Positions 1 through 35,054 of a stretch of 35,054 nucleotides of DNA are shown here, piece by piece; the stretch's first letter is position 1; each line of letters starts with the position of its first letter. The translations under genes and the position numbers were made by a program. Source of the DNA: Folioceros fuciformis (lineage: Eukaryota). The notes below the pieces were generated by a model. The model was not told where the DNA came from. It saw only the letters and a list, made by a program, of their open reading frames with translations, and did not search any database. The DNA lies in assembly GCA_049999805.1 (NCBI GenBank), contig JBNGIO010004918.1:1-35054 (forward strand), in the 5' to 3' direction.

Positions 1-251
1 TGTCGGCCAGCGGAGGGAGAGCCGGTCGCCGGTGGGCTGTATACTCGGGTGTACGGTTCTCTCTGCTGTCGAGAGAGAGTGGATGAAGCTATGCGACATA
101 GCGGGACATGGCATGATAATCGGGGGGCCTGGCCGAGCTGGCTCACCTGGCACGTGGGCCTCTCGTAGCCCGTAGCCAGAGGTTTTGCTTACACGCAAGA
201 ACAGTGGCAATCTGGGAGCGTCTCGTTGCTCGCCCACCTCTCAACTTTTAG

Positions 252-1823
<1,572 letters not shown>

Positions 1824-2208
1824 CTTACCTACTCTACATCTGTGGCTGAAGGCGGTACTCAGGCCTCCGCATGAGAAGTGCCTGAAGGCTGTGGTTGTCA
1901 TATGCTGGACATACCGGTCCTGCCATCTGACACCGATGATGTCCATTTTTGGTCGGATCTGAGATGTGCTCTGCCCCACATCCTTTTATGTATGCCGTAG
2001 CACACATTTTTGCCAGTAATGAGAACCAAGTTGTTGACGTTGCTACTATCCTGATGCTCTGTCGAATCCTCCCCTGGTACATTTTCTGTGCCTTATTGTA
2101 AGAAATTATGTTTGTCTCTCGGCCGAATTCGTCTAGAGGGGTACCGACAGCAGGACAGGTGGTCACAACGAGCTTCAAAACAATTGCGTTCTTTCACCCC
2201 AATCGAAC

Positions 2209-4831
2209 ATGAATGCCGCAGTGGGGATGGCGGCACTGGTTCCAGCCACAAGGACGGGGCCGCGGTTGCTATGTTGTGCGTCGGAAAGCGGGTCTCGTTG
2301 TCGTCAAGATTTGCAAGGGCAAACAGTGGTGGTGTGTAGCGCGTGTCTCGTGCACGATCTGGAATGTGCAACCGGTGCGCTCATTTCCCGGTCTGTGTGT
2401 GCATGCCATTTTCTGCAGGTCGTTGGCCTGGGGTCCTCCGGTCGGGCCGCAGCCAAGCTTGCTCTGGCACGAGGAGCTCGTGTAGTGGGCCTGGATAGCA
2501 ATCCTGACGCATTGCCGTTGGAGGTGAAGTCTGCTCCCTTCATTGCTGCATAACCGTGCTTGCAGTGTTGGTTGACAACCCTGAGAGGATTTCCCCGTTG
2601 CAGAAGGATCCGTCCTTCGACAGTTTCGATGAGAGCAGTTACAAGTCCGAGCTTGGGCCACACAATCGGGAGACCTTGCATGCTGCATCCCGCTTGGTTG
2701 TTTCGCCAGGAGTGCCTGCCTCGCAGCCTGGGATTGCTGCTGCTATTGAAGCTGTGAGTGAAGAGGAGCTTGATTATGTCTGTCCCCGGTATTAGGCGCT
2801 GTGCTTGCATACTGGCGTGAGTTGCTCACAGTTTGGTGCAGGGTGTCCCTGCCATCTCAGAGCTGGGTTTTGCAGCCGAGGTGCTGTCGAGGAAGGTGAA
2901 AGTTGCAGCAGTCACTGGAACGAATGGAAAGTCGACTGTTGCGACGTTCACCGGCCAGGTGCTTGTCCTTTTTCCATGTGTTTCTTCTCTGGCTTTGTGG
3001 TTTGTTTCTGAAGTCGTTTGATTGCAGGTGCTACGTCAAGCAGGAGTCAGGACATTTGTGGGTGGAAACCTTGGTACCCCCCTCGCAGAATGTGCTCTGC
3101 AATGCCTGAGTTTTCCAATCAATGATCCTCCATACCAGGCGAGATTTGGTACTCCGCAGGAATTTTGATGAGGCTTATAAGTCATATGCCTGAGGCCAAG
3201 TATCGGTGGGGCGAGAAACACGACCTGATGCCCCTTGCTTGGTGCAGGCGGCTGTAGTCGAGGTTAGCAGTTATCAGATGGAGCTCCCTGGACGCTTTCA
3301 TCCAGCGGTCAGTACCAGACACACACTTCCGGCAGCTGTTTATAGCCCTTTCCTGCCTTCGGATATGCATGCTATGAGTTACGATGCGTCGATTCTAGTA
3401 ATGCCATCTGCTCTGATTTTTCAGTCATCCTCTTCCCCAGGCTGCTGTCGTGCTCAACCTTAGTCCTGATCACCTGGACAGGCACAAGAGCATGGAGAAC
3501 TATGGAATTCTGAAGTGCCGTGCTTTCGCCAACATGACTCCCGGGGATCTGGCTATCATTCCAAGATGTAAGCCAGTAGAGCCCTACCATTTCTGACTTG
3601 GTACAGAACGCATCTCATTTTTGGATGGAGTGGGCAGATTCTGAAGGTCACTAGGGGTGTATTGGGGAAACAGCCGACGTTCTGTTAAGGAGATTAGCTC
3701 TCCAATCGGGTGGTAAAGGGACCAGAGCCTGGCTTGGGGGTCTTCCAGGTGTTCAGGTACGTTGTTTAGCGGTCCCAAGGGGGCTTCACAGTGTTGTGGC
3801 CGGAGCGCTGTTGACTTGTTTGCAACCGTGGTGGCTTGAAGCTAGATACACCAGCTAGGAGGGCCATTGTTATTGTGCCAACTACAGACTCGCGAATTCT
3901 CTTGGATCTGAGCACTTTGAAGACGGTCGGGAAGCATAACGCACATAACGCTGGAACGGCTGCTCTCCTTGCGCTTGCCTTGAATGTGGGCTTAGACCAA
4001 GATGCAGTTCAGGATGCCCTGCCTGTGCTGCAGCCCCCTCCTCATCGGATGGAAATAGGTGCATGGTGCTGCTCAAGTTCATTCTTGTTCGACTACGTAA
4101 ACTGCTCGATCTATCCTTTCTTACAATCCACTCCACAGTATGCTGGGACAATGGAGGAGTGTTGTGGGTGAACGACAGCAAGGCGACAAATGTGGAGGCT
4201 ACGTATGCAGGAATTAAGGGAATTGCAGGACAAAAGGCGGTGGTGCTGCTGGGAGGGCTTGCTAAGGTTGGTTCGTTTGTGGCTGCGCCTTCTTTGGCTC
4301 TTGAGGCTATTTATGGTGTGTCAAAAAGAACCCAGTCTGAAAGTGTTGCAGGAAGGAGTCGCGAAGGGGGATCTTGGCTTCAAACGACTTGCGGAAGTTC
4401 TGGAGCAGCATAGAGCTGTGATCACTGTAAGCGTTATCCGCATCTCGTATCTTTACACTGTCGAAAGCGTTGCCGGTATACGTATACCCACATCTCTCCT
4501 TTGTGCAGTTTGGCGCTGCAGGTAAGCAAATCCAGCAGGAGTTGAAGGACGCGAAGATTTCCGTCCCACTGGAACGTACGGAAGGAATGCAAGAGGCTGT
4601 GCAACGAGCCAGATCACTTGCAGTGAGGGGTTCGTGAAGCTTTTCACATCAGCTTCAAATATTCTTATTGAAGCCGATTTCGGCATTTCCTCTCTTGACT
4701 TGGAGTCTTGGGCCATTGCAGGGGACATGATCCTCCTGAGCCCAGGATGTGCTAGCTTCGACGAGTTTCAAAATTTCGAGCACAGAGGACTTGTCTTTGC
4801 TGGGCTAGCCAAATTGTCGACCAAGAGCTGA
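2209..4831 (+). CDS. murD: Plastid UDP-N-acetylmuramoyl-L-alanine--D-glutamate ligase MurD, 13 exons, ~508 aa
   Basis: Exons 2209-2331, 2419-2523, 2604-2753, 2842-2958, 3028-3138, 3248-3307, 3441-3567, 3674-3756, 3842-4058, 4139-4266, 4352-4426, 4509-4629 and 4722-4831 join in frame (1527 nt). Motifs: [80 protein letters not shown]. The start could be ATG 2227. Confidence 0.93.
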
Positions 4832-4861
4832 ACCCAAAGTCAGCATCATCGGAAAATGTGG

Positions 4862-5180
4862 CCATCTAATTTGTCTTCGCGGAATCCAGAAATATCAAGA
4901 TTGTAGCCAGGCCACTCTATATTCTTTGACCTGTCGTTTGTCTCGCAAGAATCTTCATCTGAAACCCTAGACGTAACTATTTGGTCCTGGGGCTGTCTCC
5001 TGATTGCCTTCTGGTCTATGGTTCCTTCTGGGCCAATGCTTCTCATCCCCGCTGTACCTTGTCGGGATTAACACAGTTGATATCAGCATCGTCTGATGAA
5101 GCACACAGACGTCGTTCCTTACTTTTCCCCTCCACTTCCAGTTTCTCAGGGATTCCAAGAGCTTGGACATCGTTATGCAC
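4862..5180 (-). pseudogene. Degenerate duplicate of the rbfA last exon, lying in the murD 3' flank
   Basis: Colinear similarity to 6332-6680 (ggaaaatgtgg, aatccagaaa, caggccactctatat, gaaaccctaga, ttgccttctgg, gtcgggat, ctccactt...ttctca). The stop-equivalent is mutated and indels are present. Confidence 0.8.
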
Positions 5181-5435
5181 TTGTGGTGTTCTGTGGGTTC
5201 GTATCTGGTCACAATTACAGAAACATATGAAGAGTGGATTGGTGTTGCCATGTCTACCTAAATGTTTCAAGTTTGCCTGTGCTTTCGACGTGCCTCGGAA
5301 AATCTGTCTTCAATCGCAGGGAGCTTTGCGCAGAATGCTCAGGAAAGTTCCCTTCCCTCCTTAACGTTCTCTCCCGGGCTATTGCTGAGGGAAGTGATGA
5401 TGACCTCCCCTAATACACACCTTTTGTCTTTGCAC

Positions 5436-6301
5436 GTTCTCCTGCCACTGGCCTTGACACGTTGCCTTAAACCAAGATGTCCTTCGGGACGTCCTGCCTG
5501 CGCTGCAACCACCTCGGCATCGGATGGACTAGCTGGATGCTGCTGCTCAAGCTCAGTCTTGTCTTACCCTGTCAACTGGTCGATACAACCATCCACTGTA
5601 TGCTGGGAGAATTGTGTGCTCCGGGTGGAAAGCAGCAAAGTAACAACGTGGATGGTACCTAAACCGGGGTTCGGGTATTGCAGCACAGACGGTCGTGGCG
5701 CTGTCGGGTGGCCTCGCTCAATTGGGGCTGCTCCTTCGGCTGTGAGGCTGTTTCCCAAGCTCCGAGCAAATCCAGTCGGATATATTGTTACAGGAAGGAG
5801 TTGTGAAGGAGGATCTTGGCGTCAACGGGCTACCTAGATGAATTTCTGGAGACGGGCATAGCTGTGATTACTCCAGCCATTTAGCCGTTCTCTTTTCTTA
5901 CACACTCGCGAAGCCCTCATTGAAGTCCATGGTTGTCGGCAACTGCGTGCCCCTACCTTTCCTTGGTACAGTTCGACGCGGCAGGTGAGCAAATAGAGCA
6001 GGAATTAAGAGCCACGAATATTCCTTTCCAGTGGAACGAAAAGAAGGAATGAAAGAGGCTGCCCACTGCCACAATAGCTGCCGTAAGCGGTTCCTAAAGC
6101 TGCTCACATAAGCTTGAAGAATTTCAACTGCATGAAAACTTCAGCAACTCCTCTTCGTGAGAATGATGTCCCTCTTCAGGAATGTTCTCTTCAGGAGGAT
6201 CATGTCCCCCTTCAGGATGTGCTAGCGTCGACGACTATCGAAACTTCGAGCGTAGAGGAAGTCTCTTTACTGGGCAAGCCAAAATCCCGACCAAGAGCTG
6301 A
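5436..6301 (+). pseudogene. Degenerate duplicate of murD exons 9-13, including their introns
   Basis: Colinear with 3962-4831 at an offset of ~1470 (accaagatg, catcggatgga, tgctgctcaag, gtatgctggga, caggaaggagt, ggatcttggc, gcaggt.agcaaat, caggatgtgctagc.tcgacga, cgaccaagagctgaacccaaa). It has frameshifts, stops and damaged splice sites. Confidence 0.88.
6148..6220. repeat. Short degenerate tandem repeat (core tgt(c/t)c(c)tcttcagga, ~4 copies) inside the murD pseudo-copy
   Basis: ctcctcttcgtga / tgtccctcttcagga / tgttctcttcagga / tgtcccccttcagga. Confidence 0.7.
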
Positions 6302-6331
6302 ACCCAAATTCAGCGCCAACGGAAAATGTGG

Positions 6332-7373
6332 TCATTTAATGAATATAATCCTCTCATCAGCGCTGAATCCAGAAACATCATCATCGTCCGCAGGCCACTC
6401 TATATCCATCGGCCAATCTTGCTTCTCCCCAGTATCATCAGCTGAAACCCTAGAGGGGCCGATTTTCTTTGGTTTGGATTTAGGTTGGGTCTTGGTTGCC
6501 TTCTGGGCCAATGGTCCCACCTTCTGTGCTAATGGTTCCCTCTGTGTCAATGGCTCCGTCTGCACGTCGTCGGGATCATCCCAGTTGTCATCAGGATCGT
6601 CCCAACCACTGTCAGCTCGTCCCTTGACTTCCCTCTCCACTTTCAGCTTCTCAAGGATATCCAGAACCTGAACATCACCATACAGCCATGCCTAAGTTTT
6701 TCCACCGTCCATACACTTAACAAGACCGGAGAGACGAAATGCCAACATTACGCACCCTGCTGCCTTTTTCCATTGCGTCATCTCTGATGAACCGAACCTC
6801 GGGGGTCATCCTCAGCTGCATTCGCTTTCCCAGGCCCATCCTGACGTACTTAGCTTTGGCCCGGAGCCCCTCGATAGCTATTTCCGCACCTCGCTCATCT
6901 CCGAACACTGAAATGTACACTTTCGCAACCTTCTTGGCCAGCACACCTCACTGTGTCATGAACCGGATCTGGAAACAGGAACCTTCAAGCTCCACTCACA
7001 CAACCCCTACCTGCAAATCGCTGGACAGTTGAACATCGCTGACTGTGGCTACCGATGACAGGTACATGTCAGCACCGAGCCCTGCTTCCGGTAACACGGC
7101 CTGCTGCAATACCTTGTCATGGAGCAGCATTTCAGCTACCTCCCTCCTAATCTGCTGCCCCACCATTTTCACTCTCCTAGGGTGAGCCATGCACAAAACC
7201 TTCTGCACTGGCCCCCTCCCAGGCCTTGCCACGCAGCTCCCTCCATCAAACCCGAACCTTCCAAATCTATTCCCCACGCTTCTCCCTGCTGCTGACCTGC
7301 TACAACAAACGCTGCTGGAACTGGACGCCAGACCTCCGCTCCAGGAACTTGCCAAGCACGAGGCTGACACCAT
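6332..7373 (-). CDS. rbfA: Plastid ribosome-binding factor A (RbfA/RBF1), 3 exons, ~290 aa
   Basis: Exons 7373-7011, 6929-6756 and 6667-6332 (873 nt, GT-AG introns). A Ser-rich transit-peptide-like N-terminus is followed by MAHPRRVKMVGQQIRREVAEML...LSSVATVSDVQLSSDLQVAKVYISVFGD...GLGKRMQLRMTPEVRFIRD...GSRVLDILEKLK. Confidence 0.93.
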
Positions 7374-7993
7374 ATCGAATGTATTACACAGACTCGGATC
7401 CAGCCGCCAAACGGCTCCCAGCCACTGAATGGACCAGAAATCCTCTCAAACTCGTCCGCACTTACTGGATTACCTCGTGTCAAATGCTATGGGAGTGATG
7501 GAGGCCACGAACTCACCACAACGAAAACCCAACAAGACTGAATCTCTGTTGCAGGGGCCAGACAGCTCAAGGCGCAATCCTGAACAATCGGCTAGAACCC
7601 ACGCAAATGCCCGTCGGCCGGAATCAGACACGCAAGAGTCTACAGAGCCTAGATTACAACACGGCGGTGGTCAGGAACTGGCCGGTAGTCGGGAACCGGC
7701 TAGTGCCGGTTGCCAGTCGCAATCCCGGAGCTGCAGTTGCTGGTGAGACCCCGGGTTGGAACTCTGGTTGTGCTGGTTTCAAATCATGCTGCCTCGTCGG
7801 TCGCTTTGTAGATACGTGTGAAGTTGGCGCAGATGATCGGAGAAGCTACGAGGGAGGTGGAATCGAGAAGGAGAAAGTCGATTACATTTGACGCTGTGAA
7901 TGATTCGTTCTCTGTACAGCAGGCTTATTAAAGAGTTGCTGTTGGAAGTTCGAATTACGTTGGAAGTTGGAAAATTGTTCTTCTTTGCTTGCA

Positions 7994-10900
7994 ATGGAGG
8001 CATGCCAAGGCAGCTTCTGCGACGCCGTGGAGTCTGGATTCGTTACTGATGCCTTTTGCTACGTCTGCGGGGTGAGTTCTCTGGCAATTGTTGTCGCTGC
8101 GCAATTTTACAAGTTGGGTGGGCTGCACAGACTTTGAGGTTCTGGATACCGGGAACTCTGGTGTTAGGCACGTTGGCGTGCTGGGTTGTAGAACTCTCAC
8201 TTCTGGCTTGTGGGTGCAGCAGAGTGGTGGAATGTGGAGTATTTTGATTTTGAAAGTGTGTTTTGTGTTACTTCACGAATACGGGAGGTGCCGATGATGG
8301 TTGAGGCCATGTGCAGGCAGCTGACGAGAGTGCTGGGTGCATCAAGGAAGCAATTAGACTGTTACAGGAGGATGCTTCTTGCTATCCACAGGTTTGGCTG
8401 TCCTGCAAAGGTGACTCAGCACTGGTGTGTTCTCCTTTGCTGAGATATCTGAGAAATGACTTGACTGTTCTCCAGCCGTCAGAGAGCAGAAAAAAATTTA
8501 CGCTGAAAAAAACTGTTGCGAAGTTGACGAAGGCATGCGACAACATCGAGGGAATCAAACTCCAAGTACGAAGGCACGCTGTTGTGCATGCACTGTAGAT
8601 TTGCCTATCGGCAGCTTGTGGATTAGTGACAGTCTGGGAGGGATGGGATGTATTTCGGCTTGGAGCAGATGATGGGCCTGCGGGAACAAGTGCATACGTT
8701 ACAGGAGAAGCTTAAAGCTAATCAAGAAGATCATGTGAGAACTTATCCTGTACAGAACATTCGTTATACATGCCGTCCAGCTTTCTTGGAATTCTCAGCA
8801 TTAGTGTCATCTTGCAGCTGGAGGCCCTGAATCGGATGGATGCTTTCGCCATGGACATGCAAGTACGCTCTTTCCTGTCTTTCCTTTGCGAGAGACATGC
8901 TTGAAGAAGCAAACTCTGCTGGAATCTGGCTCCCTCAGGGGTATTGGTGCTTCTGCTGAGCAGGAGACTCTGCTACGCCTAAAGGAAGAGGAGGATGAGA
9001 AGAACCGGCTAATGCAGGAGCTGGAGGAGGCTAACTGCGCATCAGAGACGTCAAGAAATGTATGGTGGCTCGTTTCATCAAAGAGCAATGTTGCAACATC
9101 TTCTGGAGGGTTTGACCTGGCCTGAATATGATTGTGGTTTCTCCTAACTTCAGAAGTTAGAAGCCAAAGAGAGAGAGCATGAACTGCGGCTGAAGGAGCA
9201 CTCCAAGCTCACTGATGATAATGCTCATTTGAGGTTTCTACCAGAACAAAATCCCTGGCATTTTGTCAGCTGTTCCAGTTCGGGATCGAGTTGAAAGTAG
9301 ATGTTAGTCTCCAGTAGCTCATCGTTTTCGTGCCCCCTCTCCAGGTCAGAGAACGAAAGGTTGAAGCGGACTGTGATTGATCAAGAAATGCAATTGAAGG
9401 AAAGTGAATGTGCTCAGAAGAACGCATCCAAGGCTTTGGCTCAGCTTGACAGATTCAAGGAGGTGATGCCTGTCTCATTGTAAGGTGGCAGGAGTTTGCC
9501 TAAGTATCTTGGTAGACTAGGACGAAGTTTGAGCAACTAAAGAGGCTCATGTAAATGTAACGTTTTGACAGGTTGTTGCCAAAATAACCGCAGACAACAT
9601 GGTTTTTCTCATGAAGGTGTTCTAAGGTGTATGGATCCTTTGTTTACCCTGTGTGCTCTACATGTGCTTGTAGGGAAGTCTTTATAAGTGTCACCCTTCT
9701 CGGTCGCTTCTCATTCCCTACATTTGTTTTTGTTGACTTGACCCGCAACATTTCATTTTTGTAACAGCTCAAACAAAGTGAGGCCGCTCTTGCAGTTGCT
9801 CAAGAGCGCATAACCAACATGGAGGAAGAGGTATTGAGCGGGTCATGCTGCAAGTCATGCGTTGTGCAGCCAAATGTCCCCTTGCAGACTAAGTGAGCCC
9901 ATGTTCTGCAGCGTTCTATGTGGCTTGAAGAAGCTTCTGCCGAGATAGAAGGAGCGGTTCGGGCTGGTTTAGGCAAGGTATCATTCCTTCTGTGTGAGGT
10001 AGAGATGACTTATCGAGTCATTTGCCTGATAAATGAGAGATCTAGACTTACCGAGTGAGATGAGTTCGGTGGCAGTCAGTGGAGTCTGAGACCGAGTTGG
10101 AGGTTCTGTATGGTGAGCGACAACAATGGGAGAACAAGGTGCAGGAGTCGCAGGAACGCATAATGAAGTTGGTCAAATCGAAAGAAAGGCTTGAGGAGAG
10201 GTAGATCAATCGTGTACCTCTTGCTTGCAAACGTTGTGATTGGATTCATTGCTTATCTGAACGGTATTACAGTGCATGATAACCTTTCATTGATTAGTAC
10301 ACAACCCGTTTGTCTCGTTCGATAGGTTGAATGCTTTAGAAGATGCGAACTCCAAACTGCAGTTCAGCTTGGATGAAGAGAAAAAGCAGAGACACAATGC
10401 TGAAGCTGAGGCGCGGGTTCTACTAAACAGCTTGAAGCAAAGCAACGATGAGGTTTTGTGTAGCTCTTTGATTCATGCTCCCGTTACTCTCTTGTGGCAA
10501 CTTGGCAGTCACTGTTTGTACCATGCAGCTTGTTGAAGCACAACGGAAATACGATGTGGCATCTGACGAACTTAAGGTAGGCTTGCATAAAGCTTTGACC
10601 TAGTTCCAGTATCAAAGTCTCACAGATCCCTTCCCTCGTACCTTGTTTGCGACAGATGGCGAGCAAGAGCCTTGCAGAAAAGCAAGAGAAAATGGAAAAC
10701 TTGTTTGTGGCCTTGAAGAACAGCTCCCTTCAGCTTGGAACTCAACAGGCCATAAATGCTGCCATCATGAAGAAAAAGGAAGAGGTATAGCTTTTCTGTC
10801 AGAATCAGTTCTTGGTATTCTTTCCAACGACCTAACTGGACCTATGCAGATGGAGTGGCGGTGTTTAGAAGCTGAAGCTCAACGAGAAAAAATGCGGAAC

Positions 10901-10996
10901 AAACTGAAAGGTATATCGGGATTATGCGAATGGTGAGGTGCACTTATGTTATTCTTAACACCAAATTCCCATGCAGGGCGTTCAGGCACTAACTGA
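7994..10996 (+). CDS. Uncharacterised long coiled-coil protein, ~17 short exons
   Basis: Chain of phase-compatible GT-AG exons (approx. 7994-8071, 8317-8391, 8476-8565, 8669-8734, 8818-8862, 8939-9059, 9154-9232, 9345-9462, 9572-9616, 9768-9830, 9912-9977, 10076-10200, 10326-10452, 10529-10576, 10656-10784, 10850-10910, 10977-10996). Gives E/K/Q/L heptad-rich sequence ending QQAINAAIMKKKEEMEWRCLEAEAQREKMRNKLKGRSGTN*. The first exon and start are less certain. Confidence 0.8.
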
Positions 10997-11436
10997 CGTA
11001 CTCACACAACCCGACGCGAAGGATTAACTTACTCCTTAAATATAGTTATCACTTATTATTAAGTTAGATATAAATGTTTTTATGTACAAATGAAGTAATT
11101 AGAATGGAGTATATATATTTGGTATATTAATGAGGTCTAAAATTATGCTGATTAAACTTCAGATTTTGTTGGACATTTAGATGGCCAAGTTGGGCATGCT
11201 TAATAGCCAATGTCTCCAAATGGCTCCGGCTAAATGGACACAAGTTTATAAGAACTTTGACATTAAGCATCATGTCCCAGGATGGGATGTGAATTGATAG
11301 ATAATCAAATAGGATGTGCTAGATGGGATGTGTATAGAAAAGGATATCCTTTTGAGTAGAGTACAAAGACACTTTGAAGAGGGTGAGTAGAGATCCCAAG
11401 GTGGTTCTTGGCATTCTAACATTCTTGGCCAAACAC

Positions 11437-11485
11437 TAATCTAGTCCATGTGTCTCACCACAAATGAGACATATGGACTAGATTA
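11437..11485. repeat. 21-bp near-perfect inverted repeat with a 7-nt loop
   Basis: taatctagtccatgtgtctca-ccacaaa-tgagacatatggactagatta; 20/21 Watson-Crick pairs plus one G:T. Confidence 0.9.
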
Positions 11486-11601
11486 AATCACTTCACATAA
11501 TACCAAACTTTTATGCAATTCAATTCAATTTCATTCTAGCAAGGCAAAAGCAAATTTAATCTTTTGTTGTGAAATCTTTTCCAAACATAATAATTACTTA
11601 T
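11485..11601 (+). repeat. Diverged direct repeat, copy A (copy B at 25240-25360)
   Basis: aaatcac.tcacat...aattcaattcaatttcat...cttttgtt...aaatcttttcca.acataa is shared with 25240-25360. Confidence 0.75.
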
Positions 11602-12052
11602 TTAAAATATTAATCTTCAAATAGATTTTTATAAGGTAATATTTATGACTTATTTTCCAGCAATGAATAAGTATAAATGATTGGTTGGCCCACAAGCTAA
11701 AGGAAGGTATCACAAAAAAGGATAAAATGTATGTTTTTTTATGAATTTTTTTTCAACCTTAAATAACTAAATAGTCGTAACCCCCTTATACTTGTGTATG
11801 TAACCTAAAATATTGTATTTATTATCTTGAAATTCAAGCGACTACATAAGGTCTAACTTTGAGATTTTCACTAAATCTTTAAAGCAAGAGAGGAGTATGG
11901 TTTTGTTGTCCTTGTAGACATTACTGCATGTTGAGGTTTTGTTCATCGATCTTGGCTACAGTTTTTCCTTCATTGTATGAGTCTTTTGCTTAGCATTTCT
12001 TTGTTAAATCAGCCACATATATAGGGGTGGTGGTTAAACACTAAGGCACCAC

Positions 12053-12865
12053 ATGACACAACAAAGCAAAGTGTGCAAAGTGTCTGATTGCAAGGAATTT
12101 GGGAAAAAGGTGCACCTTAAGGACCAAGCTCAAGGAATTGAAGGAAAGAGAATGAAATATGGCGATCATACAGTGTGGATACCGTACGGCAAGGAATCAA
12201 ACAAACAAGGGTCCATATCACACACGCAAACACAAAGCAACATCGAGCAAGATGACAACTGCAGTCTTGGAATAATTATATACCACATCTAAAACACAAT
12301 TCATAGATGTTGCAATTCCTCCCAAATTTCAAGGTGGTGCACCAAGTAACCAGCCGCTAACAATTTATATTTCACATGCTGAGTGGGTACAGGATCCAGA
12401 TACATATATAACAAATATGTCAATGTCCATGGAGGGATCCATGGATGGTGACGACAATGATGTGGATGATGGATCCATGGATGGCGAACTCGATGATGTG
12501 GATGATAAATCCTTGAATGCTGAAAATGATGCTATAGATGATGAATTTCTAGATGGTGAATGAGATGATGTGGATGATGAATTCATAAATGGCAAACATG
12601 ATGGTGTAGATAATGCATCCTTGGATGATGAACAAGATGATGAATCCGTGAAATGTGAGAGGATTTCAAATCCAATTATGTATGAAGGATATGTAGAAGG
12701 AATTCAAAGTCGAACTTGCTTAGAAAAATTGAAGCTCATCCACCCATCTAGGTCAATTTATAACCAATAAGTTAGCATAAGAGAATTCACCAAGGGTGTG
12801 CGCCTAATTGGCGTATTCCACAAAGCCCATTTGGTGCACATTTGAGTTTACATCATCCTAGTCAC
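12053..12865 (+). pseudogene. 5' part of a decayed gene of unknown function with an acidic tandem-repeat linker; probably continues at 23993
   Basis: Protein-like frames with scattered stops and one frameshift (~12290): MTQQSKVCKVSDC...; TSKTQFIDVAIPPKFQGGAP...SMDGDDNDVDDG...IGVFHKAHLVHI*VYIILVT. Confidence 0.5.
12438..12644 (+). repeat. 36-bp degenerate tandem repeat (~5.7 copies) encoding 12-aa Asp-rich units
   Basis: SMDGDDNDVDDG / SMDGELDDVDDK / SLNAENDAIDDE / FLDGE*DDVDDE / FINGKHDGVDNA / SLDDEQDDE. Confidence 0.85.
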
Positions 12866-13189
12866 ATATCTATATTTTATCCTTTTTTTTCAAAAACTAC
12901 TTATATTGACGTGTGGTGGACATAATCGATCTCCATATATTTGCTTGAAGCCCACAACCAGGTGGAACCTATGGCCTTTTAACTCCAAAAATTGAAGAAA
13001 AAAAAGAATCTTACTTTCAGTGCTCCGATCTACCGACCCATTAAAGTTTATGTTTTATGGAGAGGAAACCACCTATCTGCATCCCATGTATTAAAAAACG
13101 ACATAATCAAATATGTTCATAATCATAATATACTATCCACTTCCACTAATCTTACCATCCCCTCTAAACAAAAACATGAACGTCTTGGT

Positions 13190-14250
13190 TGGCCTTAAAA
13201 TCGACAACTACATTTACGTCTTTAAGGCGCTGGCCCTCTGTGTCTCCGAAGTCGTCTCCCTCCACATCCAGAATAGAGAAATACGGGTCGTTCACGGTCT
13301 AAGGCGGAATTGTCCCATTCTCATCCTATACAGTCATAGCATAAAGGTCTTCCGTTGGTCTGTCGTCCACTTGTGAAAGAATCTCTCCTTTTTTTTCCCA
13401 ACGAACTGAATACCTATATTTGACGGTCAACGCTACCATCCGCGCACACTTCTTTGTCCCAAAGCTTCACGGGCCCGTGCGAGAACAGTTCTGTGCTAAT
13501 CTCCTCATCAGAGTCTGGCAAAAAGCCTATGCCATTCACCCACTACATGATCTAAGTGGAGCATCTTATATCGAAATCCACTACAATAGCATGCCTTCCT
13601 CTTTGAAACACAGATTGTGGAAATGACCCAGATCCTGCGCAAGCATCTACTACCCGGTCCCCTTCTACGGAGAACATATTCGCCAACCTACCCATTAAAT
13701 CAAGGGGCTTCTAATACGGTGAGATGACTAGAGAATTTGCGAATAGATGTTTCTTCACCACAGCTCCATGCCTTATAACTCGCAAAAGAAGGAATCCATG
13801 ATCCGCAAATAATGGAGCTTTTGTGTCTTGAGCTTCAGAGTGAACTGCACTTCCAACAGTTAAATACTCAACAGTCTCTACTGCGCCTGCATTGGGAGGT
13901 ATGTTAGTCTTCTCTCACACTAAGGTCTGAATGGTTCCCTTCTTGCACCATGGCCAAAGTGCTTCCCTAGCTTGTGTAATCAGATCCACGCCGTGCATGA
14001 GAACCAACCTATACACATTACTGCCGGTGCATTCTGAAACCTTCGAATCATGTCCTCAAGCTCTTCGCTTGTCATCTACCTATCGTATTCATGTCGTTGC
14101 AGTCCGTGAAGCAAATCTGCAAATAACAGAGTATACGATCATTTTACCATAAATGCTTTCATCTCCAGAATGTTTTCGATGGATAACTTGATAAACAGGT
14201 GAAATTTGCCAGGATACATGTCATGAAACAGGACGAGGGGGCTAGGCCGC
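13190..14250 (-). pseudogene. Decayed beta-class N4-cytosine/N6-adenine DNA methyltransferase (N6_N4_Mtase-like)
   Basis: Manual translation: GKFHLFIKLSIENILEMKAFMVK*SYTLLFADLLHG (motif IV-like, 14120-14103)...frameshift ~14040...IQTLV*EKTN...VEYLTVG...VISPY*KPLDLMGRLANMFSVEGDRVVDACAGSGSFPQSVFQRGRHAIVVDFD (SAM-binding motif I, 13647-13624), then an acidic tail. Confidence 0.8.
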
Positions 14251-14975
14251 TGAAATGCCAAAGGGGGGCCACATGGGAGCAATATTGCTGTATACGAGGC
14301 TATGTGGCAGGATTAGCTGTAAACAAAGGGGTGCAATTATTGTCGACGGGACTGTTTGCAACGCAATGTTAGCGCTGAATGGTGTCTTCTCTTTCACAGA
14401 GAACCTAGGGGAGGAAAGTAGGCCGGTCTACCCCACCCGTGAGGACGGTGTCTCTGGGTATGAGGGCTTCATTTTGATCCTCATGCAATGGACCGTACAA
14501 CCCACACAGCACACAACCTATTGCCTGAATTGGGCTACACGTTCATCTTAGTATAGGGAATGACCCATATAATGAGGGCGTCCGCCATATCACAAGATTA
14601 TTCATAACGATGGGCTAGAGTTCAAGCAGGCCTCGGCCGGCCAGCGCCTGAATGTCTAAAGACCAATAGATACTAGTTTAGCAATCTCATAGCACATGGA
14701 AACGGGGGTGGCCAGTCGGCAACCATTTAGAATTTCGCATGCCATGATCTTCAAACCATAAATACACATAATTAGGCTGGCATATGGGTTTTGCATTCAA
14801 AGGCTTGTGATATAGACTATAGTAAATATCGCTAAGGGTTCTCATTTGATGTTCAAAAGACAAGATGTACCTTGCAATGGCTGCAAACCTCTTCCTAGTT
14901 AAAACAGTTCACACAAGCCTGGCTCAATATCCCTTAGCGCGTGCGAAGGGCTATTTGTGGTGAGCTAACCACGGT

Positions 14976-15982
14976 CACGAAAGTGCTTCCCGCAGATAAA
15001 ATTGAATGATTTAAAAATTGCCCAGTCGTTCCCCAAAAAAGATCTTGCCCTCCACTCTACAATTGACTTTTACCGTCAATGGTCTTCTAAATGAATCATA
15101 GTCATTCATTGTGGCTCCCATCCGTTTCCACATTAGTCGATGCCTTGATCACACCTCCCAGCTCATTCAAGTTTTCTCTTATCCCCTTCTTGTCTGCTGC
15201 ATACAGATGTTTCCGAGCAGTGAGGTGGAAGCCATAGTATAAGATGACAGTGTCACTTAAGAACAACTCTTGTATGTTTTTGGGGTAAACATTCTTCTTG
15301 CGATGACGCTCTCCCCTTCCCTTTCCTTGCATGCCTCCTCCCCTGACAATGAACTCCTCTACACATCTTCCCTCATATGCGTCTGTATGCTCTGTTCTGT
15401 ACCAATGCACAAGAATACTTGGTTGTGGTCCGTCGTTCCGCACATCCTCCACATTCCCTATCCAGAACGATTTGATGTGCATATCCGTGCAACAAGGGGT
15501 TGCGATGAGCATTCCTTTTTGGATTTCACTAATATCGCCATTCACACGCTCCATCTCCTCCTCTTGCTTGCTTGGTCGGCGATATCCTCCCAAGTACATG
15601 TCCCGCGGTGGGAGCTCCCTCAATAGAGCGGAGTCTAGGATGGTGACGTCCGGTACATGCAGGGGTATAGCTATGTCAGCGGTTGCCTCTCAGGAAAACC
15701 AAATCCAAGGACTCCGGAGAGGCAAAACTTGCTTGTCTAAAAGTGTGTGTGCTATCTCCTCCTAGTGTCGCTAGAACTCCATTTGCGAGGCCTTCTCTCA
15801 GATGCACAAGTCCCTCAACTGAATTCAAGGCGCCTTCTATGCCTCTCTTGTCCCTTGGAAGGATTGAAGAGGAGCTGCAATAATATTCAGCGATGGGGCG
15901 AATTTGAGAAATTCTAACCCCCCTTCCGTCTCCTACATGCCCGATGTTGCATTCGATTTTATTTACGGGAAGCACTTTCGTG
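14976..15982. mobile_element. 1007-bp segment bounded by 33-bp terminal inverted repeats (non-autonomous DNA transposon-like)
   Basis: cacgaaagtgcttcccgcagataaaattgaatg (14976-15008) matches the reverse complement of 15950-15982 at 30/33. No target-site duplication is visible. Confidence 0.75.
15102..15800 (-). pseudogene. C-terminal fragment of a probable transposon-encoded protein inside the TIR-bounded segment
   Basis: ORF 15623-15102 (KGMLIA...FWIGNV...ILVHWY...YEG...ILYYGFHLT) extends upstream in frame through a few stops (MEF*RH*EEIAH...WFS*EATADI). Confidence 0.55.
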
Positions 15983-16095
15983 CTGTCAACATGTACTTTT
16001 GGGGGTACACATAGCTTTTGCTCCGATGCTTTGACATCTTCGCGCACTCTGCTTCGAGACGGTCTCTATGCGCATCCACAGTAGCTTGATATTTC

Positions 16096-16266
16096 TGTAA
16101 CTAAGTTGGCTTGAGTGGAAGCTAGTTGGAAAACTACTTTATTAATAAAAGTAAAATCAATACAATACAATAGATTGCTTAAATACCAAAAGTCGGTAAC
16201 GGTTCACTAATGCCTATTTATCAAAAAGATTAAATAAGGTAGTTAATGTTTATACTTATTTTAACA
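16096..16266 (-). repeat. 3' LTR of the Copia element (171 bp)
   Basis: 169/171 identical to 22124-22294; preceded on the minus strand by the polypurine tract GAGGGGG (16273-16267). Confidence 0.97.
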
Positions 16267-17044
16267 CCCCCTCGTAAACTTAAAGCACTTGAAATAAGGA
16301 AAATGAAAAATAAATGGATAACGCAATGACCACACGCTGGTTAGATCACGGTATCGCGAGGCTGGCCAATGGTGAACGTTTGGTACAGATTGCGAAAACG
16401 GCCATGAACGCGCAGAAGCAAAACATAGGCAACCGGTCGCGATCGACCAGTCCCAAGACGGGATCTTGCAGCCCCGCCACGTGTCGCTGGCTGCTTGGCA
16501 ATCGGCATGGCTGGATACGAATGGTGAGAAGCAACAATGGCGATGGGTGGCTGGTGTCGAGGCGCCCGCTCTGTCCAGGCGCGCAGCCATGGCGCTTGCG
16601 CTGTCCAAGAGCGTGGCCATGGTGCCCGTGCTGTGGCAAGACGGGCTTGCGCCCGGGTTGTGCAGGCGCACGGCCTGGATGCCCGCGCTGGCCAGGCGCA
16701 CTGTGCACTGTGTCCAAGCGTGCTGTTTGTTTGGCTGGCCCCTCTTCCCCAACGGGCGCAATGTTGTCCAGATTGAGGCGTCCAGATCTGGCCTGGAAAA
16801 CAAGAGCTGGTGTGAGCTGTGCGTCGGCAACGAGAGGAAGGCTGTGGAGGCGTGAAAGCTAGCAAGCAGGCCGGCGATTGGGTAAGGACTGTGAGCTTCA
16901 TCCACCGGGTGTTGCTGCCTCCAGAGCTGTGAGAAAATAAGCTTGAGTTGTGCAGATCATCCGAGAAGCATGCTGGAACGGAGCCGGACTGTGAGGGCGG
17001 CAGCATGAAGGAAACGCCCCCTCGTAATCAGACAGGAGGGAAGA

Positions 17045-20000
17045 TCAATGATCGAAGTAGGGTGAGAAATCGTGAAGCCCCAAGCCGGCCATGTGAAAAT
17101 AATGTCGATGCTTGGGCAATCCTTTGGTGAGGATATCTGCTGTATTCTCGTCTGTCCCCACATAGCTGACCTTGATAACCCCTCGTTCCACAGCGTCTCG
17201 AATATAGTGATGCTGCGTTTCAATATGTTTTGTACGTGCTTGATATTTGGGATTGGCCACTAACTCCAAAGCAGACATGTTGTCACAGAGTATCTGCGTT
17301 GGCTGGAATTGGGTTTGGTCGATGCCGGAGAGGAAGTTGCGATCCCATTCAGCCTCCTTCGAAGCCTCCGTTAAAGATTTGTATTCAGCTTCGGTGGAAC
17401 TGAGTGCAACAGAAGTTTGTTTCTTCGAACACCATGTAGCATAAGGTGTTGATGCAGGTCGGGCTTGGTCAAGGTTGAATTTTCGTAAAATTTTATTTAC
17501 ATATTTAAACTGATGTATGATCAATTTGCCTTCTGATCTAACCCTGAGTAACTGTATGCCCAAGCAGAAACGTAACTCGCCGATGTCCTTCATATCAAAC
17601 CGAGCAGTGAGCTGTTGTTTGACATGAGATAATAAGTCCTGATCATTGGTGGCCAAGATGACATCGTCGACATAAAGTGCCAAGACGACCACAGATGGAC
17701 CCTTGGTAAGCTTATACACATTAGTGTCTGCTGGGTTTTGTATAAAATCAATACTGATTAAGAATTGATGCATGGTAAAATACCATACGCGTCCACTTTG
17801 CTTTAAGCCGTAAATACATTTTAAAAGCTTAAGGACTTTATGTGGGTATTTCTGATCTTCGTATGCCTCTGGCTGTAACATGTACAGTTCATAATCAAGT
17901 TTGCCATACAAGTAGGCTGTGCACACATCCATCTGTTGAAGATCTAAGTCGAATTCAGTAGCGTAAGCCAATAGGATCCGTATGGACTGGGATCTGACTA
18001 CTGGAGAGAATGTCTCTTGGTAGTCAATTCCCTCCACCTGTGTGAAGCCACGCGCAACTAGACGTGCCTTGTAACGTGCAACTTCACCCTTTGCATTTAG
18101 TTTCAATTTAAATACCCATTTGCATGAAATAGCTTTTCGGCCAGGTGGCAAATCAGTTAAGACCCATGTTTGATTTTTTACCAGGGATTGATATTCATCT
18201 TCTACAGCGGCCTTCCACTGCATGCTTTGAGGACCAGTAAAGGCTTGGGTGAGGGATGTGGGTTCATCTGGCAAGGAGTCTTTAACAGCAAGATGGGATC
18301 TAAAATCTATTGACTGATAAGGGGGCTCCTCCCATTCTGCAGGTGGTGCATGGTGACGTGTGGAACGTCTAAGGGCAGGGGCAGGCACATCCGCAATAGG
18401 TGGGTCATCAATAACATGCGGAGCATCATGCGCATCCTGAACAGGTAGGTCATCACGTACATCAGGAACAGGCAAAACCACATCATGCTCTTCAGCAAGT
18501 TCCTCTTGTACTGGATGTTGATGTTCGGGATCGTCATGTGGGATGGGAGGATTAGGGATATCTAACCCATCTCCTGCTAGGGAAATTGCAGGATGGTTGG
18601 GTTCATCCGCATTAGGGTCATCAAGGGGATAATCTGCTGCTTCAGCCGTAGAGGTATCTGTCTCAGTATCCACTTGTATATCATCTGATGTGGCTGGTGA
18701 ACTTCTTTCTAGAAATGTCACACTACGTGCCAATACAATATCTCCTTTATCAGGATTATATAGCTTGTATGCTTTAGCTTGTTCGCTGTAGCCTACAAAG
18801 ATGAGAGCCTTTGCCCTAGGGTCAAGTTTCTTACGTTTCTTAGCAAGTATAAGAGCAAAAGCCTTAGATCCAAAAACTCTTAGATGTGCTAAACTTGGTT
18901 TCTTATGCCAGAATGCCTCATAAGGTGTCATGTGTGGGACTGAACTTGTAATAATCCTGTTCAGGATATAGGTAGCTGTAACAACAGCCTCGGCCCAATA
19001 TCCTTGAGGTAAGCCTGCCCACAATAGCATGCTCCTGGTCATATTAAGTACAGTCTGATGGTTTCGTTCTGAGACACCATTTTATTGAGGTGTGTAGGGC
19101 ACAGTCAATTGCCTGAGGACACCAGCTTCTTGAAGGAAGGAGTCAAAAGATGGATTGACAAATTCGGTACCATTGTCAGTTCTTAATATTTTAAGCAGTT
19201 GTCCTGATTGCCTTTGAGCCGTATGAAACCAGTCCTTGAAGAAACTAAATGTGTCACTTTTATATTGCATTGGGTATGTCCATGTATAGCGGCTATAATC
19301 ATCTGTTAGGGAAAAAAAGTATTTTGAGCCTCCCAGGGAAGGTTCACTGATTTTTCCTGATATGTCCGCATGTACTAACCCAAGTGGATGTGTTGCCCTA
19401 TGTGAAGAAGCACTTGGAAAAGGAAATTCCTTTTGCTTTGCTAAGATGCATGTTTCACAAATGGGTAAGTGTTTGAAGCACTTTGGAAGGGGTTCCTTAT
19501 GACATTCCGTAACAGACATGTCAATTAGCTTAGACCTGTTGACATGCCCTAATCTAGCATGCCATAAGATGGCTTCCTTTGCTGAACTTGACTGAGATTC
19601 TCCTGCTGAATAAGCTGAATGTTGTGCATCAGCTGCTGGTTGACAAGTAACGTCTAATCTGTAGAGGTCTTGTACAGGTAGTCCTTGAAATACACATGTG
19701 CCAGGAGAAGATCGTCGATAAAAACAGCAATGCTCATGATCTGCCCGTAGATTGAAGAGCTGTAGATGCATGAGCTGGCTTAAAGACATAAGATTTTTAG
19801 CCATAGTTGGGACGAGAAGGACATCCTCAAGGAGCAGGGTTGTTCTGTCATGGAGACTGAAAATACAGGTACCTTTTCCCTGTATTTGCAAGCTAGTTTT
19901 GCTTTGTTCATCTCCTAACAAGACCTTATCACTTCCTGATACAAGTTGTAGAGTGGTGAACAAGCTTCTATCCTTGCAGATATGTGTGGTAGCTCCGGAA

Positions 20001-21073
20001 TCGAGATACCAACAACCGCCATCATTCAGAGAACTTGACAAGCACACTGTGAGTATCTTCACCTGTGCTTTCGATCCTCCTGATGCTTCTTTGACTACAA
20101 GACTAGCAGCCTGTTTAGGATGTTTTTGAGGTTCACCTGCCCGCTTCTTACGGCATTCCTTTGCCCAATGTCCAGGAATTCCACACCAATTGCAATTGCC
20201 AGGACATTTGGCAGTTGATTGAGTGTCGCCTCGTTGACCAGGTGAAGAGCTGCCTTTGAATTTTCCTTTGCCCTTGAATGGTGGGCCTTTCCGAAAATTC
20301 GATGCAAACACCTTTCCTGATCTGTTCTTGGATGATCCAAAAGTAAAGGTGCGACTTTGCTCCTCTTGAAACAACGCACCGATTACCTCTTTCAAAGTAA
20401 CGGTCGTGGTTGCACCAGATGAAGAGGCAGTTACAGCAGCTCTAAGGGGACCATTCTGGCTGGTCACAAAAGTCTGATATGATGGGGGAAGAGTGGTGAG
20501 AAACTGCGCCACTGCATCTACTTCTGACATCTTGTCGCCAGTCAACGAGGTGAGCTGAGCCCTAAGATGTCGAAACTTGGTAGTGTGCGCTACCACTTTG
20601 TCCCCCTCTTTCATTTTGAGTGTAAAAAACTCTTGTCTGACTGCGCATAGCGTCATTAAATTTTGTACTTTATATGTTTTCTCCAGATGATTCCAGGTCT
20701 CACTAGCTGAGTTATAGAACTCAATGTCAGGGACAAGATCTGCATCAAGCCCACTGATAAGAACTGCTACGGCAATTGCATTGTGTTGGTTCCACTTGGC
20801 TATGTCATCAGGAGTTGGAGCCGGGGAAGCCGTGGGATCAGGTTTAGGGTATGATCCATCCACAGTACCCCACACACCACGTGCCAGCAGGGTGGCCTTC
20901 ATTCTGACACGCCAGGTGGAATAGCCGTCCCCCTTGAACCTATCCTTTTCACGTAGTTCTGATGTAAAGGTTGGGGTAGCAGTTGTAGCCAAGAGGGCTG
21001 ATGGTGATGGTGGAATTAATGACAGATTCTGAAAACTGCTAATCAGTGTGTTTAATTGTGCTGCAGTGAACAT
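17045..21073 (-). pseudogene. Copia gag-pol polyprotein with one in-frame nonsense codon and an internal RT/RNase H deletion
   Basis: Gag YSTWRVRMKATL, zinc knuckle CNWCGIPGHWAKEC, protease WYLDSGATTH, WHARLGH/CETC, integrase LVHAD...LRTDNGTEF...YTPQ*NGVSER (TAA 19084-19082), RT YKARLVARGF and LYVDD, RNase H SSTEAEY...CDN...ADILTK. The two ORFs are in the same frame. Confidence 0.93.
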
Positions 21074-22111
21074 GAACGCACCTAGAAGGACAGTATGGGG
21101 TTATGACCCAACCGTAGCAACTAGGTGTATGCGTACAAAGCATACGTCTACTAAAAGAAAAGACTGCTCTTAGTATGTGAGAAAGGAAGGTTGGGGGGTT
21201 TCACGAGGGAAGGGAAATAACCCGGAGTTACACCCCGCTCACGCCAAATTCCCCCACTTTCCTTTCAAAACAACTTAAGAGCAATAATAACCAAGAAAAT
21301 ATTAAACACACTAAAGATAGGAAACGACACAAAGTGCACCTCTTCATTCAAAAGAAAAAAAAAAGGAGCCGACTGATACTAACCGCTCATGTCCCTTGGG
21401 TGTGCAGACCTGGACCAATGAGGTAGCGCGCCAGGTTCTTTGGTGAAGAGGCGTGACGGAAGAGGCGCCGTTTCAAATCAGGAGCCGGTCAGTGTCGGAT
21501 TGCTCCTACGCCTCAGCCCGCCACCGCGCTACAGCAATCGCTTCAAGATTGTGGTGGGGATGAGGGTGAGGCCAGTCTCTCGTGTTGGAGTTACTCCGCA
21601 GTGGCGAGATGATCAACCAGTTGCCCTTGAGTAATGAGGATGCGCGACAGGAGAATCTCGCCCCGATCCAATGTTGATTGCAATTTCTTCGAGATGCATC
21701 TGAACTCCGATCTGTGGATAGCCGTCGCTCCTTCCCGCTGACCAAAAGTGGTGTGTGTTGGATCAGATTGGTGCAGGACGGGAGATGGTTGAACAGCGTC
21801 TGATGCCGGCAAGCAATCAAGGTTGGGAACCGGTGATCGGTGGTAAGTTGGAGTCGGGCCTCCTCCACAGACACATCCACGGCGAGAGCCGCTAGCTGTC
21901 GTCTTTGCGATGGGAAAGCGGTCGGGATGTTGGGGCCGATATCCGGATTGTGCACGGCTGTATGAAGTGAGTACCGCGTCTAGTAACGGAGGAACTCCAC
22001 ATCTCAGCGCGCGTTTGTCTTGGTAGCCATACCGTAGGGACTCCCCTTGATGAGTTCTCCTATGGTAGGCTCCCCGTCGCGGCATCGCTCATGTACAGGA
22101 TCCAGAGCAAA

Positions 22112-22123
22112 GCTCTGATACCA
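22112..22123 (-). other. Primer-binding site complementary to the initiator tRNA-Met 3' end
   Basis: TGGTATCAGAGC on the minus strand, directly inside the 5' LTR. Confidence 0.95.
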
Positions 22124-22294
22124 TGTAACTAAGTTGGCTTGAGCGGAAGCTAGTTGGAAAACTACTTTATTAATAAAAGTAAAATCAATACAATACAATA
22201 GATTGCTTAAATACCAAAAGTCGGTGACGGTTCACTAATGCCTATTTATCAAAAAGATTAAATAAGGTAGTTAATGTTTATACTTATTTTAACA
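22124..22294 (-). repeat. 5' LTR of the Copia element (171 bp)
   Basis: Differs from 16096-16266 at two positions only; adjacent to the PBS and the TSD. Confidence 0.97.
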
Positions 22295-23380
22295 ATTTCT
22301 CTGCATATAGTATTCACGACATGACAGTTAGCGATAATCTCGACTCACTGATAATATACAACGTCACTCTTTGGTGAACAGATGCACCGCCATCACGCAC
22401 TTTTAGGGTTCAGCCACAACAACTACGCTAAGTATCACTACGTTTGATAGCGGGCCATAATCACTTAGGGCGCCGGCTAGCCGGCGTCGTCACACTACTG
22501 ACTTGACTCTATGCATTGTATGCTGGCAAGAGACAGAAGCTCACTATGAAGTGTACACTTTTGTTTGCCGTATGCACGGCCATTCCTGGCAAGATGACAA
22601 CACCATAGATGGAAGAAATTTAGAGCACATGTTGTGTCCCTCACCTTGTTCGACCTTCGATTGGGTGTTCTTAATCGTCGCCTTCAAGCGAGCACACAAT
22701 GCACAGTGGAGAAGCGGTTTGACTTTGGAATCTTCACTCGACTAAAGTTCACCTTCCGCAACTTCAAGAACAATTGGTAAGTTATACAGGGAATTTGTGC
22801 CCGATCACAATGCCTTCTATACTGGCTCCATATCTCTAGTTTTGTATACGTGTCTGGTAAATTGTATACTTCCACATTTGGTAGCCTTTCTGCCAATACC
22901 AAGAAAGCATTGTTCATCCAGGCTATGGCATTCTCACTTGATGATCCACTACGAGCCGGATTACTTCTAACATTATACTAGAGCGCGTTCTCGAGAACTC
23001 GACCCTTCAGCTCCTCATACCTCTTGTGACCCAAGGAAAACACTCGTCGAAAAGCCCGTAAGCAGCATTGTATAGGCTCATGTCCTCTCAGATGGGTGCT
23101 GACCTTAAAAGGCTCGCCGTGGGCTGTTTCTACTTTCAGCAAAGATCCTAAAAATGTCTCCTGCTCTTGCCGGCACATCTTGAGGAATCTGTACCTTTGC
23201 TCTTGAAATGTTTCCTTCGTCAACCGCATCACGCATATTTGGTTGCAACAGTATTTTTTGAAGTCCAAAGTAATCGCTATTCCTTTGCTTTTGTGTAATG
23301 GAACGCCACTACTGCATCTATGTTGATGCAGGCATGTGTGATGAGACATCTCCCTTAGACTCTCACTCATTGGCTTGCCT

Positions 23381-23501
23381 TGATATGCTCTAGGGGGGGC
23401 TTTTGTAAATGGCTCGTCACTTGCATCATCCATGACGGCAAGCCAATGATATGCTCTAAGAGGGGCTTGTGTAAATGGCTCGTCGCTTGCATCATCCATG
23501 A
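23381..23501. repeat. Two-copy 66-bp-period duplication inside the transposase-like ORF
   Basis: Encodes MDDASDEPFTQAPLRAYH and MDDASDEPFTKAPPRAYQ on the minus strand. Confidence 0.9.
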
Positions 23502-23992
23502 AGGTTCTTTCGATTGAAGGCGCCCTGTCATCAACTCTATTGGCATGAGGCCAGTGTGAGAATAGGTTGCGCCTAGCACGGTTGTCCAATGCCCCATTGC
23601 CACTATATTGCCTTTGTGATCCTCTCGTTGGCATCCTTTGTCTGGGACTCATAGACATAGCTGAGTAGAGGTTCATGTTCCGCGGAGTCCTGGTAACTGA
23701 TGCAGGGACATCGGGTAAGGGCAACACTTTAGAACCTGAATGTTGCAGACTTCACCATATTCCTACATAGCAATTCTCGTGTCACAGCTCCAGACAAAGA
23801 ATCGTATGATTGTGCACAATGAAGATCTTACCGCAAACTGTACCTTGGCGCGATGAGATTAAAGCCGGCTAGCCGGCGTGACCCGAAGGTTCCATCGTTG
23901 GATTCAGATGGCGACTCTTCCTCCTGTGGGTTTCACGTAGGGCACCAGCCAGCCGGTGCCCATCCTCGTGGAGTGCATGGAATCCTAGTCAC

Positions 23993-24440
23993 CCCTTGGA
24001 TGCCCCACCTCGCTTAACACTAGGTAGTATGGGGTTTGTTTAGAGATCATGCCTATGGTATATTAACACACATAGAGGAGACTGACGATTTTTGCCATTG
24101 TCTTCTTACAGCAACTCAAAAATATTGAGTACTTATCGAAGTTGCCAGATGCTTTCCAAAACTTCGTTTTCAAAGTGAATAACTAGAAGGGCCTCGAGAA
24201 CGAGCAAAGGGCATTGATGAACAAGAATTTAGAGGATGGGTTGCTTCCTTTCCTGTTCCCTGACACAAATCAATTAATGATTCCAAACAAATCTTTTGTG
24301 GTGATTACCCAAATACAAAAGAAGCGGCATATACATCGAATACTTTGAGAATTAAGATGTATCTATGGGGAGTACAATACAAAAGTGCACTAAGATCATG
24401 TGTAGGTGAGCCATATAAGATTATTTTAAATTTCCAGTAG
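23993..24440 (+). pseudogene. 3' part of the decayed plus-strand gene, ending in an AP2-like DNA-binding domain
   Basis: VVWGLFRDHAYG...LIEVARCFPKLRFQSE*LEGPRERAKGIDEQEFRGWVASFPVP*HKSINDSKQIFCGDYPNTKEAAYTSNTLRIKMYLWG...IILNFQ* follows the AP2 pattern (KG...WVA...I(F/W)xGx(F/Y)...EAA...LNF). Confidence 0.55.
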
Positions 24441-24766
24441 AAATATATTTTTTAGATAATATGTGCAACGAAAATGTGTTACACATAAAAGACATTGATG
24501 CATATAATCACTATTTATTAGACGACGCATCTTTATTGTCAAACGTAATACGACGATGCCGTAAAAACAAAAACTAAGTTAATGCAATAGACAACAATAC
24601 ATCTTTGAGATTTATGGTTTATTTTTAAAGTTAAATAAACTAAACAGTTGATGGGCATTAAAAGTTTGGTTGCTCCAAAGAAAATGGGTCTTCCTTGCCG
24701 CTCTAAGACACTAAATCTAGCTTGACGAGCATTTGCTTCTGCCTTGTTCTTAAGTTATTGCATGCA

Positions 24767-25015
24767 TTAAATCTAAATTCAACATTGTTAGAACATTATG
24801 AGTTCTTTTTTGTTGTTGTTGTTGTTGTTTTTATGTATAATCCCAATGGCTAGTTTTTTGAGCTATGTTTGCTCTTGTACGATTTGCAAATTAAACCTCA
24901 ACCTTTTGTTGTTAGACCTTCATGAGTTATTTCTTTTTTTATTGTGGGTTCAAACATGATAGCTATTTTTCTAGCGATGTTTGCTCTTTGTATCATTTGT
25001 AAAATAAACCTCAAG
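24767..25015. repeat. Diverged ~120-bp tandem duplication containing a (GTT)n microsatellite
   Basis: gttaga.c.t..atgagtt...gcta.ttttt..agc.atgtttgctctt...atttg.aaa.taaacctcaa occurs twice; the (gtt) run is near 24812-24829. Confidence 0.6.
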
Positions 25016-25239
25016 GTATTATTAGAAAGAAAAATCATTCATGGAATTTTTTCACTGTACCTGAGTGCAAAATTGTGACGACAGTTGTGTTATACTAAGC
25101 ACTCACTTAGTTCAAAAAAAAAAAAATCTCTCTTCAAACTACTATGTTTTAGAATCCTGTGCCTCGGCTTCAATGTCTTGTCCAATCCTAGCTTGAGGGA
25201 AGCTAATCCAGCTTGTTTGATTGCTAATTGAGCTAGAGC

Positions 25240-25360
25240 AAATCACGTCACATTAACACGAAATTTTAACATAATTCAATTCAATTTCATGGGAATTTCA
25301 TGCAACGGCAAACCTAACCTTTTGTTTTAAAATCTTTTCCAGACATAAATAACTACGTAT
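25240..25360 (+). repeat. Diverged direct repeat, copy B (copy A at 11485-11601)
   Basis: Shares aaatcac.tcacat, aattcaattcaatttcat and aaatcttttcca.acataa with copy A. Confidence 0.75.
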
Positions 25361-25583
25361 AGGTAAGTATAAGTAAGTAAGTACATTATGCCCTTCCAAG
25401 TTAAGGCCGAGAGTAGGACTATGAGATATCTGTTTACCAGGGTAGTTCTGTGTAAAAAAATGTCAACAAGAATGGAGCAGGGCAGTAGAGGGGATCTTTG
25501 AGCTCCCCTCCATTTATCATCGAAGGTCCAGGTCGCTGCTGCTCGGAGCCTGAGCCGGAGCGTTGCTGCCGGGCCGGCCCGTC

Positions 25584-28500
25584 ATGGACTTGCTGAATGC
25601 CACGCTGAAGGAGAAGGAGCGGGAGCGCGACAAGGAGAAAGAGAAGGAGCGGGAGAAGGACAAGGACAAGGAACGGGAGAGAGAAACTGATCTTGAGGCA
25701 GCCTTGTACACTAATTGCTTGCTGCTCGGCTTGGATCCGGCCGTGCTTGGACAGGGTGCTGGGAACCGCGCCGGCCTCTTCCGCCACTCCAATCCGCGGG
25801 TCGGGGAGGCCCTCCTCCACTTTCTACTCTGCTCGCTGCGTGGCCCCACGCTCTCTGCCAAGGTGTGCAGTCCCCAGCTCGTGCTGTCTTCGGAGATCCC
25901 AGCCGCCCATGGCAGATCTCTGTTTACGACTGCATTTTAGCGAGGTTGAGGAATGCATGCAAATGCGGGCGCACCACTGCTTCGGTCTCGCTGCTTACGT
26001 TATGTCATGTGGTATATGAGCAGGATTTTGCTGGAGTTTGGCCCATCTTCGATGCAGCTCAGTCTCGAGATTTCAGAAAGGTTGTTAGTCCAGACTTCTT
26101 GCCCTTACCGGGCTGGATATTGATCTGGTCTTGTTTAGTCGGTCTACGGCTTTAGCTAACTATTCAGGTGACGGGGTTGTTGATTCGATTCATGCTGCAG
26201 ATTGTGCAAGGCCTGATCAATGATCTTGAAGCTCAAGGTGCTTTACCGCGGAGCAATTCACGTGTTTCTTCTCTGGCTACTTGTTGTGGACACAGGTGCG
26301 ATCTCTCTCTACCTAAACCTTTTGTGTTAACCAGTTTCGAAGGATGAAATAATAATCGGGGCATTTAGGTGCTGGTACTTCAGGAGCGTTGTCAAGGATG
26401 AAATTCATAAGGTTTTGGAATGATGCATTAGAATCAGTGAGAGTAAGGACTTTTGACCGCACTGTCCAAGTCAAGACATGCAGCCATACCGTTTTGGCGG
26501 CCCGCAGGTGCTGTCAGCTCATGTAATTCAGGGGCCTTTTCTCCCAGGTTCGTGGAGCTCCTGTGGCAACTTTCAGCTCATGCTCTGCGTGAAGTCCACC
26601 GCCGGAACTTTCCCTCTGATGTTGCTGCAAACCCCCTTCCAGCACCCCTCACTGAAGTGGTGTCCCAGAACTCTCACGCAGCAGCTCTTATTCCAATCAC
26701 TAAGGTGGGGTCACATTTCGTTCCAATGCATCTGTGAAAGCAGGAAAAAGGATGTGTCACTGAATGCGCATTGCTTGTGCAGGCACGAATAGCCCTTGAA
26801 CGAAGGAAGTTTCTGGAAGGAGCAGCAGCAGCGGTTCGGAGGCAGTCGCTATGGTCAAATCTTGGGAATGAATTGACTGCTGAGTATCGAGCTTTATGTG
26901 CTGAAGAGGTGATCCTCATTTCATGCTTGAAGTGAAAGTGGTTGGCTATCATTTCTTTTTTTAAATTTCCCATGCTATTTGGATTTAACTGAAACGGTCA
27001 GATGGTGGTGTACAGGCTTTTTTGAACAAAGAGCTAGAAAAGCTTCAGGAGCACGAGGGTTTGAAACGAACATCCAATGGGGTTGCAAATGGGGGACCTG
27101 CTGGTGCAGTTGAAAGGCAATTTCTCGTTGAGAAGGCGTCTGAATCGTGGGATTCCCTGCTTGCACACACAGGTATTTCTACCTTCTCAGTGAAGTTTGG
27201 CGTCTGTTGAATGGGTCTGTCATTTAAATTTAACCGTCTTGCAATGCTTCAGCTGATTGGAATGATGGATGACGGCCGAAACAGTGCTTGCTCTGGCCTT
27301 TGTTTCCTCCCTCTTTGGCTTTGCCACTTCGCTAATGCACCCTTATGTGTGCAGCATTACATGACAAGCTAGCATCGGGACCAATTGAGGATCTTATAGC
27401 ACATAGAGAGCACAGGTGCGAGTTTGCGCTTTTAAGGTTATGTGCATGGTTCTCTCAAGTGAGACATGCTGAGCTATTGGGCAAGAAGAATCTACCAGAT
27501 TCTTGTGTGTGGATTTTTGCAATTCGAGAAACTTCACATGTGTTTTTCAGTGCTGATGGTTGGTTTGCAGGTATCGGATTGATGGAGTCTTATTGCGCTC
27601 TGCAGTGGATCGAGGCCGATCTGTGGATGATGAAAGTTCAAGGGTGCAGGATGATGATCTGCCGATTAGTTCTCATGAGAGTGGATTGGAGGAAACTCGT
27701 CGGTCTGATGAAAGATACAGTAAAGGCTCACCTGCGCTGGATGTTGCTGAGATTCTTAGGCGTTGGACGCATGCTTTGCAGAGAGTCCACAAGCAAGCAC
27801 TGCGACTGGTATGGATATCTGAGTCATTATGGAATTGTTTGTTTCCATTCTTGACCTTATAGCCGATTCTACCTTCTTATGCACCCTCAGGCTAGGTTAA
27901 ACGATGGTGCAGGTCCTGAACTCCTGAAAGATCCCAGTGGAACTGGAGACATCGTGCATGCACATGCTGTCCAGGCCACCTTGGTGGAGCATAGACAACA
28001 TCTTGCAAACATGCAGGTGAGTCTTCTTTTTCTTCGCTTGTAGCAGGGAGGGGTGTAGGTTCCAAGTAGATTCCTTGCAGTTTCCTGTATCGGGTCGGCT
28101 TGAATTGTAAGCTTCAGAAATTTGAGCGGATGATATCTCACATGATTTGATTCTTTATGATACCAAGCGCAGGTTCTGATGTCTCAACTGAAAGAAGCTA
28201 TGCCTGGTATGGAAGGGGCGATAGCTGATCTTCGGCAACAAGTAAACAGTCCGCATGTTGTTGCTGCTTCCAGCATTGCCCAAGCTGTTCTTTCTGCCTC
28301 CGCGCCTTGCAAGGATGTAGGCCTTCTCAGGATAAACCCTTACGTCCTGTCAGTCACGGCATCCTTATGAATCTCTTGAAGCTGGAAGAACTAATTAATT
28401 GATGTTCTTGTACGCCGTATGTTTGCAGGATGGTCACTTGCAGCAGGCAGGTGCACCAAACTTGGCCACAATCACACAATTGGACCTGGCACCTCCCAGT

Positions 28501-29486
28501 CTGGCCTCCAAACTGCCCTTGTCTACTGGTCCCTTTTTGGAAAGGACAAGGAGTCAGCAAAGGCGTCTTTCAACTCTTTCGCAGTTGCAATCTTTGGATG
28601 TCCTACAAGAAATAGAAGCACCCGTTGTGGCGTTTGGAAATGAGGATCGGCGAGGTAGTAACTGGGCTTGCACGTCGTTCTGTAGCGCACATGAATGTGA
28701 GCGAGGGTTTATATGCCAGTGTGTGGTTGTGCAGATTCCAGTGATGAGACTATTACTGCATTGAAACAGTCTGTGCGTGCAGCAGCTCTTTCCAGATTAG
28801 CAAGAGTGCCTGATGCATCTCTTGAAGAATCAGCAACTAGTTCTGAACACTATTTCACTCCTATCACATCATTGGAAATGGTTAGTGGAGAAGATGCAGG
28901 TTTTCAGGCAGAAACTGATGTTAATGTGAGCTCTCCTGAGCAGCCAGCTCAGTGTATGGGGTCCCAAGTACATGCGAGTAAGGTTTTGGGCGAGTTCAGT
29001 GGAGCAAAGAGAACGGATGTTTCTCCAGAGAAACAATGGCACAATAATAGAGATGCAAGCCAGTGCGTGGAGGAGAATTTATTGGAAGATGATGATGATG
29101 ATGGAGGCACATGGTCAGAATTCAGGCCACCTGACCCTGAGGATATTGGGCGACCATCGTCTCCGCCTTTGCTAATGGAGCTGTCCGCTTTTGGCGACTC
29201 CTATGATGACTTGCTAGGTGTGTAAACTTCTTCCTCGGTCTGGGCCAACGCTGTTTTTTTCTGTTGTGGCAAAAGAAAAGCGGGTGCTGGACCCGCATTT
29301 CCGGGAGGGTCAACGTTGTGGACTTCGTTGATTTCCAGCTCCACTCCCTTCGCACTCTGGTTTTGTGTTGATTTTGTTGGGAAGTAGATGTACAGAACCT
29401 CAGGACAGGATTTGTGCTGAACTTTTGGTGTTGTCCTGGTGTTTGTAGCTCCCATGTCAGATTTCGATACCGAAATGATGCATTGA
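25584..29486 (+). CDS. AUG6: AUGMIN subunit 6 (HAUS6 family), ~13 exons
   Basis: Spliced motifs [143 protein letters not shown] and C-terminal [19 protein letters not shown] (last exon 29449-29486). Confidence 0.93.
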
Positions 29487-31570
29487 TTTGCGGGTGAACC
29501 GATCTTCCCAACATCTCACGCTTCATGCATGTCAGACCAACAGTGCTGGGTGTGGAGTCGCGAGCCTTCGCTGCAGGAGCTTGATTGTGGCTGACGAGTA
29601 GTGGATGTCGACTGAAGAGGTTACCAATCGTACAGCCCCTTTCAGTTCTGTTTTCCGTGTTCAAGTGAAGCTGTTGTGGTGTGACACTTACCTTGTTGGT
29701 GACTGTAGGCATTGCAGCATTCGTCGTCGAAGGCTGTGGTGAGATTCGCATGCAGGTTTTGGTTGATATTAGGCAACGCCGTCATTGGAGACAAGAGTCC
29801 TTCAGGATTACCGCAAGCCACACCAGGGATGAGCAAGAGCAAGGGTCGTTACGAGGTTTCCAATTTGAGCTGGTTGTAGTTCTTGGTTTCCGGATATCCC
29901 AACAAGCGGGTTGAGATCTGCTTAATGCACTATGTCGTTGTTGGGTGAAGATGTACTTCGGCAGGATTATGAACAAATGATATCCGCCAGTGTAATATAC
30001 CATTCGGGCGCGCCATGCTGATCAATAAGCGGTAGTGGGCGATGGCTGGCAAGATTAAAACTTGTGCTTGGCAGGATTCAGCGTTGTAACGTGCATGATT
30101 CAATCTATATGTACTCTGTTCTCGTTGATATCGAGGTGACTTTTGAGGCTTAAGTGGTGCCAAATAGGTTCCATTTGGGTGAGAGTTTGGTACTCTGATG
30201 TTGCATTTGTTTGGCTCTTCACATATATATCTGTAAAGGCTGCTGAAGGCGTGAACTCTCACAGTCCTAGCCCTGGATTGTTGGCGAAATGATGTCGAGG
30301 AGTTGGCTGTCACCATTCCATTGGTAGCAACAGCTGGGATGCTGACACTCGAAAAGGCTGGAGAAGGCACAAATATGTGCACGCTTGGGAAGCTCGCATT
30401 ACGGCAGCAACAGAGGTTAGTAAACCCTGCACGCGTGTATAAGTGAAATCCCCATAGGGAGTCGACCGCGCGCGGGTTTACCGTACTTTTAAGGTCTTTT
30501 AGTGATTCATTGCTTTCTAACCATGTAACTGATCTCAATAATGGTACTTACATTTTATTTTTAAATACATATTTTTATTATTCACACCTTTTACTATTAT
30601 TTCAAATAATTTATATTATTATATGCATTGTCTGCTATTATTTATCTTAAATACAGTATTAAACTGCCAAATAAAAGCCGCAATCTTCGGACGAGGAAAC
30701 ATTGTGCTTGCGGACTTGAGAGCTTCTTGAAACCGGGCGAGGAAACTTGTTGCGTGTGTCCAGACCTTCGGACCTTGATACCTGGAGAGGAAACTAAAAT
30801 AAATAAATAAATACCCAGAAAGGAAAATATGTATTTCATTACATTACTATTGTTGCTCCAGATCACGGTGCTCACGCACCTTGAGGGGCTTCAGGGGTGT
30901 ATTTCGGTACCTCTCTCGCCAGCGTTCTGAAAATCTTGAAGATCTGCTCCAAACGCATGCCCATCCAGCTTCACATACACCTGCGACTGCGTGAGGACGT
31001 CTATGTGTGTTGTGGGGAACCAAATGAGAAGCGAGAATTCGACGGATGTGGAACCGTGGTTGCACGTTGCATGACACGATGTAGAGACGTGAAAACACGA
31101 GAGTGTCTGCCTGCACCACCGTTCCGAAGGCATGAACGGCTTCGTTGACATGACCTTTTTACTCACGATGTCGGACAATGTCACCTCGCTGCAAGATTGT
31201 TGTGAAGCCGAGTGTAGGCTCTCCAAGGAGTTGCCTTTGGCAGGGTCCTTGTTTGCTCATGGTCGGTTGGTTCCTTGAAGTCGGGTCCGCTGGAGGTCAT
31301 CCTGTAACTCCCGTGAACTTCCTCACGGCCGTCGCTGAAGGACAGCCGTGAACCTATGGATGCAACAGACATGCACAAAGGTCGCACTTGAAGCATCTGA
31401 TGTGACTTGACAGGAGCATGATCTCATGGCCTTATTGTATTCAGAAAGGTGAGTAGTTTCCGTATGCCGGTTTGTATGCTGCTCCAACATTTGGTGTTGA
31501 AATTGTGGGAGCATGGATGCTTTGCTCCTCTTCAGCTGGATGGTAGGTTCAGTAGATTGCCTTGCCGATA

Positions 31571-34261
31571 ATGGCTGCATGGAGCATCGCACTTCACTCG
31601 CACAGAGGGGGACAGTGCACGTCGTGCCAACAGCTCTTCTGGAACCCACAGAGGATAGTTCGTGGCATCACAGGTGTCGCAGGACAAGGGTACGATGTCC
31701 TCGCTTGGACGGGTCAAGAGCTAGGTGTCCAGCCAGGCCTTTTGGCTAAGCAATTCGTACAGGCCGGCTTTGTCAGGACTGCAGGATCTGGAAGGGGCGT
31801 AACCGCCGAAATTGCGAGCAGACTGTGTCGGCAGGGGCAGGTGTCACAATCTGTTGAGGCTCTGGGGGTTTTGGTGCGAATAGACTGTAGTATTCCACAG
31901 TCTCTCGTCTATGAAATCCTCAGAAGCTTTGGGGTTAATAAGGACCTGGTTCTGGGTCGCCGGGTCCATGCTCTTGCCGTGGAGACGGGCTTCGAGTCGG
32001 ACACGTTCCTGTGCAATCATTTTCTGCGAATGTACGCGTCGCATGGCATGTTGCAAGAAGCTATGGATGTGTTCACCATTGTTGGTGAACCAGATGCCTT
32101 CATGTGGTCTTCCATTATATCTGCGCACGTTCAGCAGGGACAGGCCAAGCAGGCCATAGAGCTCTATCACCAGATGTGCAGAACATCAAGTGTGAAGCCG
32201 GATAGGTATGTGTATGTTGCAGCACTACAGGCTTGCGCAAGGGGGCAAGACTTGAAAACCGGGCACCAGGTGCATGCTCATGTCTTGGCCAGTGGGGTTG
32301 AGACCGATGCATTTCTTTCTAATTGCTTGGTCTTCATGTATGCAAAGTGTGGCAGCTTCGGCGATGCCAAAAGATTATTTGAAGGCCTTCCATTCAAAGA
32401 TGTGGTCACATGGACCGCTCTGATAGGAGGATATTTCCAGCAGGGCAGGGGTCTGGACGCTCTTCGTCTTTATGCTGCTATGCAGGAAGACGGTATGGTT
32501 GCCCCTGATTCCGTGACATTTGTGTGCCTCCTGCAGGCGTGTGCAAGTGTTGGTGCCCAAGCTTTGGAGATAGGCAAGCAGCTTCACGCACAAATCAGCG
32601 AACGAGGCATTCAGCTGGATTTGGTTGTGGCCAACAGTTTGGTAGATATGTATGCAAAATGTGGAAGTCTTGAGGGTGCCCAGGGTGTGTTTGATGGACT
32701 GGGTCACAAAAACGTGATAACGTGGAATGCCATGCTAGCCGGATATTCCCAGCAGGGCCTGGGTGAGGAAGCTCTTCATTTATATGCTGCTATGCAAAAA
32801 GAAGGCATGGCACCCCCAGACTCTGTTACGTTTATTTGCCTCCTCAAGGCTTGCGCCAGTTTGGGACCCCCGGCTTTGCTGATAGGGAAGGAGCTTCATG
32901 CACAGATGGAGTGTGGAGGGCTTCAGGGTGATGTGGTCATGGGTTCCAGCCTGGTAAACATGTATGCCAAATGCGGCAGTCTAGAGGAGGCTCAAAGTGT
33001 GTTTGATGGACTTGGCGAAAAGGATCTGGTTACTTGGACAGCGCTGATGGCAGGATATTCCCATTGCGGCATGGGTCAGAAAGCCCTTGAGCTGTATAGT
33101 GCTATGCGAAATGAAAGCAGTGTAGCACCTGATTCTATGACGTTTGTGTGCCTACTTCAGGCATGTGCAAGTTTGGGTAACGCAGGCTTTGAGACAGGGA
33201 AGGAGCTGCATGCACAGATACGAGAACGGGGTCTGCAGTGTGATCGGGTGGTAGGCTGTAGCTTGGTAAATATGTATGCGAAATGTGGCAGTCTCGAGGA
33301 TGCCCAGGCCGTATTTGATGGCCTTGATCAAAAGGATGTGGTTACATGGAACGCCATGATAGCAGGGCATTCTCAGCAGGGCATGGGTCAGGAAGCCCTT
33401 CAGCTGTATAGTGCTATGCGAAGTGAAAGCAGTGCAGCACCAGATTCTGTGACATTCCTGTGCCTCCTTCAGGCATGTGCAAACGTGGCAGCTTTGCGCA
33501 TGGGAAGGCATCTTCATGTTCAGATTGAAGAACAAGGGCTTCAAGCTGATGTGTCGGTCGGCATCAGTTTGATAAACATGTATGCAAAGTCTGGTAGCAT
33601 GCTGGATGCACAGCAGGTATTTGATGGCCTCCTTCGAAAGGACATCGTGGCTTGGAATGCTCTGATTGCAGGATACACCCGTCATGGAGACAGTGACATG
33701 GTCTTCAGCCTTGTTCATCGAATGGGAGAGGCTGGCGTACAGCCAGACAGCATCACATTCGTCAGTGTGCTAACAGCCTGCAGTCATGCAGGTCTGGTGG
33801 ACACTGGGCGAGACCTCTTCGAGGCCATGAGCAGGCAGTATGGCATCCCTCCGAACGGAGATCACTATGCATGCATGGTGGATCTTCTGGGTCGTGCAGG
33901 CCAACTCGACGAGGCGATGGCAGTTGTGAGGGACATGCCTGTACTTCCCAACGCTGCAGTGTGGCACACTTTGTTGGGTGCATGTCAAAAATGGGGCAAC
34001 GTAGATGTGGGATGCCATGCCTTCGAAGAAGCCGTCAAGCTCGACGAGAAAGACGCTGCAGCGTATGTTTTGATGTCGAACATATATAGTAGCGCCCGGA
34101 TGTGGGAACAGGCACAGAGGACGCAGCGAAGGAGGTTAGAAATTGGAGCTTGGAAGGAACCAGGCCGGAGCTGGTGGACAGACTTGAGTGGACTAGTGCA
34201 TAGTTTTGTAGGCTGCGACATACGCATTTCGAAAGTAAAGGCATTTATCCAAATTTATTAG
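31571..34261 (+). CDS. PLS-class pentatricopeptide repeat protein (~20 PPR motifs, E1, E2, WW-type PG box, DYW domain absent); organellar RNA-editing factor type
   Basis: Intronless ORF with repeated P/L/S triplets (VVTW.A.I.GY, SVTFVCLLQACA, LV.MYAKCGSLE.A), P2-L2-S2 (VLTACSHAGLV, HYACMVDLLGRAG), E motifs, then KEPGRSWWTDLSGLVHSFVG and a stop 15 codons later. Confidence 0.94.
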   Translation: MAAWSIALHSHRGGQCTSCQQLFWNPQRIVRGITGVAGQGYDVLAWTGQELGVQPGLLAKQFVQAGFVRTAGSGRGVTAEIASRLCRQGQVSQSVEALGVLVRIDCSIPQSLVYEILRSFGVNKDLVLGRRVHALAVETGFESDTFLCNHFLRMYASHGMLQEAMDVFTIVGEPDAFMWSSIISAHVQQGQAKQAIELYHQMCRTSSVKPDRYVYVAALQACARGQDLKTGHQVHAHVLASGVETDAFLSNCLVFMYAKCGSFGDAKRLFEGLPFKDVVTWTALIGGYFQQGRGLDALRLYAAMQEDGMVAPDSVTFVCLLQACASVGAQALEIGKQLHAQISERGIQLDLVVANSLVDMYAKCGSLEGAQGVFDGLGHKNVITWNAMLAGYSQQGLGEEALHLYAAMQKEGMAPPDSVTFICLLKACASLGPPALLIGKELHAQMECGGLQGDVVMGSSLVNMYAKCGSLEEAQSVFDGLGEKDLVTWTALMAGYSHCGMGQKALELYSAMRNESSVAPDSMTFVCLLQACASLGNAGFETGKELHAQIRERGLQCDRVVGCSLVNMYAKCGSLEDAQAVFDGLDQKDVVTWNAMIAGHSQQGMGQEALQLYSAMRSESSAAPDSVTFLCLLQACANVAALRMGRHLHVQIEEQGLQADVSVGISLINMYAKSGSMLDAQQVFDGLLRKDIVAWNALIAGYTRHGDSDMVFSLVHRMGEAGVQPDSITFVSVLTACSHAGLVDTGRDLFEAMSRQYGIPPNGDHYACMVDLLGRAGQLDEAMAVVRDMPVLPNAAVWHTLLGACQKWGNVDVGCHAFEEAVKLDEKDAAAYVLMSNIYSSARMWEQAQRTQRRRLEIGAWKEPGRSWWTDLSGLVHSFVGCDIRISKVKAFIQIY

Positions 34262-35054
34262 ACATCGGATTAAGACAGTTATTTTCATTAAGTGAAGAGA
34301 TGACGGATGAAAAACAAACCTTGTACCAAGAACAACATGTCGGTTCGAGACAAGCTGTGACTGTCTAAATACATTGTAACCACACTATGCCTACCAAACA
34401 AGAGGTGGTTTAGGTGGATGAGGTACAAGTTCGCCTTGAAACTATTGTAGACAAGGCTTGGTCCTTTCTCCATTTGCCTTGTAACCATCATGGCAAGGCT
34501 TGGTCCCTTCCCATTTATCTTGTAACTATATCTTCCAAAAAGACTTGGAAGAGGTACAAAGGTATAGACAAGACACTCTATCGAAAAGACTTGGAAAAGG
34601 TGTGGCGAGGTTCCTATAGGACACACTTGGAAAAGGTGTGGAGCTTGGAAAAGGTGTGGTAGGACATGCTTGGAAAAGGTGTGACACTTGGAAAAGGTGT
34701 GGCGACGACACGCCAGCCAAAAGGACTTGATCGCCTAGACAAGGTAGGGTACAAAGAAGCATAGACAAGGCAAGTTTGCAAAAAAGGCTTGGTTGCCCTA
34801 GAAAAGGTACAAAAGGCACAGAAAAGATAAATCTGCTTAAAGGACTTGGTAGCCCAAAAGAGGTATAAGAGGTACTAACAATGTAAGTCTACCAAAAGGA
34901 TGTTGCCTCAAAAGAGGTACAAACAAGGCATGACTTTGGAAAAGATTTGGTCACTCTAGAAGAGATACAAAGAGGCATAGATAAGGCAAGTCCGCCAAAA
35001 TGATTTGGTCGCCTCTATAGAGGTAGAGATACCCACAAGACATGTTTCCCAAAA
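34214..35054. repeat. Internally repetitive, probably transposon/LTR-derived sequence running off the window end
   Basis: cttggaaaaggtgtg at 34590, 34626, 34644, 34669 and 34687, plus repeated caaggcttggt, gaggtacaaa and gcataga.aaggcaagt motifs; no credible protein. Confidence 0.6.

Follow-up and report, generated by a model that had tools for sequence, protein, structure and literature searches.

A decayed beta-class amino-methyltransferase-like gene in a multi-copy repeat of a land plant, probably of mobile-element origin

A 35,054-nucleotide contig from Folioceros fuciformis, analysed as a whole and referred to here as the window, carries on its minus strand the remains of a gene for a methyltransferase-like protein of PF01555 type (beta class). 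The remnant was delimited by tblastn, by alignments with the relatives P0005 and P0020, and by a subfamily profile built from its relatives, and its lesions were placed by reading the minus strand through its stops. The window belongs to a plant nuclear genome, assigned to a land plant on the strength of the E-motif PPR protein listed below, and contains the following features.

258-1823, plus strand: UDPGP-family ORF
8473-11523, plus strand: spliced gene, from spliced contigs of run X4 (guessed to be RNA)
12835..14407, minus strand: high-copy repeat enclosing the relic, with approximate limits set by depth bins of 534 bases and by the break of one contig
13450..14243, minus strand: PF01555-type (beta-class) methyltransferase-like coding remnant
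14141-14139, minus strand: in-frame stop TGA
14103..14117, minus strand: motif IV remnant D-L-L-H-G, inside YTLLFADLLHGL, aligned with DLPRGL of P0002, P0005, P0006 and P0020
14078-14076, minus strand: in-frame stop TAG
14037..14046, minus strand: frameshift from frame -1 to frame -3, in the overlap of the tblastn segments
13903..13920, minus strand: V(stop)EKTN, the W-x-K-x-N motif by alignment to relatives
13917-13915, minus strand: in-frame stop TGA, in place of a W that is nearly invariant among relatives
13705..13722, minus strand: SPY(stop)KP, the [SN]PYQKP motif by alignment to relatives
13713-13711, minus strand: in-frame stop TAG, where relatives have an invariant Q
13624..13647, minus strand: motif I (SAM binding), DACAGSGS, aligned by way of the family profile with the corresponding motif of TTHA0409, CcrM and RsrI
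13554-13552, minus strand: in-frame stop TAG
13545-13543, minus strand: in-frame stop TAG
21073-17045, minus strand: Ty1/copia gag-pol
31562-34261, plus strand: 899-aa PPR protein with E motif (Pfam)

The relic is situated in a transposon-rich gap, adjoining a 1-kb TIR element and a young copia element. Contigs of run X4 were found only over the gene at 8473-11523 and are neutral with regard to expression of the relic.

Read through on the minus strand, the relic carries six in-frame stops and one frameshift. The read-through comprises a frame -1 part (14243-14037) and a frame -3 part (14046-13450), and tblastn with relatives matched 14186-14037 in the first of these frames and 14046-13450 in the second. 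Because the matches change from frame -1 to frame -3, a frameshift is placed near 14040, the position at which the first-pass annotation of this DNA had put it. The stops in the W and Q codons are each one transition away from the conserved codon (TGG to TGA and CAG to TAG), again in agreement with that annotation. These lesions rule out activity of the window copy, which is dead and functionally of no consequence.

The order of the motifs along the minus strand is IV (14117-14103), W-x-K (13920-13903), xPxQKP (13722-13705) and I (13647-13624), which is the beta permutation, follows CcrM colinearly when aligned by profile, and bears out the order proposed at first pass. The peptides listed in support of that proposal were all recovered: V(stop)EKTN at 13920-13903, followed downstream by EYL within VEYLTVG; SPY(stop)KP at 13722-13705; DACAGSGS, contained in LDLMGRLANMFSVEGDRVVDACAGSGS at 13647-13624 exactly as given; and, downstream of it, GRHAIVVDFD. 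The peptide YTLLFADLLHG is likewise present, and its range is corrected here to 14135-14103, the earlier 14120-14103 spanning only ADLLHG. The SAM-binding motif I is therefore present as DACAGSGS, in which D, G and G are residues invariant across the family described below. The catalytic motif IV of amino-methyltransferases has the form (D/N/S)-P-P-(Y/F/W), and the relic has DLLH in this place.

Homology was evaluated with the read-through piece (P0001, with X at the stops) and with its relatives. Against Pfam, P0001 reached PF01555 with 19.8 bits and an E-value of 8.1e-4 over motif I only (residues 113-160), and the same family was reached with 15.9 bits within a long six-frame read-through; both scores lie under the gathering cut-off of 26.7. 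P0001 also touches FtsJ (E 0.0077). Against PHROGs the relic matched phrog_67, 'DNA methyltransferase', at E 1e-6, and its relatives also match families of that description. NCBIfam gave only a chance-level match to BchM (E 0.1), and the window held no Rfam family at gathering score.

A phmmer search of P0001 against 1.84 billion representative proteins returned 14 matches at E<=1e-3, the best at 1.2e-12, of which nine were judged true relatives (P0002, P0003, P0005, P0006, P0009, P0010, P0012, P0013 and P0015). The remaining matches were set aside as LVIVD-repeat proteins (P0004, P0008 and P0011), as repetitive and without PF01555 (P0007), or as repetitive, judged by eye alone (P0014). A subfamily profile of seven relatives, run against the six frames of the window, identified a single place at 14034-13465 (102.9 bits, E 5e-33), with a second piece of the relic at 14177-14031 (E 9e-4), and tblastn with ten relatives found the relic to be the only copy in the window. 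Weak tblastn matches to the N-termini of P0005 and P0020 at 24097-24264 on the plus strand (E 0.005 and 0.011) are not claimed as a second fragment because the subfamily profile did not recover them.

The relatives derive from unannotated Logan, JGI and ENA assemblies and form a rare, unnamed, eukaryote-type family of PF01555 beta-class methyltransferase-like proteins. The PF01555 cut-off was passed by 12 of the 13 members scanned, the exception (P0020) being a fragment that stops short of motif I. Conserved features of the family are W-x-K-x-N, [SN]PYQKP and a D-x-C-x-GSG SAM motif. The intact relatives are 286-446 residues long, look stand-alone and have acidic C-terminal tails. When compared with proteins of known structure, the family profile matched TTHA0409 (2zie; E 3.6e-10), CcrM (6pbd; 3.9e-10), the chain deposited as 'DpnA' (5hek; 5.2e-10), M.RsrI (1eg2; 7e-9), a 'DNA cytosine-N4 methyltransferase' (8s9m; 3.8e-7) and M.MboIIA (1g60; 3.5e-6), and reached a UPF0020 structure (8vyd) at only E 0.059.

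These comparisons also bear on whether the resemblance is due to chance or reflects descent from an RNA or protein methyltransferase (Trm11/UPF0020 or FtsJ). Such a reading could appeal to the relic alone scoring under the Pfam cut-off and touching FtsJ at E 0.0077, and to the fact that five of the 14 phmmer matches were false (three LVIVD-repeat and two repetitive proteins). It is opposed by the E-value of 5e-33 for the subfamily profile, by motifs that are colinear between relic and relatives across ~265 codons, by the 12 of 13 relatives above the PF01555 cut-off, and by the E-value of 0.059 for UPF0020 as against 3.6e-10 for DNA methylases. A better fit to Trm11/UPF0020 was not seen, the top Pfam, PHROG and PDB matches all being DNA methylases, and we regard this explanation as highly improbable and close to refuted. 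The profile, phmmer and colinear-motif results together bear out the original suggestion of a pseudogenised homologue of beta-class N6/N4 amino-methyltransferases, and it is near certain that the locus at 13450-14243 is a pseudogene of this superfamily.

The family differs from the bacterial and phage N6-adenine enzymes to which it is closest in structure searches. It is like CcrM, M.RsrI, TTHA0409, 'DpnA' (5hek) and M.MboIIA in belonging to PF01555, in motif order and in D-x-x-x-GSG, with profile E-values of 3.6e-10 to 3.5e-6. It has D-L-P-R or D-[VIF]-P-Y where they have DPPY, SPYQKP where they have HPTQKP, acidic C-terminal tails, and multi-copy loci of eukaryote type. Significant alignment to these enzymes is limited to the C-terminal half; in a profile comparison with the canonical bacterial member P0021, only the C-terminal 69 columns align, with 96.8% probability. 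The motif IV segment was assigned by position and by colinear alignment with 'LIFADPPYN' of CcrM, a match of 1.7 bits that is not significant alone.

Motif IV divides the family into two subgroups. All four N-terminally complete members of the subgroup that includes the relic (P0002, P0005, P0006 and P0020) carry DLPRGL, and all five members of the other subgroup carry D-[VIF]-P-Y-G-F; every family member examined has D, not S, at the first position of the motif. In the family tree the D-[VIF]-P-Y subgroup is a supported clade, while the relic falls with the DLPRGL subgroup, without a resolved position and on a long terminal branch of 2.32. The best identity of the relic, 42% over 113 columns, is to P0016. 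The nearest of these relatives carry DLPRGL in four of four N-terminally complete cases, and not the DPPY or SPPY named at first pass; the ancestor of DLLHG was probably non-canonical already. Judged from the aligned residues, the arginine of DLPRGL appears to replace the catalytic aromatic residue, and methylation activity of any kind in the intact relatives would be a prediction from sequence.

To place the relic in its genomic context, contigs from public runs of the same organism were placed on 8000-24000 at a likeness of at least 80%. The DNA runs X1 and X2 are from one sample, and the summed contig depths given here are no copy number. Summed word depth in X1 was 12.8 over the unique stretch 8000-11203, whereas bin 12806-13339 reached 327, bin 13340-13873 reached 267 and bin 13874-14407 reached 310; the values of X2 for these bins were 213, 177 and 210, against ~10 in the unique flank. 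In both runs the summed depth over 12806-14407 is thus ~20-25x that of the unique flank, and in X1 it equals or exceeds that of the copia element (72-237). Depth falls to 19-44 over the bins 14408-16543, and on the other side the unique contig ends at 12834. Up to eight distinct contigs overlap single positions within the repeat, with many sequence variants. Many diverged look-alikes of this 1.6-kb stretch therefore exist in the DNA of the organism, and from the depth of ~20-25x over 12806-14407 we conclude that the relic is very probably one of many copies of a repeat. An extra A behind position 14036 is found in contigs that make up 151 of the 203.5 depth in X1, so that the frameshift of the window is absent from most copies. 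A solitary, concealed remnant of a host gene gained by horizontal transfer, comparable to N4CMT or DN4MT1, as the first-pass annotation pictured it, does not fit the elevated depth of 12806-14407.

The limits and the other contents of the repeat were examined in the window. A repeat search gave no convincing terminal repeats around the relic. One TIR candidate, pairing 12851-12873 with 15623-15645, is 74% complementary and was rejected as inconsistent with the depth profile. Six-frame Pfam read-through of 11200-16100 yielded PF01555 only, with no transposase, ParB-like or virus-like domain. Using the ORFs of the metagenome loci described below, tblastn against the window matched the methylase only, with no match for the first or the ParB-like ORF, and neither a ParB-like partner nor inverted-repeat arrays were found in the window.

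Related loci were recovered by a scan of metagenome contigs, in which a sequence pattern occurred in 51 stretches and nine were confirmed. Six of the nine (L001-L005 and L007) are from one sample and are diverged paralogues with 67-81% nucleotide identity. The gene order in the metagenome loci is an ORF of unknown function, a ParB-like ORF and the methylase. On contigs of sufficient reach, an ORF with homology to P0010 residues 130-470 lies upstream of the methylase in L001, L002, L004 and L005, and its tail only in L003; an additional ORF further upstream in L001 and L002 is 38% identical between both. In P0010 itself the ParB-like and methylase parts are fused into a protein of 789 aa. Fused forms were also sought by a word-index search for 'longer' proteins, with none recovered, a weak negative, and word-index protein searches for relatives gave three, five and no proteins. 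In L004, 45-bp tandem repeats with a palindrome stand on both sides of the ParB-like ORF, and repeats related to them occur in the other metagenome loci.

The designation of the middle ORF as ParB-like is tentative because its match to the ParB HTH in Pfam is sub-threshold (21.2 bits against a cut-off of 22.6, E 3.4e-4), because searches with it gave nothing better than E 0.43 in the PDB and no match among PHROGs, and because a language-model look-up suggested fungal DUF3723 (score 0.95), for which Pfam gave no confirmation at E<=1. The ParB-like neighbour was seen in the metagenome loci, whose contigs were the ones examined for gene order, and as a fused part in P0010; none was seen with the DLPRGL subgroup to which the relic belongs.

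Two other histories were weighed against these observations. The relic could belong to a host gene family that arose by one horizontal transfer from bacteria or phages, expanded by ordinary duplication, and now includes a pseudogene that was never borne by a mobile element. The fold and motifs are indeed of bacterial or phage type, fusions of ParB with PF01555 are typical of phages (PMC12704722, in the portion available), the window lacks a transposase or element ends, and the intact relatives, with 286-446 residues and acidic tails, resemble stand-alone genes. A depth of ~20-25x that of unique sequence, together with many variants, is however typical of dispersed repeats; the relic sits in a transposon-rich gap beside the 1-kb TIR element and the young copia element, and repeat arrays accompany the multi-copy cassettes of the related loci. 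In addition, when 185,579 prokaryote species genomes were scanned twice with short patterns, none of 12 and none of four candidates could be confirmed, although this is a weak negative. We consider a host gene family of this kind unlikely.

An endogenous fragment of a large DNA virus, either a giant virus or virophage-like, would account for a sequence that is both multi-copy and decayed, as such viruses often carry PF01555 methylases and may persist as many decayed copies in plant genomes. In a language-model comparison P0005 falls mainly among viral clusters of PF01555, which could be taken in the same sense, although these are phage clusters. Yet two scans of 2.9 million viral contigs, limited to short patterns, gave no close relative: the first confirmed none of two candidates, a weak negative, and the second confirmed four of 133, each in a stretch of just 52 residues surrounding motif I, with 37% identity. 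The stretch 11200-16100 is also without any other virus-like domain. A viral fragment is an improbable source, and both it and host duplication are less likely than origin as the cargo of a mobile element, the explanation that we prefer.

Green-algal versions of ParB-like/methylase accessory genes were reportedly described by Iyer, Abhiman and Aravind in 2011. Accessory genes of comparable type are also carried by transposons of red and brown algae, as set out in the available portions of two recent sources. The accessory genes PAG1, PAG2 and PAG3 are found on giant Plavaka (EnSpm/CACTA) transposons of red algae: PAG1 has no known function, PAG2 combines a PF01555 DNA methylase with a SET domain, and PAG3 combines a ParB-like domain with a 2OG oxygenase and is adjoined by tandem inverted-repeat arrays; PAG2 and PAG3 occur also in Zisupton, Fanzor-encoding and Mutator elements (10.1101/2025.02.11.637652). 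In the brown alga Ectocarpus, the element Sola1-1_Ec32 encodes a protein of 1104 aa with ParB-like and DNA methylase parts, considered a possible new class of accessory protein that binds and modifies its own transposon (PMC12477816).

So far as these partial descriptions go, the relic and its relatives are like PAG2, PAG3 and the Sola1-1_Ec32 protein in having a PF01555 methylase domain within what is probably a repeated eukaryotic element, and in that a tentatively ParB-like protein either adjoins relatives or forms one protein with them, an ORF of unknown function being present as well. As with PAG3, inverted-repeat tandem arrays flank the ParB-like gene of the relatives. This likeness to the algal proteins is one of matching descriptions in those sources and not of alignment. 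The present case differs in that the host is a land plant, that the window copy is the methylase part alone, that neither a SET or 2OG-oxygenase domain nor a transposase was observed, and that the subgroup of the relic has DLPR in motif IV. On balance, the locus is probably a decayed copy of a multi-copy land-plant repeat that originated as mobile-element cargo, for which the algal ParB-like/methylase kind is the nearest known counterpart; that the relic itself belongs to the algal kind of accessory gene has, by analogy, a little better than an even chance.

Land plants reportedly possess few bacterial-type amino-methyltransferases (PMC4738411). In Marchantia, DN4MT1a and DN4MT1b are two tandem host genes with TSPPY and high expression in sperm (10.1101/2021.02.12.428880, in the portion available). 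The present family is like these and rotifer N4CMT in belonging to the beta-class superfamily, in prokaryotic origin, and in presence in eukaryotic nuclear genomes. The (T)SPPY of DN4MT1 is not found in the family, which has D at this position, and DN4MT1 is set apart here from its partial published description. More generally, and in contrast to N4-cytosine enzymes, the family is closer to N6-adenine enzymes and the relic is a repeat. A likeness of the relic to DN4MT1 or N4CMT was not shown. No description of a gene of this type in a land-plant repeat was found in the literature searched, its supplementary homologue tables excepted.

The one recognisable gene of the repeat encoded a beta-class SAM-dependent DNA amino-methyltransferase-like protein. 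This gene was probably accessory cargo of a mobile element, in the manner of the algal ParB-like/DNA-methylase genes, whose products are proposed to attach to the DNA of their own element and to mark it chemically. The window copy has lost its function, with six stops, one frameshift, and motif IV reduced to DLLH. We infer this cargo origin from the repeat nature of the locus and from the organization of the related loci.

The locus suggests a route by which methyltransferase-like genes reach eukaryotic genomes that differs from the known cases, since N4CMT of rotifers and DN4MT1 of Marchantia occur as single genes of the host and the present locus is a decayed plant repeat, while its relatives look, as far as the published descriptions available go, like the ParB/methylase accessory genes reported in 2025 for red- and brown-algal transposons. 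A wider proposal, which we advance only tentatively and consider doubtful at present, is that land plants harbour an undescribed, multi-copy lineage of mobile elements with a stand-alone DLPRGL methyltransferase-like gene, intact members of which are represented in other assemblies. If this is true, the DLPRGL protein could serve its element by writing 6mA or 4mC on the DNA of that element or, alternatively, could be a pseudo-enzyme that binds SAM and disturbs silencing by the host, and either role would extend the algal ParB/methylase accessory system into embryophytes. Intact plant copies, if they exist, would be candidates for element-encoded DNA marking or anti-silencing and may also be a confounder of reports of 6mA and 4mC in plant DNA.

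Four features lie around the methyltransferase-like relic (13450-14243, minus strand) and the high-depth repeat that carries it (about 12835-14407):

258-1823, plus strand: ORF of the UTP-glucose-1-phosphate uridylyltransferase family, 521 aa (PF01704, E 1.8e-178)
12435-12642, plus strand: 36-nt tandem repeat, 5.8 copies
14976-15982: unit of about 1 kb with 33-nt terminal inverted repeats
16096-22311, minus strand: Ty1/copia LTR retrotransposon, with LTRs, a gag-pol frame and a contig joint

The uridylyltransferase-family ORF is uninterrupted and intronless in the window, unlike its spliced neighbour at 8473-11523. The Ty1/copia retrotransposon is a young element: its two LTRs (16096-16266 and 22124-22294) share 99% identity and each measure 171 nt or more, its gag-pol occupies a single frame (21073-17045, minus strand) with one in-frame stop at 19084-19082, and the joint of 16096 to 22311 is also present in DNA contigs. 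In the inverted-repeat unit the two 33-nt termini (14976-15008 and 15950-15982) are 91% complementary and the contig depth is approximately 1.5-3 times the unique level. The unit encloses most of a 195-aa ORF (15102-15689, minus strand), for which a Pfam search returned no match.

A further run, X3, derives from the same sample as the DNA runs X1 and X2. Over 8000-24000, nearly all differences between its contigs and the window are C>T changes, at 823 places, or G>A changes, at 727, and X3 looks like a bisulfite-type library.

The tandem repeat at 12435-12642 is positioned immediately outside the high-depth repeat of the relic and, on the plus strand, reads as an acidic, aspartate-rich repeat. 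At 24097-24264 (plus strand), a segment with AT-rich surroundings and one stop has a weak tblastn likeness to P0005 and P0020, two relatives from the DLPRGL subgroup of the relic, within their N-terminal 55 residues (E 0.005 and 0.011). A search of the window with the subfamily profile, built from seven relatives, did not recover this segment, which may be a second, tiny piece of the relic's repeat or a chance likeness.

Relatives of the relic's methylase are also carried by six metagenome loci (L001-L005 and L007), which represent a multi-copy cassette within one metagenome sample. The cassette comprises, in order, an ORF without assigned function, a tentatively ParB-like ORF and a PF01555 methylase with the motif DVPYGF. 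The middle ORF is flanked by 45-bp palindrome-containing tandem repeats, and in L002 it contains one in-frame stop.

Three proteins matched by phmmer with the relic's read-through peptide (P0004, P0008 and P0011) were rejected as relatives, as they are bacterial LVIVD beta-propeller repeat proteins. These false matches are attracted by the segment QRGRHAIVVDFD (peptide residues ~139-164; window ~13641-13564), which is a pitfall for searches that use the relic alone.
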